This document shows, one piece after another, positions 1 to 64,000 of a DNA stretch of 64,000 nt. The stretch is from Candidatus Kaiserbacteria bacterium (GTDB lineage: Bacteria > Patescibacteriota > Minisyncoccia > Phycocordibacterales > UBA2100). Under the pieces are notes generated by a model. It made no database searches, was not told the origin of the DNA, and worked only from the letters and a program-made list of their open reading frames with translations. Position numbers and translations under genes: made by a program. The stretch's first letter is position 1, and each line of letters starts with the position of its first letter. The stretch is taken from the NCBI GenBank assembly GCA_016186695.1, contig JACPLC010000002.1:31335-95334 (forward strand). The letters run 5' to 3'.

Positions 1-1
1 T

Positions 2-319
2 CGGGCCGGAAAGCCCATCACGGTGACGGCTCCGGGGACGCAGAAGCGCAATTTCACCCACGTGGAAGATACAGCGCGCGCGCTCCTCATGGTCGGTGAG
101 GGCGGGCATGGCGATGAGTATGGTATAGGCTCGCCGGAGTCGTATTCAATTCTTGAGATCGCGAAGATGTTCACCGATAAGGTTGTGATGTTGCCGGAGC
201 GTAAAGGGAACCGCATGGATTCGGTGGTGGACACAACGCGCATTGAAAAAGAGTTTGGCTGGAAACCACAGCACACGGTGCGCGAATACATCGAATTACT
301 GAAAGCTACCAAGAAATGA
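2..319 (+). CDS. NAD-dependent sugar epimerase/dehydratase (SDR family), C-terminal part; 5' end lies outside the window
   Basis: The frame is open from the window edge (..RAGKPITVTAPGTQKRNFTHVEDTARAL..). The C-terminal region is typical of GalE-like epimerases: a hydrophobic substrate-domain pattern ending GWKPQHTVREYIELL. The 23-coordinate ORF start is GTG inside a longer open frame. Confidence 0.55.
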   Translation, partial: RAGKPITVTAPGTQKRNFTHVEDTARALLMVGEGGHGDEYGIGSPESYSILEIAKMFTDKVVMLPERKGNRMDSVVDTTRIEKEFGWKPQHTVREYIELLKATKK

Positions 320-1557
320 AACGCGTACTTATTTTTTCGCTCGCGTATGTGCCGTATGTGGGGGGTGCGGAACTTGCGATAAAGGAGATTACTGATCGAC
401 TCGATACTTCTGAATACTCGTTTGACATGGTTACGCTTCGTTTCGATCGCAGGCTTCCGGCTATTGAGAAGATCGGAAACGTCACGGTGCATCGGATTGG
501 ATTTACCGCACAGAATGTGAAAGTTTCCGATAGGGCACTTCCGTGGCAGTGCAGGCTCGCAAAATCTTTATTTCCGTTCACTTCATTTCTGAAGGCGCGC
601 TCTCTCCATAAAGATATAAGATTCGACCTCATCTGGGCAATGATGGCCAATCAGGCGGGTTTCGGCGCTCTCTTTTTTTCTGCTTCGCTGAAGCTTCGCA
701 GAACAGGCAAGTACGTGCCCTACTTCTTGGAGCTGCAAGATGGCAACTCACTCGAACAAATTCAGGCGCGCAGGCCAATTGTTTCGCTCCTATGGCCGCT
801 CTATAAGCGTGTTTACTTCAAAGCCGATGCCATAAAGGCGATATCACAGTTCATCGCACGTCTCGCGCGTGAAGTCGGCTACCACGGCAAAGTAGAGGTC
901 ATCCCCAATGCAGTCGATGTTGCCAAGTTCTCTGTACCAATTCCGGAAGATGAGACGGCGGGGCTGAAAGAGAAGCTTGGCAAAAAGATGGGCGATGTGT
1001 TCCTTTTTACCGCATCGCGACTCGTGCTCTCGCGAGGAGTTGAAGAGGTTATTCGCGCACTGCCACAGCTTCCATCAAACGTGAAATTTCTGGTCGCGGG
1101 AGACGGGGAGGATCGTGCAAAACTTGAGGCGATCGCAAAAGAGGCCCATGTCAGGGATAGAGTCATCTTCGCAGGGCATGTCGCGCATGCCGATATTCCA
1201 AAATATTTAAAGGTTTCCGACATCTTCGTGCGGCCTTCGATCATTGAGGGAATGGGGAGTGCATTCGTCGAAGCATTCGCGGCCGGTATTCCTGTGGTAG
1301 CAACACCGGTCGGCGGCATTCCGGATTTTCTTTTTGATCCCGACCGCGACAAAGATATGGAGCCGACAGGACTTTTTTGTGAAGTGCGAAATCCGGAATC
1401 GATCGCGCATGCCGTTAAAAAATATATGGAGAACCCGACTCTCGCGGCTCGGATAATAAAGAATGCAAAAGCTCTCGCAGAAGAGAAGTACGATTGGAAT
1501 CTGATTGCGGAAGCAATGAAAAAGCAGATATTTGATCCGCTTTCCCAAAGAGGATAA
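316..1557 (+). CDS. Glycosyltransferase family 4 (GT-B, glycosyl transferase group 1)
   Basis: 413 aa. C-terminal donor-binding half ..DVFLFTASRLVLSRGVEEVI..SIIEGMGSAFVEAFAAGIPVVATPVGGIPDFL (EX7E-like GT4 signature). ATGA start/stop overlap with the upstream epimerase gene. Confidence 0.75.
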   Translation: MKRVLIFSLAYVPYVGGAELAIKEITDRLDTSEYSFDMVTLRFDRRLPAIEKIGNVTVHRIGFTAQNVKVSDRALPWQCRLAKSLFPFTSFLKARSLHKDIRFDLIWAMMANQAGFGALFFSASLKLRRTGKYVPYFLELQDGNSLEQIQARRPIVSLLWPLYKRVYFKADAIKAISQFIARLAREVGYHGKVEVIPNAVDVAKFSVPIPEDETAGLKEKLGKKMGDVFLFTASRLVLSRGVEEVIRALPQLPSNVKFLVAGDGEDRAKLEAIAKEAHVRDRVIFAGHVAHADIPKYLKVSDIFVRPSIIEGMGSAFVEAFAAGIPVVATPVGGIPDFLFDPDRDKDMEPTGLFCEVRNPESIAHAVKKYMENPTLAARIIKNAKALAEEKYDWNLIAEAMKKQIFDPLSQRG

Positions 1558-1812
1558 ATGGTTTGGAGGTTTGCTCATTCGGGTGTTTGCTGGGCGTAGG
1601 AGGGTGTCATGACAAAAAGAGTGCATCGACACGACCCGCAATGGTCGGACGAGACCAACGCGGCAATCGCACATACGCCCGAATCGACGACGGTCATCGT
1701 ATCGATCGGGATAGGCCCGCTTCCAAGCATGAGCAAAGGAAGCAGCGCTCCCGAATGGATCTGGTTTTTTCCATCGCTGTGGTTTGTGCCACTGACGGAA
1801 GGTTGACGGTAT

Positions 1813-1838
1813 GAGGGAGCGCACGTTCGCGCTCCCTT
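1813..1838. terminator. GC-rich hairpin (gggagcgc-acgttc-gcgctccc) followed by a T-containing tract, inside a 300-bp non-coding gap
   Basis: Perfect 8-10 bp inverted repeat read directly at 1815-1836. tataaagtg lies just downstream, before the next GT gene. Confidence 0.3.
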
Positions 1839-1861
1839 CCACTTTGCTATAAAGTGTTTCA

Positions 1862-2941
1862 ATGCGTCTTCTTCTGGCGACAGGTCTCTATCCGCCTGAA
1901 ATCGGCGGGCCGGCGACGTATGCAAAATTGTTCGAGGAACAACTCCCGAACTACGGCATCGAAGTCTTGGTGCTTCCGTTTAGTCTCGTTCGACACATGC
2001 CGCCGATTGTGAGGCACGTGGCGTATGCGTGGCTGCTCGCACAGCGCATGCGCGATGTGGATCTCGTGCTCGTGCAAGACACCGTCTCCACAGGATTTCC
2101 CGTAGCCATCATAGCGGGGCTTGCGGGAAAGAAGTTTGTCGTTCGCGTACCGGGCGATTACGCATGGGAGCAGGGAACACAGCGGTTTGGCGTCAAAGAT
2201 TCTCTCGATGATTTCCAGAAGCGCTCGTACGGACTGGCCGTCGGATTTCTTCGCTCGATACAGCGATTCGTTGTGATTCGCGCACATCGTGTTATCGCGC
2301 CGAGCACATACCTTGCGAAGGTTATTTCTAGTTGGTCTCCGCGCATAAAGAGGATAGAAGTTATTTACAACGGCATCGAACTGTCGGAGGCGCTTCCGGT
2401 CGCGCGGCAGGAAAATCTCATTGTTTCCTCCGGCAGGCTCGTTCCGTGGAAAGGATTTGACGAGCTTATCGAAGTCGTCAGTGCTCATCCTGAATGGAAG
2501 CTCGAAATTCTCGGCGATGGGCCTCGACATCGCGAACTCAGGGATCAGATACAGAAGGCCGGATGTGAAGAGCGGATAACGCTTCGCGGGCGTGTCTCTC
2601 ACGCAGAGGCCCGCGAGGTCTTCGCAAGCGCGACAGTTTTTGTCCTAAACTCCCGATATGAAGGCCTCTCGCACACGCTTATCGAAGCGATGTCGGTCGG
2701 CACACCGGTCGTTGCGACACGTGCCGGGGGGAACCCCGAGGTTGTTCACGATGGAGAGGACGGCATACTTATTGCGGTCGGCGACAAAATGGCTCTAGAA
2801 GGCGCTCTTACGCATGTGCTGTCGGACGCCGGTCTGCGAAGACGCTTGGGTGCCGCCGCGTCCGGTCGGGCGAAAGACTTTTCAATTAATAAAACCGTCG
2901 AGGCAACCGCCTCGCTTTTGAAATCATGCGTGTCCTCCTAA
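1862..2941 (+). CDS. Glycosyltransferase family 4
   Basis: 359 aa; ..SSGRLVPWKGFDELIEV..NSRYEGLSHTLIEAMSVGTPVVATRAGGNPEVV (GT4 EX7E motif region). Confidence 0.8.
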   Translation: MRLLLATGLYPPEIGGPATYAKLFEEQLPNYGIEVLVLPFSLVRHMPPIVRHVAYAWLLAQRMRDVDLVLVQDTVSTGFPVAIIAGLAGKKFVVRVPGDYAWEQGTQRFGVKDSLDDFQKRSYGLAVGFLRSIQRFVVIRAHRVIAPSTYLAKVISSWSPRIKRIEVIYNGIELSEALPVARQENLIVSSGRLVPWKGFDELIEVVSAHPEWKLEILGDGPRHRELRDQIQKAGCEERITLRGRVSHAEAREVFASATVFVLNSRYEGLSHTLIEAMSVGTPVVATRAGGNPEVVHDGEDGILIAVGDKMALEGALTHVLSDAGLRRRLGAAASGRAKDFSINKTVEATASLLKSCVSS

Positions 2942-4011
2942 TAAGTACTGATAGATCGATATTCGCCGAGGAGAGTTCTACGCGGCGCCGACATCGCGCA
3001 TATGCAAAATATTTTGATGAGCTGCACGTATTATGTATTTCGGAAGGGACTCCATTCGCGGCTGTGCGAGATGGGAATCTCACGATCTACCCATCATCTC
3101 CACCAGCTCCTTTTTTTAGTAAGCTTTCACGGCGTATACGAGCCGCATACAGTATCGCCGGCATTATCAGCAGGTATGGCATTGATGTCGTATCGGTCCA
3201 AGATCCTTTTGAGACTGGAGTTGCCGCACTTATTGGCATGATGGGGTTGGGAGCAACATTTCACGTACAGGTGCATACTGATTTTCTCTCGCCCAACTAT
3301 CGTCGACTTTCACTTATAAATCGAATACGGGCACTTATTGCAGGTTTCGTGTTGCGAAGGGCTTCACGCATCCGGGTCGTCTCTGAGCACATCAAGGCAT
3401 CAATTCAGGAGCAATACCATCTCAACGTACCAATTTCAGCTCTGCCAATTTTTGCTGACGTAGAGCGGATACATAGAGCTTCTCCAGACGAAAAACTGCT
3501 CGTGCGATTTGCTGCGTACAAAACCAAACTGCTTGTCGTTTCGCGTCTCGAGCCCGAAAAAAATGTCGGCCTCGCGATACGCGCGTTCGCGCGATCAGCG
3601 CCGAGAGATGTATGTCTCATTATCGTTGGCAGCGGCAGTGAGAGATTATCATTGCAACGTTTTGCAAAACGCCTGAATGTCGCCGAGCGGGTCTTTTTTG
3701 ACGCTGATGCGGAAGCGGCACCGTACTTCAAGTTTGCGGATCTCGTGTTGGTTCCGTCGAAATACGAAGGATATGGGCTCGTTATCATTGAGGCGCTTGC
3801 GGCGGGGAAACCGGTGCTCGCAACTGATGTCGGCATTGCGCGTGAAGCGGGGGCGATCGTGACGACCGAAGAGAAGTTTGCTGATGCACTTGCGGAGTGG
3901 TTCAAGAGCGGCCCGCGGACGGGAGAGTTGAAGAACTGCCCCTACAAAAATTTTGACGAGTATGTGCGCGCATACTGTGATGACATAAAAAGATGCGCGA
4001 TCGCTCAATAA
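2926..4011 (+). CDS. Glycosyltransferase family 4
   Basis: 361 aa; ..LVVSRLEPEKNVGLAIRAF..PSKYEGYGLVIIEALAAGKPVLATDVG. Overlaps the previous GT by 16 bp, consistent with an operon. Confidence 0.75.
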   Translation: MRVLLISTDRSIFAEESSTRRRHRAYAKYFDELHVLCISEGTPFAAVRDGNLTIYPSSPPAPFFSKLSRRIRAAYSIAGIISRYGIDVVSVQDPFETGVAALIGMMGLGATFHVQVHTDFLSPNYRRLSLINRIRALIAGFVLRRASRIRVVSEHIKASIQEQYHLNVPISALPIFADVERIHRASPDEKLLVRFAAYKTKLLVVSRLEPEKNVGLAIRAFARSAPRDVCLIIVGSGSERLSLQRFAKRLNVAERVFFDADAEAAPYFKFADLVLVPSKYEGYGLVIIEALAAGKPVLATDVGIAREAGAIVTTEEKFADALAEWFKSGPRTGELKNCPYKNFDEYVRAYCDDIKRCAIAQ

Positions 4012-4032
4012 CTGCTACAATCCTATCCCTCT

Positions 4033-4923
4033 ATGGCTCAAAAAAGCAAGCAAAACAAGCCTCTTATTGGTTTTGTCGGGCAGGGCTATGTTGGCAAGAA
4101 CTACGCCGATGATTTCGAGAGTCGCGGGTATCCGGTTGTTAGGTATTCGCTCGAAGAGCCATACATCGAGAACAAGGGCCTCATAAAGGATTGCGATGTC
4201 GTTTTTATTGCCGTCCCGACGCCGTCGACGCCCAAAGGCTTCGACGCGAGCATTGTCGATAGCGCGCTTTCTTTGCTCGGAAAAGGGAAGATCGCTGTCA
4301 TCAAATCGACCATCGTGCCGGGGATGACCCGCCTCCTCCAGAAGAAGCATCCGAACATCGTCGTCATGTTCTGCCCCGAGTTCCTTTCGGTCGCGACCGC
4401 AGCGTACGATGTAGCGAACCCCTTTTTAAATGTTGTTGGTATTCCCTCGAACTCGCAAAAGCACAAGAAGGCGGCGCAGCTCGTGCTCGCAATCCTGAAA
4501 AAAGCACCGGAGAATCTCATGTGCACGAGCGAAGAAGCAGAACTCATCAAGTACGCGCACAACATCAGCGGCTACATGCAAATCCTCACTTTCAATCTCG
4601 TGTACGATCTCGCCGAGCATTTCAAGGCTGATTGGGGCCCGATACAGCGTGCCATTGAGAGCGATCCACTCATTTGCAACCGGTACGCAAATCCTGTGCA
4701 TAAGGGCGGGCGTGGCGCGGGCGGTTTCTGCTTCATCAAGGACATGGCGGCATTCGCGAGGCATTATGAAGAGACTGTTCGCGAGCCTGCCGGCTCCGCG
4801 CTTCTCGAAGCGGCGCAGCTGAAGAACGTCAGCTTGCTTGCTGCCTCGCACAAAGACCTTGATCTCTTGGAAGGAGTGTACGGGCAGAAGATGATGCAGC
4901 GGGCAAAGAAAGCCCGCCGATAG
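4033..4923 (+). CDS. UDP-glucose/GDP-mannose dehydrogenase family protein, short form lacking the C-terminal UDP-binding domain
   Basis: N-terminal Rossmann GFVGQGYVGKNYA and VFIAVPTP; central-domain motifs FCPEFLSVATAAYDVANP (cf. NPEFLREG) and catalytic-Cys motif GGFCFIKD (cf. GGSCFPKD). The ORF ends about 60 aa after the Cys, and the 80-bp downstream gap cannot encode the missing domain. Confidence 0.55.
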   Translation: MAQKSKQNKPLIGFVGQGYVGKNYADDFESRGYPVVRYSLEEPYIENKGLIKDCDVVFIAVPTPSTPKGFDASIVDSALSLLGKGKIAVIKSTIVPGMTRLLQKKHPNIVVMFCPEFLSVATAAYDVANPFLNVVGIPSNSQKHKKAAQLVLAILKKAPENLMCTSEEAELIKYAHNISGYMQILTFNLVYDLAEHFKADWGPIQRAIESDPLICNRYANPVHKGGRGAGGFCFIKDMAAFARHYEETVREPAGSALLEAAQLKNVSLLAASHKDLDLLEGVYGQKMMQRAKKARR

Positions 4924-5002
4924 CGGGCATGCGCCCCATTAGAGGCCGCGGTCGCTGATTGCCTTCGTTTTTTGTCCGCGTACGATACCCACATAGAGCT
5001 TT

Positions 5003-6070
5003 ATGGACAACGCAAGAAGTATGGGGCCGCGACCTACCTCTAACGGGGTAAATCTCCTCATCGTGACGCAGACGCTCGACCGCACCGATCCTGTTCTTGG
5101 GTTTTTTCACCGCTGGATTGAGGAACTATCGAAGCACTACGAACGCATTAACGTTATTTGTTTAAAAGAAGGAGCGCACTCGTTGCCGGAGAACGTGGAC
5201 GTGCATTCGCTCGGAAAAGAAGGGGGGGCGTCTCGGCTGAAATACGTTGCTCGTTTATTCCGCTACATTTGGAAATTGCGAAACGAGTACGACGCGGTTT
5301 TTGTGCACATGAATCAGGAGTATGTACTTCTTGCCGGCCTATTTTGGCGCTTAATCGGCAAACGCATATACCTATGGCGCAACCACTACGCCGGCTCGAT
5401 GATGACCAACCTTGCCGTCGCGCTCTCCACCAAAGTCTTCTGCACGTCGCGATTCTCCTATACCGCGAAATTCCGCAAGACCGTTCTGATGCCCGTTGGA
5501 ATCGACACGAACGTATTCAGGCCGCTGGACCTACCGAGGAAAGCGGGCTCGATACTTTCCCTCGGACGCATCGCGCCTTCGAAGCACGTCGATGTCTTGA
5601 TAGAAGCGGTTGATATCCTCAAACAAAAGTCGGTGGACATCTCGGCTCGCATTTTTGGCGATGCACTGCCAAAAGATGCCGACTATCATGCCAGCCTTTT
5701 GAAACGTATCGAGGAGCTGGGGCTCACAAATATACAGTTTCATGCCGGAGTTCCGAACTACGAGACGCCGAAGGTCTATAGCGCGCACGATATTTTTGTA
5801 AATTGCAGCGGGAGCGGCATGTACGACAAAACGATTTTTGAAGCAGCAGCGTGCGGAGCGCTTCCGCTTGCTTCGAGCCGCGATTTTTCCGAACTTGCTC
5901 CGGATTTTTCCTTCGCAGAAGGAAGTTCCGAGGAATTAGCCGCAGGGATCGAGAGGCTGATGTCAAAGTTAGATGGGGAACGGGAATCAGCGAGAGCCTC
6001 AATGCGCGCTCTCGCTGAACGTCATAGTCTGCGGGAGCTCGGAGTTCGACTCGGGAACGAGATTCGGTGA
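5003..6070 (+). CDS. Glycosyltransferase, GT-B fold (GT4-like)
   Basis: 355 aa; ..SLGRIAPSKHVDVLIEAVDIL..FVNCSGSGMYDKTIFEAAACGALPLAS. Confidence 0.55.
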   Translation: MDNARSMGPRPTSNGVNLLIVTQTLDRTDPVLGFFHRWIEELSKHYERINVICLKEGAHSLPENVDVHSLGKEGGASRLKYVARLFRYIWKLRNEYDAVFVHMNQEYVLLAGLFWRLIGKRIYLWRNHYAGSMMTNLAVALSTKVFCTSRFSYTAKFRKTVLMPVGIDTNVFRPLDLPRKAGSILSLGRIAPSKHVDVLIEAVDILKQKSVDISARIFGDALPKDADYHASLLKRIEELGLTNIQFHAGVPNYETPKVYSAHDIFVNCSGSGMYDKTIFEAAACGALPLASSRDFSELAPDFSFAEGSSEELAAGIERLMSKLDGERESARASMRALAERHSLRELGVRLGNEIR

Positions 6071-7629
6071 GTCTACACTATCCCTACATGCACTACCTTC
6101 GAGAAAATTGGCCCGTCGTCTTCGTGCTTGCGGTAGGGGTACTGCTTTCCTTTTCGTTTACGCTCGCGCCGTTTGATTTCGTTCTCGGGAATTTTCTATC
6201 GGACGATTCGTTTTACTACTTTCAGATAGCACGAAATATCGCCGAAGGGCTTGGCTCAACGTTCGACGGCGTGAACCCGACCAACGGCTACCACCCCCTT
6301 TGGCTCATCGCCGTTCTTCCTTTTTTCTCCGCCCTGTCGGATGGCAGCGCCTACGACATTGTGCCGATACAGGGAGTGCTTGCGCTCTCTGCACTTCTCT
6401 ACGTCGCAACGGGAGCGGTACTGCTTGCGATCATCAGGCGCTACACGAAGAGCGCGTGGGTGAAAGCGGGGGCACTCGGTTTCTGGTTTCTGAATCCTTT
6501 TTTGCTCTACCAGATGTTGAACGGGCTTGAGACGCCGCTCTCCGTATTTTTCATAGCGCTGCTCTTCCTTGCCGGCATCCGTGTTGCTGAATTACCGAGT
6601 ACGCGCCGCTTCATCGAAACGGGGATTGTCGGTGGTCTCATGATGCTCTCCCGCCTCGACACGGTGTTTTATTTTCTGGGTTTTCTTGCGTACCTTGTGT
6701 ATCGCAATAGAGTGCGCCGGAGTGTTCGACCTGTCCTCATTTCCGGCATCGCGGCAACGCTTGTGGTTGCGCCATGGCTATTGTGGAACGCGGTGAATTT
6801 CGGGACGGTCATAACGTCGTCCTCCGTAGCGAGCACGATGGTGAATCACGAGCTCATCGTGCAGGATCACGGCCCGAGCTGGTTCCAGACGTTTAAGGCT
6901 GCCGTGTATATGACCGATAGGGAAGCACGCGCCGTGGTGCCATTCACCGGCATCCCTGTTGTTCTTTTCGTGCTCGCCGGTCTGACGCTCGGCTGGTTTC
7001 TCTTCGGAAAGGGAAGATCTCTCGTCTCGCGTTTTCCGCGAGAAATACCCATTGAGCTTTTTATTGCGTCGGGATTCGTACTCAATTTTGTCGCGAACGC
7101 ATCGATCCGCTGGACTGCGCGGCCGTGGTACTTCATCGCAGTAAACCTTATGATTGCAATATGGCTCGCATGGTTTTTGGAGAAACTGCGCGAAGAAGGA
7201 TATATGCACCGATTCGTTGTAGTTCCTCTCATTCTTTTCTCGCTCTTCCTTTTCTACGTTGGTTGGAGTAAGGACTTGCGCAATGTCGCAGCACCACAGC
7301 GCCAAATGCTCGAGACGACACAGTGGATGAACGCCAATCTTCCGGAAGACGCTTTGCTCGGAGCGTTCAACTCCGGTATCCAAGGGTACTTCTCGACGCA
7401 TCGTGTGGTGAATCTAGACGGCCTCGTGAACAACGAGGCGCTCGCTGCGTTGCAGCGCAAAGATGTATGGGGGTATATGCAGGACGAAGGTATTCAGTAT
7501 CTTGCCGATTACGACCTATACCTCCGGTATCGCTACAAGAGCTTTTTGGGCATCGGCGACCCGTTTTCCCGTCTCGAACTGGTGTATGAGGAGCCCATCA
7601 CCAAACTTCATGTATTCAAGGTCAAATAA
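6067..7629 (+). CDS. Polytopic integral membrane protein, possibly a GT-C type glycosyltransferase or glycan polymerase
   Basis: 520 aa with about 11 hydrophobic helices (e.g. WPVVFVLAVGVLLSFSF, LIAVLPFFSAL, VVLFVLAGLTLGWFLF). ATGA overlap with the upstream GT. No catalytic motif recognised. Confidence 0.35.
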   Translation: MSLHYPYMHYLRENWPVVFVLAVGVLLSFSFTLAPFDFVLGNFLSDDSFYYFQIARNIAEGLGSTFDGVNPTNGYHPLWLIAVLPFFSALSDGSAYDIVPIQGVLALSALLYVATGAVLLAIIRRYTKSAWVKAGALGFWFLNPFLLYQMLNGLETPLSVFFIALLFLAGIRVAELPSTRRFIETGIVGGLMMLSRLDTVFYFLGFLAYLVYRNRVRRSVRPVLISGIAATLVVAPWLLWNAVNFGTVITSSSVASTMVNHELIVQDHGPSWFQTFKAAVYMTDREARAVVPFTGIPVVLFVLAGLTLGWFLFGKGRSLVSRFPREIPIELFIASGFVLNFVANASIRWTARPWYFIAVNLMIAIWLAWFLEKLREEGYMHRFVVVPLILFSLFLFYVGWSKDLRNVAAPQRQMLETTQWMNANLPEDALLGAFNSGIQGYFSTHRVVNLDGLVNNEALAALQRKDVWGYMQDEGIQYLADYDLYLRYRYKSFLGIGDPFSRLELVYEEPITKLHVFKVK

Positions 7630-7649
7630 TATAGAGATATTAGAAGGGG

Positions 7650-8111
7650 TTATCCCGTGGCAGTTAAGTATCCGGAGTAGAAAAGATATGCCGTAAATCC
7701 ACAGCCGGAGGCCAAGCAAAGCAAGACAGTGCCCATGTGCTTCTTGTCAGAATCGAACTCTTCATTTTTAGGAACGTAGTGCCAGAAAAAATTGTTAAAG
7801 GGTGGTGAAAGAAAGAGCAACAATCCTCCCGCTGTCAAAAGCATCCCCAAGCCAAGAAAATATCCGGCAATCACTAGAGTTACTACATCCCGACCCGGGA
7901 AAAATGCAGCAATGCCTAGCGGCATCATTGCAAGCCCGGCAAACACGATTTGAGGCGGCCAAAAATAACGAGCAGCGAAATAGTCTGATTTTGTCATTGG
8001 TTTTCCAATATCTTTGCCAGCACGATATTTAAATCCCGAAGGAGATTGTAAAAACAACGAGTAGAATCCCCAAATGAACATCCCTAGTCCCGCGACTGTC
8101 CACCAAAACAT
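7650..8111 (-). CDS. Small integral membrane protein, hypothetical
   Basis: 153 aa with 4 predicted TM helices (MFWWTVAGLGMFIWGFYSLFL.., VFAGLAMMPLGIAAFF.., LVIAGYFLGLGMLLTAGGLLLFL..). Confidence 0.4.
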   Translation of the reverse strand: MFWWTVAGLGMFIWGFYSLFLQSPSGFKYRAGKDIGKPMTKSDYFAARYFWPPQIVFAGLAMMPLGIAAFFPGRDVVTLVIAGYFLGLGMLLTAGGLLLFLSPPFNNFFWHYVPKNEEFDSDKKHMGTVLLCLASGCGFTAYLFYSGYLTATG

Positions 8112-8112
8112 A

Positions 8113-9231
8113 TCAACTTTTTAAGTGTATCAGGATTATCTGGGCACGGGAGGACCACGTGTATTTCCATACCTCTTCACGGGCTCGTGCGGCTTTCCCG
8201 CGTGCTTCTTCGGGGCGTGAGAGGACGTACTCGATCTGCCGCGCGAGCGCGTGCTCGTCGTCGGGAGGAAACCAAAACGTCGTATCGTCGGTGAGAATTT
8301 CGCGTATGCTCGGAAGATCTGATGCGACGATCGGTACACCAGCTGCCATGTATTGGAAGAGCTTCAAGGGGGAAGTGTAGTGAGAAGAGATTTTTGGCTT
8401 TGCGCTGTTGGGAAGCACTAAACAATCTGCCGACATGGTGACCGAGGGCAATATTTGCCGCGGCTGGTATCCGATCACGTGCACTCGATCGCTCGCGTAT
8501 GTTTTTTTGAATTCTGCAAGCTCGCGATCAACACCTCCCATCAGCACAGTCTCCACTCCATCGGGCAGATATTTTGCGGCATTCGCGAGTGTTTCTCCCC
8601 CTTTCCACCCGTAAAAGTGTCCCGTGTACAGAACAATCTTCTTGTTCGGATCGACGCCATAGCTACGCCATATGTCGCGCGAAGGTTTGATGTCGAATTC
8701 TGCGAGATCCACCGCATCAGGTGCCACGACAATTTTCTCCGGCGGCACGCCGCCTTGTATGAGCGCTTCTTTGAGACCGTTGCTTATAACGACAAGCTTT
8801 GCGGCGCGGGAGACTGCACGGAAAAAAAGAAATGTGCGCTCCGGAATGCTGTGTATTTCAAGCACGATCTCCCTTGCGCGGGCAAAGAGCGCGACTTGGT
8901 AGTCTCTTGTGTAGACCGTCCTATCGAAGCGATGCACCAGCAAGGAGAGGAGGAATGTAAGCTGATCGAGCGCAAAGACAAGGCGCGAGTTCTCGAATTT
9001 TCCCAAAAGGTCGGTCGCCGAGAGTTTGCGGATACTGAACGTCGGCTTGATGGCGTAGTACGTGAAAGGATCTTCTTTGATACCGTGGTGGCGCGTCGGG
9101 ACGTATAGCTTGACATTCGCGCCGTGCGAGGCGAATTGCTCGCACATTTTCATTATCGCGTACCCGTGGGCTCGATCCGTGGGCAGTCGCACGAGCGACA
9201 CATAGGCAATGGATAGCGGCTCATCTCTCAT
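8113..9231 (-). CDS. Glycosyltransferase family 4
   Basis: Likely start MRDEPLSIAYVSL (ATG at 9231; the maximal ORF extends to 9318). C-terminal half ..VLYTGHFYGWKGGETL.. and ..ILPSVTMSADCLVLPNSAKPKISSHYTSPLKLFQYMAAGVPIVASDLPSIREIL. Confidence 0.7.
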   Translation of the reverse strand: MRDEPLSIAYVSLVRLPTDRAHGYAIMKMCEQFASHGANVKLYVPTRHHGIKEDPFTYYAIKPTFSIRKLSATDLLGKFENSRLVFALDQLTFLLSLLVHRFDRTVYTRDYQVALFARAREIVLEIHSIPERTFLFFRAVSRAAKLVVISNGLKEALIQGGVPPEKIVVAPDAVDLAEFDIKPSRDIWRSYGVDPNKKIVLYTGHFYGWKGGETLANAAKYLPDGVETVLMGGVDRELAEFKKTYASDRVHVIGYQPRQILPSVTMSADCLVLPNSAKPKISSHYTSPLKLFQYMAAGVPIVASDLPSIREILTDDTTFWFPPDDEHALARQIEYVLSRPEEARGKAARAREEVWKYTWSSRAQIILIHLKS

Positions 9232-9253
9232 ATATAGTGACGATACTACCTCT

Positions 9254-10270
9254 ATGACGCCTAATACAGAAGTCCTCCGAGGGAAGCGCTTGCTCGTATG
9301 TGGCGGCGCCGGCTTCATGGGCTCGAACTTTATCCTCTATGCGCTTGAGCGCATTCCCGATCTTCGTATCGTCAATCTCGATCTTCTCACGTATGCGGGA
9401 AGTCTCGAGAATCTCGCAGGAGTTGATACGAGCCGGTACTCCTTCGTGAAAGGCGATATCGCTGATGCGGATCTGGCGGCCAAGCTCTTTAAAGACGCCG
9501 ACATGGTCGTTAATTTCGCGGCCGAGACACACGTAGACCGCTCCATCCATACATCTGCAGAGGCATTCGTCCGCACGAACGTGCTCGGCGTTCACTCGCT
9601 CCTTGAAGCACTTCGGCACTCGCCGAATGTCGAACGAATGGTCCACATCTCGACGGATGAAGTATGGGGCGATCTGCCGCTCGATTCAAAAGAGAGATTC
9701 ACCGAAGAGTCGCCATTCCTTCCGAATTCGCCGTACGCCGCTTCGAAGGCAGCGGGCGATCTTCTGATACGCGCGTACGTGGCGACGCACAAGCTGCCGG
9801 TTATCGTGACCCATTCGGTGAATAATTACGGTCCGCGCCAGTTTCCGGAGAAGCTCATCCCGTTCTTTACGGCGCGCGCACTTCGAGACGAGCCTCTACC
9901 TCTCTACGGTGATGGCGAGAACCGCCGCGATTGGCTCCACGTCGACGACCATTCGGAAGCGGTTTTGACGGTGCTCGCGAAAGGCGTTCCCCTCGAGGTG
10001 TATAACATCTCGCAACAAAAAGAATATTCCAACAAAGAGATAGCGCTGCGCATTTTGGAGATTCTCGGGAAGCCCGCATCGCTCATTTCATACGTCGAAG
10101 ATCGTCCTGCGCACGACCGCAAGTATGCCGTGGATTCAACGAAGCTCCGCAGCTTGGGCTGGACGCCGCGATCCTCACTCGAAGAGAAATTTCCCGATGT
10201 TGTGCGCGGGCTCGCGCAAAGCTTGTCTCATGGCGAAGTGCCTGCTACTAATACCCATATCAAATCATGA
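9254..10270 (+). CDS. rfbB: dTDP-glucose 4,6-dehydratase
   Basis: LLVCGGAGFMGSNF (Rossmann), ETHVDRSI, YAASKAAGDLLIRAY (YxxxK), NNYGPRQFPEKLIP. Likely start MTPNTEVL at 9254 (maximal ORF from 9209). Transcribed divergently from the GT4 at 9231. Confidence 0.85.
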   Translation: MTPNTEVLRGKRLLVCGGAGFMGSNFILYALERIPDLRIVNLDLLTYAGSLENLAGVDTSRYSFVKGDIADADLAAKLFKDADMVVNFAAETHVDRSIHTSAEAFVRTNVLGVHSLLEALRHSPNVERMVHISTDEVWGDLPLDSKERFTEESPFLPNSPYAASKAAGDLLIRAYVATHKLPVIVTHSVNNYGPRQFPEKLIPFFTARALRDEPLPLYGDGENRRDWLHVDDHSEAVLTVLAKGVPLEVYNISQQKEYSNKEIALRILEILGKPASLISYVEDRPAHDRKYAVDSTKLRSLGWTPRSSLEEKFPDVVRGLAQSLSHGEVPATNTHIKS

Positions 10271-11145
10271 AGGGGATCATTCTCGCCGGAGGAACCGGCA
10301 CACGGCTCTATCCCTTGACACAGGGCACGAGCAAGCAGCTCATCCCGCTCTATAACAAGCCGATGATCTACTACCCGCTCTCGACGCTGATGCTCGCGGG
10401 CGTCCGCGATATTCTCATCATCACCACACCGCACGAGAGGAATAGCTTCGAGCGGCTTTTGGGAGACGGCTCAAAGCTCGGCTGCAAATTTTCCTACGCA
10501 ATGCAGGAAAAGCCCGAGGGATTGGCACAGGCGTTTGTTATCGGCGAGAAATTTATCGGCAGGGACGATGTCGTACTCATTCTTGGCGACAATTTCTTCT
10601 ACAGCTCGGGACTGCGAAAACTCTTCGAAAGGTGCCGGAAACCGAAGGGAGGCATCATATTCGCGCATCACGTCGCGGATACGACCGGCTACGGCGTCGT
10701 GGAGTTTGACAAGAAGGGGAAAGCGATCTCCGTGGAGGAGAAGCCCAAAAAACCAAAATCGAACTACGCAGTACCGGGTCTGTATTTCTTCGATAACGCA
10801 GCTGTCAGCCATGCAAAGCGCGCAAAACAAAGCGCACGAGGCGAGTACGAGATCACCGAGGTGATCCAAGCATACCTGAAGGCAGGCAAACTGAAGGTTA
10901 TCGAGCTCGATCGCGGGACCGTGTGGCTCGATACGGGGACCTTCGCATCGCTCATGGAGGCCGCGGAATTCGTGCGTGTCATCGAAAATCGGCAGGGTTT
11001 TCTCATCGGGAGTATCGAAGAGGTCGCGTATCGCATGCGCTACATCACCAAAGAACAGCTCAAAAATATAGCGACGCCACTTCTTAAGAGCGGATACGGC
11101 TCGTATCTCATGCGTATTGTCGACGAACCGTACGTGCCCCGGTAG
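10267..11145 (+). CDS. rfbA: Glucose-1-phosphate thymidylyltransferase
   Basis: MKGIILAGGTGTRLYPLTQGTSKQLIPLYNKPMIYYPLSTLMLAGVRDILIITTP is a near-canonical RmlA N-terminus. ATGA overlap with rfbB. Confidence 0.9.
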   Translation: MKGIILAGGTGTRLYPLTQGTSKQLIPLYNKPMIYYPLSTLMLAGVRDILIITTPHERNSFERLLGDGSKLGCKFSYAMQEKPEGLAQAFVIGEKFIGRDDVVLILGDNFFYSSGLRKLFERCRKPKGGIIFAHHVADTTGYGVVEFDKKGKAISVEEKPKKPKSNYAVPGLYFFDNAAVSHAKRAKQSARGEYEITEVIQAYLKAGKLKVIELDRGTVWLDTGTFASLMEAAEFVRVIENRQGFLIGSIEEVAYRMRYITKEQLKNIATPLLKSGYGSYLMRIVDEPYVPR

Positions 11146-11286
11146 TGAAATGTGCCTTAGGCTTACACAAACTATGAAAACGACCAACGAACATATCCAA
11201 AGTGCCACAGGTGGGAATTGGTCGCTCACGCCGCGCCAAGACGGCATGCCGCTTGGCACAAAGGCGCATTCTACTAACCGGGTGCA

Positions 11287-12387
11287 ATGATTAGTATCCT
11301 CTTTGCAGTGCCGAGGATGAGCGTGGGAGGAGCAGAAAAGCTCCTCGTCCATCAGATGCAGGGCATCGATAGGTCGCGGTTTTCGCCAAAGCTCATAACG
11401 CTTTTTACCGAACAAGAGGATTCGCTCGCTGGAGAGGTCGAGATCGCACACTGCTTTGGATTTCAATCGACACTCGACATCATGCGCTTGCCGTCGCTTA
11501 TTGCGTTCCTGAAGCGTGAGCGATTCGATGTTGTGGTGACACACCTCTTCTCCGCGAATCTTCTCGTACGTATTGCGGCAATTCTCGCAGGTGTTCCGGT
11601 CATCATGAGCTACGAGCACAATATCTATCCCGAGAAGCGCCGCTGGCAAATATTCATGGATCGGCTTCTCGCTAGGTGGACGCAGGTCATCATTACGGAT
11701 TCCGAGGCAGCGAGTCGCTTCACTGCTTCGCAGGAACGTATCCCGCTCGAGAAGTTCAGGACCATGTACATTCCTCCGCTTTTGGAAGGGAAACCGAGGG
11801 ATGCACACACCGTGCGCTCCGAGCTCGGCGTGCCCGAAAAAGCACGCGTTGTTCTCACGGTAAGCCGGCTGGTGAGCGATAAGGGTCACACGCATCTCAT
11901 CGACGCGGCAAAAAGCGTTGTTGCGAAATTTCCCGATGTCATCTTTCTCATGGTCGGCTGGGGACCTCTGAAGGAGTCGCTCCTCACGCAAGCGGGCGAG
12001 CTCGGCATAGAACGCAACATTCTTCTGCCGGGGCGCCTCGATATTCAGGATGTGCTGCCTCTTGCGGATGTGTACGTTGATCCTTCGGTATCAACCGACT
12101 TGCCGGTCGCGATAATGGAAGCAATGCGCGAGGGGAAAGCGATCGTTGCAACGGCGGTAGGCGATGTGCCTGTTTTTATTGAGAACGGAAAGACCGGACT
12201 ATGCGTGTCCCCGCGCGATCCGCGCGCGCTTTCCTCTGCAATAGAGAAGTTGCTTTCCGATCGCGCTCTTACATCACGTTTCGGCGAAGCGGCAAAAACA
12301 CGCGTCGCGAAATATTCACTTGCAGAATACATGCATATATTTGAAGAGCTCATTCTTAAGCTCCATGGCACTACTGCGAAAAATTGA
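11287..12387 (+). CDS. Glycosyltransferase family 4
   Basis: 366 aa; ..LTVSRLVSDKGHTHLIDA..VDPSVSTDLPVAIMEAMREGKAIVATAVGDVPVFI. Confidence 0.75.
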   Translation: MISILFAVPRMSVGGAEKLLVHQMQGIDRSRFSPKLITLFTEQEDSLAGEVEIAHCFGFQSTLDIMRLPSLIAFLKRERFDVVVTHLFSANLLVRIAAILAGVPVIMSYEHNIYPEKRRWQIFMDRLLARWTQVIITDSEAASRFTASQERIPLEKFRTMYIPPLLEGKPRDAHTVRSELGVPEKARVVLTVSRLVSDKGHTHLIDAAKSVVAKFPDVIFLMVGWGPLKESLLTQAGELGIERNILLPGRLDIQDVLPLADVYVDPSVSTDLPVAIMEAMREGKAIVATAVGDVPVFIENGKTGLCVSPRDPRALSSAIEKLLSDRALTSRFGEAAKTRVAKYSLAEYMHIFEELILKLHGTTAKN

Positions 12388-14026
12388 ACAATTGATTCGC
12401 GCGGAGCCCGTACTTTTCGCACTTCTTGCGCTTGCGTTTCTCCTTCGGGTCGCCGGTGTCGGCTACGGTCTGCCGCTCACGGTCGTGAACGACGAGTATC
12501 CCTTTACCTACGCCGCACTGCAGATGCTCGATGCACGCACACTCATTCCAGCCCTGAATCCGGAAGCGTTCGCCAACATTCTGCCCTACCCGCCGTACCT
12601 TTCGTATGTGCTCGTGCTTCCATTTGCCGGCATTATCGGCGTGAAAATGCTCCTATGGAACGGAGCATCTGATCTTTTTACCGCATACCTTCTCTCCGAT
12701 CTGTCTGCGTTCTTCGTCACGGCGCGACTCATTCATGTGGTGCTCGGCACTGTTTCCGTCTACCTCGTCTATCGCATCGCCGAAGCACTATTTCGCTCGA
12801 AGGTAGCGGCGACCGCAGCTGGATTTCTCATTGCGACGAGTATTTTGCATCAGGCCCTCTCCATGGTCGGCCGCAACTGGCTTCCCATCTCATTTGTTTT
12901 CCTACTTGTGCTATTTATTCTCACACGTGACATCCGGAAAGAGCGACGCTACCTGTACGCATTCGTCGCGGCAGGCGTCGGCATGGGGATCTCGTCAATC
13001 TCACTCCTCGCGCTTCCGATGATAGGTTTGTATTACCTTTACTTTGACGTAAAGAACTCCAAGCAGATCATTCATGACGTGCCGCCAATGTTCTTGGGTG
13101 TCTTCGCGTTCGTAATTCTCGCGCTTATTCCTGGATTCCTCTGGCAAGGGGGGAATGCATTTCTCGGTGCGACGACGCTGTTCGAAGGAAAGTCACTCGT
13201 CGGCCTCATCGCCGCTCCATGGTCTGCGCTTTCGCTCACGCTCTTCTCGGAGCCGGTCTTCACGGTGTTTTTCTTGATCGGCGCGGCATTTCTCGTCGCG
13301 CGCGAGCGACAGGTATTCTTTTTTGTCCTCGGCTTCTTTTTTTTGTATGTCGCAGTCTTTTACACGTTCTTCAGATTCGATGCTCGCTTTCTTCTCCCGC
13401 TTCTTCCGCTCTATGCACTTCTCGGTGGCTATATCATCTCGAGACTGTGGAATCGCAGTACGGCATTGCTTATGTGTATTGTTCTTTTAGTTCCGCTCGC
13501 TGCATCAGCTCGACTCGCATATCTTTCGTTTCAGGGCGACACCCGTGAGCATGCGAGAGAGTGGGTACTCGAGAACCTCGGCCCGAACGATCGCGTACTT
13601 GTATACTCTTCCTCTCTGCATATCCCGACGCAGGCGAAAGCTGTTGAGGAACTGCGCTCAATTGATCCGAGCGCGCTGCGCAAGATTGACGAGGCCGACG
13701 AGCGTTTGAACCGAGGAGACGTTCCCCATGCGCTTAACAATCTCACGTCTCTCATCGAAACGCCGTTCATGCAAAATCTTCCAGCCTATGCGCAGGAGAA
13801 AAAGTATACACACATCGTTCTCGAGCCGCGCTCTCTAGAGGGCACAGCAGAGACGGCGGATGTTATTGCGACGCTCAGACAAGATGCCGTCGTTGCAGCG
13901 CACTTCTCCGGCATAGGAGCGAAAACTTCTGTATGGGAAAGTGCCTTTCTCGAGCCGCTGCCTGCGCTCTTTGCAGACAAGCGACTGGGACCCGAGATCG
14001 TGATATATCGACTCGCGGATCAGTAG
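12365..14026 (+). CDS. GT-C membrane glycosyltransferase, PMT/ArnT-like (GT39/GT83 family)
   Basis: About 550 aa with multiple TM helices. First periplasmic loop carries the DE motif (..LPLTVVNDEYPFTYAALQM..). Start taken at MALLRKIEQL (the maximal ORF begins at 12320). Confidence 0.55.
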   Translation: MALLRKIEQLIRAEPVLFALLALAFLLRVAGVGYGLPLTVVNDEYPFTYAALQMLDARTLIPALNPEAFANILPYPPYLSYVLVLPFAGIIGVKMLLWNGASDLFTAYLLSDLSAFFVTARLIHVVLGTVSVYLVYRIAEALFRSKVAATAAGFLIATSILHQALSMVGRNWLPISFVFLLVLFILTRDIRKERRYLYAFVAAGVGMGISSISLLALPMIGLYYLYFDVKNSKQIIHDVPPMFLGVFAFVILALIPGFLWQGGNAFLGATTLFEGKSLVGLIAAPWSALSLTLFSEPVFTVFFLIGAAFLVARERQVFFFVLGFFFLYVAVFYTFFRFDARFLLPLLPLYALLGGYIISRLWNRSTALLMCIVLLVPLAASARLAYLSFQGDTREHAREWVLENLGPNDRVLVYSSSLHIPTQAKAVEELRSIDPSALRKIDEADERLNRGDVPHALNNLTSLIETPFMQNLPAYAQEKKYTHIVLEPRSLEGTAETADVIATLRQDAVVAAHFSGIGAKTSVWESAFLEPLPALFADKRLGPEIVIYRLADQ

Positions 14027-15450
14027 GAGAGAACATCCGCGCCATTTCTGCGAAAACGGTTCCACAGCTGGGCGGTAGCTAGGTATATACCGTATATACC
14101 GAGCAAAAGAAGGAATGGCTCAAGCGGCATACGGTAGCGGGTATCATCGCTCGAAGGTCCTGTCATGAAGGCGATCGCGTGAATAAACAGGAAGGCGACT
14201 ACGATCCACACGCTTGTGGAGTCGCGGTATCGAAGAGCACGGTAGGTCGTGTAGAGCATGCCGAGATAGAGTAAGAGCCACAATAGTCGCTCAATGAGAC
14301 GCGGTACGTTCGTAAATGTTTGCACGAAGGCGTCACCCAAGCGCCCCTGCAGTATCATGCCCCACGCTCCTTCTCCGTGTGGACGCTCGCCGGGCAAGAT
14401 CCCAAGTCTGTACAGATGGTATTTTGTGTTGACGATGCTTGAGCCGATGAAAAGCTGCATCGATTTTGCCGTATGGAACGCGGCGTATTGGAACGGATGC
14501 GCGAGGATAACCTCGCGCGCGATCGCCAACTGCTCTCCGGCGTACTTGAATGAACGCAGAATATCTTCTTCCTGCGTACCAAAGTATTTCTCGTTGTATT
14601 CGCGCCGTATTTGTTCGTAGGAAACGCCGGTGCGGGCTTGCTCGAAGGTCGGCATGTTTGCGAAGTACAGGTTGAAAGCGCTGCTCGGGGAGAATGCGAA
14701 GTGTCCAGAAAGCGAGTAGTTGCGCATCATCCACGGAACGATGGTTGCCGCCGTAACGACGAGAAAAATGAGCGCGCCGCGCGCCGCGGTTTTCCACGAC
14801 ACAGCATTTGCAAATGCCAGTAGTGCCAGAAGTGGTGCGAGATAGAGTCCGACGGGCCGCATGTACACCGAAATGCCGAATAGAAGGCCGGCGAGCACAT
14901 ACGGCACCCACGCACGTCGAGCAGGCGTGCCTACGCAATAGATGCTTCCCAGGAGCGAGAGTATGAAGAGTGGTTCGGAAATGGGAACCCACGTGGAATA
15001 TATAATGACCGGATCGATGGTGTAGATTACGGCAGCTGCGATCGCGATGGGGCGGGGAAAGTAACGCACGCCGATGAGATATATGAGTGCGACAGTGCCT
15101 GCGGTGAAGATAATTTGGACAAAGGGAACAACGGTCAGCGTTCCAAAAAAAGCGAGCATGAGTGCGAGAAATGCGGGGTAGCCGGGCACGCGCAGATATT
15201 CCGGCCCGAAAGCGGAAGAGATCTCAAAACGTCCGACCGTGAGCATGTTCTCTGCAAGATGCACATATTCGGTCACGTCGGACGTTTCGGGTCCGCCGAG
15301 CGCGATCATTGTTTCGAAACTCGTGCCATTTGCGGAGCCGAGCAGGAAAAAGACCCCGAATACGATGAGATACAGAATTACGCAGAAACTCGCGAGCAGT
15401 TTCCCAACCTGCATGTCCGTGTATGCGCCGAGCGACGCGAGGCTTGCCAT
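14020..15450 (-). CDS. GT-C membrane glycosyltransferase, ArnT-like (GT83)
   Basis: 476 aa, polytopic. Loop-1 motif ..ETSDVTEYVHLAENMLTVGRFE.. resembles the ArnT DEaRYaeiarEM signature. Convergent with the previous GT-C gene (7-bp overlap). Confidence 0.55.
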   Translation of the reverse strand: MASLASLGAYTDMQVGKLLASFCVILYLIVFGVFFLLGSANGTSFETMIALGGPETSDVTEYVHLAENMLTVGRFEISSAFGPEYLRVPGYPAFLALMLAFFGTLTVVPFVQIIFTAGTVALIYLIGVRYFPRPIAIAAAVIYTIDPVIIYSTWVPISEPLFILSLLGSIYCVGTPARRAWVPYVLAGLLFGISVYMRPVGLYLAPLLALLAFANAVSWKTAARGALIFLVVTAATIVPWMMRNYSLSGHFAFSPSSAFNLYFANMPTFEQARTGVSYEQIRREYNEKYFGTQEEDILRSFKYAGEQLAIAREVILAHPFQYAAFHTAKSMQLFIGSSIVNTKYHLYRLGILPGERPHGEGAWGMILQGRLGDAFVQTFTNVPRLIERLLWLLLYLGMLYTTYRALRYRDSTSVWIVVAFLFIHAIAFMTGPSSDDTRYRMPLEPFLLLLGIYGIYLATAQLWNRFRRNGADVLSY

Positions 15451-15525
15451 ACGTACGGGGCATTGTAGCAGTCTCTTTGTTTTGCGTCATTTGCTCGGTC
15501 ACAGGTTCGCCTCTATAGTAGTGCG

Positions 15526-16671
15526 ATGCGAAAGGATTTTCTCGTATTCGGTTCTCCACTGATCGGACACGAAGAAATAGACGAAGTTGTCGCGACGCTC
15601 AAAAGTGGCTGGATCGGCACAGGCCCAAAGACCCATCACTTTGAAGAAGAGTTCAAAAAGTATGTAGGAGCGCAGTATGCGGTAGCAGTGAATTCGTGCA
15701 CGGCCGCGCTGCACCTTTCGCTCATCGCTCTCGGCGTCGGGCCGGGCGATGAAGTGATAGTGCCGAGCATTACCTTTGCCTCAAGCGCGAATGTCGTTGT
15801 GCACGCGGGAGCGCGTCCTGTGTTTGCTGATTGTGATCGGATGACTCAAAATGTCGATCCGGAAGATATACGACGAAAGATCACGAAACGCACGAAAGCG
15901 ATTATCGTCGTGCACATGGCAGGGCGACCATGCCAGATGGATGAGATCTTAAGCATAGCGAAAGAGCACGATCTCAAAGTCGTCGAGGATGCAGCGCATG
16001 CCGTGGAGACCGAATATAAGACGAGGAAGGTCGGGACAATTGGCGATCTCGGGTGCTACAGTTTTTACACGACGAAGAATCTCGTGACAGCCGAGGGTGG
16101 CATGGTCGTGACGAACGATAAGGCCTATGCAGATCGAATTCGCGTGCTTTCGCTTCACGGCATGAGTGCAGATGCATGGAAGCGCTATGGGAGTGAGGGA
16201 TACAAACACTACGACGTCGTTGAGGCCGGATACAAGTACAACATGACCGATATACAGGCGTCTCTCGGGCTTCATCAGCTTGCGCGCATCAAAAAAAATT
16301 GGTTGCGACGCGCAGAAATATGGAAGATGTACGACAAAGCACTGCAAGGTTTGCCTCTTATTCTCCCAGCTTCGGTGGAGAAAGGAGACCGACACGCACA
16401 CCACCTCTACACGATCCTCATCGACACGGACAAGACGAAGATAACCCGCGATGAGTTTCTGAATGGCATGACAAAAAGGAATATCGGCACCGGCGTGCAT
16501 TTCCGCCCGTTGCACCTGCAGCCGTACTATCGTAAGACGCTGGGGGGCAAGGTGGGTGATCTCCCGAATGCTGAATGGATAGGCGAACGGACAGCTTCGA
16601 TTCCGCTATCCGCAAAGCTCACGGACGATGATGTGCGCGACGTTATAGAAGCAATCAAGGATGTGTTCTAG
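15526..16671 (+). CDS. DegT/DnrJ/EryC1/StrS family PLP-dependent sugar aminotransferase (ArnB/perosamine-synthase-like)
   Basis: 381 aa; ..FLVFGSPLIGHEEIDEVVATLKSGWIGTGPKTHHFEEEFKKYVGAQYAVAVNSCTAALHLSL..GDEVIVPSITFASSANVV.., typical of the family. Confidence 0.85.
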   Translation: MRKDFLVFGSPLIGHEEIDEVVATLKSGWIGTGPKTHHFEEEFKKYVGAQYAVAVNSCTAALHLSLIALGVGPGDEVIVPSITFASSANVVVHAGARPVFADCDRMTQNVDPEDIRRKITKRTKAIIVVHMAGRPCQMDEILSIAKEHDLKVVEDAAHAVETEYKTRKVGTIGDLGCYSFYTTKNLVTAEGGMVVTNDKAYADRIRVLSLHGMSADAWKRYGSEGYKHYDVVEAGYKYNMTDIQASLGLHQLARIKKNWLRRAEIWKMYDKALQGLPLILPASVEKGDRHAHHLYTILIDTDKTKITRDEFLNGMTKRNIGTGVHFRPLHLQPYYRKTLGGKVGDLPNAEWIGERTASIPLSAKLTDDDVRDVIEAIKDVF

Positions 16672-17875
16672 TCGAACAGCTTTGCAGTTTCGAATGGAAT
16701 GAACTGCAGGACCGGCTTTTCGTTATAGCGGAGGTGCGTTCCGAGTCCTAAAATGTGCTTATAGACAGCGACCGTTGAGCGTGTGGACATCTCGATGGTG
16801 AAGAAGCGGCTTCTCTTATATGCGCGCTCGATAAGAGTCTTTCTCACCTCCGGCTTTTTCACGAGAGAGAAGGCATCTGCAAGTGCCTCCGGATCGTGCG
16901 CATCAACAACGATAGCTGCGTCGCCGGCTGCCTCGGGAGAAGCTGTCATGTTTGAGACGATGATGGGTACCTTGCATGCTCCTCCTTCGATGATAGGCAT
17001 GCCGAAGCCCTCGCTCAAGGTGACGAAGGATATGACCATCGCGCCTGCATAGATGGAAGGCACGTCTTCAGTTTCAATGTAGCCGATGAATTTTATGTCG
17101 GACATATATGGCGAGGAGGGAAGCTCGCCGAAGGAGCGGACGTATTCGTCTTTTGTGCTTCCTGCAAGCGCGAGTATCTCTTTTGCATTCGGATTTTTCT
17201 CGCGATAGCGGATGTAAGAGCGCACGAGGTGGCCGACGTGTTTATGGAGGCGGAAACGTCCGAGGAAGAGAACGTATTTCCCTTTTTCGAGCCCGTACTT
17301 TTTCACTGTCGTGGCAATGTGCTCGTCGCTCGGAAGCGGGTCGTACATTTGGTCGACGGCGGGCAAGACCGTGAATACTTTCTCCGGCGAGACGCGGTAT
17401 GCATAGACGACCTCACGATTCCCGTAGTTGGAGACGGCGAGAAAGGCATCGACACGGCGACTGAACCATATCAGGGTGTAGTTGAAGACGAGGCGCGGCA
17501 GCGAAAAGAAGTCGGTGGGTGAGAGCACGTCGCCTCCGGCATGCGCCATGATGACTTTCTTCTTGGCGGGGAAGAGCCAGAAGAAGGGGAAGACGCGCGG
17601 ATGGAGCCAGTGTACGATGTCGAATTGTTCTTTCGTCGTGAGGCAAAAACGAATGAACGAAACGAACCGCGACGCGAATGGCAATTCGATGCGCGGCAGG
17701 ATTATCTCACGTGTTTGCCTGTAGAGCGGCTGGTCGGGGTTTGGTTTCGCGTGAATGAGTGTGAGGTCAATCTCGGGTTCCTTTAGAAGTTGCTCGATGA
17801 GCCGCCGATAGTACGGGCAGCGCTCTTTGCCAACGTCGAGCTCATCGGTGAACATCGCCACTTTGATTTTTTGCA
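16668..17875 (-). CDS. Glycosyltransferase family 4
   Basis: Start MQKIKVAMFTDELDVG (ATG at 17875; the maximal ORF reaches 18035). C-terminal ..FLGRFRLHKHVGHLV.. and ..SFVTLSEGFGMPIIEGGACKVPIIVSNMTASPEAAG. Confidence 0.7.
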
Positions 17876-17959
17876 TGACGCGAGTGTAGCATAAAAAGAT
17901 TCGGGCCTCTCGCGTGCGAGAGGCCCAGTCAAGAATCTGCGGTCGATGTGCCGACTGCT

Positions 17960-18754
17960 CTACACGTCGACATATGCCGCAAGGGCTGCGTGTTCGGCGA
18001 TGCCGAAGACAAGCTCCACGTTGAAGACCTTGCATCCTCGCGCAAGGATGTGGCTCGTGACGCGGTCTCGGCCGTCCGTTACGCCGCGGTTCTTCCAGTC
18101 GATTGTGTTGGTGAGTGAGCGAGGAATGCAGTCTTGAAGCCCTCCCGTATTCGTGAACATCCGATAGGTATAGTCGTCACGATCAAACAGCGATGTTCCG
18201 GCCATAACGAGTGGACCGGGCAGTGACATAACGATGTCGAGTAGCCCACACATGGCACGATCGAGCTCTTCGTTGATTTCTCCTTCTCCTCGCCACGGCC
18301 CATGGGTCGTGACAACCGTGACCGGTTTTCCGTCGACGCTCAACTTAAGGGAACATGCGATTTTGCTCTCGCATGTTGCGAGTAATGCGGCATCTTTCGC
18401 ACTCGCATTCCCATTTGGCGCAAGCGTCACCGCTTGCCGCAGGAGCTTCGGAACAGGCTCCATGTTAAGGAGATACGCTTCCGACGACTTGCCAACGACG
18501 GGTAAGGTCGTGAAAACACCGATTCCGACTTTTGTGTTCTCGCTCTGACCGGTTGCGTCGAAGTGCACTGTGGTGTCAGCGAAATTGCAATGAGGCCATC
18601 GATCTCGGAAGTTTTCGCGCTCGACAACCCTTCGATATACGTCCTGAACAAGCAGAACATCTAAGCTCTTGTCGAGTGCAAAATTCATTACCTCTTCAGA
18701 GCCTGGGTTGTAGCCGCGGTGAAAGTTTACACTTCCAAAACGGAACATTGCCAT
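17960..18754 (-). CDS. Hypothetical protein, possibly endonuclease/exonuclease/phosphatase (EEP) fold
   Basis: 264 aa. N-terminal MAMFRFGSVNFHRG and LDVLLVQDV resemble EEP motifs I/II. The C-terminal ..FGIAEHAALAAYVDV resembles the terminal SDH.P motif. The match is weak. Confidence 0.35.
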   Translation of the reverse strand: MAMFRFGSVNFHRGYNPGSEEVMNFALDKSLDVLLVQDVYRRVVERENFRDRWPHCNFADTTVHFDATGQSENTKVGIGVFTTLPVVGKSSEAYLLNMEPVPKLLRQAVTLAPNGNASAKDAALLATCESKIACSLKLSVDGKPVTVVTTHGPWRGEGEINEELDRAMCGLLDIVMSLPGPLVMAGTSLFDRDDYTYRMFTNTGGLQDCIPRSLTNTIDWKNRGVTDGRDRVTSHILARGCKVFNVELVFGIAEHAALAAYVDV

Positions 18755-18836
18755 AACGCCCTCCTTCCATTAGGTTTCAAACAGCTCATAGGCCACCACG
18801 GCCTACTCGCTCGAGATAGTGCGACGGATTGCTGTT

Positions 18837-19382
18837 CTAGTCAATTTTTGACTCGAGTTCTTTGAGATATTTTTCTGCGAATGCGCGGTGAGGATGATTT
18901 TGGATCATATCTTTTGAGCCGAGGGCGAGCATTTCTTCGCAGGTGAAGAACCGTTTGCCCTCGCTCTCGGCGATTACTCCTCTCGGTTCACATGCGACGA
19001 AGACGGACAGTCCGCCGATACCGGATTCTTCGACCATCCATTTGTGGATATCGAGCGCTCCTTTGTACTCAACGTCGACTCCAAGCTCTCCTCGCGCCAC
19101 TCGCGAGCACGTTTCCTGTATGCTCTCCGACACTTTTCCGAATCCGCCCGGAATATGAAAAAGGCCTTTGTGCGCAGGAATTGTTTCGCCCTCGTAACGG
19201 GTAAGGAGAATGTGAGGTACCTTTTGCTTTTTATCAACGATAACGAGCTCGAATGCGGGCAAGGTGAGCGTGCGGTGGAGCTCCTGCCATGCCAGCAGCG
19301 GTACCCAGTAATCGTTCTCTTGAATCTTCTTGAGGAGTCGTTTCAGCTCTTCGCTCTCTGCTTCCGTAAACGTGTCAGTCAT
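18837..19382 (-). CDS. NUDIX hydrolase
   Basis: Nudix box GGFGKVSESIQETCSRVARGELGV fits GX5EX7REUXEEXGU. ATGA overlap with the upstream gene. Confidence 0.75.
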   Translation of the reverse strand: MTDTFTEAESEELKRLLKKIQENDYWVPLLAWQELHRTLTLPAFELVIVDKKQKVPHILLTRYEGETIPAHKGLFHIPGGFGKVSESIQETCSRVARGELGVDVEYKGALDIHKWMVEESGIGGLSVFVACEPRGVIAESEGKRFFTCEEMLALGSKDMIQNHPHRAFAEKYLKELESKID

Positions 19383-20170
19383 TGTTCGTGATTTGCCGGT
19401 GTCTTTATTTCATAGAACGGTGCGCCGATCTCGAACGCTACTCTATTTTTCGCCGGAATGCGCTCCTGCATCTGAATGTCGCGCAGCTCCAGCGTGCGAC
19501 GTCCCATTTCCTCGAGCCCGAATTCTTGTTCACGGCCCTGTCGTATTGCGGATTCTCTGTCCCATACACGCCCATTCGCCGCTTTCATGTCGGCGATCCA
19601 TTCGTCTTTGACATTGATGCCATCACTGCGAAATGCACCTACTACCTTCGAGTAGAACGCGTATTCACGCTCGAAGGATGGATAATTTTTATTGCCTTTG
19701 AGACGCTCTAGCTTAAGTGCGGTAATGGTGAGACGGTCGACAGTCTCATGGAGGGGCAGTTTGTATGGCGTTTCAGCCGGTATCTGTTCTCCAGTGTCGA
19801 AAAAATCAGTGCCAAGCACCTCGGCCATTTTTGCGCGCTTCACGATGCGTTCGTCGTTCAGATCACGTAGCTGAACTGCAAGTTTGCCCACGTTCTCATT
19901 TGAGAGTTTGTTCTTCTTTGCGTTGCGGATGGCCTCCTCGACGTCCCAGAGTCTTCCATTCACCTCCTTCATGGTGGCGATCCACTCATCGTTGAGCGGG
20001 ACGCCGTCTTTGCGGTATGCATCCAAAACTTTCTTCCAAAACGCGGTTTCGTTCGCGATGGATTGCCGGTTCTCGTCATTTTCGGCTCGTTCATGCTTCA
20101 GTTCGATAATGGTGAATTTGTCGATGGCATCGAGGAGAGGGACCTTGAGATCGCTGTTAAGGTATTTCAT
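19379..20170 (-). CDS. Hypothetical protein built from two tandem ~125-aa repeats
   Basis: Repeat 1: ..DKFTIIELKHERAE..ETAFWKKVLDAYRKDGVPLNDEWIATMKEVNGRLWDVEEAIRNAKKN. Repeat 2: ..DRLTITALKLERLK..EYAFYSKVVGAFRSDGINVKDEWIADMKAANGRVWDRESAIRQGRE. Charged and helical; no family recognised. Confidence 0.5.
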   Translation of the reverse strand: MKYLNSDLKVPLLDAIDKFTIIELKHERAENDENRQSIANETAFWKKVLDAYRKDGVPLNDEWIATMKEVNGRLWDVEEAIRNAKKNKLSNENVGKLAVQLRDLNDERIVKRAKMAEVLGTDFFDTGEQIPAETPYKLPLHETVDRLTITALKLERLKGNKNYPSFEREYAFYSKVVGAFRSDGINVKDEWIADMKAANGRVWDRESAIRQGREQEFGLEEMGRRTLELRDIQMQERIPAKNRVAFEIGAPFYEIKTPANHEQ

Positions 20171-20324
20171 GGAAAACCAGTGTACCCGGTTGTAGATGGT
20201 AGCGAAAGAGGTTTCTGTAACTCGGCAGATTGCTGATGCGCTGTCAATGTCGATTTTACGCCAGAGCTAGGTGATTTGCACGAAGTGCATCGCTACCATT
20301 CACAACGGGGTGTACCATAGCGTG

Positions 20325-21263
20325 ATGCTTAATCTCGAAATGTTGATCAAAGAGGAACTGCTTCCACTTCGGCTTCCCTCGTTTGTCGAAAAAACACACG
20401 AGCAGCATATAGCGTGGCGCGCATACGGATTCGGGGCATGGCGTCGCGGTGAGGTGAGTTTGCTCGAATGTGTGGAGAATCTTATGCCGGGACGTTTTAA
20501 ATCTCCGGAGCTTCAACACAAGCTCCAAGCCCTTCTCGACCGCGAGCTCGAGGGTATTTTTGAACGTGCAGGTCTCTATCAAGAGGTACCGACGCTCTTC
20601 GAAAAGCCGTTTATTGCCACGAGCCCACAGAGATTCAAGAATTGGCTTGTCGCACTTCGGCTTATCAACGAAGTAATCTTGCAGGATGAATACCGCGCGC
20701 GAGGGCGTATTACGGAAGATTCGATCGTGATAGATGCCGGAGCGAATATCGGCACGTTTAGCGTGTTTGCGGCGACGCTCGCGTCACGCGGGAAGATATA
20801 TGCGTTCGAGCCGGCGCGATCGACCTTTGATACACTCGAAAAAAATCTGGGAACCTACGCGAACGCTGTCGCGGTACAAAGTGCGCTCGGGGATCGTTTA
20901 GGCGAGACGGAGCTCCTGATCGAGAATTCCTCCGGCGAAGGAAATACGCTCACGGAATCCGGCATGAGCGGATCATATAGCGGCAAAGAAGAAGTTCCCA
21001 TCACGACCATCGACGCGTTCGTCCACGGGCAGAAACTTTCTGGTGTTGATTTCATCAAGGTTGACAGCGAAGGGTTCGAGAAGCAAATCCTCGAAGGTGC
21101 AACGGAGACGATAAAAAAATATCGTCCCGCTCTCTCACTCTCCGCATACCACAAGCAAGGGGATCCGGCGCGTCTCACGGCGCTCATCAGCAGCTATTCT
21201 CCTCACTATCGATTCGAACTTAAATCAAGCCCCGAACTCGATCTCATCTGCGACGCGAGGTAG
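20325..21263 (+). CDS. FkbM-family SAM-dependent methyltransferase
   Basis: ..VIDAGANIGTFSVFAATLASRGKIYAFEPARSTFDTLEKNL..DFIKVDSEGFEKQILEGA.. Start taken at MLNLEMLIKE (the maximal ORF starts at 20271). Confidence 0.7.
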   Translation: MLNLEMLIKEELLPLRLPSFVEKTHEQHIAWRAYGFGAWRRGEVSLLECVENLMPGRFKSPELQHKLQALLDRELEGIFERAGLYQEVPTLFEKPFIATSPQRFKNWLVALRLINEVILQDEYRARGRITEDSIVIDAGANIGTFSVFAATLASRGKIYAFEPARSTFDTLEKNLGTYANAVAVQSALGDRLGETELLIENSSGEGNTLTESGMSGSYSGKEEVPITTIDAFVHGQKLSGVDFIKVDSEGFEKQILEGATETIKKYRPALSLSAYHKQGDPARLTALISSYSPHYRFELKSSPELDLICDAR

Positions 21264-21296
21264 CTGCCCGCCTCTGTTCGCGATATCCTTTTCGTA

Positions 21297-22091
21297 ATGA
21301 CACTCGAGACACCAAAGAAGGACGACACTGAATCATTTGCTAACCCCGAGACAAAACTTCCGCGGGCTGATTGCCTTGCACTTCTTGGTAGAGGTGTCGT
21401 TAGGGTTAGCTCCGGCGAGGAGGAGCATTGGAAACTTTCACGTTACATAGAGGAAGTGGAACCTGGCAGAGAGGGTGGTTCATCCAGAACAGGAGAACAG
21501 GTTAGTGGAGCTATCTCGGAGCTCCCGCAGGAGAATCTCATTATTTCAGGCGGCACGGCGGGTGTGTTGGGAGCGCTTCAATATCTTGAAGAAGTGGAAG
21601 GAAAGAAACCGCTTGTAGTGATGGCCGCGGGACGTCCCCCGTACTTGAAAAATGCGCCAGAAGAAATGAGCGAAGGGTCAGTTATGAAAAGGGAGCTATT
21701 GCGACGGTTGGATGAGTCGCCCGAGGTGATTGTGAACGATGACAAGAATACATATGAAGGAGTTCTACACTCTTTACAGACGGCACAGGAGCGCGGACGT
21801 TCATCTATCGTTTTTACGACCATCGAGTTGCATATGCCGCGAGTAAAGGAACTACATAAGTACATTGTGCAGGAGCGCCCCGAACTTCGCGCCCTCAAAG
21901 CCTATTTCGTTACAGCTGAGGATCTGCTACGTCGGCGGTACGCGGGGTATCTTCCTCGGCTCGAAGCGTTCGAAAGGATCCAACAGGAGCTCCACGAGAG
22001 CGATGCATGGAAGCGAATGTGGGAGAGAGAGCAACGTGGCGTTCAAGATCTCAAAGAGGGAACCTACCGTCGAGATTGGAAGGATCTGTAG
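21297..22091 (+). CDS. DUF218 (YdcF/SanA/ElyC-like) domain protein
   Basis: ..LIISGGTAG.., ..SEGSVMKRELLRRLDESPEVIVNDDKNTYEGV.. and ..IELHMPRV.. parallel the DUF218 pattern (SEAevMkryL..nTyeNa..HMpRa). Confidence 0.5.
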   Translation: MTLETPKKDDTESFANPETKLPRADCLALLGRGVVRVSSGEEEHWKLSRYIEEVEPGREGGSSRTGEQVSGAISELPQENLIISGGTAGVLGALQYLEEVEGKKPLVVMAAGRPPYLKNAPEEMSEGSVMKRELLRRLDESPEVIVNDDKNTYEGVLHSLQTAQERGRSSIVFTTIELHMPRVKELHKYIVQERPELRALKAYFVTAEDLLRRRYAGYLPRLEAFERIQQELHESDAWKRMWEREQRGVQDLKEGTYRRDWKDL

Positions 22092-22095
22092 TTTT

Positions 22096-22878
22096 TCAAC
22101 GTTGGCTATTATTGCCTGTCTCAGGGATCGTTTTCGGCCTCTTTATGACCGAGACGCCCTTTCTCTTGACCACCTGCGAGGCGCAGAGGTTTGCGAAGGC
22201 GATCGCTTCTTTGATGTCTTCTGTTTCGGCAAAGCGCACGAGGAGTGCCGCAAAGAAGCTATCACCGGCACCTGTCACGTCTTTGACCTCAACAGATTTG
22301 ACGCCGTATGTCTTGCCACGGAACGAAACGCCCTCGCCGCCGCGCGTGCAGATGATCTTGCGGTCGAGATTGCGTGGGATAGGTAGTGAGTGGTCGTATT
22401 CGAATTTGTTTATCTTGATGTAGTGGGCATTATCGAGGAATCTTCCAATACGTTTTTTCGTATCCACGAACACAGAAGGGTGATTCTTGCAGATGTACCG
22501 GATGTCGTCATGGGCCAGAAACCCTTTGTTGTAATCGGAGATACCCACAAGATCGTATTTTTTCAGCGGGATTTTCTTTACGTTCACACGCGGATAAGAG
22601 TGTTTTGAGTCGACGCGGAAGAAGGCTTGCGGGGTTTTCTCGTGCATGAAGCGTGTCTTGGTGATGGCGCGCCAGTTCTTGTTCGTCGCTATGTCGCACC
22701 ACTGGCGGAGTGCTTTTACGTTCCGCTCGACATTTTTTGCCATCCCCGGATTCTGTGTTTGTTTTGTAACGTGCAGAACGGGTACAGGAATGTCCGGCGC
22801 AAGCCGTATGGTGTCGCAGTAGACGAATACATCGCGGCAGCTCTCTCCGATGATGAGTATGCGCTTTTTCTTTTTCAT
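22096..22878 (-). CDS. D-glycero-beta-D-manno-heptose-7-phosphate kinase (HldA / RfaE domain I-like PfkB kinase)
   Basis: N-terminal KRILIIGESCRDVFVYCDTIRLAPDIPVPVLHVTKQTQNPGMAKNV matches the HldE kinase vervspEAPVPVv..GGAaNVa signature. PfkB motif DVTGAGDSFFAAL. Confidence 0.65.
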   Translation of the reverse strand: MKKKKRILIIGESCRDVFVYCDTIRLAPDIPVPVLHVTKQTQNPGMAKNVERNVKALRQWCDIATNKNWRAITKTRFMHEKTPQAFFRVDSKHSYPRVNVKKIPLKKYDLVGISDYNKGFLAHDDIRYICKNHPSVFVDTKKRIGRFLDNAHYIKINKFEYDHSLPIPRNLDRKIICTRGGEGVSFRGKTYGVKSVEVKDVTGAGDSFFAALLVRFAETEDIKEAIAFANLCASQVVKRKGVSVIKRPKTIPETGNNSQR

Positions 22879-23900
22879 ACAATGGTATACGACGGCGCGA
22901 GGTGCAGTTCCGCAAAGGTAAGGGTTTTCTTGACCATTGGCTTCTTCATAGCACGAAGTATCGCGTTTGCGATATCAACCTTTGTCGGGTACCAGTTTGC
23001 GGTAAGGATCGTTGAGGTCGGGCAGGGAACATTGGGGGCTGCAAGTACCACCGGTCTTTGTTTGAGGGTACACGATTTCATAACACCTGCGACAATCTCG
23101 GACCCCACACCAAACGCCTCGCTCGTCGTATCGATGCAAAGAAGTCGTCCGGTCTTCATCACCGATTTTCTTATAGTGTCGTGATCGATCGGGTTGATAC
23201 TCACGACATCTATGAGCTCGACACTGATTTTTCTCCCGATGAGCTCGAGTGCCTGCAGAGAATCCACAAGACCGTCGCCATATGCGACTACTGTGAGGTC
23301 TTTTCCTTTGCAGAGGACTCGCGCTTTTTCGAGCGGCACCTCGAACATGCGTTTAGGCACGTCCTGCTTGGTCTGGTAAAGCCATCGCGGTTCCAGAACG
23401 AGAACAGGATTCGGGTCGCGCACCGCGGAAATAAGCAAGCCCTTCGCCATGTGCGGTGTTGAGGGGATGACTACTTTTAGGCCCCGAACCGCGCCGTACA
23501 TCGCATAGAGGGCTTGGGAGTGCTGCGGACCGTTGCCCCACTGGCGGCCCACGACGATGCGAACAGTGAGCGGTACGGGATTGCCCCCGCCGAACATGTA
23601 GTTCCATTTTGCCGCTTGCGTAAACATCTGGTCGGAGGCAAGAAGACTGAATTCAACGCGGTCGTGGTGAACGATGGGGCGCAGTCCGGACATTGCTGCG
23701 CCCACCGCGAGTCCGGTGAGAGCCGCCTCCGACGTCGGCGTATCGAGCACGCGGTGCGGATACTTTTTGGCAAGGTCCGTCGTCGTCCCGCCTGCGCCCT
23801 GCGGGACGCCTAAGCCGAGCACAAAGACGCGCTTATCACGCAGGAGTAGCTGTTCTGTTGCTTCTTTCAAAGCGTCCGCGTATTTGATTATCCGGGCCAT
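22875..23900 (-). CDS. ThDP-dependent dehydrogenase E1 component beta subunit-like (transketolase-like pyrimidine-binding plus C-terminal domains)
   Basis: ..RVLDTPTSEAALTGLAVGAAMSGLRPIV..QWGNGPQHSQALYAMYGAVRGLKVVIPSTPHMAKGLLISAVRDPNPVLVLEPRWLY.. ATGA overlap with the kinase gene. Confidence 0.8.
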   Translation of the reverse strand: MARIIKYADALKEATEQLLLRDKRVFVLGLGVPQGAGGTTTDLAKKYPHRVLDTPTSEAALTGLAVGAAMSGLRPIVHHDRVEFSLLASDQMFTQAAKWNYMFGGGNPVPLTVRIVVGRQWGNGPQHSQALYAMYGAVRGLKVVIPSTPHMAKGLLISAVRDPNPVLVLEPRWLYQTKQDVPKRMFEVPLEKARVLCKGKDLTVVAYGDGLVDSLQALELIGRKISVELIDVVSINPIDHDTIRKSVMKTGRLLCIDTTSEAFGVGSEIVAGVMKSCTLKQRPVVLAAPNVPCPTSTILTANWYPTKVDIANAILRAMKKPMVKKTLTFAELHLAPSYTIV

Positions 23901-24043
23901 AAAATTTATCGTGCGTACCCGGTTAGTACAATTTCGAATAATTCCTGCTGTGGCTCTACCTGCGAATGTTGCGCCGCCATGAGAGTGCCATTTTTTATTG
24001 CTGTCAGCTGTTGAATGTTCATACGAAGCGATTCGAAATTGTC

Positions 24044-25030
24044 CTACCGGGCGTACATATCGGTGTAGAGTTCGATTTTCTTGGGATACGGCGATTTCTC
24101 TGCAAACGCAATGTCTTTCCGGACCCTCGTGCGTAGTGTGTTCTCCAGCGAAGAAAGTCTTTTTTCTGTGACACCAATACCCAACAACTCATTGTGCAGT
24201 TTTTTCAACGAATCGCTTTCCTGCCGCTTCTCGGCCGTGTCTTCGTTGCGGTATCCTTCTTCCATGAGGGGCGTGCTATGCGCCATATGACGGTACGTCA
24301 TGCACTCAAGGACCGCCGGCTCACTCTTTTCTCTGATCGATTTGACGAGCGAGAGCGCTTTTTTGTGCACATCGTGGTAATCATTCCCGTCTGCCTGCTC
24401 GTAGCGAGCGCCCAATCCTTCGACGATCTTTTTGACGTCGTAGTTCACGGAGCGGCGGTTCTTGATGTATGAGTTGATTGAAAAGAGATTGTTCTCAATG
24501 ACGAGGAGGAGCGGCAGCTTGTAGAGTGCCGCAAGGTTGTACGTCTCGTAAACGACACCCTCTTCGGAGGCACCATCGCCGTAGAAGGCGACCGTGACGG
24601 TGCCGCGCTTATTGTATTTTTGTTCGAAGGCAACTCCTGCAGAGATCGGAACCACGCTACCGAGGAGAGGAGTCGAGCCGACGAAGTTCACCTCTTTCGC
24701 GATCATATGCATTGAGCCGCCCTTGCCGTGTGCCGAGCCGTTTGCCTTTCCGAGGAGTTCGCACACCATTTTGCGAAAGTTACCCCCCTTGGCGAGGTAA
24801 TGGCCATGGGAGCGGTGGTTGCCCATGACCTTGTCGCCCTTTTGAAGCGCGTCGCACACGCCCACGGCGACCGCTTCCTGCCCGATGTAGAAATGGACCA
24901 TGCTGAATATTTTTTTATCCATGTAGAGCTTCACGAGCTCCTCTTGCGCGACTCGGATGGAAAGCATTCTTCGATACGCCTTGAGGAGCGCGTTCTTCTC
25001 GGCGTTTTTTTTACTCTTTTTTACCGTCAT
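24044..25030 (-). CDS. ThDP-dependent dehydrogenase E1 component alpha subunit-like
   Basis: ThDP-binding motif FYGDGASEEGVVYETYNLAALYKLPLLLVIENNLFSI (GDG-X-NN) and E1alpha-type YRHMAHS loop. Confidence 0.8.
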   Translation of the reverse strand: MTVKKSKKNAEKNALLKAYRRMLSIRVAQEELVKLYMDKKIFSMVHFYIGQEAVAVGVCDALQKGDKVMGNHRSHGHYLAKGGNFRKMVCELLGKANGSAHGKGGSMHMIAKEVNFVGSTPLLGSVVPISAGVAFEQKYNKRGTVTVAFYGDGASEEGVVYETYNLAALYKLPLLLVIENNLFSINSYIKNRRSVNYDVKKIVEGLGARYEQADGNDYHDVHKKALSLVKSIREKSEPAVLECMTYRHMAHSTPLMEEGYRNEDTAEKRQESDSLKKLHNELLGIGVTEKRLSSLENTLRTRVRKDIAFAEKSPYPKKIELYTDMYAR

Positions 25031-26052
25031 AGGTCTACCATGATCCGATTCGCTTTCCCTTCGCGCATCATCGTAATCGCATCATTTATCTTGTCGAGCG
25101 CCGTACGATGTGTGATGAGGAGAGATGTATCGAGGGTCTTCGCATACTTCTGTATGTACCGCCCGATGTCTCTCGCCGGCGCAAACTGGCCTCCCTGTGT
25201 CGCTTTTATCATTTTTCCTTCGCCGCCAAAAAGGTGGACCGCATTCATTATCTCCACACTTGCCCCCGGCTTCGGTTGGCCGACCAAAATGTAGCGTCCA
25301 CTGCCCGCAAGAAGGGGAAGCGTGTCCCGAATGCTCTCAGCGCTTCCTGATGTCTCGACGATAACGTTTACATCTTTGATCCCCGCTTTCCCGAGAGCTT
25401 CTTTGATATCTTCTTTTGCGCTATTGAAGAAGTGTGTCGCACCAAGTGACTTGGCCATCGTCTCTTTATCATGAATATCGAGAGCGATGATTGGATTTGC
25501 GCCGGCGAGTGATGCCGCTTTCGTGAGAGAGGCACCGAGCCCTCCCACGCCGACCACAAGCACGCTTTCGCCCCGCTGCACGTTCGCTTCGTTTTCGATC
25601 GTCGCAAGTGCCGTCGAGAGACCGCAACCGAGAAGAGCGCAAAAGTCGTTCGGCGTATCTTTAGGTGCTACCGTGAGCCTGTTTTCAGAGACGATCGAGT
25701 ATTCGCTCAAGGTCGTTACCTTGCCACTCGACATTTTTCTGCCTTTGTACATGTATGAGGGGAAATCTGATTCGATACCTTCGCCCTTCCGCCAATGCAT
25801 CACGACCTTGTCGCCTTTTTTTACGGTCGTAACACCCTCGCCGACCTTCTCCACGATGCCGCATCCCTCATGGCCGAGAAGATGAGGCACAAATTTTGCA
25901 TTGCCCTTGTAGCCGGCGATCTCCTGCAGCTGCGAGCCGCAAACCCCGCTCACGAGGATCTTTACGAGCACCTGACCATTGCCGAGCGGACCAAGCTCCA
26001 CTTCCGAAATAACAAGGGGAGCGTCAATAGTCTCCAACACGGCGGCTTTCAT
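25027..26052 (-). CDS. Zinc-dependent alcohol dehydrogenase (MDR family)
   Basis: GHEGCGIVEKVGEGV (catalytic Zn), CGSQLQE, NAD-binding GVGGLGASLTKAASLAG. Overlaps the E1alpha start. Confidence 0.8.
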   Translation of the reverse strand: MKAAVLETIDAPLVISEVELGPLGNGQVLVKILVSGVCGSQLQEIAGYKGNAKFVPHLLGHEGCGIVEKVGEGVTTVKKGDKVVMHWRKGEGIESDFPSYMYKGRKMSSGKVTTLSEYSIVSENRLTVAPKDTPNDFCALLGCGLSTALATIENEANVQRGESVLVVGVGGLGASLTKAASLAGANPIIALDIHDKETMAKSLGATHFFNSAKEDIKEALGKAGIKDVNVIVETSGSAESIRDTLPLLAGSGRYILVGQPKPGASVEIMNAVHLFGGEGKMIKATQGGQFAPARDIGRYIQKYAKTLDTSLLITHRTALDKINDAITMMREGKANRIMVDL

Positions 26053-26116
26053 CTGGAACTGTATACCACAAAATTGTTTGCTATGCCCTTACGGGAGAGG
26101 GGGAATTGTACCGTGG

Positions 26117-26860
26117 CTATTCTGCGGAGAATGATGCTGCGGCTGCTTCCTCGGCCGGAAGCATCACTGATTTCTGCGGAGTTCCTCGTATTTTGAAAGA
26201 GTCGTATTCCTCGGGCGTAAGCGTGAACTCGTACTCTTTTCCTTGCGCGTCGTAGCACTTGGTCCACGACTGCTCGCCGATCTCCTGCGCGGCTATCATG
26301 CCCGTGGTCGAAGCAACTGCCTCGCCGAGGAAGTATCCCTCCTCCATATGTCCGGAAGTGGTGTCGTACAGAGGGGCGGTATACGACATCAGACATTGCA
26401 GCTTCACTTCGACGAGCTCGTCGGCCGAGACAGATGGGGTTGTAGATGCTTCTGTTTGAACACTCGGTGAGCTTTCTGTTGTCACGTGTACAGATTCTGC
26501 CGGAGGCTCCGCAGTGGAAGTTGCAACAGCAGGAGATGTCGTCTCTGTTGTGCTCGCAGTGTCCGCGGGTGATGTGGTGGCCGTAGCCGATGAAGTTGTC
26601 ACGACAGATTCTTCAGGGGTTGACGTTGCCGCACCAAGTACGGTTGGTTCCGGAGATATTGCGGGATCAGCCGTCGCTTGTTCGGTCGTTGATACCGGCG
26701 CAGAATCTGCGGTATCGGCGGGAGTGGTAGTTCCTAACAGCAACTCGGTGGAACTTGCCACAACCTGCGCCAAAACAGGTCGAACCACAAAAAATCCAAG
26801 CACGACCAATGCAAGAATCGCGAAACCGAGCCCTATAGAAACTACAATGTTGCTTTTCAT
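26117..26860 (-). CDS. Membrane-anchored Thr/Ser/Pro/Ala-rich (mucin-like) protein with a C-terminal globular domain
   Basis: N-terminal signal-anchor MKSNIVVSIGLGFAILALVVLGFFVV. About 130 aa of low-complexity T/S/P/A/E (..TTSSATATTSPADTASTTETTSPAVATSTAEPP..). C-terminal ~90-aa domain with Cys (..LQCLMSYTAPLYD..WTKCYDAQGKEYEF..). Confidence 0.5.
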   Translation of the reverse strand: MKSNIVVSIGLGFAILALVVLGFFVVRPVLAQVVASSTELLLGTTTPADTADSAPVSTTEQATADPAISPEPTVLGAATSTPEESVVTTSSATATTSPADTASTTETTSPAVATSTAEPPAESVHVTTESSPSVQTEASTTPSVSADELVEVKLQCLMSYTAPLYDTTSGHMEEGYFLGEAVASTTGMIAAQEIGEQSWTKCYDAQGKEYEFTLTPEEYDSFKIRGTPQKSVMLPAEEAAAASFSAE

Positions 26861-26874
26861 GTGATTAATATTGC

Positions 26875-27351
26875 CTAATAAAATGCTAATAATGATGACG
26901 ATGTCGTAAGTCGGTTGGCGTAGTCCCAGAGGTACGTCGTCGTTTGTCCATCGGTTGTCTTTTGCGCGAGGTTGCCGTTCGCATCGTACATGTACGTCGT
27001 GGTACTCACTCCGTTTGAGATTTCAGTCACCGCGTGCGGATTCGCATATCCAGTACCTCCATATGTGTACGTGCTTGAGGCTGTTCCACTTCCGCTCCAG
27101 AGCGCCAGCATGCTCCCCAGCGTGTCGTACTCATACTGCTGCTTGTATGGCAGAGAGTCCGCTGCCGTCGTGGAAGCGGAGAGGAGACGGTTCAGGGCAT
27201 CATACGAGAACACCGTCGTCGCGCTTGAGCTTGCCGCGGCGGGATTTGCGAGCTGCGTGATGTTGCCGAAGGATTTGTACAAGCGTATAGCGCGATATGC
27301 TCGCCACATCACAGCAAGAGATTCGGGGATATTTTCAGTTGATGTTTTCAT
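26875..27351 (-). pseudogene. Rhs/YD-repeat core fragment: a displaced partial duplicate of the adjacent rhs gene, lacking the DPxGL motif and a toxin tip
   Basis: About 120 aa (..NITQLANPAAASSSATTVFSYDALNRLL.ASTTAADSLPYKQQYEYDTLGSMLALW..YANPHAVTEISNGVSTTTY.YD.NGNL.QKTTD..TTTYLWDYANRLT) are near-identical to main-gene residues encoded at about 28804-29280. Both ends diverge (N-term MKTSTENIPESLAVMWRAY.., C-term ..TSSSLLAFY*). Confidence 0.55.
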
Positions 27352-27387
27352 TGTTTAAAAGTATCTGACACCATTATCCAAACTCCA

Positions 27388-27603
27388 TTATCTGAATAAC
27401 CAAGTTAATAAGATAAATATGCCAATGATCAAATTCGTCAAAGCTTGGAAGCGTGCAAATCTTATCGTGCCTTCGGTAGTTTCGCTCTGTTTCCATAGGT
27501 TGTGTCTTACCCAGTTGAAGAATTTTTTACTAAAGAGTCCGAGGGCTCCAATAATTGTGAAAAGGAGTCCAGCCAGAAGAATGACGATATCTTGATTCAT
27601 CAT
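27388..27603 (-). CDS. Small two-TM membrane protein, candidate immunity protein for the Rhs C-terminal toxin
   Basis: 71 aa; MMNQDIVILLAGLLFTIIGALGLF..(TM1)..TNLIIGIFILLTWLF (TM2). Immediately downstream of the rhs stop on the same strand, 21-bp gap, AT-richer than the surroundings. Confidence 0.45.
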   Translation of the reverse strand: MMNQDIVILLAGLLFTIIGALGLFSKKFFNWVRHNLWKQSETTEGTIRFARFQALTNLIIGIFILLTWLFR

Positions 27604-27624
27604 TTTTAGTTGCTACGTTAATAA

Positions 27625-30600
27625 TTATGGGCCAGATTTCGACTTTCCGGCTGCTCGTTGAATCAGTGCGTTGAGCTGTGCGCGTATTACATTGATTCTT
27701 GCTTGTATGGCCGCGATTTGTGCCGCAAAAGAGTTACTGGAAACAGAGCCGCCTGAACTGGAACCTCCTTGAGCAGATTGCTGAGATTCAGATGGCCGGG
27801 TCGATTGTTGTTGTGCCGGTCGGTTGTTGCCGCTTCCACCTCCCGAAGAGCTAGGTGGTGGCGAGGATAACGGCGTGCCGGAGATAACTGCCTGTGCAAT
27901 TTGTTGGGGCGTGAGGTTTCCAGAATCAAGGTTGCGACATTCATGCTTTGCACAATATACATCTATTCCTGCAAGCGTAATGCCGGCAACATTTATAAGA
28001 GCGCCATATCCCGTCCACCCATAGAGATATGATGCGGCAGATCCCACAGCAAACAATGATAAATCGACATTTCTCTGTGCTTTATCGGCTTGTATTTCAG
28101 CAGTGCTTTCGTACGAAGAAACAACCCATGCATCATCCACTGATCTCGCTGTCTGCACACCGCTTACGCCTTCGAGAATCGGATAGAAGTAAGTTTCGAT
28201 TCCGGCTCTAGTAATTGTAAGTAGACCACTCGGATCCGAATTCGATATTGGGTTGTCTCCAGCATATGAATAACTATTTAACAGTTGCGGATTTGCGAGT
28301 AGCGTCCTGGCCGGTTTGCCCATGAGTCGCTCGATGTTTGGCGTTCCGATGGCAAGATGTAGAGGGTCTTGACTAAGGAATTGTCCGCGTTCTCCGTCAT
28401 AGTACCTAGCGTTTAGGTATGACAGACCACTTCCTTCGTCGAAGAATTGTCCAATGAATTCTCTGTTGGAGATATCTGTGCCGGAGTCGATTCTTGTACT
28501 GCCATACGGATAGTAGTCGAGCGTCTGCATCACGGCAGTGTTGTTTGCATTGGAGACGATGTTCGTGCTCCCCAGATGATCTGGATGTATATACCGCACT
28601 TCCGCGGTTCCCGTTGCACTGCCGTTCGTGAAGGCCTGATCTATCGTCGAAAGCAACGTATCACTGCTGAATATATACTCGGTCGTGGTCGCGTAGTTAG
28701 TCCCACTTCTCGTGCTTGACGCCACCGAGTACCATTTACTCGCATACGTCGTTGTTGCCGTCGTCGACGCTATCTGATACACCCTCGCCCCGAAGGCGTC
28801 GTAGCCGTAGGTTGTGGTCGAATTGTTGACGCCGAGTGCTGTCAGCCTATTCGCATAGTCCCACAGATACGTTGTCGTCACATTGTCTGTGGTCTTTTGA
28901 GAAAGGTTTCCATTATTGTCATATGAATACGTTGTCGTTGAGACGCCATTTGAAATTTCAGTTACAGCATGGGGATTGGCATAGCTCGTGCCAGAGTAGG
29001 CATACGTGCTGGAGGCCGTCCCGTTCCAGAGAGCCAACATACTCCCGAGCGTGTCGTATTCATACTGCTGCTTGTATGGCAGAGAGTCCGCGGCGGTCGT
29101 CGATGCTTGCAGCAACCTATTCAACGCATCGTACGAGAACACCGTCGTCGCGCTTGAGCTCGCCGCAGCAGGATTCGCGAGCTGTGTGATGTTGCCCGCG
29201 GGATCGTACGTGTATGAGAAATCCTGGACGTTGGAGCTGTTCGCCAATGTTTTTAGGTTCGTCAATCTGTACAGGGCATCGGCGTTGTAGGTGCGCGTGG
29301 TCGAGGCGCCGCTTCCGAAGACTGTCGTGATGGATTGACTCGTCGGCGCATACGTGAGGCTGCTCACGATGTCGCTGAACGATCCGCCTGAAGGTTTGCG
29401 CTGTATTCTGCTCGGCAATCCGGCGTTGTTGTAGCCCACGGTGACGGCTGTGCTGTTCGGGTATGTCCACGAGGTAACATTGCCCTGCCGGTCATACGAG
29501 TATTGCATGTTGTATGCATTGTTTAAGATCGTGGTTGTTGCGGAAAGAATGCGGCCGAGTATGTCGTAGCTATTCGTCGACGTCGCGGACGTCGATGAGG
29601 CGGAGCAAAGGTAGCCGATGCCGTTGGTACAGCTGTCATAGACGAGGGTGACTTCGGTGCCGGAGGCTCCCGTGTAGTTCTCGGTCAGCATGCGGTTGAG
29701 GGCGTCGTATGTGCGGTTCACTGTTTGAGCCTTCGGATCAGTTTGGGACGTGAGATTGCCCTGATGATCGTAGGTGTACGACCAGATGCCGAAGGTCGTG
29801 TCGGTGGCGTTGTGCAGGTCTTGCGCCGAGAGACGCCTGCCGAGGCCATCGTACGTGAAGCCGCGGACATTGCTCCTGCTGTCGGTCGTCGTTGCGAGAT
29901 TATTCTGCACGTCGTACGAATGCGTCGTCGTGGCGAAGACCGGTACCGTTCTCACCTGATTGCCGACACGCGCTTCCACCGCTACCTCGATCCAGTCGCT
30001 GTTCGTGGTATGTGTCCAACCGAGCGATTGAGCGCTGGATGTTGACGTTTTCAGAACGCTCGCGCCATGAGAGAAGTTGTTGGAGCATTGGTTGGTCAGT
30101 TGTTGTATTTGAGGCGAGTTTGCAGTCAGAGTCTGGCTCAAGTTGTACCAGAGATTGTCATCCACGATCGAATTATCACTTTGTGTGGTAATCGAGATTG
30201 AAGGATCGCCCGTTGTGCCGGTATTGAACTTCATTGCCCCGATTGGGTTCACGGTGTCCGTTCCGGTGTACGAGACGGCCGAAACGTACCCACCGCTATT
30301 CGGAGAAAACGTGACAACAACGTTGTTTGAGCCGCTCGTGGGATTAGTTAGGTACCACGTTCCGACTCCTCCTGTTGAAGTGGCGAATGTCATGTCGACG
30401 CCGGCGTACTTCACGGTTGATACAAAGGGAGAATCTATCTGAACAAGTAGCAGCGTCGACGTGGCGCTGACAGTCTTTGAGAGCTCTACAGAGGCCACCG
30501 ATGAGCACATGACAGTATTAGCGGGGCCGTTCGTCCCGGTTTCGATCGATATCGAGGTACCCACCGCTGTCGTCGTCGCGGCGTACAACCCCCGTTCGAC

Positions 30601-33600
30601 GACAGTCGCGAGATTGCCGAATGCGTCATACCAATACACTTTTGTGTTGCCGTTCGGATCGGTCGCCGTCGTTGTCCATTTCGCGTACGAGTTGGTTTTG
30701 GTGCCGACGGCGTTTGCTTCAGACGTGAGACGCTTTAGTGGGTCGTAGAGGTAGTTCGTATAGAGAGCCGTGGTAGCAGTTGGCGTCGTATACGCCGTGC
30801 TAGAGGATGAGTATGGAAGAGTGGACGAAGCGAGAAGTCCCACCTGACTATACTTTCGATCTGTGACGAGGAAGATATTGGAGTCGGGCGATTCTTTGCG
30901 CTCTTGGAACAACCGATTGAATCCATCGAAATACTGGTATGTGTCCACTGTGTTTCCCGGAAAGAGCCAATCGCTTCGCTGAATCGAGCTGGGAGTCGTC
31001 GTGCTGTCGATGTACGTGTAGACAGTGGTCGTCGCGTACGTTGAAGGCGTCGATGTCGAAGACACGTCTACTTCTTTGAGACGCCCGACTCCATCGAATA
31101 CGTTTTTCATCAGTGACTCGTTCGGGTCGTTCTTCCATCGTACTTTTCCGTTTGCATAGTTGTATAGAAGTTGCGTCTTCTGGAGTAGCGCATTCGTGGA
31201 CGTGGCAACGTACAAGTTGTTTGCATCGTAGACATACGACGTTGCGTTGCCATTGCGATCCGTCGAGGTTGCGACAAGGCCGTACGAATTATGCGTCTTG
31301 GTGGAGCTCGCATACATGGTGCCGCTGATCCAGTCTTCCTGCTTCGTGTTGTTGCCGACGTTTACCGACCCGAACGCGAGCGAGTCGTAGTAGAACTTTT
31401 GATCCGTGCTCGTCGCACCGTTGTAGTCGAGGAGCGTCTTTTGGGTAGGTACACTCATGTTCACTGTGCTGCTCGCTGCGTATGATATGTTCGTCGTGCG
31501 TTTGTCCGTTCCACTGTCGGTGAATTCGGCACTGTCCGTATTGCCGCTGACCTCTCCGTACTCGATAGTTTGGATCAGGTCATTCGTAGTCGAGGAGTAA
31601 TGGTAGTCGATCGCTTTGTCGCGGTGGGTGCCGTCCGAGGCATAATCCAGCGTCACCTGCCTACCGAGCCCTATGAACGTGCTATCGCCGTGCTCAACCG
31701 TGTCCCACCGATAGAGCGCGCGCTGTTTGAGATTGTTGGAAGTATCGGAAACGTCTTTGCGCGTAGGTCGGCCGATGCGGGCGAGCGAGTTCTGCCCGTA
31801 GTGTGTCGTGACGATCGAATCGGGATTCGTTACTGTCACCGGTGAAAAGCCGGCGAACCGCCTGTCGCGCACCGTCGTGTTGTACCAGTGCCCGTTCGAG
31901 TATGAATACGTCGTTGTCGCATAGTTGCCGAGACCATCATGGGTCACTGTCGTACTTGCGGCAAGCACTCTGATCGCCGACCCGGGATTCCCGGCCATCT
32001 TGTATGCGATCGCGATGCCGCCGCCTTTGGGATTCGTAACGTTCGTAATCACATCCTGTTGCATTTGCCCGTTGCCATAGAAGTTCACGAACTCGTTGTA
32101 TGCGATCGTGCTCGTTCCCGCGTTGCAGGTTGCTATGTACGCGGGCAATGTGTACCTCGTGCTTGTCGCCCAACCGCTGCCGGTATTGAGGTATACGGCC
32201 TTTACGTCCGCGACTTCGGTGCCGACGCATCCTCCGCCTGATGCGCCGAGGTACGAGCGGACGAGATCCGTGAGACCGTCACCATTCATATCCATGAAGC
32301 GGATACCACGGTCGTAGTAATTGCCGTTCGATAGGTACGTTGTTGATGTGGCGAATGTCCAGTGCGAATCGGGGACGCTGTTCCACCCGCTGCCATTGTT
32401 CAGTAACACATACGTACTGCTTGCGGCGGAATAGACCCAGTCGTCGAGGTTGTCGCCGTTGATATCAACGAGTTGCGACGCGGTTTCCGTGGGCGCAGTC
32501 GAGGGGAACGATTTCGCTGCGGGAAATACCGTTACCGTGCGGTCCCACGCGGATCCGTTGCCGAGGTACGTGGACGTGGCGAGTTCATTGGTGAGCGCCG
32601 TGAGGTAGTCGGGCAAGCCATCGCCGTTCACGTCTCCGAAGAGGCCGCCAGTGAGGTAGAGGCCGCCACTCGTCTTTTTCGCGAAGGTGGGAATGTTTCC
32701 CGTGTAGCTCGTTGACGTTGCCGACCAGCCATACGTGTCAGTGGTAGTCGAATATTGGTTGTTGTAGATGGCGTAATCAGAGGTGCCGGCAGAATCGTCG
32801 ATCCATCCACGCACCGCGTCTGCTTTTCCGTCGCCGTTGATGTCGAGATAGCGCACGCCACGCTCCAGAGGCACCTGATTCGGATATCCCGTACTTGCCC
32901 AGTACTCGGGAGGCGCGTGGCTCGCGTCCGGCACGGCAATAGCGCTTGCCTCGTTGTCGTGCCACATGAAGCCATTGCCCGTCCCGGGCATGAAGAGATT
33001 CACGTCGTTGATCCCGTTGCCGTCGGTGTCTGCGACTGCGTAGTCTGCTCCGTCCACGTTCTGTATCGCCGGTCCGAAGTATTGGGTGGATGAGCTCGCA
33101 TAACTGAATGTCATCGCAGGGAGCGTAACGAGTGTATTGTTGTCGTCGTAGCCCTGCTGCACGATGCTTGTGAGGAGAGAACGAAGGCTGTTGTTTCCAG
33201 TCCCATACCCCAGGAGATACTTTCTGACTGTCGATCCGTTCACTGAAGCATCGATTTCATAAATTCTTTTAGTTGTGGTCGCGGAAAATCCGGATGCGTA
33301 GCTGATGCGAGCGTCGGGCCGCGTCGTCGTTGCAAACGTGATCGTGAACGGCCCGTCGGTCGAGCCCTTACCTGTGTATGTGATCGTATCGGGGTATAGA
33401 GTATTATTATCTCTTAAATATGTGTACTCGATGTAGTTGTCGTTTGTGTCGCGGATCTCTTGGAGCATCCAGCGGTAGGTGTTCGTCGACGTGCCGGTGC
33501 CCGTGTCGTACATCCTGCCGGAATCATCGGAGCCGAACGTGTATCGCGTTCCTCTTTTGTCGTACATCGTCCACGAGGTGGTGGCGAAGGTGTACACGTT

Positions 33601-34707
33601 GAACGACCCGTCATCGACCTTTGCGAGGTACGTACCGGCACTTCCCGAGCTCGCGCTTGGCGCCTTCACCTCTACCGCTATCTCGATCCAAGCGCCGTCA
33701 CCAGCCGAATGTGTCCATCCGAGCGATTGAAGGCCGGAGGATGTCGTCTTCAAGACGCTCGCGCCATGGGAGAAGTTGCCCGAGCAGCTGTCGGTGAGCT
33801 GCTGTATCTGGGGCGAGTTCGCAGTCAATGTTTGAGTCCCATCGTAAAAGACTTGGTCGTCCACTGCCGAGTAGTTGCTCTCCGTCGTGATCAGTACCGA
33901 CGTATTGCCGGTGGAGCCTGTGTTGTACGCCATCGCGCCGATCGGATCCGACGTGTCGGTTCCAGTGTACGAGACGGCAGAAACGTACCCGCCGCTGCTT
34001 TGCGAAAGGTTGACAACCAGATCATTCGTTCCACTCGTCGGGTTTGCGAGATACCATGTCTCAACTCCGCCAGTTGAAGTGGCACGCGTCGTGTTTACAC
34101 CGGCGTACGTCACGCTGGAAATGAAAGGGGTGTCGATGTGCGCAATTAGAAGAGTCGAGGTTGAACTTACAGACTTTGATAGTGAAAATGGGTCCGATGA
34201 CGGCGTGCATCGCATAACTTTCGTCGGTCCATTTGAGTTGGTTTCGATCGAGATGGTTGCCGTTGTCGTTGCTCCGCTTGACGTTGAGCTTGCAACGAGC
34301 TCGCCATCAATCGACGAGGTGAAGTATGGAATCGTGCCGTATAGTTCCTGCGAACCAATCTTGTTGAGGCGTTCGATGTATGGAATGGAAAGCTCCCACC
34401 CGTAGCCGACGATTCCATCTCTCGTGCGCTGGCTGTTGTAATCGAGTGCGATATCCGGTTGGAGGCCGTTACGGCCGGGAAGAATGTCGAGAGGGACGCG
34501 CTGCGTAAATGCTCCGGTGGACCCGTCTATCTTCGGATCCTCCGTTACTGCTGAAAATACCGACGCATTCGGGACTGTTGGCGATCCGTCGCCGAATGCC
34601 GCGAATGCGAGACCAGCCGGTGATATCGAAAAAAGGGAAACAACAAAAACCGCCAGTACGCGGGTGATGCGCCGCAATTCCGCGCCAACGAGATTTCGGC
34701 TTTTCAT
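27625..34707 (-). CDS. Giant Rhs-family polymorphic toxin with TcB-TcC-fusion-like architecture (SpvB-like N-domain, FG-GAP/VCBS repeats, YD/RHS repeats, RHS core, variable C-terminal toxin)
   Basis: About 2360 aa from MKSRNLVG.. (ATG 34707, signal peptide follows; the maximal ORF runs to 34776). SpvB-like ..VPLDILPGRNGLQPDIALDYNSQRTRDGIVGYGWELSIPYIER. FG-GAP/VCBS motifs (DTDGNGINDV, LDINGDGKADAV, GDVNGDGLPDYL, VDINGDNLDDWV, MDMNGDGLTDLV). Dozens of YD repeats (YxYDxxGNL..). Core end ..YYDGERGQFLSQDPLHL..(41 aa)..DPSGL, followed by a 198-aa tail. Confidence 0.85.
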   Translation of the reverse strand: MKSRNLVGAELRRITRVLAVFVVSLFSISPAGLAFAAFGDGSPTVPNASVFSAVTEDPKIDGSTGAFTQRVPLDILPGRNGLQPDIALDYNSQRTRDGIVGYGWELSIPYIERLNKIGSQELYGTIPYFTSSIDGELVASSTSSGATTTATISIETNSNGPTKVMRCTPSSDPFSLSKSVSSTSTLLIAHIDTPFISSVTYAGVNTTRATSTGGVETWYLANPTSGTNDLVVNLSQSSGGYVSAVSYTGTDTSDPIGAMAYNTGSTGNTSVLITTESNYSAVDDQVFYDGTQTLTANSPQIQQLTDSCSGNFSHGASVLKTTSSGLQSLGWTHSAGDGAWIEIAVEVKAPSASSGSAGTYLAKVDDGSFNVYTFATTSWTMYDKRGTRYTFGSDDSGRMYDTGTGTSTNTYRWMLQEIRDTNDNYIEYTYLRDNNTLYPDTITYTGKGSTDGPFTITFATTTRPDARISYASGFSATTTKRIYEIDASVNGSTVRKYLLGYGTGNNSLRSLLTSIVQQGYDDNNTLVTLPAMTFSYASSSTQYFGPAIQNVDGADYAVADTDGNGINDVNLFMPGTGNGFMWHDNEASAIAVPDASHAPPEYWASTGYPNQVPLERGVRYLDINGDGKADAVRGWIDDSAGTSDYAIYNNQYSTTTDTYGWSATSTSYTGNIPTFAKKTSGGLYLTGGLFGDVNGDGLPDYLTALTNELATSTYLGNGSAWDRTVTVFPAAKSFPSTAPTETASQLVDINGDNLDDWVYSAASSTYVLLNNGSGWNSVPDSHWTFATSTTYLSNGNYYDRGIRFMDMNGDGLTDLVRSYLGASGGGCVGTEVADVKAVYLNTGSGWATSTRYTLPAYIATCNAGTSTIAYNEFVNFYGNGQMQQDVITNVTNPKGGGIAIAYKMAGNPGSAIRVLAASTTVTHDGLGNYATTTYSYSNGHWYNTTVRDRRFAGFSPVTVTNPDSIVTTHYGQNSLARIGRPTRKDVSDTSNNLKQRALYRWDTVEHGDSTFIGLGRQVTLDYASDGTHRDKAIDYHYSSTTNDLIQTIEYGEVSGNTDSAEFTDSGTDKRTTNISYAASSTVNMSVPTQKTLLDYNGATSTDQKFYYDSLAFGSVNVGNNTKQEDWISGTMYASSTKTHNSYGLVATSTDRNGNATSYVYDANNLYVATSTNALLQKTQLLYNYANGKVRWKNDPNESLMKNVFDGVGRLKEVDVSSTSTPSTYATTTVYTYIDSTTTPSSIQRSDWLFPGNTVDTYQYFDGFNRLFQERKESPDSNIFLVTDRKYSQVGLLASSTLPYSSSSTAYTTPTATTALYTNYLYDPLKRLTSEANAVGTKTNSYAKWTTTATDPNGNTKVYWYDAFGNLATVVERGLYAATTTAVGTSISIETGTNGPANTVMCSSVASVELSKTVSATSTLLLVQIDSPFVSTVKYAGVDMTFATSTGGVGTWYLTNPTSGSNNVVVTFSPNSGGYVSAVSYTGTDTVNPIGAMKFNTGTTGDPSISITTQSDNSIVDDNLWYNLSQTLTANSPQIQQLTNQCSNNFSHGASVLKTSTSSAQSLGWTHTTNSDWIEVAVEARVGNQVRTVPVFATTTHSYDVQNNLATTTDSRSNVRGFTYDGLGRRLSAQDLHNATDTTFGIWSYTYDHQGNLTSQTDPKAQTVNRTYDALNRMLTENYTGASGTEVTLVYDSCTNGIGYLCSASSTSATSTNSYDILGRILSATTTILNNAYNMQYSYDRQGNVTSWTYPNSTAVTVGYNNAGLPSRIQRKPSGGSFSDIVSSLTYAPTSQSITTVFGSGASTTRTYNADALYRLTNLKTLANSSNVQDFSYTYDPAGNITQLANPAAASSSATTVFSYDALNRLLQASTTAADSLPYKQQYEYDTLGSMLALWNGTASSTYAYSGTSYANPHAVTEISNGVSTTTYSYDNNGNLSQKTTDNVTTTYLWDYANRLTALGVNNSTTTYGYDAFGARVYQIASTTATTTYASKWYSVASSTRSGTNYATTTEYIFSSDTLLSTIDQAFTNGSATGTAEVRYIHPDHLGSTNIVSNANNTAVMQTLDYYPYGSTRIDSGTDISNREFIGQFFDEGSGLSYLNARYYDGERGQFLSQDPLHLAIGTPNIERLMGKPARTLLANPQLLNSYSYAGDNPISNSDPSGLLTITRAGIETYFYPILEGVSGVQTARSVDDAWVVSSYESTAEIQADKAQRNVDLSLFAVGSAASYLYGWTGYGALINVAGITLAGIDVYCAKHECRNLDSGNLTPQQIAQAVISGTPLSSPPPSSSGGGSGNNRPAQQQSTRPSESQQSAQGGSSSGGSVSSNSFAAQIAAIQARINVIRAQLNALIQRAAGKSKSGP
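28804..29280 (-). repeat. Segment of the main rhs gene that is duplicated as the displaced fragment at 26875-27351
   Basis: Shared protein stretch on the sense strand. Shared antisense ORF peptides (..LPSVSYSYCCLYGRESAAVV.., ..RIHTAACMAESP..) appear at both loci with a 1929-bp offset. Confidence 0.55.
29953..30555 (-). repeat. Intragenic duplicated ~200-aa domain, copy 2 (inserted within the RHS-repeat region)
   Basis: ..ISIETGTNGPANTVMCSSVASVELSKTVSATSTLLLVQIDSPFVSTVKYAGV..SGGYVSAVSYTGTDTVNPIGAM..TLTANSPQIQQLTNQCSNNFSHGASVLKT..SLGWTH..WIEVAVEA. About 65% identical to copy 1, offset 3708 bp. Confidence 0.6.
33661..34263 (-). repeat. Intragenic duplicated ~200-aa domain, copy 1 (rhs N-terminal region)
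   Basis: ..ISIETNSNGPTKVMRCTPSSDPFSLSKSVSSTSTLLIAHIDTPFISSVTYAGV..SGGYVSAVSYTGTDTSDPIGAM..TLTANSPQIQQLTDSCSGNFSHGASVLKT..SLGWTH..WIEIAVEV. Mirrored by homologous antisense ORFs at 33875-34405 and 30143-30442. Confidence 0.6.
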
Positions 34708-34776
34708 GAAAGATCTTTCTACGCGCGCGAGTATATAACGACTTCTCGAGCCGTGATTTGAGAAAATCGAGCCCAT

Positions 34777-35054
34777 TTTCTTTATTTCTGTTAATTACCT
34801 GTGAATTGCAAATTCAGAACTTGGCGAGAGCAAAATCGGGCAATTTGGAATTCTTCCAGATCGTGTGCGACGAGATGAAGTCTCGGCTGGCCGAGATGTA
34901 CTTAGGGTGCAAAAACTGAAATGAGACAAAGTTGCTGTGCATAGGCGCGCTGGTTTTCCACAGGACTTGCCTTAGCGGTATTTCAATGTTTTGTCTGGAA
35001 AAACAACATTCTATAAAGCGGGCTTCGGTCTACGTGCTATCATTCGCCCGTTTT
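34777..35054. promoter_or_regulatory. AT-rich divergent intergenic region between rhs (minus) and the methyltransferase gene (plus)
   Basis: Markedly lower GC than the flanks. ttatatact lies about 20 nt upstream of the rhs ATG on the minus strand. No coding potential with homology. Confidence 0.3.
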
Positions 35055-36005
35055 ATGGACAAGCCCGCTGTGTGCTCATTGTGTAAAGCAGCAAGCCCGC
35101 GTGCGACCGGTCGCACGCATACAGATGGTCTGCAGTACACGCAATATAGTTGTGCCTCGTGCGGCGTGCAGTTTTGGTGGCCCCTGAAAAATCCGGGCTC
35201 CGCGTGGTATAGCGCGCACGCGACGTATGGCGCACGCAACCACGATCCGGTTTGGGGGCCGACGTGGAACCATAAGAAGACGCTTCGATTATTGAGCGAT
35301 CAGCAGGGAAGGGTGCTCGATGTGGGCTGCGGCATCGGCAACTTTCTCGAGCTTGCTGTGAGCCGCGGATGGGAGTGTGCAGGCATCGACATCGATCCTG
35401 ATGCCATCGAAGCCACAAGACAAAAGACGGGCATAGCCGATCTCGAAGTCGTCGACGTCGTATCGTACGCCAAACAACATCCGGAAAAGAAATTTGATCT
35501 CGTGACCTTTTTCGATGTGCTCGAGCACATCGACAATCACAACGAATTTATCGAGTCGGTTAAGAGTCTTTTAAAACCGGACGGATACGTCGCGATGAGC
35601 ATGCCCTACCGTGAACACGCGCCATGGCTCATGAAGGGCGATCTTCCTCCCGCGCACCTGACGAATTGGGACCGCACATCGCTCAAGCGTTTTCTGGAAG
35701 CGCGCGGCTTCGAGGTCGTCTACCTCCGGCGCGGCGCGGCCGAGCTCTGGACGCTCGTTATGAAAATGCGCTTCAAGTATGGAAAGAATCTTTCGTTCGA
35801 TGCGGTGCGCGCGGTACGAAGATCTGTCGGCGATACACAAGTGCGGCAAGGCAAGCGGCCGCTCCTTGTGCGTATCGTCCACGCGCTTGCGAAGGTGAAA
35901 GACGCGGTGCTCTTTGGCATTCCTGCAATAGTTGTCTGGCTCTACATGCTTCCGTCGCGCCGTCGCTACTACGACCTCTTTGCCGTTGCTCGCAAACGTT
36001 CGTAG
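35055..36005 (+). CDS. Class I SAM-dependent methyltransferase with an N-terminal zinc-ribbon (CxxC..CxxC)
   Basis: MDKPAVCSLCK..YSCASCGV (zinc ribbon); ..RVLDVGCGIGNFLELAV.. (motif I); ..FDLVTFFDVLEHIDNHNEFIESVKSLLKPDGYVAMSMP.. The maximal ORF starts at 34932. Confidence 0.65.
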   Translation: MDKPAVCSLCKAASPRATGRTHTDGLQYTQYSCASCGVQFWWPLKNPGSAWYSAHATYGARNHDPVWGPTWNHKKTLRLLSDQQGRVLDVGCGIGNFLELAVSRGWECAGIDIDPDAIEATRQKTGIADLEVVDVVSYAKQHPEKKFDLVTFFDVLEHIDNHNEFIESVKSLLKPDGYVAMSMPYREHAPWLMKGDLPPAHLTNWDRTSLKRFLEARGFEVVYLRRGAAELWTLVMKMRFKYGKNLSFDAVRAVRRSVGDTQVRQGKRPLLVRIVHALAKVKDAVLFGIPAIVVWLYMLPSRRRYYDLFAVARKRS

Positions 36006-36023
36006 GGTAGAGTAATCATATTC

Positions 36024-37268
36024 ATGCACTACGCGCCTTGGATGCGTTTGGTCGAGCGGTATGTGGGCTCACTGACGTGCTTTTTCTTTACGCTCATCCA
36101 CAGGCTCCGACCGACGCCGAAAGATAAGACGGTGAGGAAAATCCTTGTGATCGAGCTTGTCGAAATGGGGGCAGCGGTGATGGCATATTCCTCGCTCCGA
36201 TATATAAAAGACAAAATTCCCGACGCCGAGATCCACGCACTCTGTCTCGCGAGCAAAAAGGATTCGTGGCAGATGCTCGACCTGATCGGGGAGGGGAATG
36301 TGCACGTCATCGACGATACGAGCCTTCGCGCGCTGTTTTTTTCTATCGTCGCACAGACGCAAGCGCTCTCCAAAAAGAAGTTCGATCTCATCATCGATTT
36401 TGAACTCTTCTTGCGCATCTCGGCCATCATCGCATTCCTCATTCGCGCAAAGTTTCGTGCAGGCTACTTTCGCTACACGATGGAAGGAATGTACCGCGGC
36501 GATTTTTATGACATCCGCTGCAATTTCAACCAAAACATGCATATCGCCAAGAATCACCTCGCGCTCACCAAGTCCGCCGTCGGCTTGAGTGGGGGTTACT
36601 ACAACTATGCAGGCAGGATCGAGAAAAGTGAGATCGTGGTGCCGTCGTACAAGTCTGATGCCAGTTTGAGGCAACTCGTTCGTGAGCGTCTCAAAGCGCT
36701 CGGACATAGAGGTGAGCCTTTAATCGTCGTCGCGCCGACAGTAGGAAGAGCGCTCTCGATACGCGACTATCCAAAGGAGTTGTATGTGGAGGCCATACGC
36801 AAACTTCTTGCGGCGTTTCCGGTGCACACGGTGGTTCTCGCAGGCACTGAAGAGCATCGCGCCACGTGTGAGTACGTGCGGAGCAGCGTGGGCGGGCGAT
36901 GTCTCAATATGGTGGGAGAGACTCGCACGCTTGCCGAACTTATCGAACTCTTCGGCATGGCAGAGCTTCTCATAAGCAACGACAGCGGAAACCCACACTT
37001 TGCTGCGATGGTGGGGCTTCCGACGCTCGCCATCTTCGGACCCGAAACGCCGTTCTTATACGGCCCCTTAGGAAAAGCAGTGTGTCTCTACGAATTTTTC
37101 CACACGAGCCCGAGCATCACCGCGTACAACCACAAAAATCCGCCTGTCTTGGTAGACCCCTCGCTTCGGCGTATTTCTCCGGAGCGGATCGCCGACATGG
37201 CACGGATCCTTCTTTCCGGCAAAGCGAAATATGGAACTGTTAACAACGAGATACCATACCTTGTATGA
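36024..37268 (+). CDS. Glycosyltransferase family 9 (ADP-heptose:acceptor heptosyltransferase, RfaF/RfaC-like)
   Basis: 414 aa; ..KILVIELVEMGAAVMAYSSL.. N-terminal GT9 pattern and C-terminal ..LISNDSGNPHFAAMVGLPTLAIFGPETP.. (cf. DSGPMHLAAAlg.P.vaLFGpt.P). Confidence 0.7.
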   Translation: MHYAPWMRLVERYVGSLTCFFFTLIHRLRPTPKDKTVRKILVIELVEMGAAVMAYSSLRYIKDKIPDAEIHALCLASKKDSWQMLDLIGEGNVHVIDDTSLRALFFSIVAQTQALSKKKFDLIIDFELFLRISAIIAFLIRAKFRAGYFRYTMEGMYRGDFYDIRCNFNQNMHIAKNHLALTKSAVGLSGGYYNYAGRIEKSEIVVPSYKSDASLRQLVRERLKALGHRGEPLIVVAPTVGRALSIRDYPKELYVEAIRKLLAAFPVHTVVLAGTEEHRATCEYVRSSVGGRCLNMVGETRTLAELIELFGMAELLISNDSGNPHFAAMVGLPTLAIFGPETPFLYGPLGKAVCLYEFFHTSPSITAYNHKNPPVLVDPSLRRISPERIADMARILLSGKAKYGTVNNEIPYLV

Positions 37269-38164
37269 GAATCTTGGTGACAGGCGGTACAGGGTTCATC
37301 GGCTCGAATATCGTGCGAAAGCTCATTGAGCTCGGGCATGAGGTGCTCATCACGGGCACAGATGACGAGCAGACGATACAGGATCCGAGGGTTACACTTC
37401 TCGATCTTGCGGCTCTCGGGAAAGAGCCGAAGACGCTCGGACATGTTGATGCGGTCTTCCACGAAGCAGCCGATAACGATACGACATCACTCGATCGCAA
37501 TGGAATGATGCGCGCGAACGTTGACCTATCGCTTCTTGTTTTCGAACGCGCTGTCGAAAACGGATGTCGTAACATCGTCTACGCCTCCTCGACCGCCGTG
37601 TACGGCAACGGCCCCGCGCCGTACAAAGAGGATCAGCCGCTTCAGCCGCTGAATCCGTACGCAGAATCGAAGAAACTGCTCGAAGAGGAAGCGAGTGCAT
37701 TCGGCAAAGCTCACACGGATGTCACCATGGTCGGCCTTCGCTACTGCAACGTCTACGGGCCGGGGGAGTCGCACAAGGGGAAGCGCGCGAGCATGATCTA
37801 CCAGTTGGCGCAGCAGATGAAGACAGGAAACCCGAGAATCTTTCGCGACGGCACGCAGAAGCGCGACTACATATACGTCAAAGATGTTGTACGGGCAAAC
37901 CTTCTGGGGCTCGAAGCTAAGGAAAGCTGCGTCGTGAACTGCGGCTCGGGAAGCGCGACATCCTTCAATGATCTCGTGAAAATTCTTAATGCAACGCTCG
38001 GCACGTCGAGAATTCCCGCATATGTAGATAACCCGTATGAAGGGCGCTACCAAAACCACACTGAATGCGATATGACACTTGCCAAAGAAAAACTCGGCTT
38101 CATCCCCGAATTCGACATCCAAAAAGGCATCGCTAATTACTTCGCCAGCGGTAGGCTTCTCTAG
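37265..38164 (+). CDS. hldD: ADP-L-glycero-D-manno-heptose 6-epimerase
   Basis: MRILVTGGTGFIGSNIV, YASSTAVYG, NPYAESK, RYCNVYGPGESHKGKRASMIYQ (cf. HldD fNVYGPrE.hKG.MASv). ATGA overlap with the GT9 gene. Confidence 0.8.
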   Translation: MRILVTGGTGFIGSNIVRKLIELGHEVLITGTDDEQTIQDPRVTLLDLAALGKEPKTLGHVDAVFHEAADNDTTSLDRNGMMRANVDLSLLVFERAVENGCRNIVYASSTAVYGNGPAPYKEDQPLQPLNPYAESKKLLEEEASAFGKAHTDVTMVGLRYCNVYGPGESHKGKRASMIYQLAQQMKTGNPRIFRDGTQKRDYIYVKDVVRANLLGLEAKESCVVNCGSGSATSFNDLVKILNATLGTSRIPAYVDNPYEGRYQNHTECDMTLAKEKLGFIPEFDIQKGIANYFASGRLL

Positions 38165-38167
38165 CGG

Positions 38168-38767
38168 CTACCTTCGGCGTGGGGAAGGGTTTTGCACCTG
38201 CGAGGTGTAGATGCAGTTTACCTGCTGGCTCGGGTCAATTTTCAGAGGTGGGATTCCATGTGCGGTTGCGAGGGCTGCATACTCCTCGGCAGAAATCCTG
38301 ACAGCAATTTCTTGTTCGTCGAGCATACACGATTGATAGTAGCTATTTTCAATCTGGTGAACCTCTCTCATGCCGGTCGGTTTTGTCGAACTCTCTACAT
38401 AATGCGGACTGACGCACTTTGGAGCCGCAGGTGTTGATGTTGCGGTTATCCCGGCGCCTACGTATGCGACGTACTTATTTGTTGATGCTTGGAAGTAGTA
38501 GTCGCCGATGTGGAGTAGTCCGTCAGGGGTGTCGAATCCGGTCGTACCGAATGCTGAAGGGCAGGGAACGGTTACTGCACGGCGAGAGGATGGAGCCTGA
38601 TTGAAAACTGGCCGCCAGCAAAACATTTCATTTGTACACATAGCCCTCGCACTCGTTCGCACCCCGATCGAGCGATCTGCATCGGTGAATGAGAACAACG
38701 AAAGACTAATCAGTAATGCGGCCGCAATTATAGATAAAGCACCAAGGAGACTGGAGCTAACTCTCAT
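38168..38767 (-). CDS. Secreted hypothetical protein (signal peptide, 8 Cys)
   Basis: MRVSSSLLGALSIIAAALLISLSLFSF signal; mature part Cys-containing; no recognised domain. Confidence 0.45.
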   Translation of the reverse strand: MRVSSSLLGALSIIAAALLISLSLFSFTDADRSIGVRTSARAMCTNEMFCWRPVFNQAPSSRRAVTVPCPSAFGTTGFDTPDGLLHIGDYYFQASTNKYVAYVGAGITATSTPAAPKCVSPHYVESSTKPTGMREVHQIENSYYQSCMLDEQEIAVRISAEEYAALATAHGIPPLKIDPSQQVNCIYTSQVQNPSPRRR

Positions 38768-38874
38768 AATAGAGTCAGCGTACGCCCACCGCTTTCTCGC
38801 GCAAGGCTGACGTCAGAGCGCGCTTCACGCAGACTCGGCTGTCAAATTCTGCCCGTTAGCGCTACTGCTACTTA

Positions 38875-39150
38875 GTGCGTTCGAGGAGCGAGGTTGTGAA
38901 GAGGCCTTTGATGCGAGGAGCAAGAACGGCTCAATGTGCTATACTGCTCGCCATGGTTTCTGTAATCGCAACAATACCCAAGAAAGTGAGCGGCGGGGAT
39001 GACCTCGTGGTCATTCGGCGTGAAGATTTCGAGGCGTTTCAGAAGTGGCAGGTGGAGGTGGATGACGCTCTTGCAAAGATTGAGCGCGGTCGCACCGAAT
39101 ACCGACGCGGAAAAGCGGTTCGCGCCTCATCTCCCCGAAAATTCCGGTAA
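38875..39150 (+). CDS. Putative type II antitoxin (Phd/YefM-like)
   Basis: ..GGDDLVVIRREDFEAFQKWQ.. resembles the YefM pattern (pvvItrrg..avllsaeeyesl). A 12-bp gap separates it from the downstream RelE/ParE toxin gene. The start is uncertain (M1, M13 or M27). Confidence 0.4.
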   Translation: MRSRSEVVKRPLMRGARTAQCAILLAMVSVIATIPKKVSGGDDLVVIRREDFEAFQKWQVEVDDALAKIERGRTEYRRGKAVRASSPRKFR

Positions 39151-39161
39151 GCTGTTGAAAT

Positions 39162-39425
39162 ATGGCAATCGGGCGCGTGTACTACTCGTCCGACTTTCGG
39201 AAAGCGTATCGCGCTTTACCGAAGCGGCTGCAGAACATCATCGATAGGAAGGACGCTCTTTTTCGCACCGATCCGTTCAGTCCCTCTCTCCGTACACACA
39301 AGCTGCATGGCCCGCTTCAGGGATTATGGTCGTTTAGCATCAACCGCGAGTATCGTGTGCTCTTCGAGTTCGTGAAAGATGGAGCACTCTTTTTAGATGT
39401 TGGAACACATCGGATTTACCAATGA
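39162..39425 (+). CDS. Type II toxin, RelE/ParE superfamily
   Basis: 87 aa; ..LHGPLQGLWSFSINREYRVLFEFVKDGALFLDVGTHRIYQ fits the RelE/ParE C-terminal pattern (l.g.wr.rvgdyRiiye...v.vl.ighRkd.Y). Confidence 0.6.
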   Translation: MAIGRVYYSSDFRKAYRALPKRLQNIIDRKDALFRTDPFSPSLRTHKLHGPLQGLWSFSINREYRVLFEFVKDGALFLDVGTHRIYQ

Positions 39426-39494
39426 TGCTTTGATCCTATCTCCGTTCGATGCGATTGAGCAACAAAGTTGTTGAACGGGCTTTGAAGTGAGGCG

Positions 39495-40073
39495 CTACGT
39501 CAGCAGGGAATGGTAATGCGTGACGGTTCTGATGACGGCGCTCGTAGAGCGGCCCTTGTGGAACGGAGCGAGCACGACGCGGCCTCCATATGATCGAACA
39601 GCTTTTCTTTCGACGATCTCGCGCATCGAGCGGTCGGCGCCTTTGACATGCACGTCAGGTTTTAAGATCTTGAGCCAGCGCATCGGCGTCGTGTCGTCGA
39701 AGATAAAGACGGCGTCGACAGAGCGAAGTGAGGCCACGACTTCAGCACGCTCGCGCTCAGGGCAGATGGGGCGTCCGACACCTTTGAGTTTTCGCACCGA
39801 ATCGTCGGAGTTCACGCCGACGATAAGCAGATCGCCAAGCTTTTTGGCGTAGGAAAGGTACCGCACATGGCCAACGTGCAGAATATCGAAGCAGCCGTTC
39901 GTTGTGACAATTTTCGAGCCCCTTTCTTTCGCGCGTTGCACGAGTCGCACTATTTTCGGAAACGGAAGGATGCGCGCTTTCCTGCCCGCGCTTTTTGAGG
40001 TACGCTGCAAGCGCGAAGTCTTCACACGTGTATGGGGAGAACCACTATTTTTACCTCGGCGTTTTCGCGTCAT
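39495..40073 (-). CDS. D-glycero-beta-D-manno-heptose 1-phosphate adenylyltransferase (HldC / RfaE domain II-like cytidylyltransferase fold)
   Basis: ..GSKIVTTNGCFDILHVGHVRYLSYAKKLGDLLIVGVNSDDSVRKLKG..RPICPERERAEVVASLRSVDAVFIFDDTTP... The start is ambiguous (the maximal ORF reaches 40103). Confidence 0.7.
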   Translation of the reverse strand: MTRKRRGKNSGSPHTRVKTSRLQRTSKSAGRKARILPFPKIVRLVQRAKERGSKIVTTNGCFDILHVGHVRYLSYAKKLGDLLIVGVNSDDSVRKLKGVGRPICPERERAEVVASLRSVDAVFIFDDTTPMRWLKILKPDVHVKGADRSMREIVERKAVRSYGGRVVLAPFHKGRSTSAVIRTVTHYHSLLT

Positions 40074-40094
40074 AGAGATGTGGTGGAGGCAAGT

Positions 40095-40610
40095 ATGCAG
40101 CACATCTTGCCCGATGTCGAACGCGCCGGCGCTCTCTTACTACGCGCGCTCAAGGCCAAGAAGAAAGTACTCGTGTGCGGCAACGGCGGCTCCGCCGCCG
40201 ATAGCCAGCATTTTGCTGCCGAATTGGTCGGGCGCTACAAAAATGAGCGCGAAGCGCTTCCCGCTATCGCGCTTACCGTTGATTCCTCTATGCTCACATC
40301 AATTGGCAACGACTATGGATTCGAACAGATTTTTTCGCGACAAACAGAGGCACTTGGCTCGAAAGGAGATGTGCTTGTAGCAATTTCCACTAGTGGCGCC
40401 TCGAGGAACGTGCTCGAAGCAATCAGTGCCGCGCGAAAGAAAAAGATGCGCGTTGTCGTGCTTACGGGCGAGAAGGGGAAGGCCTTGTGGCGGAAGGTGA
40501 ATGTCGCGATTGTCGTTCCCTCGCGCGAGACGGCTCGGATTCAGGAAATGCACGAGCTCATTTTTCATGCATGGTGTGAATTCATTGATGCGAATTTTTT
40601 GAAGGCATGA
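40095..40610 (+). CDS. gmhA: Phosphoheptose isomerase (SIS domain)
   Basis: ..KKKVLVCGNGGSAADSQHFAAELVGRY.. (cf. GmhA GNGGSasdAqHfaaEl) and ..DVLVAISTSGASRNVLEAI.. Start MQHILPDVERA (the maximal ORF begins at 40032). Confidence 0.8.
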   Translation: MQHILPDVERAGALLLRALKAKKKVLVCGNGGSAADSQHFAAELVGRYKNEREALPAIALTVDSSMLTSIGNDYGFEQIFSRQTEALGSKGDVLVAISTSGASRNVLEAISAARKKKMRVVVLTGEKGKALWRKVNVAIVVPSRETARIQEMHELIFHAWCEFIDANFLKA

Positions 40611-41167
40611 AGTTGAGCGCAGTATTTTTGGACCGCGACGGCGTCATCAATGAGGATGTGGGCTTTGCGAGCCGGCGGAAAGAGGCGCCGCTTCTCTCCG
40701 GTGTTGCTTCTGCCATCCGCCTGCTCAACGAGCAGGACATTCCCGTGTTCGTCGTTTCGAATCAGGCCGGCATTGCGCGCGGCCATCACACTGAAGATGA
40801 TGCACATCACTTCAATGAATCGCTCGCTGCGCAACTGAAAGATGAGGGTGCGCATATCGAAGACTGGTACTTTTGTCCGCACCATCCCGAAGGTTCGATA
40901 GAAGAGTATGCGATCGACTGCGATTGCCGGAAGCCAAAGACAGGACTCCTCGAGAGGGCGGCGAAAGAACACGGCGTTGAACTTTCCCGCTCTGTCATGA
41001 TTGGAGACAAGATGATCGACATCGAAGCAGGCAGGGCCGTTGGTGCGCGGACGATACTCGTGCTGACGGGGCAGGGCAAGCGCGAGTGGACGGCGTGGAA
41101 GGCGGATTTCAAACCCGCGTATGTTGCAAAAGACCTCACAGGGGCGATGGCGTGGCTCCTCGCATAA
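40607..41167 (+). CDS. gmhB: D-glycero-D-manno-heptose 1,7-bisphosphate phosphatase (HAD family)
   Basis: AVFLDRDGVIN (HAD motif I), ..VVSNQAGIARG.., CDCRKPKTG (GmhB zinc/Cys motif), ..IGDKMIDIEAG.. ATGA overlap with gmhA. Confidence 0.75.
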   Translation: MKLSAVFLDRDGVINEDVGFASRRKEAPLLSGVASAIRLLNEQDIPVFVVSNQAGIARGHHTEDDAHHFNESLAAQLKDEGAHIEDWYFCPHHPEGSIEEYAIDCDCRKPKTGLLERAAKEHGVELSRSVMIGDKMIDIEAGRAVGARTILVLTGQGKREWTAWKADFKPAYVAKDLTGAMAWLLA

Positions 41168-41206
41168 GAGGGGTAAATATGCCCATACTGTGCTAGGTTT
41201 ATCGCA

Positions 41207-43009
41207 ATGGAGGGTATCGAGAAGTTCCACATCTACCGCCAGCTCATAGCCGTCGCGCGCCTCGCGCGGAAAGCCTATGCGCCGTACCGCGCGCAGATCC
41301 TCGCACTCACAGGCTTGGGATTCATCGGCGGCATTCTTGAAGGCATTGGCATCAACGCCATCATTCCGCTCCTTACCTCTGCGCTCGGGCTCCAATCGCC
41401 GGCGACCGACATGATCTCGCAGGTGATACAAACCGTGTTCACGTGGGCGCATGTGCCGTTCGTCCCGCGTTACCTGCTTGCATTCATCGTTATTCTTTTT
41501 ATCGGCAAGGCAACGATGTCGCTTTGGATCAGCTACATTCAAATCCGCATCACGAACGAGTATGAACGCGCAACACGCGCAAAACTATTTTCCATGGTCT
41601 TGGATGCCTCGTGGCCGTATCTCCTTCGCCAGAAGCTCGGCAACCTCGAAACGCTTCTCATGATAGATACGCCGGCCGCGACCTCGCTCCTCTCGAAGCT
41701 TAGCTTCACCATCACGCTCCTCACGGGGCTTTTGATGTATCTTGCGGTCGCATTCTCGATCTCGCCCATTGTCACGTTCTGGACGCTCGTTATCGGGGCG
41801 TTGGTGTTCGTCTCTCTCCGCTCCCTCATCGATCGGGTGCATGGCATATCGCGATCGCGCACCGAAAGCTATCGGGACACGATGCATCATGTCACCGAGC
41901 ACGTGGGGGGCCTGAAGAGCGTGAAGGCATACGGTGTTGAGCGCTCCGCGATCGCGCTGGGGAACAGCCTTTTTGAACGCATCAAGAAACTCACGATGCG
42001 CATCGCGATGTTTCAGGCTACCGCGACACAGGTCGTTGCGCCGATCGGCGTTATCTACATAGCCGTGATCCTTTCGCTCGCGTTCAAGACCGAGTTCATT
42101 TCGGTCGCTGCACTGCCGGCGATACTCTACCTTATCTATCGGATCTTCACGTATGTGCAGCAACTGCAGAACAACGTGCAATATATTTCGGAACTTTCGC
42201 CGCACCTCGAACGCGTCATTCTCTATGAGAGCGATGCCGCGGGGGGTGTGCCACCTGTTTCCGGCGATAAGCCCTTTGTGTTCAACGAGAAGCTTCTGTT
42301 CGACAAGGTCACGTTCGCATACCTGCAGGGGAAGGATGTGCTGAAAAATGTCTCATTCACGATACGAAAAGGCTCGATGGTAGGCATTGTGGGTCCATCG
42401 GGAGCGGGTAAGACGACGACGGTTGATCTCATCCTGCGGCTACTTCTGCCGACCAAAGGCGCGATCTCGCTTGACGGTGTCGATTGCCGCGATATTTCTT
42501 TATCGGAATGGCGCGAGAACGTCGCGTATGTCTCGCAAGACCTCTTTCTCCTCCACGACACGATCCGCAACAACATCCGCTTCTACGATGATTCCATCTC
42601 GGAGAGCCAGGTATGGGATGCCGCAAAGAAGGCACACATTGACGGATTCATCAAGGCCTCTCCGGAGGGTCTCGATACGCTCGTGGGCGAACGCGGCATT
42701 CGCTTGAGCGCCGGTGAGCGTCAGCGCATCGTTATCGCTCGCGCTCTTGCCAGGAAGCCCGAGCTTCTCATTCTCGATGAGGCGACAAGCGCTCTCGACA
42801 ACGAATCGGAGGCGCACATAAAGAAAGTTATCGAGGAGTTGAAAGGACACATCACCATCGTCGCGATCGCGCACCGCCTCTCGACGATCATGGGCTCCGA
42901 CTCACTCATCGTGCTCTCCGATGGTGTGCTCGTGGAGGAAGGCCCGCCGCGCAAACTGCTCGCGGATACGAGCTCGTATTTCTACAAAGTCTATACCATC
43001 AATCAATGA
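41207..43009 (+). CDS. ABC transporter, fused permease/ATP-binding protein (MsbA-like exporter)
   Basis: Six-TM N-terminal domain, then Walker A GPSGAGKTT, signature LSAGERQRIVIARAL, Walker B LLILDEATSALD, and H-loop IAHRLST. Confidence 0.85.
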   Translation: MEGIEKFHIYRQLIAVARLARKAYAPYRAQILALTGLGFIGGILEGIGINAIIPLLTSALGLQSPATDMISQVIQTVFTWAHVPFVPRYLLAFIVILFIGKATMSLWISYIQIRITNEYERATRAKLFSMVLDASWPYLLRQKLGNLETLLMIDTPAATSLLSKLSFTITLLTGLLMYLAVAFSISPIVTFWTLVIGALVFVSLRSLIDRVHGISRSRTESYRDTMHHVTEHVGGLKSVKAYGVERSAIALGNSLFERIKKLTMRIAMFQATATQVVAPIGVIYIAVILSLAFKTEFISVAALPAILYLIYRIFTYVQQLQNNVQYISELSPHLERVILYESDAAGGVPPVSGDKPFVFNEKLLFDKVTFAYLQGKDVLKNVSFTIRKGSMVGIVGPSGAGKTTTVDLILRLLLPTKGAISLDGVDCRDISLSEWRENVAYVSQDLFLLHDTIRNNIRFYDDSISESQVWDAAKKAHIDGFIKASPEGLDTLVGERGIRLSAGERQRIVIARALARKPELLILDEATSALDNESEAHIKKVIEELKGHITIVAIAHRLSTIMGSDSLIVLSDGVLVEEGPPRKLLADTSSYFYKVYTINQ

Positions 43010-44436
43010 CTATGCGGGTGATGCTCATCTGGCCGTCGGGCGATCCTGAAATCAACATACTGCTGGACCGTTTGCACAATGAGGGACATAGAATCGCCTA
43101 CTGGGTGGGCGAACATCCGGTCGCGCATCTTGTGCCGCGAGGCTGCATTTTCCACGACCACTACGATGCGTGGGATGCGAAGCGGGCGGAATCGCTCCGC
43201 GACGCGGAGATTCCGCCGGCGAGTCCCGCACTCATTGAGTCGATGATAGCGAGCGAGTCGCTCATCCTCACGATGATGAACAAGCGCTACGATAGAGCGC
43301 CTGTTGATGAACGTAAACATGTCTATTACACGATGCTCGCATACTGGGACCACGTGCTCGAAATGGTGAAGCCCGACGTCGTCATCTACAATACCGTTCC
43401 GCACAGTATTTACAGCAATATTGTCTACGAGCTTGCAAAAAAACGCGGCATTCATACGCTCACCTTTGAAGAAACGTGGGTCGGAGGGCGCCTCATGTTC
43501 TACCGCGATTTTTGGAAGGGGAGCGATGGGTTTCGCGAGGCGCTCAAGAATATTCGCAAAAATAATGTCGAACTCTCCGAATTGCATCCCGAATTGCGCG
43601 AGTACTACGAGCGTCAAACAGGTAGAGAGAGCCAACGGAGCCCGTGGTACATGCATCGACAACGATCGGTAGGGGCAGGATTCGGGCTCTGGGCACATCG
43701 TGCGCGCATTGCCTTTCGCGCGCCGCACCTGATCTTTTCGAGAGCGTTTGGCCTCCTTGTACGATCGCTCCGCGCTGATCTACGCAGCGAATACGAGGCT
43801 CTTGTGCAAAGAGCAGAGGTCTCACGTCCATTTGTCTATTTTCCCCTCAACTTCCAGCCGGAGCGTACCACGAGCCCGCAGGGAGGAATATTTCACGATC
43901 AGATTCTTGCCGTAGAGACGCTCGCGGCGGCTCTTCCCGAGGGATGGGAGATACTCGTGAAGGAACATCCTTCGCAATGGTGGCTGCGGGGTAAAACCCG
44001 CTTCTCAAGTGCTCGCTACTCCGGATACTACGCACGACTCGCGGGCATCCCGAACGTAAAGCTCGTGCCCATTCATACGGACACGTTTGCTCTGACCGAC
44101 AACGCAAAAGTAGTTGCGACGATAACCGGTACCGCAGGATGGGAGGCACTTCTGCGCGGGAAATACGCGCTCGTATTCGGCATACCGTGGTATCGGGATT
44201 GTCCCGGCGTCTTACAAGTCCGTACTGTTGAAGAATGTAAAAAAGCGCTTGCGCTCGTACAAAAAAACCAGACGGTGCCTGCTACTGATGTTCTCTCTTT
44301 TCTCAAGGTCCTCGGTCAAGAGGGTACGCGGGCGTATCTCGTTTCTGCGCCGAATGCCCAGCCGGGAATACCGCTCGAGGAAAGCATGCGGGCGATTGCA
44401 GGCCGTCTGATTCGTGAATTGAGCACTCTTTCCTAG
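43006..44436 (+). CDS. Capsule-polysaccharide-biosynthesis-type protein (KpsS/KpsC-like, Capsule_synth-like), putative glycosyl/nonulosonate transferase
   Basis: 476 aa; ..EGWEILVKEHPSQW.. (HP motif) ..KLVPIHTDTFALTDNAKVVATITGTAGWEALLRGKYALVFGIPWY.. Paralogous to 59841-61346 (VKEHPQM.., TITGAAGWEAALLGRPVLTFG). ATGA overlap with the ABC exporter. Confidence 0.4.
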   Translation: MTMRVMLIWPSGDPEINILLDRLHNEGHRIAYWVGEHPVAHLVPRGCIFHDHYDAWDAKRAESLRDAEIPPASPALIESMIASESLILTMMNKRYDRAPVDERKHVYYTMLAYWDHVLEMVKPDVVIYNTVPHSIYSNIVYELAKKRGIHTLTFEETWVGGRLMFYRDFWKGSDGFREALKNIRKNNVELSELHPELREYYERQTGRESQRSPWYMHRQRSVGAGFGLWAHRARIAFRAPHLIFSRAFGLLVRSLRADLRSEYEALVQRAEVSRPFVYFPLNFQPERTTSPQGGIFHDQILAVETLAAALPEGWEILVKEHPSQWWLRGKTRFSSARYSGYYARLAGIPNVKLVPIHTDTFALTDNAKVVATITGTAGWEALLRGKYALVFGIPWYRDCPGVLQVRTVEECKKALALVQKNQTVPATDVLSFLKVLGQEGTRAYLVSAPNAQPGIPLEESMRAIAGRLIRELSTLS

Positions 44437-44467
44437 GCACTTTTATGGCCGAGCGAGGCGTGGTACT

Positions 44468-45514
44468 GTGCGATGCATGCGAAAAAGGAATACACGTAAC
44501 GTGACCTCTGGCAGCCTTTCAAGGCTCTTCAAAGGCAAGGTAATCCTCATAACGGGAGGCACGGGCTCGTTCGGTCGCGCGTGCGCGGAAGTACTTCTAA
44601 AAAAATACAATCCCAAAGTCGTGCGCATATACAGTCGCGATGAGCTGAAGCAATGGGAGATGGAGCGTGCATTCGGCGGATCAGTGAAACTACGCTTTCT
44701 CATCGGCGATGTGCGCGATGCCGGCCGCCTGAAGCGGGCGACCGAAGGTGTCGATATCCTCATTCACGCTGCCGCTCTCAAACACGTACCTGCATGCGAA
44801 TACAATCCGGTAGACGCTGTGCGCACCAACGTTGATGGCACTATCAACGTCATCAATGCCGCGCTCGACAACAACATCCCGCACGTCATCATGCTTTCGA
44901 CCGACAAAGCCGTGAACCCGACGAATATCTACGGCGCGACAAAGCTGTGCGCGGAGCGGCTCATCATCCAATCCAACAGCTACCGCGGCCCCTCACGGGC
45001 AACCCGTTTTTCCGTCGTGCGCTATGGCAATGTCTTGGGAAGTCGCGGCAGCGTGATCCCGCTTTTTCGCGAGCAGCGCGAGCGCGGCGAGGTAACGATC
45101 ACCGACGAACGTATGACGCGCTTTTGGATCACGCTGCCGCAGGCAGTTGATTTTGTTCTCTCAAGCCTCGGGTCAATGCAGGGCGGCGAGATATTCGTTC
45201 CGAAACTGCCTTCGATGCGTATTACCGACCTTGCATATGTTGTGGCACCAAAAGCAAAGCACAAGGTGATCGGGATCCGTGCCGGTGAGCGTTTGGATGA
45301 ATACCTCATGACACGGGAGGAAAGCCGCCGTGCATATGAAGATTCCGATCGTTACGTGATTGCTCCGGGCATGCATCCATGGCACTGGGATCAAAGCAGA
45401 CTGCGGGCTCTCAAGCAGGTAAAAAGGGATTTTGAATACAATTCGCGGGATAATCCGGAGGTGCTGAACAAAAGAGAATTGCAGAAGATCATCACAGACA
45501 ACCGGCTTGCATGA
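44468..45514 (+). CDS. UDP-GlcNAc 4,6-dehydratase (PseB/FlaA1/CapD family)
   Basis: ..KVILITGGTGSFGRACAEVLLKKYNPKVVRIYSRDELKQ.., ..IHAAALKHVPACEYNPVDAVRTNVDGTINV.., ..LSTDKAVNPTNIYGATK... The IYSRDE.KQ motif is typical of PseB/LegB. Confidence 0.8.
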   Translation: MRCMRKRNTRNVTSGSLSRLFKGKVILITGGTGSFGRACAEVLLKKYNPKVVRIYSRDELKQWEMERAFGGSVKLRFLIGDVRDAGRLKRATEGVDILIHAAALKHVPACEYNPVDAVRTNVDGTINVINAALDNNIPHVIMLSTDKAVNPTNIYGATKLCAERLIIQSNSYRGPSRATRFSVVRYGNVLGSRGSVIPLFREQRERGEVTITDERMTRFWITLPQAVDFVLSSLGSMQGGEIFVPKLPSMRITDLAYVVAPKAKHKVIGIRAGERLDEYLMTREESRRAYEDSDRYVIAPGMHPWHWDQSRLRALKQVKRDFEYNSRDNPEVLNKRELQKIITDNRLA

Positions 45515-46626
45515 TCCCTTATTCGAGGCAGGACATTGATGAACGTGACATAAAAGCTGTATCGCGGACGATGCGATCAGATTGGCTCACACAGGGTCCC
45601 GAGACAGAGAAGTTCGAGCGCTCTCTTGCAGGTTATTGCGGGGCGAAGTATGCAATCGCTGTGGCAAACGGAACGGCCGCGCTGCATGCAGCGTATGTTG
45701 CAGCTGGCATCAAAAAGGGCGATGAAGTGATTACGACCCCGCTGACTTTTTCTGCGACTTCGAACATGGCGCTCGCAGTAGGGGCAAAGGTAATTTTTGC
45801 AGACATCGATGAGAAAACGGGTAATCTCAATCCGGCTGAAGTGGCGCGAAAGATAACGAAACGAACGAAAGCTATCGTCGTGGTCGACTATGGAGGGAAT
45901 CCCGTAGATCTGCGTGCATTTCGCGCGCTTGCAAAAAAGCACTCACTCGTTCTTATCGAGGATGCCGCGCAGGCACTCGGCGCAACCTATCGTGGCAGGA
46001 AGATTGGCTCTGTCGCCGACATGACGACGTTCAGTTTTCATCCCGTGAAATCCATCACCACGGGCGAAGGTGGCGCAATTCTTACGGATCGAAAGGATTA
46101 TGCCGATACGCTCCGGCTTTTCCGCACGCACGGCATTCGGAAGGGAAATCCGAAACACCCCGCGTGGCATCAGGAAATGTTGCTACTCGGATTCAATTAT
46201 CGCCTTACCGATATGCAAGCGGCGCTCGGAAGTTCACAATTACGCCGGCTGAATACGTTCATCACAAAGCGTCGTGCTGCGGCATCGCGCTACTTCAAGC
46301 TTCTTAAAGGTAGTCGGCTGATTCTGCCGCCGGAGGATTCGCTTCGCTCGTCTGCTTGGCACCTTTTTCCCATACGGATTTCGAGAGGGCAGGTGAAGCG
46401 ACGCGATGAGGTGTTCGCAGGCATGCGGAGGCGCGGCATCGGCGTGCAAGTGCACCATGTGCCGGTTCACCTCCATCCATACTACCGGTCACTCGGATAC
46501 AAAAAGGGGCTGTGTCCGAAAGCGGAACAGTTTGCCGCCTCGGAGATCTCGCTCCCACTGTATCCCTCGATAACCGAGAGAGAGCAGCGATTCATCGTCA
46601 AGACGCTTTTACAATTACTCGGCTAA
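45511..46626 (+). CDS. DegT-family PLP-dependent sugar aminotransferase (PseC/LegC-like)
   Basis: ..GPETEKFERSLAGYCGAKYAIAVANGTAALHAAYVAAGIKKGDEVITTPLTFSATSN.. and ..SFHPVKSITTGEGGAILT.. (Lys-containing motif). ATGA overlap with the dehydratase. Confidence 0.8.
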   Translation: MIPYSRQDIDERDIKAVSRTMRSDWLTQGPETEKFERSLAGYCGAKYAIAVANGTAALHAAYVAAGIKKGDEVITTPLTFSATSNMALAVGAKVIFADIDEKTGNLNPAEVARKITKRTKAIVVVDYGGNPVDLRAFRALAKKHSLVLIEDAAQALGATYRGRKIGSVADMTTFSFHPVKSITTGEGGAILTDRKDYADTLRLFRTHGIRKGNPKHPAWHQEMLLLGFNYRLTDMQAALGSSQLRRLNTFITKRRAAASRYFKLLKGSRLILPPEDSLRSSAWHLFPIRISRGQVKRRDEVFAGMRRRGIGVQVHHVPVHLHPYYRSLGYKKGLCPKAEQFAASEISLPLYPSITEREQRFIVKTLLQLLG

Positions 46627-46642
46627 AGCGTACTGTGAGTCT

Positions 46643-47980
46643 ATGGGAAAAAAGTTTCAAAAAGCGTTGCGCGATGGGCGTGGCCAGCGTCTCTGGAGAA
46701 AAGCAAAGACACTGATCCCAGGGGGCAATCAGCTTCTCTCAAAACGTGCAGAAATGTTCCTTCCGGAGCATTGGCCGGCGTATTATTCGAGAGCAAAAGG
46801 CGCGTACATCTGGGATCTCGATGGACGCCGATATACCGATATGTCCATCATGGGTGTCGGCGCGAATATTCTCGGGTATGGCGATCCGGACGTTGATCGC
46901 GCAGCGATAGACGCAGTGAAGCGCAGTCCGATGAGCACCCTGAATGCTCCCGAAGAAGTTGAGCTTGCGGAAGAACTCTGCAGGATACATCCGTGGGCGG
47001 ACATGGTGCGGTATGCGCGAACCGGTGGGGAATCCATGGCTGTCGCAGTACGCATTGCGCGCGCTCACACAAGACGTGACATCATCGCATTCTGCGGATA
47101 TCACGGATGGAGCGATTGGTATCTGGCCACGAATCTCGAGCGGAAGAATGCACTGGCCGGGCACCTTCTAGCAGGGCTTGAACCAAAAGGCGTACCGCAC
47201 GGACTTACCGGCACGATACTTCCGTTCCGCTATAACAGGCTCGAAGAACTGGAACGGATAGTGAAAAAGCACCCGACACTTGCGGCTATTGTCATGGAGC
47301 CGATACGCAATGTCGAGCCGGAAAAAGGGTTTCTGCAGAAGGTGCGGAAGATCGCGGACAAGGCGGGTGCCGTTCTCATTTTTGATGAAATAACCATCGG
47401 GTGGCGTCTTGTACACGGCGGTGCTCATCTCAAATACGGGGTCAACCCTGATATCGCAGTCTTCGGCAAAGCGCTCTCGAATGGCTATCCAATGGCTGCC
47501 ATCATCGGTCGCCGAAAGATCATGCAGTCGGCGCAGGATTCTTTTATCTCGAGTACCTATTGGACCGATCGTATCGGGCCCGCAACGACTCTCGCGGCGC
47601 TCCGTAAAATGAGAAAGGTCAAACTGCCGCAACAGCTTGCGCGAGTGGGGAAAGAGGTGCGACGCATCTGGCTAAGAGCTGCGAAAAAGCATGGACTCCC
47701 GATACATATAAACGGTGTTCTTCCGCTTTCGCACTTCTCATTTGAAGGAGCTGACGCGCAGGCAGCAAAAACACTTTTTACGCAGGAGATGCTGAGGCGT
47801 GGGTTTCTTGCAACCGACTCGCTGTATGCTTCGCTCGCACATACGCCGGCAATACTCACGCAATACGCGAAAGCCGTTGATACGGTCTTTGGCGTAATTG
47901 CGGCGGCAAGAAAGAAAGGTGGAGTCAAAAAGGCACTCAAGGGCCCCGTTGCCCACACCGGTTTTCAACGTCTCAATTAG
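46643..47980 (+). CDS. Class-III aminotransferase (glutamate-1-semialdehyde 2,1-aminomutase-like)
   Basis: 445 aa; ..LIFDEITIGWRLVHGGAHLKYGVNPDIAVFGKALSNGYPMAAIIGRR.. (PLP-Lys motif of HemL-like enzymes). Confidence 0.75.
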   Translation: MGKKFQKALRDGRGQRLWRKAKTLIPGGNQLLSKRAEMFLPEHWPAYYSRAKGAYIWDLDGRRYTDMSIMGVGANILGYGDPDVDRAAIDAVKRSPMSTLNAPEEVELAEELCRIHPWADMVRYARTGGESMAVAVRIARAHTRRDIIAFCGYHGWSDWYLATNLERKNALAGHLLAGLEPKGVPHGLTGTILPFRYNRLEELERIVKKHPTLAAIVMEPIRNVEPEKGFLQKVRKIADKAGAVLIFDEITIGWRLVHGGAHLKYGVNPDIAVFGKALSNGYPMAAIIGRRKIMQSAQDSFISSTYWTDRIGPATTLAALRKMRKVKLPQQLARVGKEVRRIWLRAAKKHGLPIHINGVLPLSHFSFEGADAQAAKTLFTQEMLRRGFLATDSLYASLAHTPAILTQYAKAVDTVFGVIAAARKKGGVKKALKGPVAHTGFQRLN

Positions 47981-48132
47981 GCTTGTTTTAAGGCCTTTGC
48001 TCGGAGGTGTCACACGCTGAGGGTCGCGTCCGCATGTGCTCACGCGGCGCTCCCGCTCGGCGCCTTCGCGCCTCCGCGAAGACCCTCACGACGCAATACC
48101 TCCTCGCTGCCGGAACGAGTTTCAAACGTGTG
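47981..48132. terminator. GC-rich structured intergenic region between convergent genes (nested inverted repeats); candidate bidirectional terminator or small structured RNA
   Basis: Inverted repeats read directly: tgagggtc (48018-25) / gaccctca (48081-88); cggaggtg (48002-09) / cgcctccg (48069-76, one G-U); ggcgc (48046-50) / gcgcc (48060-64). Confidence 0.3.
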
Positions 48133-48975
48133 CTAGCGTGGAATGAGCATGACGAGTCCGCCGACAATGAGGAGGAGAAGGCCGGCTTTCAGCCAGAAAT
48201 ACCGCTCGTGGAAATAGAGTTTGCCGGAGAGAAGCGCAAAGAGAACCGCGAAACTGCGCATCGCTGCCGCGATGACTGATGGGGGCGCGAATAGGTAGGC
48301 GAACGAATTGGCAATGTGCGCCAAGCCGGAGCTGAAGCTTTGTGCAAAGAACACGCTTCGTGCAAGAAAACGTAAAGGATTCTCGCGGGCGATGAATCGG
48401 GCGGCTACGAAGAAATACACGAGAAGGATCATCATGATAATGCCCTGTTCAGCCTCCACGGAATTGAAGTGCGAGATATCGTATTTGTAGAGGGAAATGG
48501 TCACCGAAGCATTTACTGCGCCGATGAGAAGGAACGAGAGGCCGCGCACCGTGTGTCTCTCATAGAAGAGCAGTGTCGAGACGGCGGCGAGTATGAGAGC
48601 CATACCGAGTACCTGCAGAGACGAGAGCGGATAGCCGAGCATGAGGTCAATGACAAGAAGCAGGGGGATCGTCAGTGATTTTACGAATCCAAAGTCAGCT
48701 CGGGAGGCTTCGATGATGCCGCGTGTCGTTACATACGCCTGCAGTATCTCGAGGATCGCGCGGGGGATAAATGTCGGAAGTGACGCGAGCGAAAAGACAA
48801 AACTGTCCCGAGCCATACCCAGGATGACGATAAAGAGCGTTCCGAAGAAAAGGCTGACGAAGCTAAGCGTGTAGACACTTGCCACTCTGTCGTGCCCTTC
48901 CTTTTTCCCGATCGACTCCGAGATCTCGGCAAAGAAGTTGCCAACGCCTGCGAGAAGAATACCGAACATAATCAA
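48133..48975 (-). CDS. DMT-superfamily (EamA-like) membrane transporter
   Basis: 280 aa with about 10 TM helices in two similar halves (..LSFVSLFFGTLFIVILG.. / ..ALILAAVSTLLFYE..; ..GIIMMILLVYFFVAARF.. / ..LLLLIVGGLVMLIP..). Confidence 0.5.
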   Translation of the reverse strand: MIMFGILLAGVGNFFAEISESIGKKEGHDRVASVYTLSFVSLFFGTLFIVILGMARDSFVFSLASLPTFIPRAILEILQAYVTTRGIIEASRADFGFVKSLTIPLLLVIDLMLGYPLSSLQVLGMALILAAVSTLLFYERHTVRGLSFLLIGAVNASVTISLYKYDISHFNSVEAEQGIIMMILLVYFFVAARFIARENPLRFLARSVFFAQSFSSGLAHIANSFAYLFAPPSVIAAAMRSFAVLFALLSGKLYFHERYFWLKAGLLLLIVGGLVMLIPR

Positions 48976-49047
48976 GCTGAAATTCTACTACCGGGCATAG
49001 GTATTACTGTAGCAGAGTTTCTTTAGCGGGCCCCCACGATATATAGT

Positions 49048-49812
49048 GTGACGATGACCGGCGCTATCATTCAGGCCCGTATGAGCTCGACCCGACTTCC
49101 CGGCAAAGTCATGCTGCCGCTTTCGGGTGAGCCGGTCTTGTACCATGTGGTCGAGCGGACGAAGCGCTCGCGAGGCGCTGATGAGGTCATTGTTGCAACG
49201 ACGGTTGAACGTGAGGACGATACGATTGCCGAATTTTGCCAGAAACGCGGCTATGTATGCTTTCGCGGTTCGCGTGACGATGTGCTTGGCCGCTTTCTCG
49301 AGGCCGCACGAGCGTCGAAGCTCGACACGATCGTGCGGATCACGAGCGACTGCCCGTTGATCGATCCGGACATCATCGATGAGACTATTCGCGCATATGA
49401 GCGGGAGTCTTGCGACTACCTGAGCAACGTCGGTCCGGGCGAACGTACATTTCCCCGCGGCCTCGATTGCGAAGTCTTTTCATTCGAGGCACTCTCGCGC
49501 GCGAACACTGAAGCTCGCGAGGAGTACGAGCGGGAGCACGTGACACCCTTTATGCACGAGAACAAAAAAGGTTCGTTCCGGATCGGTCCTCAAATTATGG
49601 CGTCGGGACCGTACGCGCGGCCGCAGTACAGGCTTACACTTGATTATCCGGAGGATTATCAGCTTTTCCAGCACCTCTTCGAGCGTTTTTATCGCGCCGG
49701 CGAAATCATATCCGTGCCGGAGGTCATAGCGTATCTCGACGAGCACCCCGAGATTGTTTCTATCAACGCGGCATACGAGGCAGAGTATCCACGACAGGGA
49801 ATACGCAGGTAA
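49048..49812 (+). CDS. Nonulosonic-acid cytidylyltransferase (PseF/SpsF-type acylneuraminate cytidylyltransferase family)
   Basis: MTMTGAIIQARMSSTRLPGKVMLPLSGEPVLYHVVER.. (cf. aiIqARmgStRLPgKvl); ..IVRITSDCPLIDPDIID.. Confidence 0.75.
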   Translation: MTMTGAIIQARMSSTRLPGKVMLPLSGEPVLYHVVERTKRSRGADEVIVATTVEREDDTIAEFCQKRGYVCFRGSRDDVLGRFLEAARASKLDTIVRITSDCPLIDPDIIDETIRAYERESCDYLSNVGPGERTFPRGLDCEVFSFEALSRANTEAREEYEREHVTPFMHENKKGSFRIGPQIMASGPYARPQYRLTLDYPEDYQLFQHLFERFYRAGEIISVPEVIAYLDEHPEIVSINAAYEAEYPRQGIRR

Positions 49813-49815
49813 CTT

Positions 49816-50499
49816 ATGGTGCAAGCATCGATCATCATACGCGCATACAATGCCGAAGCGACGATCGCCCGCGCACTTGAGAGCGTGTTAAAACAAGACG
49901 TTTCGTATACATACGAGATCGTCGTTGTTGATGATGGATCTCAAGACCGCACTGTGTCTATTGCGAATGAGTTCCTGCGCGAGAACGTGCGCTTGATAGA
50001 GCAGGGCAATCATGGAGTCTCATCTGCCGCGAACACGGGATTCTCCGCTGCGAGAGGAAAAGCCATACTCCTTCTCGATGCCGATGATGAGTTATTGCCG
50101 TCCGTAGCTCTAGGACTTGAGGCTCTTATATCATCACCCGCGGATTATGTGTATGGTGATTACATCGAAGAGTATCGCGGAGAAACGAGCCGCGTCCATG
50201 CGTCGGATCCCTTTAAGGTGCCGGCGGGTGCCGTCATCTGGCGTCGCGAGCGCCTTGTCGATGCAGGAGGATTCAAGAGCGAAACAGTGTTCCCTGAATA
50301 CGAGGTCTTACTCAAGATGTGGGATATCTGGAAAGGAATACACGTACCGGAGCCGTTTTTCGTCTATCATCGAACGGACACCTCTATCACGGCAGATAAG
50401 GAGCGTATTGCGGAGTCTATCCGGCTCTTGAAGCAAAAATTTCCGGCGCGGAGCAAAGAGATCGACCTGATACGAAACTACGATCCGCTCGCGCTATAA
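49816..50499 (+). CDS. Glycosyltransferase family 2
   Basis: MVQASIIIRAYNAEATIARALESVLKQDVSYTYEIVVVDDGSQDRTVSIANEF..LDADDEL (GT-A DxD-type). Confidence 0.7.
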   Translation: MVQASIIIRAYNAEATIARALESVLKQDVSYTYEIVVVDDGSQDRTVSIANEFLRENVRLIEQGNHGVSSAANTGFSAARGKAILLLDADDELLPSVALGLEALISSPADYVYGDYIEEYRGETSRVHASDPFKVPAGAVIWRRERLVDAGGFKSETVFPEYEVLLKMWDIWKGIHVPEPFFVYHRTDTSITADKERIAESIRLLKQKFPARSKEIDLIRNYDPLAL

Positions 50500-50527
50500 G
50501 ACGTGATGTGTATATACTGCAAGCGCC

Positions 50528-51187
50528 ATGAAAAAGAAACGACTGGTCATCACCGTTCTCATCGATAACCCGAAGAGCTGGTTTGTGCCACACGGGCGGG
50601 AGCTTGTCCGACGGCTGCAAAAACGAGGGCATCGAGCGTATTTGGTGCATGCCATGAACGGTCTCAAAAAAGGCGACTGCGCTTTTTTTCTAAGCTGCGA
50701 GAAAATCGTTCCTGCCCGTGTGCGCTCGCGCAACGCGCACAATATCGTCATTCACGGGAGCGCGCTGCCCAAAGGCAAGGGTATGTCGCCACTCACATGG
50801 CAGGTCGTGGAAGGGAAGAAGAAGATCCCGCACACAGTATTCGAGGCGGCCGACACGATCGACAGCGGCGTCGTCTACCACAGAGGTACACTGAAACTCG
50901 AAGGGCACGAGCTTCTCGATGAAATGCACGACAAACAGGGCGCTCTCATCATCTCACTCGCCCTGCATTTCATAGACTCATATCCGCCAAAAAAAGGAAC
51001 GCCGCAGCGAGGGCATCAAACACTGTATCGCCGCCGCCGGCCCGAAGACAGCGAGCTTGATCCCTCGCGGCCACTATCAGAGCAGTTCAACCTACTGCGC
51101 GTAGTCGATAACGAGAAGTACCCAGCATTCTTCAGGCACAGGGGTCACACGTATGTCCTAAAGATATACAAGAGAACACAACTATGA
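50528..51187 (+). CDS. Formyltransferase catalytic domain protein (Fmt/ArnA-N/PurN-like), probable sugar N-formyltransferase
   Basis: ..NIVIHGSALPKGKGMSPLTWQVVEG.. (SLLPxxRG motif with catalytic His) ..FEAADTIDSGVVYH.. (Asp of the N/H/D triad). 219 aa, only the N-terminal catalytic domain. Confidence 0.7.
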   Translation: MKKKRLVITVLIDNPKSWFVPHGRELVRRLQKRGHRAYLVHAMNGLKKGDCAFFLSCEKIVPARVRSRNAHNIVIHGSALPKGKGMSPLTWQVVEGKKKIPHTVFEAADTIDSGVVYHRGTLKLEGHELLDEMHDKQGALIISLALHFIDSYPPKKGTPQRGHQTLYRRRRPEDSELDPSRPLSEQFNLLRVVDNEKYPAFFRHRGHTYVLKIYKRTQL

Positions 51188-52239
51188 AGAGAGAAATACG
51201 TATTGGGAAACGCGCGATCGGTTCGCGACACCCTGTTTTTGTCGTTGCCGAACTCTCTGGCAATCACAAGGGCGATATCAAACGGGCACTGAAGATTATC
51301 GACGTGGCAGCAGAGGCCGGAGCAGACGCGGTCAAGCTCCAAACCTATACGCCTGACACGATGACAATAAACTCCCGCGGCCCGCTCTTTGTTGTGAAGA
51401 CGAATCCGGCGTGGAAAGGGAAAACACTCTATGAGCTCTACAAGGAGGCCCATACGCCGTGGTCGTGGCACAAGAGACTCTTCGCGCATGCCAAAAAGCG
51501 CGGCCTTATCTGTTTTTCAACGCCATTTGATGAGACCGCAGTCGACTTTCTCGAGACACTGAAAGCACCCATCTACAAAGTTGCATCGTTTGAGATCGTC
51601 GATATTCCGCTTCTAAAACGCATCGGGCGGACGAAAAAACCGGTCATTCTCTCTCGCGGCATGGCGAGCAGGGAAGAAATCGCACGTGCCGTCCGTACGT
51701 TGAGAAAAAGCGGCACAAAGGACATCGTCCTCTTGCATTGTGTCAGTGCGTATCCCGCGAAGCCAAAGGACATGAATCTGAAAACCATTCCCGATCTGAA
51801 GAGGCGTTTTCACGTAGAGATCGGGCTCTCCGATCACACATTGGGAAACGATGTCGCGATCACGGCGGTTGCGCTCGGTGCCACCGTGGTAGAGAAGCAC
51901 GTGACACTGAAGCGATCCGAGGGCGGACCCGACGCCGCCTTCTCGCTCGAGCCGCGCGAGCTGAAAGCACTCGTGAAATCGATCCGCACCGCGGAAGCAG
52001 CGCTCGGCAAACCCACCTATGCGCGCAATCCCGATGAGAAACAAAATATCGTGTTCCGCCGGTCACTGTTCGTCGTTCAGGATGTGAAAAGGGGGGAGAG
52101 ATTCACCAAGAAAAACCTCCGTTCTATCCGGCCCGGATACGGTCTCGCGCCGAGATTCTATGATGTCGTTCTCGGCAAGCGAGCCACGCGCAATATTGCC
52201 CGTGGCACGCCGCTCTCGTGGACGTTGATACGGAAGTAG
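51184..52239 (+). CDS. Nonulosonic acid synthase (NeuB/PseI family) with C-terminal SAF domain
   Basis: ..RHPVFVVAELSGNHKGDIKRALKIIDVAAEAGADAVKLQTYT.. (cf. NeuB AEiG.NHnGdl..A..mI.aA..aGadavKfQ); ..GLSDHTLG... ATGA overlap with the formyltransferase. Confidence 0.85.
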   Translation: MKREIRIGKRAIGSRHPVFVVAELSGNHKGDIKRALKIIDVAAEAGADAVKLQTYTPDTMTINSRGPLFVVKTNPAWKGKTLYELYKEAHTPWSWHKRLFAHAKKRGLICFSTPFDETAVDFLETLKAPIYKVASFEIVDIPLLKRIGRTKKPVILSRGMASREEIARAVRTLRKSGTKDIVLLHCVSAYPAKPKDMNLKTIPDLKRRFHVEIGLSDHTLGNDVAITAVALGATVVEKHVTLKRSEGGPDAAFSLEPRELKALVKSIRTAEAALGKPTYARNPDEKQNIVFRRSLFVVQDVKRGERFTKKNLRSIRPGYGLAPRFYDVVLGKRATRNIARGTPLSWTLIRK

Positions 52240-52374
52240 GAGACAGCGCGTAACAACGGGGAGAGACGGGGGCACGCACAGTGAACTGAACGCGAGTTAA
52301 ACTGTGTCCGTCCCTAAATCCCCATAGTTGTGGAAGACTCGTCTTGATCAAGCTGCACCATATATAATGATTTC

Positions 52375-53586
52375 ATGCGCTCTGGACATCTCCGTCTTCT
52401 AACGCTCGCATTGGCCATCGCACTATTCGGCTCGTTGCAAGCGTCTATCGTTTTTGCGCAAGACGTGAGCACCACTACCGCGTCGAACACGGAGCTCCAA
52501 GCGATTATTCGGCAGCTGCAGGCACAAATCAGCTCACTGCAGGAACAGTTGCTCGCATTGCGCCGCGAGGTAGCCGTTGTGAAAGCCGAAGTCGCACTCA
52601 CGAAAACACTGCGAAGGGGCAACACCGGAGAGGAAGTGAAGAGGTTGCAAGAACTCTTGGCTTCAGATCCCGATGTGTATCCAGAGCAATTGATCACCGG
52701 CTATTTCGGTGCCCGTACCGAATTCGCAGTCAAAAGATTTCAAGAAAAGTATCAACAAGATATCCTGGCACCCTTCGGTCTGACCGAGGGCACTGGTATT
52801 GTGGGAGAAGTGACACGGCAGAAGCTGAATGCCGCCGCAGCGCCCGCGAGTTCATCGGAGCTGGCGATTACTGCAAGGGCGATCGCAGGAAATGAAATCT
52901 CGGCAACACCCCCAAGTGCTGCGATACCCACTTCCTCCACGACCGTAACGACCTCTGAAACGGTCGCGGTCTCTCCTGTCGCGACTCAATCACAGTCGTC
53001 CACGCCTCCACCGGGTACCGCCCTTCCACCTCCCGTGACGACGCCAGCGCCGTCTCCAGCGCCTGCACCAGCTCCGACACCAACGCCTGAACCGGTGCCA
53101 CCACCACCTCCTCCACCACCCGCCTTGCCCACCTCCTCTTGTAGCGGCGGAAGCGAACGCATACCAGGGTTACCAAATTGTCTAATGCCGGAAAATCTTC
53201 CAGGAACATCATGGAATGAGGTCGACAACGCAACAGGCGCGGTCATAAACGGCGCCATATGCAGCGCCTCGGTGTGCGGGCGAAACGGCGAATGGAGAAC
53301 GCAGCTCAATTTCCCGAGCGGTTCTACATACATTCAGACGCCGTACAATGTCGCATATTGGGGGCGATACTTCGTTAACGGCGTTTGGGAAACCGCTGCC
53401 GGAGTCATACTCCAACCCGGAGAAATTCCTCCACCACCTCCTTCTGACACATCCGATTCGGGAGCAGACACGGCAACAGGTACACAAAGTACTCGGACAT
53501 CTTCGTTCGCTTCAACGAGTCAAGTCGCGAGTGTGCTCGAAGCTATTCGGCAGCTCCTGAACCAATTGCTTCAGCTTCTCCGGTGA
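52375..53586 (+). CDS. Secreted protein: coiled coil, peptidoglycan-binding (PG_binding_1-like) domain, poly-Pro/Thr linker and a Cys-containing C-terminal domain
   Basis: Signal MRSGHLRLLTLALAIALFGSLQASIVFA; ..LRRGNTGEEVKRLQELLASDPDVYPEQLITGYFGARTEFAVKRFQEKY.. (PGBD pattern); ..PPVTTPAPSPAPAPAPTPTPEPVPPPPPPPPALP.. Confidence 0.55.
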   Translation: MRSGHLRLLTLALAIALFGSLQASIVFAQDVSTTTASNTELQAIIRQLQAQISSLQEQLLALRREVAVVKAEVALTKTLRRGNTGEEVKRLQELLASDPDVYPEQLITGYFGARTEFAVKRFQEKYQQDILAPFGLTEGTGIVGEVTRQKLNAAAAPASSSELAITARAIAGNEISATPPSAAIPTSSTTVTTSETVAVSPVATQSQSSTPPPGTALPPPVTTPAPSPAPAPAPTPTPEPVPPPPPPPPALPTSSCSGGSERIPGLPNCLMPENLPGTSWNEVDNATGAVINGAICSASVCGRNGEWRTQLNFPSGSTYIQTPYNVAYWGRYFVNGVWETAAGVILQPGEIPPPPPSDTSDSGADTATGTQSTRTSSFASTSQVASVLEAIRQLLNQLLQLLR

Positions 53587-53626
53587 TAGTTGGACTTATT
53601 AATATTCTGGGTTGAGGTTTTTCGCG

Positions 53627-54580
53627 CTACGCGGATCGGTAGGCGCCGCGCGGGGCCTTTTTGGCTCCCTTGTATCCGGTGAGTTTGGGCATATCGACAC
53701 CTCGTGCGAGTGGAAGGATCACGAACATATCCTTGAGCTCCACCGCACTCGCAGATTCGTCTTCGGTCATTAAGGTCTCGTGCAATTTCTCGCCGGCTCT
53801 CAAGCCGATCATTTTGATGCTCATGCGCTTTCCCTTCCCGTGCTTCCTGATGAATTCTTTGGCAACATCGATAACACGCTTCGACGGTTTCATCTTCAAC
53901 ACGAATATTTCTCCGCCCTGCATATGTTCGAGCGCCCTGAAAACGAGTTCGACTGCCTCAGACAGTTCCATAAAGAAACGTGTCGCCTTCGCGTCGGTCA
54001 CCGTCACCGCTTTGTCTTCCCGGATCTGTTTTTCCCAGAGTTCGATGACAGAGCCGCGCGAGCCAAGCACGTTCCCAAACCGAACTGAAGCAAAGCGCGT
54101 GCGATGCGGCCCGACTGTCGCGTTTGCGGCTGTCATGAGGCGCTCCATCATCAACTTCGAGGCGCCCAAGACCGAGCCAGGATCGGCAGCTTTGTCGGTC
54201 GAGATGGCGAGCACTTTTTCGAGATCGTTGCGGAGTGCGACTTCGATAATATTCTGCGTGCCGACAATGTTCGTTTTTACCGCCTCGAAGGGATTGTACT
54301 CGCACACCGGCACGTGCTTGAGGGCAGCGGCGTGGAAGCAAATGTCAACGCCCTGAAAGGCAAGGTCGGTGCGCTCCTTGTCGCGAATGTCGCCGATGAG
54401 GTATCGCAGTCGTTTGTCTTCGGGCAGCTCATTTTTGAGCTCATGCTGCTTGTGCTCGTCCCTGCTGTAGATGCGAATTTGTTTTGCTTTCGTTTTCAAT
54501 AATTGCCGTACGATCTCTGAGCCGATCGAGCCGGTCCCGCCTGTCACGATAACGATCTTGCCGTCCGCCGTGTGCTTCAT
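53627..54580 (-). CDS. NDP-HexNAc 4,6-dehydratase (PseB/LegB/CapD family), second copy
   Basis: ..KIVIVTGGTGSIGSEIVRQLLKTKAKQIRIYSRDEHKQ..FHAAALKHVPVCEYNPFEAVKTNIVGTQNI..ISTDKAADPGSVLGASK.. Start MKHTADGK at 54580 (the maximal ORF reaches 54697). Confidence 0.8.
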   Translation of the reverse strand: MKHTADGKIVIVTGGTGSIGSEIVRQLLKTKAKQIRIYSRDEHKQHELKNELPEDKRLRYLIGDIRDKERTDLAFQGVDICFHAAALKHVPVCEYNPFEAVKTNIVGTQNIIEVALRNDLEKVLAISTDKAADPGSVLGASKLMMERLMTAANATVGPHRTRFASVRFGNVLGSRGSVIELWEKQIREDKAVTVTDAKATRFFMELSEAVELVFRALEHMQGGEIFVLKMKPSKRVIDVAKEFIRKHGKGKRMSIKMIGLRAGEKLHETLMTEDESASAVELKDMFVILPLARGVDMPKLTGYKGAKKAPRGAYRSA

Positions 54581-55692
54581 AGGTTGGTAAGGGCATCTTT
54601 CAGTATTTTCGCGATGTATGCAACGTCTCGCTTCGTGAGACCGAGGTAGAAGGGGAGCGCCAGAGTCTTCCCGCTCACGTCTTCGGAAATCGGACATTCG
54701 CCTGCACGGTGTCCGCGAGAGCGGTAGAACTCGAAGAGATGGATGGAAGGCAGGTAGGGTTTCGCGTGGACGCCCCGCTTCTTGAGTGTCTCTATCAGCC
54801 TGTTGCGGTCCACGCGCTTGTCTTTAAGGGCGACAACGTACACGAACCACGTGTGTGTCGCGTTCTTTGCAGGAGTGGGAAGCTCGAGGAGATCGCTGAG
54901 CGGCGCAAGCGCTTCAGCATACGTGTGTGCAAGTTCTTTCCGCTTTCGAATGAGGAAGCGGATATTCTCAAGCTGGGCAAGGCCAAGCGCGGCACTCATC
55001 TCATCAAGCCGGTAATTGTAGCCGAGGTATTTGTGATCGAGCCACTGCATATTCGGTGCGCGTCCTTGGTTGCGCAGCGAGCGACAAAGTTCTGTGACAC
55101 GGTCATCGTCGGTCACGATCATGCCTCCTTCGCCGGTCGTCATCTGCTTGTTGGCGTAGAACGCAAACACTGCGGATTGCCCGAAGGTACCGGCCTTTTT
55201 CCCTTTGTACGTGGAAAGAAGCGACTCACAAGCGTCTTCGACAACGACGAGGTTGTGCTTGTTCGCAATCGCCAAGACCTCATCCATCTTCGCGGGCTGC
55301 CCAAAAATGTGCACCGGCATTATGGCGCGTGTTTTCGGCGTGATCTTCCTCTCGATATTTTTCGGGTCGATGTTGTAGCTCTTCGGATCAATATCGGCGA
55401 ATACGGGCGTTGCGCCCACATACAGAATGGCATTTGCCGATGCGACGAAGGAAAAGGGGGAGGTAATCACTTCGTCGCCGGGCTTTATGCCCGCGGCGAT
55501 AAGCGCGATGTGAAGGCCCGCCGTGCCGCTCGATACGGCAACGGCGTGTTTTGTACCGAGTGTTTTTGCGAACTTCTTTTCGAATTTCTCGATGAACGGC
55601 CCGATGGAGAGTCTGCCGGAGCGAAGCGCCTGCAATACGTAGCGCTCCTCCTTTTTCCCAATGTATGGCCGCGCCGTGGGGTAGAACTTCAT
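54577..55692 (-). CDS. DegT-family PLP-dependent sugar aminotransferase (LegC/PseC-like), second copy
   Basis: MKFYPTARPYIGKKEERYVLQALRSGRLSIGPFIEKFEKKFAKTLGTKHAVAVSSGTAGLHIAL..FSFVASAN... ATGA overlap with the dehydratase start. Confidence 0.8.
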   Translation of the reverse strand: MKFYPTARPYIGKKEERYVLQALRSGRLSIGPFIEKFEKKFAKTLGTKHAVAVSSGTAGLHIALIAAGIKPGDEVITSPFSFVASANAILYVGATPVFADIDPKSYNIDPKNIERKITPKTRAIMPVHIFGQPAKMDEVLAIANKHNLVVVEDACESLLSTYKGKKAGTFGQSAVFAFYANKQMTTGEGGMIVTDDDRVTELCRSLRNQGRAPNMQWLDHKYLGYNYRLDEMSAALGLAQLENIRFLIRKRKELAHTYAEALAPLSDLLELPTPAKNATHTWFVYVVALKDKRVDRNRLIETLKKRGVHAKPYLPSIHLFEFYRSRGHRAGECPISEDVSGKTLALPFYLGLTKRDVAYIAKILKDALTNL

Positions 55693-55699
55693 TGTTAAA

Positions 55700-56110
55700 T
55701 CATTTCTGTTCAAGTTTTTTAACAACTTTTGCAGGAACTCCAAAAGCGACGGTGAACGCCGGAATGTCACTCTTTACATAACTATGTGCGCCGATCAACG
55801 CGCCCTCGCCAATGGTGACACTGGGCATGATGCTGCAATGCGTACCGATCTTCGCCCCCTTACCGATGACGACGCGTCCATGGGTTCCGTCTATCGTGCT
55901 CACGCTGTAAATGGCGCAGTGAGAGCCTATCTGTACCTCATCGTGGATCTCTACGCCATACTGCGGTTGAATATATGTCCCATAACCGATATCGGTGCGT
56001 ACCCCAAGCTTCAATTTATCAATGTGTTTCGGATGCACCTGCCAGCCATACATGGTCGAGCCATCGGCTCGGATTTCCGGCGCTTCCCAGTGCTCAAATC
56101 GATCGCTCAT
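55700..56110 (-). CDS. Hexapeptide-repeat (LbH) sugar N-acetyltransferase (PglD/LegH/PseH-like)
   Basis: 136 aa; tandem hexapeptide repeats ..IGSHCAIYSVSTIDGTHGRVVIGKGAKIGTHCSIMPSVTIGEGALIGAHSYV.. Confidence 0.75.
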   Translation of the reverse strand: MSDRFEHWEAPEIRADGSTMYGWQVHPKHIDKLKLGVRTDIGYGTYIQPQYGVEIHDEVQIGSHCAIYSVSTIDGTHGRVVIGKGAKIGTHCSIMPSVTIGEGALIGAHSYVKSDIPAFTVAFGVPAKVVKKLEQK

Positions 56111-56125
56111 ACGGAAGGGAGTCTA

Positions 56126-57283
56126 TCAAACTCGGAAGCGTTTATCGAGAAGGTCGCGTTTCCGAAGCTGCCGTGCAAGGGTAGTGGCTATGCGTTTTCC
56201 GGCGCCGGCTTTTCCGTAGGGCGAGCGGAAGGGTCGTCCTTTTTGTTTTTTCTTTAGTGCGATCCCGCGAGAGATTGCGGCAGTGATTTTTACGGGGTCA
56301 TAGGGTGTGTCGATAATGCCTGCTCCGCGTTCACGGCCGCGCTCTCGGTTGCCGATATTCACTGTTGGCGTGCCAAGGTAACCCGTCTCGATAATGCCGG
56401 CGGAGGAATTGCCGACGAGCACGTCGCTTCCCGCAATTGCGCTCATAAAGAGGAGTCGCGGGAGTGATTTGAAGACGTGGTACCCTTTTTTCCTCAAATC
56501 GCGGATGGTGCGTACGAAAATAGCACTCCCCGTGTCCGTATTTGGATAGATGGCGACCTTTTCGTGGTGAGGAAATGCATTGAGTGCTTGTATGGTCGAG
56601 GAGAGCTGTTTTTGCAGTGGCTCTTTGTCGAAGGAGCTCGGATGCTGAAGTACCGTTAGCCATGGTCGATTCCGATCAAGCCGGAGGACTTTCGCCACCT
56701 CGGCTCGCGGAAAACGAGTGCTGCGGAGGACCATGTCCACGACGACGCTCCCGAGGGAAAAAATTCTGCGGCGTTCTTCTCCGAGGGCGCTTATGCGTGC
56801 GGCACTCTTTTTCGTTCCGGGGAAGTGGAGGTGGGCAAGTTTTGTTATTGCGTGGCGGATGCCCTCATCAACGCCGGGGCCCGTGACGTCGCCGCCATGA
56901 ATATGCGCAAGGGGAATATTCAAGTGATTTGCAACGATCGCCGCGGCAAGCGGCTCATCTCGATCTCCAAGCACGAGGATGCAGTCAGGGCGATGTTTAA
57001 GACAGTACGCCCGGATCCCCGCGATCTCTTTTGTAAGAGCCTCAAGCATGTCACTCTCCTCTCTGACAGGCACCACGCAGTCGATCTTGTAGCCGTCACG
57101 GACAATCTCTCTTTTTGTCAGCCCGTACGATTTTAGCGTGTGCATACCCGTCACGAGGAGACGGAGCACGAGAGCCGGATGAGCGGCAATGGCATCCATG
57201 GTTGAGCGCAAAAGACCGTATTCGGCACGTGTTCCTGTCACTACCAGTATGTTTTTTCGTTTGTTCATTCGATCATGTCCCAT
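56126..57283 (-). CDS. UDP-N-acetylglucosamine 2-epimerase, hydrolysing (NeuC/LegG-like)
   Basis: ..KNILVVTGTRAEYGLLRSTMDAIAAHPALVLRLLVTGMHT..; ..LAHIHGGDVTGPGVDEGIRHAITKLAHLHF.. The probable start MNKRKNIL at 57268 abuts the NeuB stop. Confidence 0.8.
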   Translation of the reverse strand: MGHDRMNKRKNILVVTGTRAEYGLLRSTMDAIAAHPALVLRLLVTGMHTLKSYGLTKREIVRDGYKIDCVVPVREESDMLEALTKEIAGIRAYCLKHRPDCILVLGDRDEPLAAAIVANHLNIPLAHIHGGDVTGPGVDEGIRHAITKLAHLHFPGTKKSAARISALGEERRRIFSLGSVVVDMVLRSTRFPRAEVAKVLRLDRNRPWLTVLQHPSSFDKEPLQKQLSSTIQALNAFPHHEKVAIYPNTDTGSAIFVRTIRDLRKKGYHVFKSLPRLLFMSAIAGSDVLVGNSSAGIIETGYLGTPTVNIGNRERGRERGAGIIDTPYDPVKITAAISRGIALKKKQKGRPFRSPYGKAGAGKRIATTLARQLRKRDLLDKRFRV

Positions 57284-58335
57284 GAAAGGCTGCTACCCTG
57301 CAGGATACCCACCTTTGCGTGTTTGCCGAGTACATTGTTCCATTCTTTTGGCAAAAGCAAGCCTTCGGGCCGTGCGATGAAAATGTTTGCGTCACTGAGT
57401 GTTTCGCCTTTCCTGATGTCTCTTCGTGCTGCGATGCCTTTTCGTACGAGCCGCTTCGTGGCGAGTTCGTCAGCCGTTGGCTCCTTTTTGGCATTTCCCA
57501 GTATTTCTTCGGGAACGGTGAGCGAGCTGGGGATGGTTTCGCGTACGCGTCTTATAAGCTTAGTGAGTTCAGCGGGCTCGAGTGAGGCATTATGGTCGGG
57601 GCCGGGAAGCGTCTTATCCATCGTGAAGTGCTTCTCGATGAGCACGGCACCGAGCGAGACGGCATAGATGCTCGCGTCCACGCCCTCGGTATGGTCGGAA
57701 AAGCCGACGGGCACGTTGAATGTATCGCGCAACGTTTCAATAGCACGGAGGTTGGCATGCGCCGGTGGACACGGGTACTCCGACGTGCACTGCAGAAGGA
57801 CTACCTCTTTTTTTACCGGGATCGACGCGAGCGTTTCGCGTATTTCCTCGAGCGTTGCCATTCCCGTGGAGAGCAGGATGGGCTTCCCAAATCCGGCGAT
57901 ATGTTCGAGAAGGGGGATGTTGGTGAGGTCGCCCGAGGAGATTTTGTATGCAGGGAGGTCGAGCGAGTGTAAAAAATCGGCATCGGGAATGCTGAAAGGT
58001 GTTGCGAGGAATTCGATGCCTCTTTCGTCGGCATATGCTTTCAGCGTCCTGAACTCGTCGTGCGAAAGCGCGAGCTTGCGAAGCATTGCAGCCTGCGACT
58101 CGGAGATACCCGTATTCTTTGCCTGATAGGCGGCCTGCGGAGCTTCTTCGGTAATGATCTCGTCGACGGTGAACGCCTGAAACTTTACCGCATCCGCACC
58201 GGCCTCCCGTGCGGCATCGATCAACAGCTTGCCGAGCTCGACGTCGCCGTTGTGATTCACGCCCGCTTCGGCGATAACGTATGGGCTGCCCGGTTCGAGC
58301 GCGCGTTGCCCAATTCGCATACTCAAAGAGTCCAA
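57265..58335 (-). CDS. Nonulosonic acid synthase (NeuB/LegI family), second copy
   Basis: ..PYVIAEAGVNHNGDVELGKLLIDAAREAGADAVKFQAF.. and ..GFSDHTEG... C-terminal SAF-like domain. Confidence 0.85.
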   Translation of the reverse strand: MDSLSMRIGQRALEPGSPYVIAEAGVNHNGDVELGKLLIDAAREAGADAVKFQAFTVDEIITEEAPQAAYQAKNTGISESQAAMLRKLALSHDEFRTLKAYADERGIEFLATPFSIPDADFLHSLDLPAYKISSGDLTNIPLLEHIAGFGKPILLSTGMATLEEIRETLASIPVKKEVVLLQCTSEYPCPPAHANLRAIETLRDTFNVPVGFSDHTEGVDASIYAVSLGAVLIEKHFTMDKTLPGPDHNASLEPAELTKLIRRVRETIPSSLTVPEEILGNAKKEPTADELATKRLVRKGIAARRDIRKGETLSDANIFIARPEGLLLPKEWNNVLGKHAKVGILQGSSLSWDMIE

Positions 58336-59069
58336 CCGCCGTCGACGACGATGTTCTGGCCCGTTATGTGTTTCGCGGTGTCGGAGAGAAGGAACACGAC
58401 GGCTCCTGATACGTCGCTTGGCTTGAGCAGTCCGTTGCCAATGGCGAGGTGCTGTGAATATTTCTCCACGAACGCCGCTGGTTGTCCGTCGGCAACCCCG
58501 CCCGGAGATACGGCATTGAAGCGGACATTACGACTGCCGTACATTCGCGCGAAATAGCGTGCAAGTGCGATGACGGCGGCTTTTGCGGCGGCATACTCGG
58601 GGGGGACCCCGATCATTTTCGTGTTCTCGTAAAGTTCCGCGCGCGGCGCAGCAAGTCCATAGATGGAGCCGAGAAATACGATGGAGCCGGCCTTCATCCG
58701 TGGCGCGAAATATTTTGCGGTGCTCATACAGCCGCCGACGTGCATGTCGAGATTTTGGAGCATGTCCTCGACGGTCCCGTCTTCGAATTTCGCGCCAAAC
58801 GTTTTTGTTTTTGGATATGCTGCGTTCACGACGCCGTCTACGGAGCCGACCCGCTTCACGAGCTCTTCTACCGACGAGGGGGAGGTGATGTCGACATGCT
58901 CGAAACGTGCCGACAACGTGTCGGCAAGCGCGCCTCCTCTCTTTTTATCCACATCTGCAATGACGACCGAGGCGTTCTCTGCGGCGCATGCGCGGGCGAA
59001 TTCGCTTCCGAGGAGCCCGGCGCCGATGATGACGATCGTTTTTCCTTCGAGGAGAGCCATGGTGGACAC
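58323..59069 (-). CDS. Short-chain dehydrogenase/reductase (SDR)
   Basis: GKTIVIIGAGLLGSEF (Rossmann TGxxxGxG-like), ..YAAAKAAVIALARY.. (YxxxK). Confidence 0.75.
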   Translation of the reverse strand: MSTMALLEGKTIVIIGAGLLGSEFARACAAENASVVIADVDKKRGGALADTLSARFEHVDITSPSSVEELVKRVGSVDGVVNAAYPKTKTFGAKFEDGTVEDMLQNLDMHVGGCMSTAKYFAPRMKAGSIVFLGSIYGLAAPRAELYENTKMIGVPPEYAAAKAAVIALARYFARMYGSRNVRFNAVSPGGVADGQPAAFVEKYSQHLAIGNGLLKPSDVSGAVVFLLSDTAKHITGQNIVVDGGWTL

Positions 59070-59080
59070 GATAGTATACT

Positions 59081-59809
59081 TTAGGAGAAACCGCGAATTC
59101 GCTTCTCCACCTCTTTGCGATTCCCGAAAATAACCTCTCCAACGACAAAATCCTCCGGCTCGTCGAGATCGATCGCGCGCCAGCGCGGGATCTCGTAGCC
59201 CACGAGTTTTCCGGGGAAGAATGTTTTTTCAGCGATAAGCTTTTTGGCGTCGACAAGGTAGAGCATAGAGCCGTCGAACCGGAAGTATGCGGGAAGCTGC
59301 TGCCTGTTGGGCGAGGTGAGCATCTCGGGATTCTCGAAGTGAATAACATTGCCTTTGTCTTTCGTCATCAGCACGTTCTCACTCCGGCATACGGAGACGA
59401 GTGAGTCCGCCCGCGAATCGTTAAACAATCTCACTGCACTCTCGATATCCTCCGACGTCCGCAATGGGCTCGTTGGCTGCAGCAAGAGGATGTGTGTCGG
59501 TTCATATCCATCTTTTCGTAATTGTTCAAGGAGATGAATAACAGCATCGACAACTGTGCTCGCATCCGTAGCAAGTTCCGCGGGACGCAGGAATGGAACT
59601 TCGGCTCCATATTTTTGGGCTATCCCCGCTATTTCTTGGGAATCAGTAGAAACTACGATCCGATCAAGCGAAGGGGCAGCTTTCGCAACTTCGATCGTGT
59701 ACGCGATGAGTGGTTTACCGGCGAACATCCGGATGTTTTTGTTCGGAATACCGCGGGAACCGGCACGTGCAGGAATTATTGCAAGTATGTTCGCGTCTTT
59801 TCGGGCCAT
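59081..59809 (-). CDS. CMP-nonulosonic acid synthetase (NeuA/LegF acylneuraminate cytidylyltransferase family)
   Basis: ..ILAIIPARAGSRGIPNKNIRMFAGKPLIAYTIE.. (cf. NeuA aiIpARgGSKgi.gKNi). Start MARKDAN at 59809 (the maximal ORF reaches 59881). Confidence 0.8.
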   Translation of the reverse strand: MARKDANILAIIPARAGSRGIPNKNIRMFAGKPLIAYTIEVAKAAPSLDRIVVSTDSQEIAGIAQKYGAEVPFLRPAELATDASTVVDAVIHLLEQLRKDGYEPTHILLLQPTSPLRTSEDIESAVRLFNDSRADSLVSVCRSENVLMTKDKGNVIHFENPEMLTSPNRQQLPAYFRFDGSMLYLVDAKKLIAEKTFFPGKLVGYEIPRWRAIDLDEPEDFVVGEVIFGNRKEVEKRIRGFS

Positions 59810-59840
59810 TGTGTTCCATTGTATAGTGGCATCTATCACT

Positions 59841-61346
59841 ATGAAAGGCTGCCTCGTTCTCCAACGGCGCTTCGCATACATCGGACATGAACTGGGGAAG
59901 CTCTTGAAAGAAAGACATGGGATCGACGAGTTTTGTGCATTTGTATCGCTGCGGGAGAGTTACGAATTCCTGAAAAATCAGAAAGACATTCGCTATACGG
60001 ATATTTTGCTCGACGAGGATGTACAGAAGCGATACGTAGATGAACCGCTCGATATGGAGTACATCCGGAAGTTCGAGAGCACCTACGGCAATGTCCGCGA
60101 CATGATAAAAGTGGATCGTGTCATTGCGCTCGGGCAATTAGTGCGAGAGTACCCGCATGCACGCTCCCCATACACTGAAGGTGAGCGTCTACGGATCGCT
60201 CAGGTATATGCGAAAAGTGTCGAGGCGTTTCTCGCGAAAGAAAGGCCCGATTTTATTCTCACCTACCAGCCCGGTGCACTCTGGATGCTGATGATGTACA
60301 AAATAGCGAAGCAGAAAGGCATCCCTGTGCTTACGATCGTCCTGCCAACCACGAAGAATCGTGTCGCGCTCTCCGAAGAGTACGGATCTCTCTCGTGGGT
60401 GGATGAGTGCTTCAAGCGGGATCTTGCCAAACCGCTTTCCGATGTGGAAGGGTACGAGGAAGCTCGGAAATTTATCGAGGAATTCCGCACGCGCCCTGTT
60501 GTATATTCTGATGTGTACACGAAACTCATCCAGCACGGCACATTGAAGCAATTCCGGTTCCTCGTGCCTCTCAATATGCTTTCTACACTGCGCTCTATCT
60601 TCTTTCTACTCTACAATTGGCTCCGGTCTTCTGCGCTTCGTACAGACTACAACGCACTCAAGCCTCATTGGTACCTATATGACCGTGTACGAAGAAAGTT
60701 GCGCAATCTTGTCGGCGTGAACGATCTCTATGACCCCTATGACTCAAAAAAATCGTTTGCGTTTTACGCGCTCCATTTCGAACCAGAGTTGTCTGTGCTT
60801 TTGCTCTCAGAGGAAACCGATCAGCGGGTCATAATTGCCAAGCTCGCGGCTGCTCTTCCCGAAGAGATGCTTCTCTACGTGAAGGAACATCCGCAGATGA
60901 CCCCCTATCGCACGCGTGCCTATTATAAGCAGCTAAAAAAAATACCGAATGTGCGGCTCGTTCGGCCCGAGCTTTCAAGCTTCGATATCATGCGCTCTGC
61001 TCGTCTCGTCTCAACAATCACCGGCGCTGCGGGCTGGGAAGCCGCACTTTTGGGTCGACCGGTGCTCACCTTCGGCAATGTTTTCTACAATGCGCTTCCC
61101 TCAGTGGGGCACGTTACGGATATGAGCGAGTTACCCCGTGTGGTGCGGCAAACGCTCGAAAGACCCGTTCCCCGTGAAGAAGCGGAGCGGTATCTTGCAG
61201 CGCTTCTTAGAGAGAGTGCCGAGTGTGACATCCTTTCGGTCTGGGAATCGGAAATCGGAAGCCCGGATGCATCTGAAAAGCTCGCCGGCTTTGCAACTCT
61301 TCTTGCCCGCAAGATCAAACTCGTGACGACTCGTGATAGAAGGTAA
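59841..61346 (+). CDS. Capsule-polysaccharide-biosynthesis-type protein (KpsS/KpsC-like), paralog of 43006-44436
   Basis: ..EEMLLYVKEHPQMTPYRTRAYYKQLKKIPNVRLVRPELSSFDIMRSARLVSTITGAAGWEAALLGRPVLTFGNVFY.. Start MKGCLVLQRR (ATG 59841). The N-terminal 285-nt extension of the ORF overlaps the divergent cytidylyltransferase and was discarded. Confidence 0.4.
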   Translation: MKGCLVLQRRFAYIGHELGKLLKERHGIDEFCAFVSLRESYEFLKNQKDIRYTDILLDEDVQKRYVDEPLDMEYIRKFESTYGNVRDMIKVDRVIALGQLVREYPHARSPYTEGERLRIAQVYAKSVEAFLAKERPDFILTYQPGALWMLMMYKIAKQKGIPVLTIVLPTTKNRVALSEEYGSLSWVDECFKRDLAKPLSDVEGYEEARKFIEEFRTRPVVYSDVYTKLIQHGTLKQFRFLVPLNMLSTLRSIFFLLYNWLRSSALRTDYNALKPHWYLYDRVRRKLRNLVGVNDLYDPYDSKKSFAFYALHFEPELSVLLLSEETDQRVIIAKLAAALPEEMLLYVKEHPQMTPYRTRAYYKQLKKIPNVRLVRPELSSFDIMRSARLVSTITGAAGWEAALLGRPVLTFGNVFYNALPSVGHVTDMSELPRVVRQTLERPVPREEAERYLAALLRESAECDILSVWESEIGSPDASEKLAGFATLLARKIKLVTTRDRR

Positions 61347-61356
61347 TCCAATATAG

Positions 61357-62388
61357 TCAAAGCGACTTTTGAATGCGCTCGTAATCTGCCTTTGCCATCA
61401 TACGCACTAATTCTTTGAAGGTTACGTTCGGTTTCCATCCCAATCTTTTCTTTGCTTTTGCCGGATCTCCACGAAGCGAGTTGACCTCCCGCGGTCGGTA
61501 GAATTTCTTATCGACGGTGACTATCGTGTTGCCGGCAGCGTCGACACCGACCTCTTTCACTCCGGTGCCTTTCCACGTGATCTTCATATCGAAGGCGCGA
61601 ATAGTCTCTTCGACGAATTCGCGCACGGAATGAGCGACGCCTGTCGCGATCACACAGTCTTCCGGTTTCTCCCGCTGCAGCATGCGATGCATGGCCCGCA
61701 CGTAGTCGCCCGCAAAACCCCAGTCGCGTTTCGCATCGAGGTTGCCGAGCGCGAAGCTTTTTTGCAGGCCCAATTTGATTTTCGCAAGGGAAATCGATAT
61801 TTTGCGGGTGACGAAATGTTCTCCCCGGCGCGGCGATTCGTGATTGAAAAGGATACCGGAACAGATAAAAAGGCCGTGCCGCTCTCGGTATCCAACGACG
61901 AAATCTTCGTGCGCTTTTACTTTCGACTCGCCGTAGGGGGATACCGGACGAAACGGCGAGCGCTCATTCTGCGGTGGTTTTGTCGTGCCGAACATCTCGC
62001 TCGTGGACGCCTGATAGACTCGCGCTTTGGGGCAGATGTGCTGCACTTCATTGATCAATCGTCCGAGGCCGAAGTAGTTGATCTCGAACGTCTCCTCGGG
62101 GCATTTGAATGATATTCCTACGTCGGATTGCGCGGCGAGGTTGTAAATTTCGTCCGGCTGTGCTTCGGCGAGCGCACGCCCGATTGAGGCGCTGTCACGG
62201 AGGTTCCCGTATACGAGATGAACACGCGGATCCGGTGCGATTCCCTGCAAGCGCATAAGGGGATCGAGGCTCGTGCGTCGCACTAGTCCCCAGACCTCGT
62301 AGCGTAAGGTGAGGAGGTATTCCGCGAGGTACGAACCGTCCTGCCCCGTGATGCCTGTAATCAGGGCGCGCTTCTTCTTCTTCGCCAT
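61357..62388 (-). CDS. gmd: GDP-mannose 4,6-dehydratase
   Basis: MAKKKKRALITGITGQDGSYLAEYLL (classic Gmd N-terminus), ..YQASTSEMFG.., ..PYGESKVKAH.. Start at 62388 (the maximal ORF reaches 62451). Confidence 0.9.
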   Translation of the reverse strand: MAKKKKRALITGITGQDGSYLAEYLLTLRYEVWGLVRRTSLDPLMRLQGIAPDPRVHLVYGNLRDSASIGRALAEAQPDEIYNLAAQSDVGISFKCPEETFEINYFGLGRLINEVQHICPKARVYQASTSEMFGTTKPPQNERSPFRPVSPYGESKVKAHEDFVVGYRERHGLFICSGILFNHESPRRGEHFVTRKISISLAKIKLGLQKSFALGNLDAKRDWGFAGDYVRAMHRMLQREKPEDCVIATGVAHSVREFVEETIRAFDMKITWKGTGVKEVGVDAAGNTIVTVDKKFYRPREVNSLRGDPAKAKKRLGWKPNVTFKELVRMMAKADYERIQKSL

Positions 62389-62411
62389 GTCGCGCGATTC
62401 TAGCTCGACCT

Positions 62412-63584
62412 TCAGCCCTTCGCAATGAGCTGTTGATAGAAATTCAGCCATTTCAACGTGCCCGCATCGCTCTCCATTTCAGCGCGCGTCCTCACTCCGC
62501 CATCAATGATGCGCGTACGCAGTTTCTCGTCGAGAGCGAGCTGCACGATGCACTCGGCAAGCCTCTCGGGATCGTCCGGTGGTACGAGGAGTACGTTCTC
62601 CTCATGCACGAGGTAGTCCGTCAGTGCCTCCACGCGCGAGGCGATGACCGGCTTTCCGGTCTCGAAAGCCTCAAGGGGAACGAGCCCGAACCCCTCGTAG
62701 CGCGAGGGAACGACGACCAGCGAGGCGCGCTCAAATGCGCTCTGAAGTTCCGCATTCGATGCCTGCCCGAGAAACTGAATGCGGTCGCGTACCCCGAGTG
62801 TATCGACGAGTTTTGCAAATGCGTCCGGTTCTGTTGCAGCAGACGAGCTGACGAAAACAAACTTCGGCACGGTTTCGCGAGGAGTGAGCGCAATAGCGCG
62901 CAACAGTACATCCCATCCCTTCCGCTCCTTCATCTGGCCGACGAAAAGCCCGAATGGTTCTTCGGGGAGCGGGCGACTCCCGCGGTCGCGCACCTCCGAA
63001 GCTCTCTGGCGTGCGTCGTCGACGATGAGCGGAATGTAGTGCACATTGCGCGCACCGAGTCTTTTGGCGATTGGTACGTTGTGTTTCGAGTAAAAAACCG
63101 CTGTATCAGCGTGGGTAAACGCGAAATGGAAAAGGTAGCTGCGGATACCCTGCCACGGGTGGCGCGCGACCCGCTCATAGTGGACTGGTTTTCCGAGCGG
63201 ATCGTCTCGGTCATCGACGAGGTAGTGATCGTGTAAGAGGCCGGCTTCGGAAAAGACGAGCGCGATGCGGAAGATTTTTGAAAGAAGCGCCGCGAGCGCA
63301 CCGACGCGATTGTTGCGAAGCATGTGCACGTGGATGATGTCGGGCCGCTCAAAGAGGAGCAGCTGTAGGAGACGGAGTGTGCCGCGTAGCGTCGCGCCGT
63401 ATCGGTATACGTCTATGCCGTGCGTCGTTTCGTATAGCGATTCTCCATCTTCCCGTCTCGTGAGTCCGCGCACATGCCAGTCGTGCTTCGCAAGCAGCCG
63501 CGAGAGCGTGAATTCGGGAAAGTTGATGAGACGGTCATTGAAGCCGTAGGGTACGACAACGAGGATACTCGGTTTCTTGGTCAT
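62412..63584 (-). CDS. Glycosyltransferase family 4
   Basis: ..FGLFVGQMKERKGWDVLLRAI.. and ..VVPSRYEGFGLVPLEAFETGKPVIASRVEALTDYL.. Confidence 0.75.
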   Translation of the reverse strand: MTKKPSILVVVPYGFNDRLINFPEFTLSRLLAKHDWHVRGLTRREDGESLYETTHGIDVYRYGATLRGTLRLLQLLLFERPDIIHVHMLRNNRVGALAALLSKIFRIALVFSEAGLLHDHYLVDDRDDPLGKPVHYERVARHPWQGIRSYLFHFAFTHADTAVFYSKHNVPIAKRLGARNVHYIPLIVDDARQRASEVRDRGSRPLPEEPFGLFVGQMKERKGWDVLLRAIALTPRETVPKFVFVSSSAATEPDAFAKLVDTLGVRDRIQFLGQASNAELQSAFERASLVVVPSRYEGFGLVPLEAFETGKPVIASRVEALTDYLVHEENVLLVPPDDPERLAECIVQLALDEKLRTRIIDGGVRTRAEMESDAGTLKWLNFYQQLIAKG

Positions 63585-64000
63585 ATGGGCATGCAGTATA
63601 CGTTGACCGAACCTTTCTCGAGGTAGGACTCGAGCGTTAGCGAGAAGGGTGCGGCGAGAGGGATAGGGCCGCTTCGCGTGATTGCGTGAAGCTTGAAGCC
63701 GTGTGCGGCGAGGGAATCGGGAAGCGTTTCCGGCGCATTGCCGGCGCGCACGAGCGCTTCTGGATTGTATTCAATGATGAGCCGGGGTTTTAAGGCGAGC
63801 GTTCTTTCCATACCGCGTAGGGCGTTCAATTCACCGCCCTCGATATCCATTTTAATGACATCAGCGTGTCCGGTTCCCGTTTCCTGCATGAACGCATCAA
63901 GCGTTATCGACGGCACTTCTAAACGCTCTGCATGCTCCTGAGCGATCGTGCTGTGGCAGCCGGTGCTTCCCTCCACGTGGTAGAAGGGGGCGCGTCCTTC
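63581..64000 (-). CDS. FkbM-family methyltransferase, C-terminal part (gene start lies beyond the window end)
   Basis: ..GHADVIKMDIEGGELNALRGM.. (FkbM IK.DvEGaE motif). The frame is open to the window edge. ATGA overlap with the GT4. Confidence 0.6.
   Translation of the reverse strand, partial: EGRAPFYHVEGSTGCHSTIAQEHAERLEVPSITLDAFMQETGTGHADVIKMDIEGGELNALRGMERTLALKPRLIIEYNPEALVRAGNAPETLPDSLAAHGFKLHAITRSGPIPLAAPFSLTLESYLEKGSVNVYCMPI

Follow-up and report, generated by a model that had tools for sequence, protein, structure and literature searches.

N-acyl groups of nonulosonic acids decide antigenicity, recognition by phages and lectins, and surface charge. Loci for nonulosonates and for flagellin glycosylation have repeatedly been found to contain formyltransferase genes (PMC5109656, PMC4875605, PMC6137143), and a 7-N-formyltransferase of the pseudaminic acid (Pse) pathway, PseJ from Anoxybacillus kamchatkensis (PDB 6CI2/6CI4), has been characterised (Reimer et al., 2018, ACS Chem Biol 13:3161, as cited in PMC11040635). 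The 7-N-formylated sugar, Pse5Ac7Fo, is accepted by PseF as well as Pse5Ac7Ac (PMC11040635). An earlier note on the DNA described here had called the enzyme dedicated to this modification poorly defined, a statement that, going by the 2018 work as cited in that paper, was outdated; the 219-aa protein with which the note dealt represents a lineage different from PseJ. The probable use of N-formyl in place of N-acetyl would be a sensible and unsurprising variant of the known pathway. The lineage itself, hereafter clade A, appears to be undescribed, as regards its size, its fixed place beside PseG, its fusions, the missing canonical Asn and the division of labour with a sister clade that includes PDB 1ZGH.

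A formyltransferase-like gene in nonulosonate cassette 1

The window, that is, the whole 64,000-nt stretch of DNA that was analysed, belongs to a genome of 0.90 Mb in 10 contigs (93.7% complete) and contains two nonulosonate cassettes. Cassette 2 is encoded on the minus strand; it is of the legionaminic type and includes a hexapeptide acetyltransferase of its own. The genes of cassette 1 are listed in Table 1; it also contains an EamA transporter in the opposite orientation, and upstream of it lie genes for an ABC exporter and for a KpsS-like protein. Proteins of the CTP_transf_3 type are the sole nucleotidyltransferases of many A-type pse clusters.

Table 1. Genes in and next to cassette 1 and sequence features of the formyltransferase-like gene (positions in the window)
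Feature	Position	Strand	Evidence or remark
KpsS/Capsule_synth-like protein, candidate nonulosonate transferase	43006..44436	+	PF05159, 37.2 bits; recurs beside A-type pse clusters
PseB, inverting UDP-GlcNAc 4,6-dehydratase	44468..45514	+	TIGR03589, 447.8 bits (cutoff 407.75)
PseC aminotransferase	45511..46626	+	TIGR03588, 468.5 bits (cutoff 423.5)
Class-III (GSA-aminomutase-like) aminotransferase, role in cassette 1 unassigned	46643..47980	+	PF00202, 154.6 bits
CTP_transf_3 cytidylyltransferase, likely CMP-Pse synthetase of cassette 1	49048..49812	+	PF02348, 121 bits
227-aa GT2 in the slot held by PseG in other phyla, candidate UDP-sugar hydrolase	49816..50499	+	PF00535
Clade-A formyltransferase-like gene	50528..51187	+	ORF, 219 aa (P0001); source Candidatus Kaiserbacteria
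Val74 codon GTC at the canonical catalytic Asn position (ArnA N102)	50747..50749	+	HMMER alignment to ArnA
HGSALPKGKG, residues 76-85 (catalytic His, Ser78, folate-loop SxLP)	50753..50782	+	Aligns to ArnA HGSLLPxYRG
Asp112 codon (IDSG), equivalent of ArnA D140	50861..50863	+	Aligns to ArnA 'aDaG'
ATGA overlap: TGA stop of the formyltransferase-like gene, ATG start of pseI	51184..51187	+	Read from the sequence
PseI, pseudaminic acid synthase	51184..52239	+	TIGR03586, 494.6 bits (cutoff 340.25)

The ORF preceding pseI is open throughout its 219 codons, and its product matches Pfam PF00551 (Formyl_trans_N) with 29.7 bits against a gathering threshold of 26.1, the match covering residues 50-134 only. 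A homologue search with this protein found 1569 sequences (best E 1e-133), of which the two closest were 91% and 78% identical to it, the latter coming from Candidatus Kaiserbacteria as well, while identity to the members of clade A ranged from 41 to 91%. The AF2 model calculated from a 30-sequence alignment had a pLDDT of 92.4, and Foldseek matched it to 1ZGH (TM 0.77), to the N-domain of HypX (TM 0.75), and further to the ArnA transformylase domain, VioF, WbkC and Rv3404c, all matches having a probability of 1.00 and TM values of 0.65-0.77. The homologues, the PF00551 match and the AF2 model together establish the ORF as a genuine gene, and its product, as modelled, has the formyltransferase fold. 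The translational coupling to the NeuB/PseI synthase, which had been noticed before, was borne out by the ATGA overlap and by the equivalog score of the partner (Table 1). The description of the enzyme as a stand-alone domain suits the 219-aa protein itself but not most of its relatives, in which PseG, with or without a GNAT, forms part of the same polypeptide.

Domain and equivalog searches detected neither a GNAT/PseH nor PseG in cassette 1. In the genome-wide searches PseG gave no match, and the best PseH-like match (47 bits against the cutoff of 93.1) was a RimI-like GNAT encoded on another contig, thus the earlier observation that PseH is missing from this cassette holds for the cassette and, above the cutoff, for the genome too. 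A separate acetyltransferase serving cassette 1, whose presence nearby was to speak against the earlier reading, was found neither in the cassette nor in the genome. The genome-wide search for a PIG-L deacetylase was likewise negative; consequently, the product of PseC is the sole predicted free sugar amine in cassette 1, and N5 would stay acetylated. A separate gene encodes Fmt (179.5 bits), and a PurN-like gene and FolD are present as well; the presence of FolD and Fmt implies that N10-formyl-THF should be available. A search for Fhs (formate-THF ligase) in this 93.7%-complete genome was negative. The scan for promoters and terminators in the 47900-52500 region gave sites no more numerous than those in shuffled sequence.

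Family placement and the altered active site

In the maximum-likelihood tree of 53 proteins (quick search, LG+G4, with a long-branch warning), clade A, including the 219-aa protein, was monophyletic (SH-aLRT 100), the clade containing 1ZGH (clade B) was its sister (support 96), and clade A lay apart from both Fmt (support 92) and PurN/PurU (support 99). The clustering with the housekeeping enzymes PurN and Fmt that would have told against the earlier proposal was thus not observed. Measured by the equivalog models, the protein scored 31.2 bits on Fmt (TIGR00460) against 201.5 and 44 bits on ArnA against 777, and it did not match the PurN equivalog. The family profile scored 77.7 bits on 1ZGH, about 58 bits on ArnA and 29.9 bits on PseJ (PDB 6CI2/6CI4; E 4e-6), the last score being weaker than those on ArnA, Fmt or 1ZGH. 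The single-sequence search of the 219-aa protein against PseJ gave no match at E<=1, and PF21553 (Formyl_trans_C_2) had no match in the protein. The PseJ gene or locus was also sought in Anoxybacillaceae by a PF00551 scan of 48 genomes and in two loci; the candidates obtained were WlaRD-like 3-N-formyltransferases and were rejected as PseJ.

The motif HGSALPKGKG and the catalytic Asp, both pointed out in the earlier note, were confirmed at residues 76-85 and 112, respectively. Across 30 family members H76, S78, P81, G83, G85, D112 and G114 were invariant, and the S78-x-L-P81 segment was invariant or nearly so in the family alignment. Residues 81-90 had a lower pLDDT (69), as would be expected for a ligand-gated loop. 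The signature blocks of clade A (DNPxSW ... HN(L/I)V(V/I)HxSxLPxGKGxSPxTW ... FEA..(V)DSG ... LRVVDNE(R/K)YPAFF) were all present in the protein.

The Asn of ArnA and of the sugar formyltransferases is regarded as catalytic. At this position, two residues before the His (N102 in ArnA and N106 in PurN), Val predominated, with a share of at least 90% in a diverse set of 30 family members: the HMMER alignment placed the 'lvvh' column of the family opposite 'fnlh' of ArnA, and the family reads HN-L-V-V-H-x-S-x-L-P-x-G-K-G versus F-N-L-H-G-S-L-L-P-x-Y-R-G in ArnA. 1ZGH and clade B are likewise devoid of the canonical Asn, while the canonical sugar formyltransferases, represented by a WlaRD-like protein, carry Asn-x-His (FFNVHFSLLPKYRG). 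Since Val replaces the canonical Asn across clade A, the formyl transfer proposed below must use a modified catalytic set. Accordingly, the 'catalytic triad' previously ascribed to this protein is upheld in its His and Asp but not in its third residue, which is Val74 instead of Asn. A modified triad built on a conserved His/Asp core has been described for another enzyme of the formyltransferase fold, HypX (PMC6802093).

Distribution, gene order and co-occurring enzymes

When one genome per GTDB species was scanned with a sequence pattern, relatives were found in at least 253 species, including members of CPR phyla, Micrarchaeota, Bacteroidota, Clostridia, Alpha- and Gammaproteobacteria, Cyanobacteria, Verrucomicrobiota, Omnitrophota and Brocadiaceae. 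When 1.84 billion cluster representatives were searched exhaustively, 585 matched at E<=1e-30, and of the 150 best of these about three quarters were longer than 300 aa, with the A domain at the C-terminus. Many of the longer homologues were PseG-A (~570 aa) or PseG-GNAT-A (~720 aa) fusions, and GNAT-A and A-GNAT proteins occurred as well; in two of the A-GNAT fusions the GNAT domain scored above the PseH cutoff (P0211 from Campylobacter cuniculorum, 112 bits, and P0130, 93.6 bits). As most relatives are fused, the stand-alone 219-aa form is the less common architecture. PIG-L, HAD, ATP-grasp and APH domains were seen as rarer fusion partners of A.

Gene order was determined in 80 loci, the ORFs of which were called and labelled by phmmer/jackhmmer searches against proteins of the window and seeds taken from the loci. 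The clade-A gene lay almost always within a pse cluster. Outside CPR the usual order was PseB-PseC-(PseF or CTP3)-PseG-A-PseI, thus A occupies the classical PseH slot, and three loci (L046, L064 and L084) consisted of six contiguous genes leaving no space for another. The order CTP3-GT2-A-PseI was found here and in L006-L009, L014 and L015, and CTP3-PseG-A-PseI was found elsewhere. Among the 47 genomes searched, PseG exceeded its cutoff in 20, where it usually adjoined A, while PseH did so in three genomes and in no A locus; all 20 CPR/DPANN genomes of this set were without PseG. In one genome, PseG and PseH were clustered on one contig, and a different contig encoded a PseG-A fusion. Gene order and fusions make it evident that clade A and PseG are partners.

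Two simpler views of the clade were considered and given up. That A might substitute for PseG, as the PseG-less CPR genomes and the GNAT-A fusions had suggested, was rejected on the ground that PseG outside CPR adjoins A or is fused to it. The plain statement that A replaces PseH was softened after the PseG-GNAT-A and PseH-A fusions had been found: as A and a PseH-like GNAT often reside in one polypeptide, A is not simply an alternative to the GNAT in those organisms, and any assignment of its target amine is tentative.

The other modifying enzymes were counted in 54 loci with A, PseC and PseI within 9 kb, and, as these come from related genomes, the numbers do not stand for independent events: PIG-L was absent in 21 loci, a class-III aminotransferase was present in 18, and clade B was present in 20, each time with PIG-L alongside (20/20). 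The GNATs co-occurred with the class-III aminotransferase in eight of nine cases. Twelve of the 54 loci contained neither PIG-L, class-III aminotransferase, GNAT, hexapeptide transferase nor B; in these, the product of PseC would be the only free amine and A the only acyltransferase-like protein. PIG-L was adjacent in four of the five triple-fusion loci inspected, which makes two amines available to at least two transferase domains. The simplest scheme suggested by these gene sets is that A would act on the C4 amine (the future N7) and B on the amine freed by PIG-L (the future N5), while the GNATs would attach further or alternative acyl groups; the constant presence of PIG-L beside B, which is not seen with A, implies that the two clades have different target nitrogens. 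Some loci carry a GNAT, A, B and PIG-L together, so that acyltransferase-like domains outnumber the amines, and these do not fit the scheme neatly.

A link to chemistry is offered by the anammox bacterium Kuenenia stuttgartiensis MBR1 (G107, Brocadiaceae; genome PMC5854607), in whose nonulosonate cluster a clade-A gene was detected by the profile search. The order of the cluster (LegB-like, nucleotidyltransferase, PseC/LegC-like aminotransferase, PIG-L, WbqC-like, clade A, NeuB, CTP_transf_3 and PseG-like) is the same as that described for NZ_LT934425.1 in the SugarBase preprint (10.64898/2026.04.20.719630). The clade-A protein encoded there shares 41% identity with the 219-aa protein and, like it, has Val in place of the Asn; in the complete genome its gene is the only Formyl_trans_N gene beyond Fmt and PurN. 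The CMP-nonulosonates of Kuenenia carry, according to mass spectrometry, one formylated and one free amine (2026 preprint, 10.64898/2026.04.20.719630). This correlation, which draws on a preprint in which the formylated nitrogen is not specified, is the best available evidence for formyl transfer by an Asn-less clade-A protein in a nonulosonate pathway; as the cluster includes PIG-L, the formyl group may be on either nitrogen.

Proposed function, alternatives and comparison with known systems

Considering the gene content of cassette 1 and of the related loci, we favour, with somewhat better than an even chance, the interpretation that the 219-aa protein is an N10-formyl-THF-dependent transferase, which acts on the PseC product in place of PseH and gives 7-N-formyl pseudaminic acid. 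According to this proposal, PseB and PseC, identified by their equivalog scores, would convert UDP-GlcNAc to UDP-4-amino-4,6-dideoxy-beta-L-AltNAc, and the clade-A enzyme would move the formyl group from N10-formyl-tetrahydrofolate to the 4-amino group by means of His76, Ser78 and Asp112. The removal of UDP would come next, with the GT2 that occupies the PseG slot as the candidate enzyme, and PseI would condense the resulting sugar with PEP to form 5-acetamido-7-formamido pseudaminic acid (Pse5Ac7Fo). After activation of Pse5Ac7Fo as a CMP-sugar, presumably by the CTP_transf_3 protein, the KpsS-like transferase could use it for a surface glycan. As no UDP-sugar hydrolase was found in the genome, the proposed pathway is not fully accounted for, and the class-III aminotransferase of the window could supply another amine, which counts against this explanation. 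The N-formylated nonulosonate predicted in the earlier note is well supported, as regards comparative genomics, by the formyltransferase-type enzyme in the PseH slot across phyla, by its position as the only N4-acylation candidate in the minimal six-gene clusters and by the Kuenenia tie; the part of the prediction that they do not secure is the exact target amine.

An unlikely, though better surviving, alternative to formylation of the PseC product is that clade A is an active N-formyltransferase with another amine as its target, either N5 after de-N-acetylation, which is the role inferred for clade B, or a side-chain amine provided by the class-III aminotransferase, while the 4-amino group would either remain free or receive its acyl group from another, unrecognised enzyme. 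The frequent location of A beside PseH-like GNATs or in fusion with them, two of which exceed the PseH cutoff, would suit such a role, as would the PIG-L genes adjacent to most of the triple fusions inspected and the class-III aminotransferase in the window; the Kuenenia product, formed where PIG-L and A occur together, is compatible with either assignment. The genome studied here, however, has no PIG-L, which leaves its N5 acetylated, and 21 of the 54 A loci are likewise devoid of PIG-L, including the 12 that offer no substrate other than the PseC amine. Moreover, it is B, and not A, that tracks PIG-L strictly.

Less probable still is that clade A, with its Asn changed to Val, has lost or altered formyl transfer, and is now an accessory folate- or nucleotide-sugar-binding domain of PseG/PseH, a hydrolase or an enzyme transferring some different group, N4 acylation being carried out here by something unrecognised. 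The clade-wide replacement of the canonical Asn is in line with this, and so are the predominance of proteins in which A follows PseG or PseG-GNAT as the C-terminal domain and the loci that hold more acyltransferase-like domains than amines. On the other hand, His76, Ser78, Asp112 and the SxLP loop have been kept over ~45% sequence divergence, which argues for a conserved active site, and modified triads with a His/Asp core are used by HypX and other formyltransferase-fold enzymes (PMC6802093). Kuenenia makes a formylated nonulosonate with a Val-containing clade-A protein as the product of its only spare formyltransferase-fold gene, and the minimal six-gene clusters would be left without any N4-acylating enzyme. 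Finally, a housekeeping methionyl-tRNA or GAR formyltransferase is scarcely credible: the names given to homologues by JGI and NCBI ('methionyl-tRNA formyltransferase') and the weak sub-threshold matches to the Fmt and ArnA models are outweighed by the Fmt score far below 201.5, the missing PurN match, a length of 219 aa without the tRNA-binding C-domain, the Fmt and PurN-like genes elsewhere in the genome, the separate clade in the tree and the nearly invariable location of clade-A genes inside pse clusters.

Returning to formylation of the PseC product, we extend it to the whole clade only tentatively, as a possibility that we are inclined to doubt: clade A (at least 253 species, from CPR/DPANN to anammox bacteria) may comprise widespread Asn-less nucleotide-sugar N-formyltransferases, which would have evolved independently of PseJ and form the main natural route to 7-N-formyl Pse and related acids, the small GT2 replacing PseG in CPR for the release of UDP. 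Because databases label clade A 'methionyl-tRNA formyltransferase' or fold it into 'PseG', formylated Pse is invisible to genome-based glycan prediction. If the clade were assigned, Pse5Ac7Fo-type sugars would become predictable from sequence in hundreds of species, including uncultivated CPR bacteria, and a second enzyme, possibly mechanistically distinct as it has no Asn, would be at hand for the chemo-enzymatic synthesis of CMP-Pse5Ac7Fo. As regards the window, its two cassettes would mean that an episymbiont with a 0.9-Mb genome devotes genes to two differently decorated nonulosonates.

Compared with the known systems, clade A shares with the ArnA N-domain, VioF, WbkC, Rv3404c and WlaRD the fold, the HxSLLPxxRG-type motif and the catalytic Asp, and the nucleotide-sugar amine substrate and N10-formyl-THF donor of ArnA and the sugar N-formyltransferases are those proposed for clade A as well; the difference lies in the Val-x-His of clade A as against their Asn-x-His. 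1ZGH, a structural-genomics 'methionyl-tRNA formyltransferase' from Clostridium thermocellum with the Formyl_trans_C_2 domain, resembles clade A in its two-subdomain build and in having no canonical Asn. Its family, clade B, occurs in the same pse loci as clade A and gave the best structural match (TM 0.77), whereas it is only ~20% identical to the 219-aa protein, from which PF21553 is absent, and the window contains no B. The GNAT enzyme PseH (TIGR03585) has the same operon position and the same inferred step, and is also found fused to PseG, but its fold is unrelated and its acyl donor is acetyl-CoA. PseJ, like clade A, has the formyltransferase fold and is encoded in a pse cluster in the place of PseH; its substrate is the PseC product and its own product is Pse5Ac7Fo, as proposed for clade A. 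Nevertheless, PseJ is only a distant relative, the profile score on its PDB entries being the basis of this comparison, and it consists of a 192-217-aa core, while clade A is extended by a further small subdomain at the C-terminus and lacks the canonical Asn.

A glycosyltransferase in the PseG position

Between the CTP_transf_3 cytidylyltransferase gene and that of the clade-A formyltransferase-like protein, the window encodes a soluble family 2 glycosyltransferase (GT2) in the position that PseG occupies in other phyla. The gene order is CTP_transf_3–GT2–A–PseI in the window and in six further loci (L006–L009, L014, and L015), in contrast to CTP_transf_3–PseG–A–PseI in the other phyla. No PseG match was found in the genome containing the window, nor in any of the 20 CPR/DPANN genomes checked. 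This GT2, whose closest PDB relative is an unnamed 228-aa glycosyltransferase (6P61), may be considered a candidate non-orthologous UDP-sugar hydrolase. Both PseG and GT2 were missing from 22 of the 54 loci holding A, PseC, and PseI.

Coordinates of the features discussed (L, fetched loci; B, paralogous clade sister to A)
Feature	Location	Strand	Remark
GT2, 227 aa	window 49816-50499	+	PseG position of other phyla
GT2 counterparts	L006 9309-10001; L007 7948-8625; L008 7942-8625; L009 1959-2684; L014 9276-9956; L015 1024-1716
Class-III (GSA-aminomutase-like) aminotransferase	window 46643-47980	+
Capsule_synth/KpsS-like proteins	window 43006-44436; 59556-61346	both +
PurN-like formyltransferase, 226 aa	G000:C1:7085-7657 (L004 1480-2160)		about 24 kb before window start
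B paralogue and PIG-L	L035 10638-12006; L080 10728-12117; L007 8631-9998; L031 11700-13062		further loci
IS1634 transposase and LegB-like ORF	L100 4028-6616		Kuenenia stuttgartiensis MBR1, about 2.139-2.142 Mb
WbqC-like protein (PF08889)	L100 9108-9776; L103 11865-12581
P0211, clade-A domain fused to GNAT	L102 9001-10356		Campylobacter cuniculorum CP020867.1

Genes accompanying the cassettes

The class-III aminotransferase was found in 18 of the 54 loci, mostly together with the CTP_transf_3 gene. It accompanied GNAT in eight of the nine GNAT-bearing loci. In the window and L006 it was present without GNAT. Beside each of the two nonulosonate cassettes of the window lies a separate Capsule_synth/KpsS-like protein, and these are plausible candidates for dedicated nonulosonate transferases.

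Related formyltransferase-like proteins

Clade B, a second formyltransferase-like paralogue, is the 1ZGH family (Pfam Formyl_trans_C_2) and also lacks the canonical Asn. A PIG-L de-N-acetylase adjoins it in all 20 of 20 loci, and the pair, both members of which are missing from the window, looks like a deacetylate-then-formylate module serving the other nitrogen. The PurN-like formyltransferase of the 0.9-Mb CPR genome, whose gene neighbours that of a serine recombinase, scored 83.5 bits, below the cutoff of 150. Purine synthesis is not expected in this organism.

Clade A in Kuenenia and Campylobacter

In the Kuenenia nonulosonate cluster (L100), the LegB-like ORF, immediately preceded by an IS1634 transposase, aligns only to positions 109–296 of the LegB model. 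The dehydratase gene may be 5′-truncated, though the product of the cluster is detected. The WbqC-like protein adjoins the clade-A gene or its fusion here and in one other locus. In C. cuniculorum, a cultivable species carrying A beside a PseH-type GNAT, the GNAT domain of P0211 exceeds the PseH cutoff. The fusion lies in a flagellin glycosylation island, with another, stand-alone GNAT immediately upstream and a methyltransferase, PseI, two Maf proteins, and flagellin downstream.
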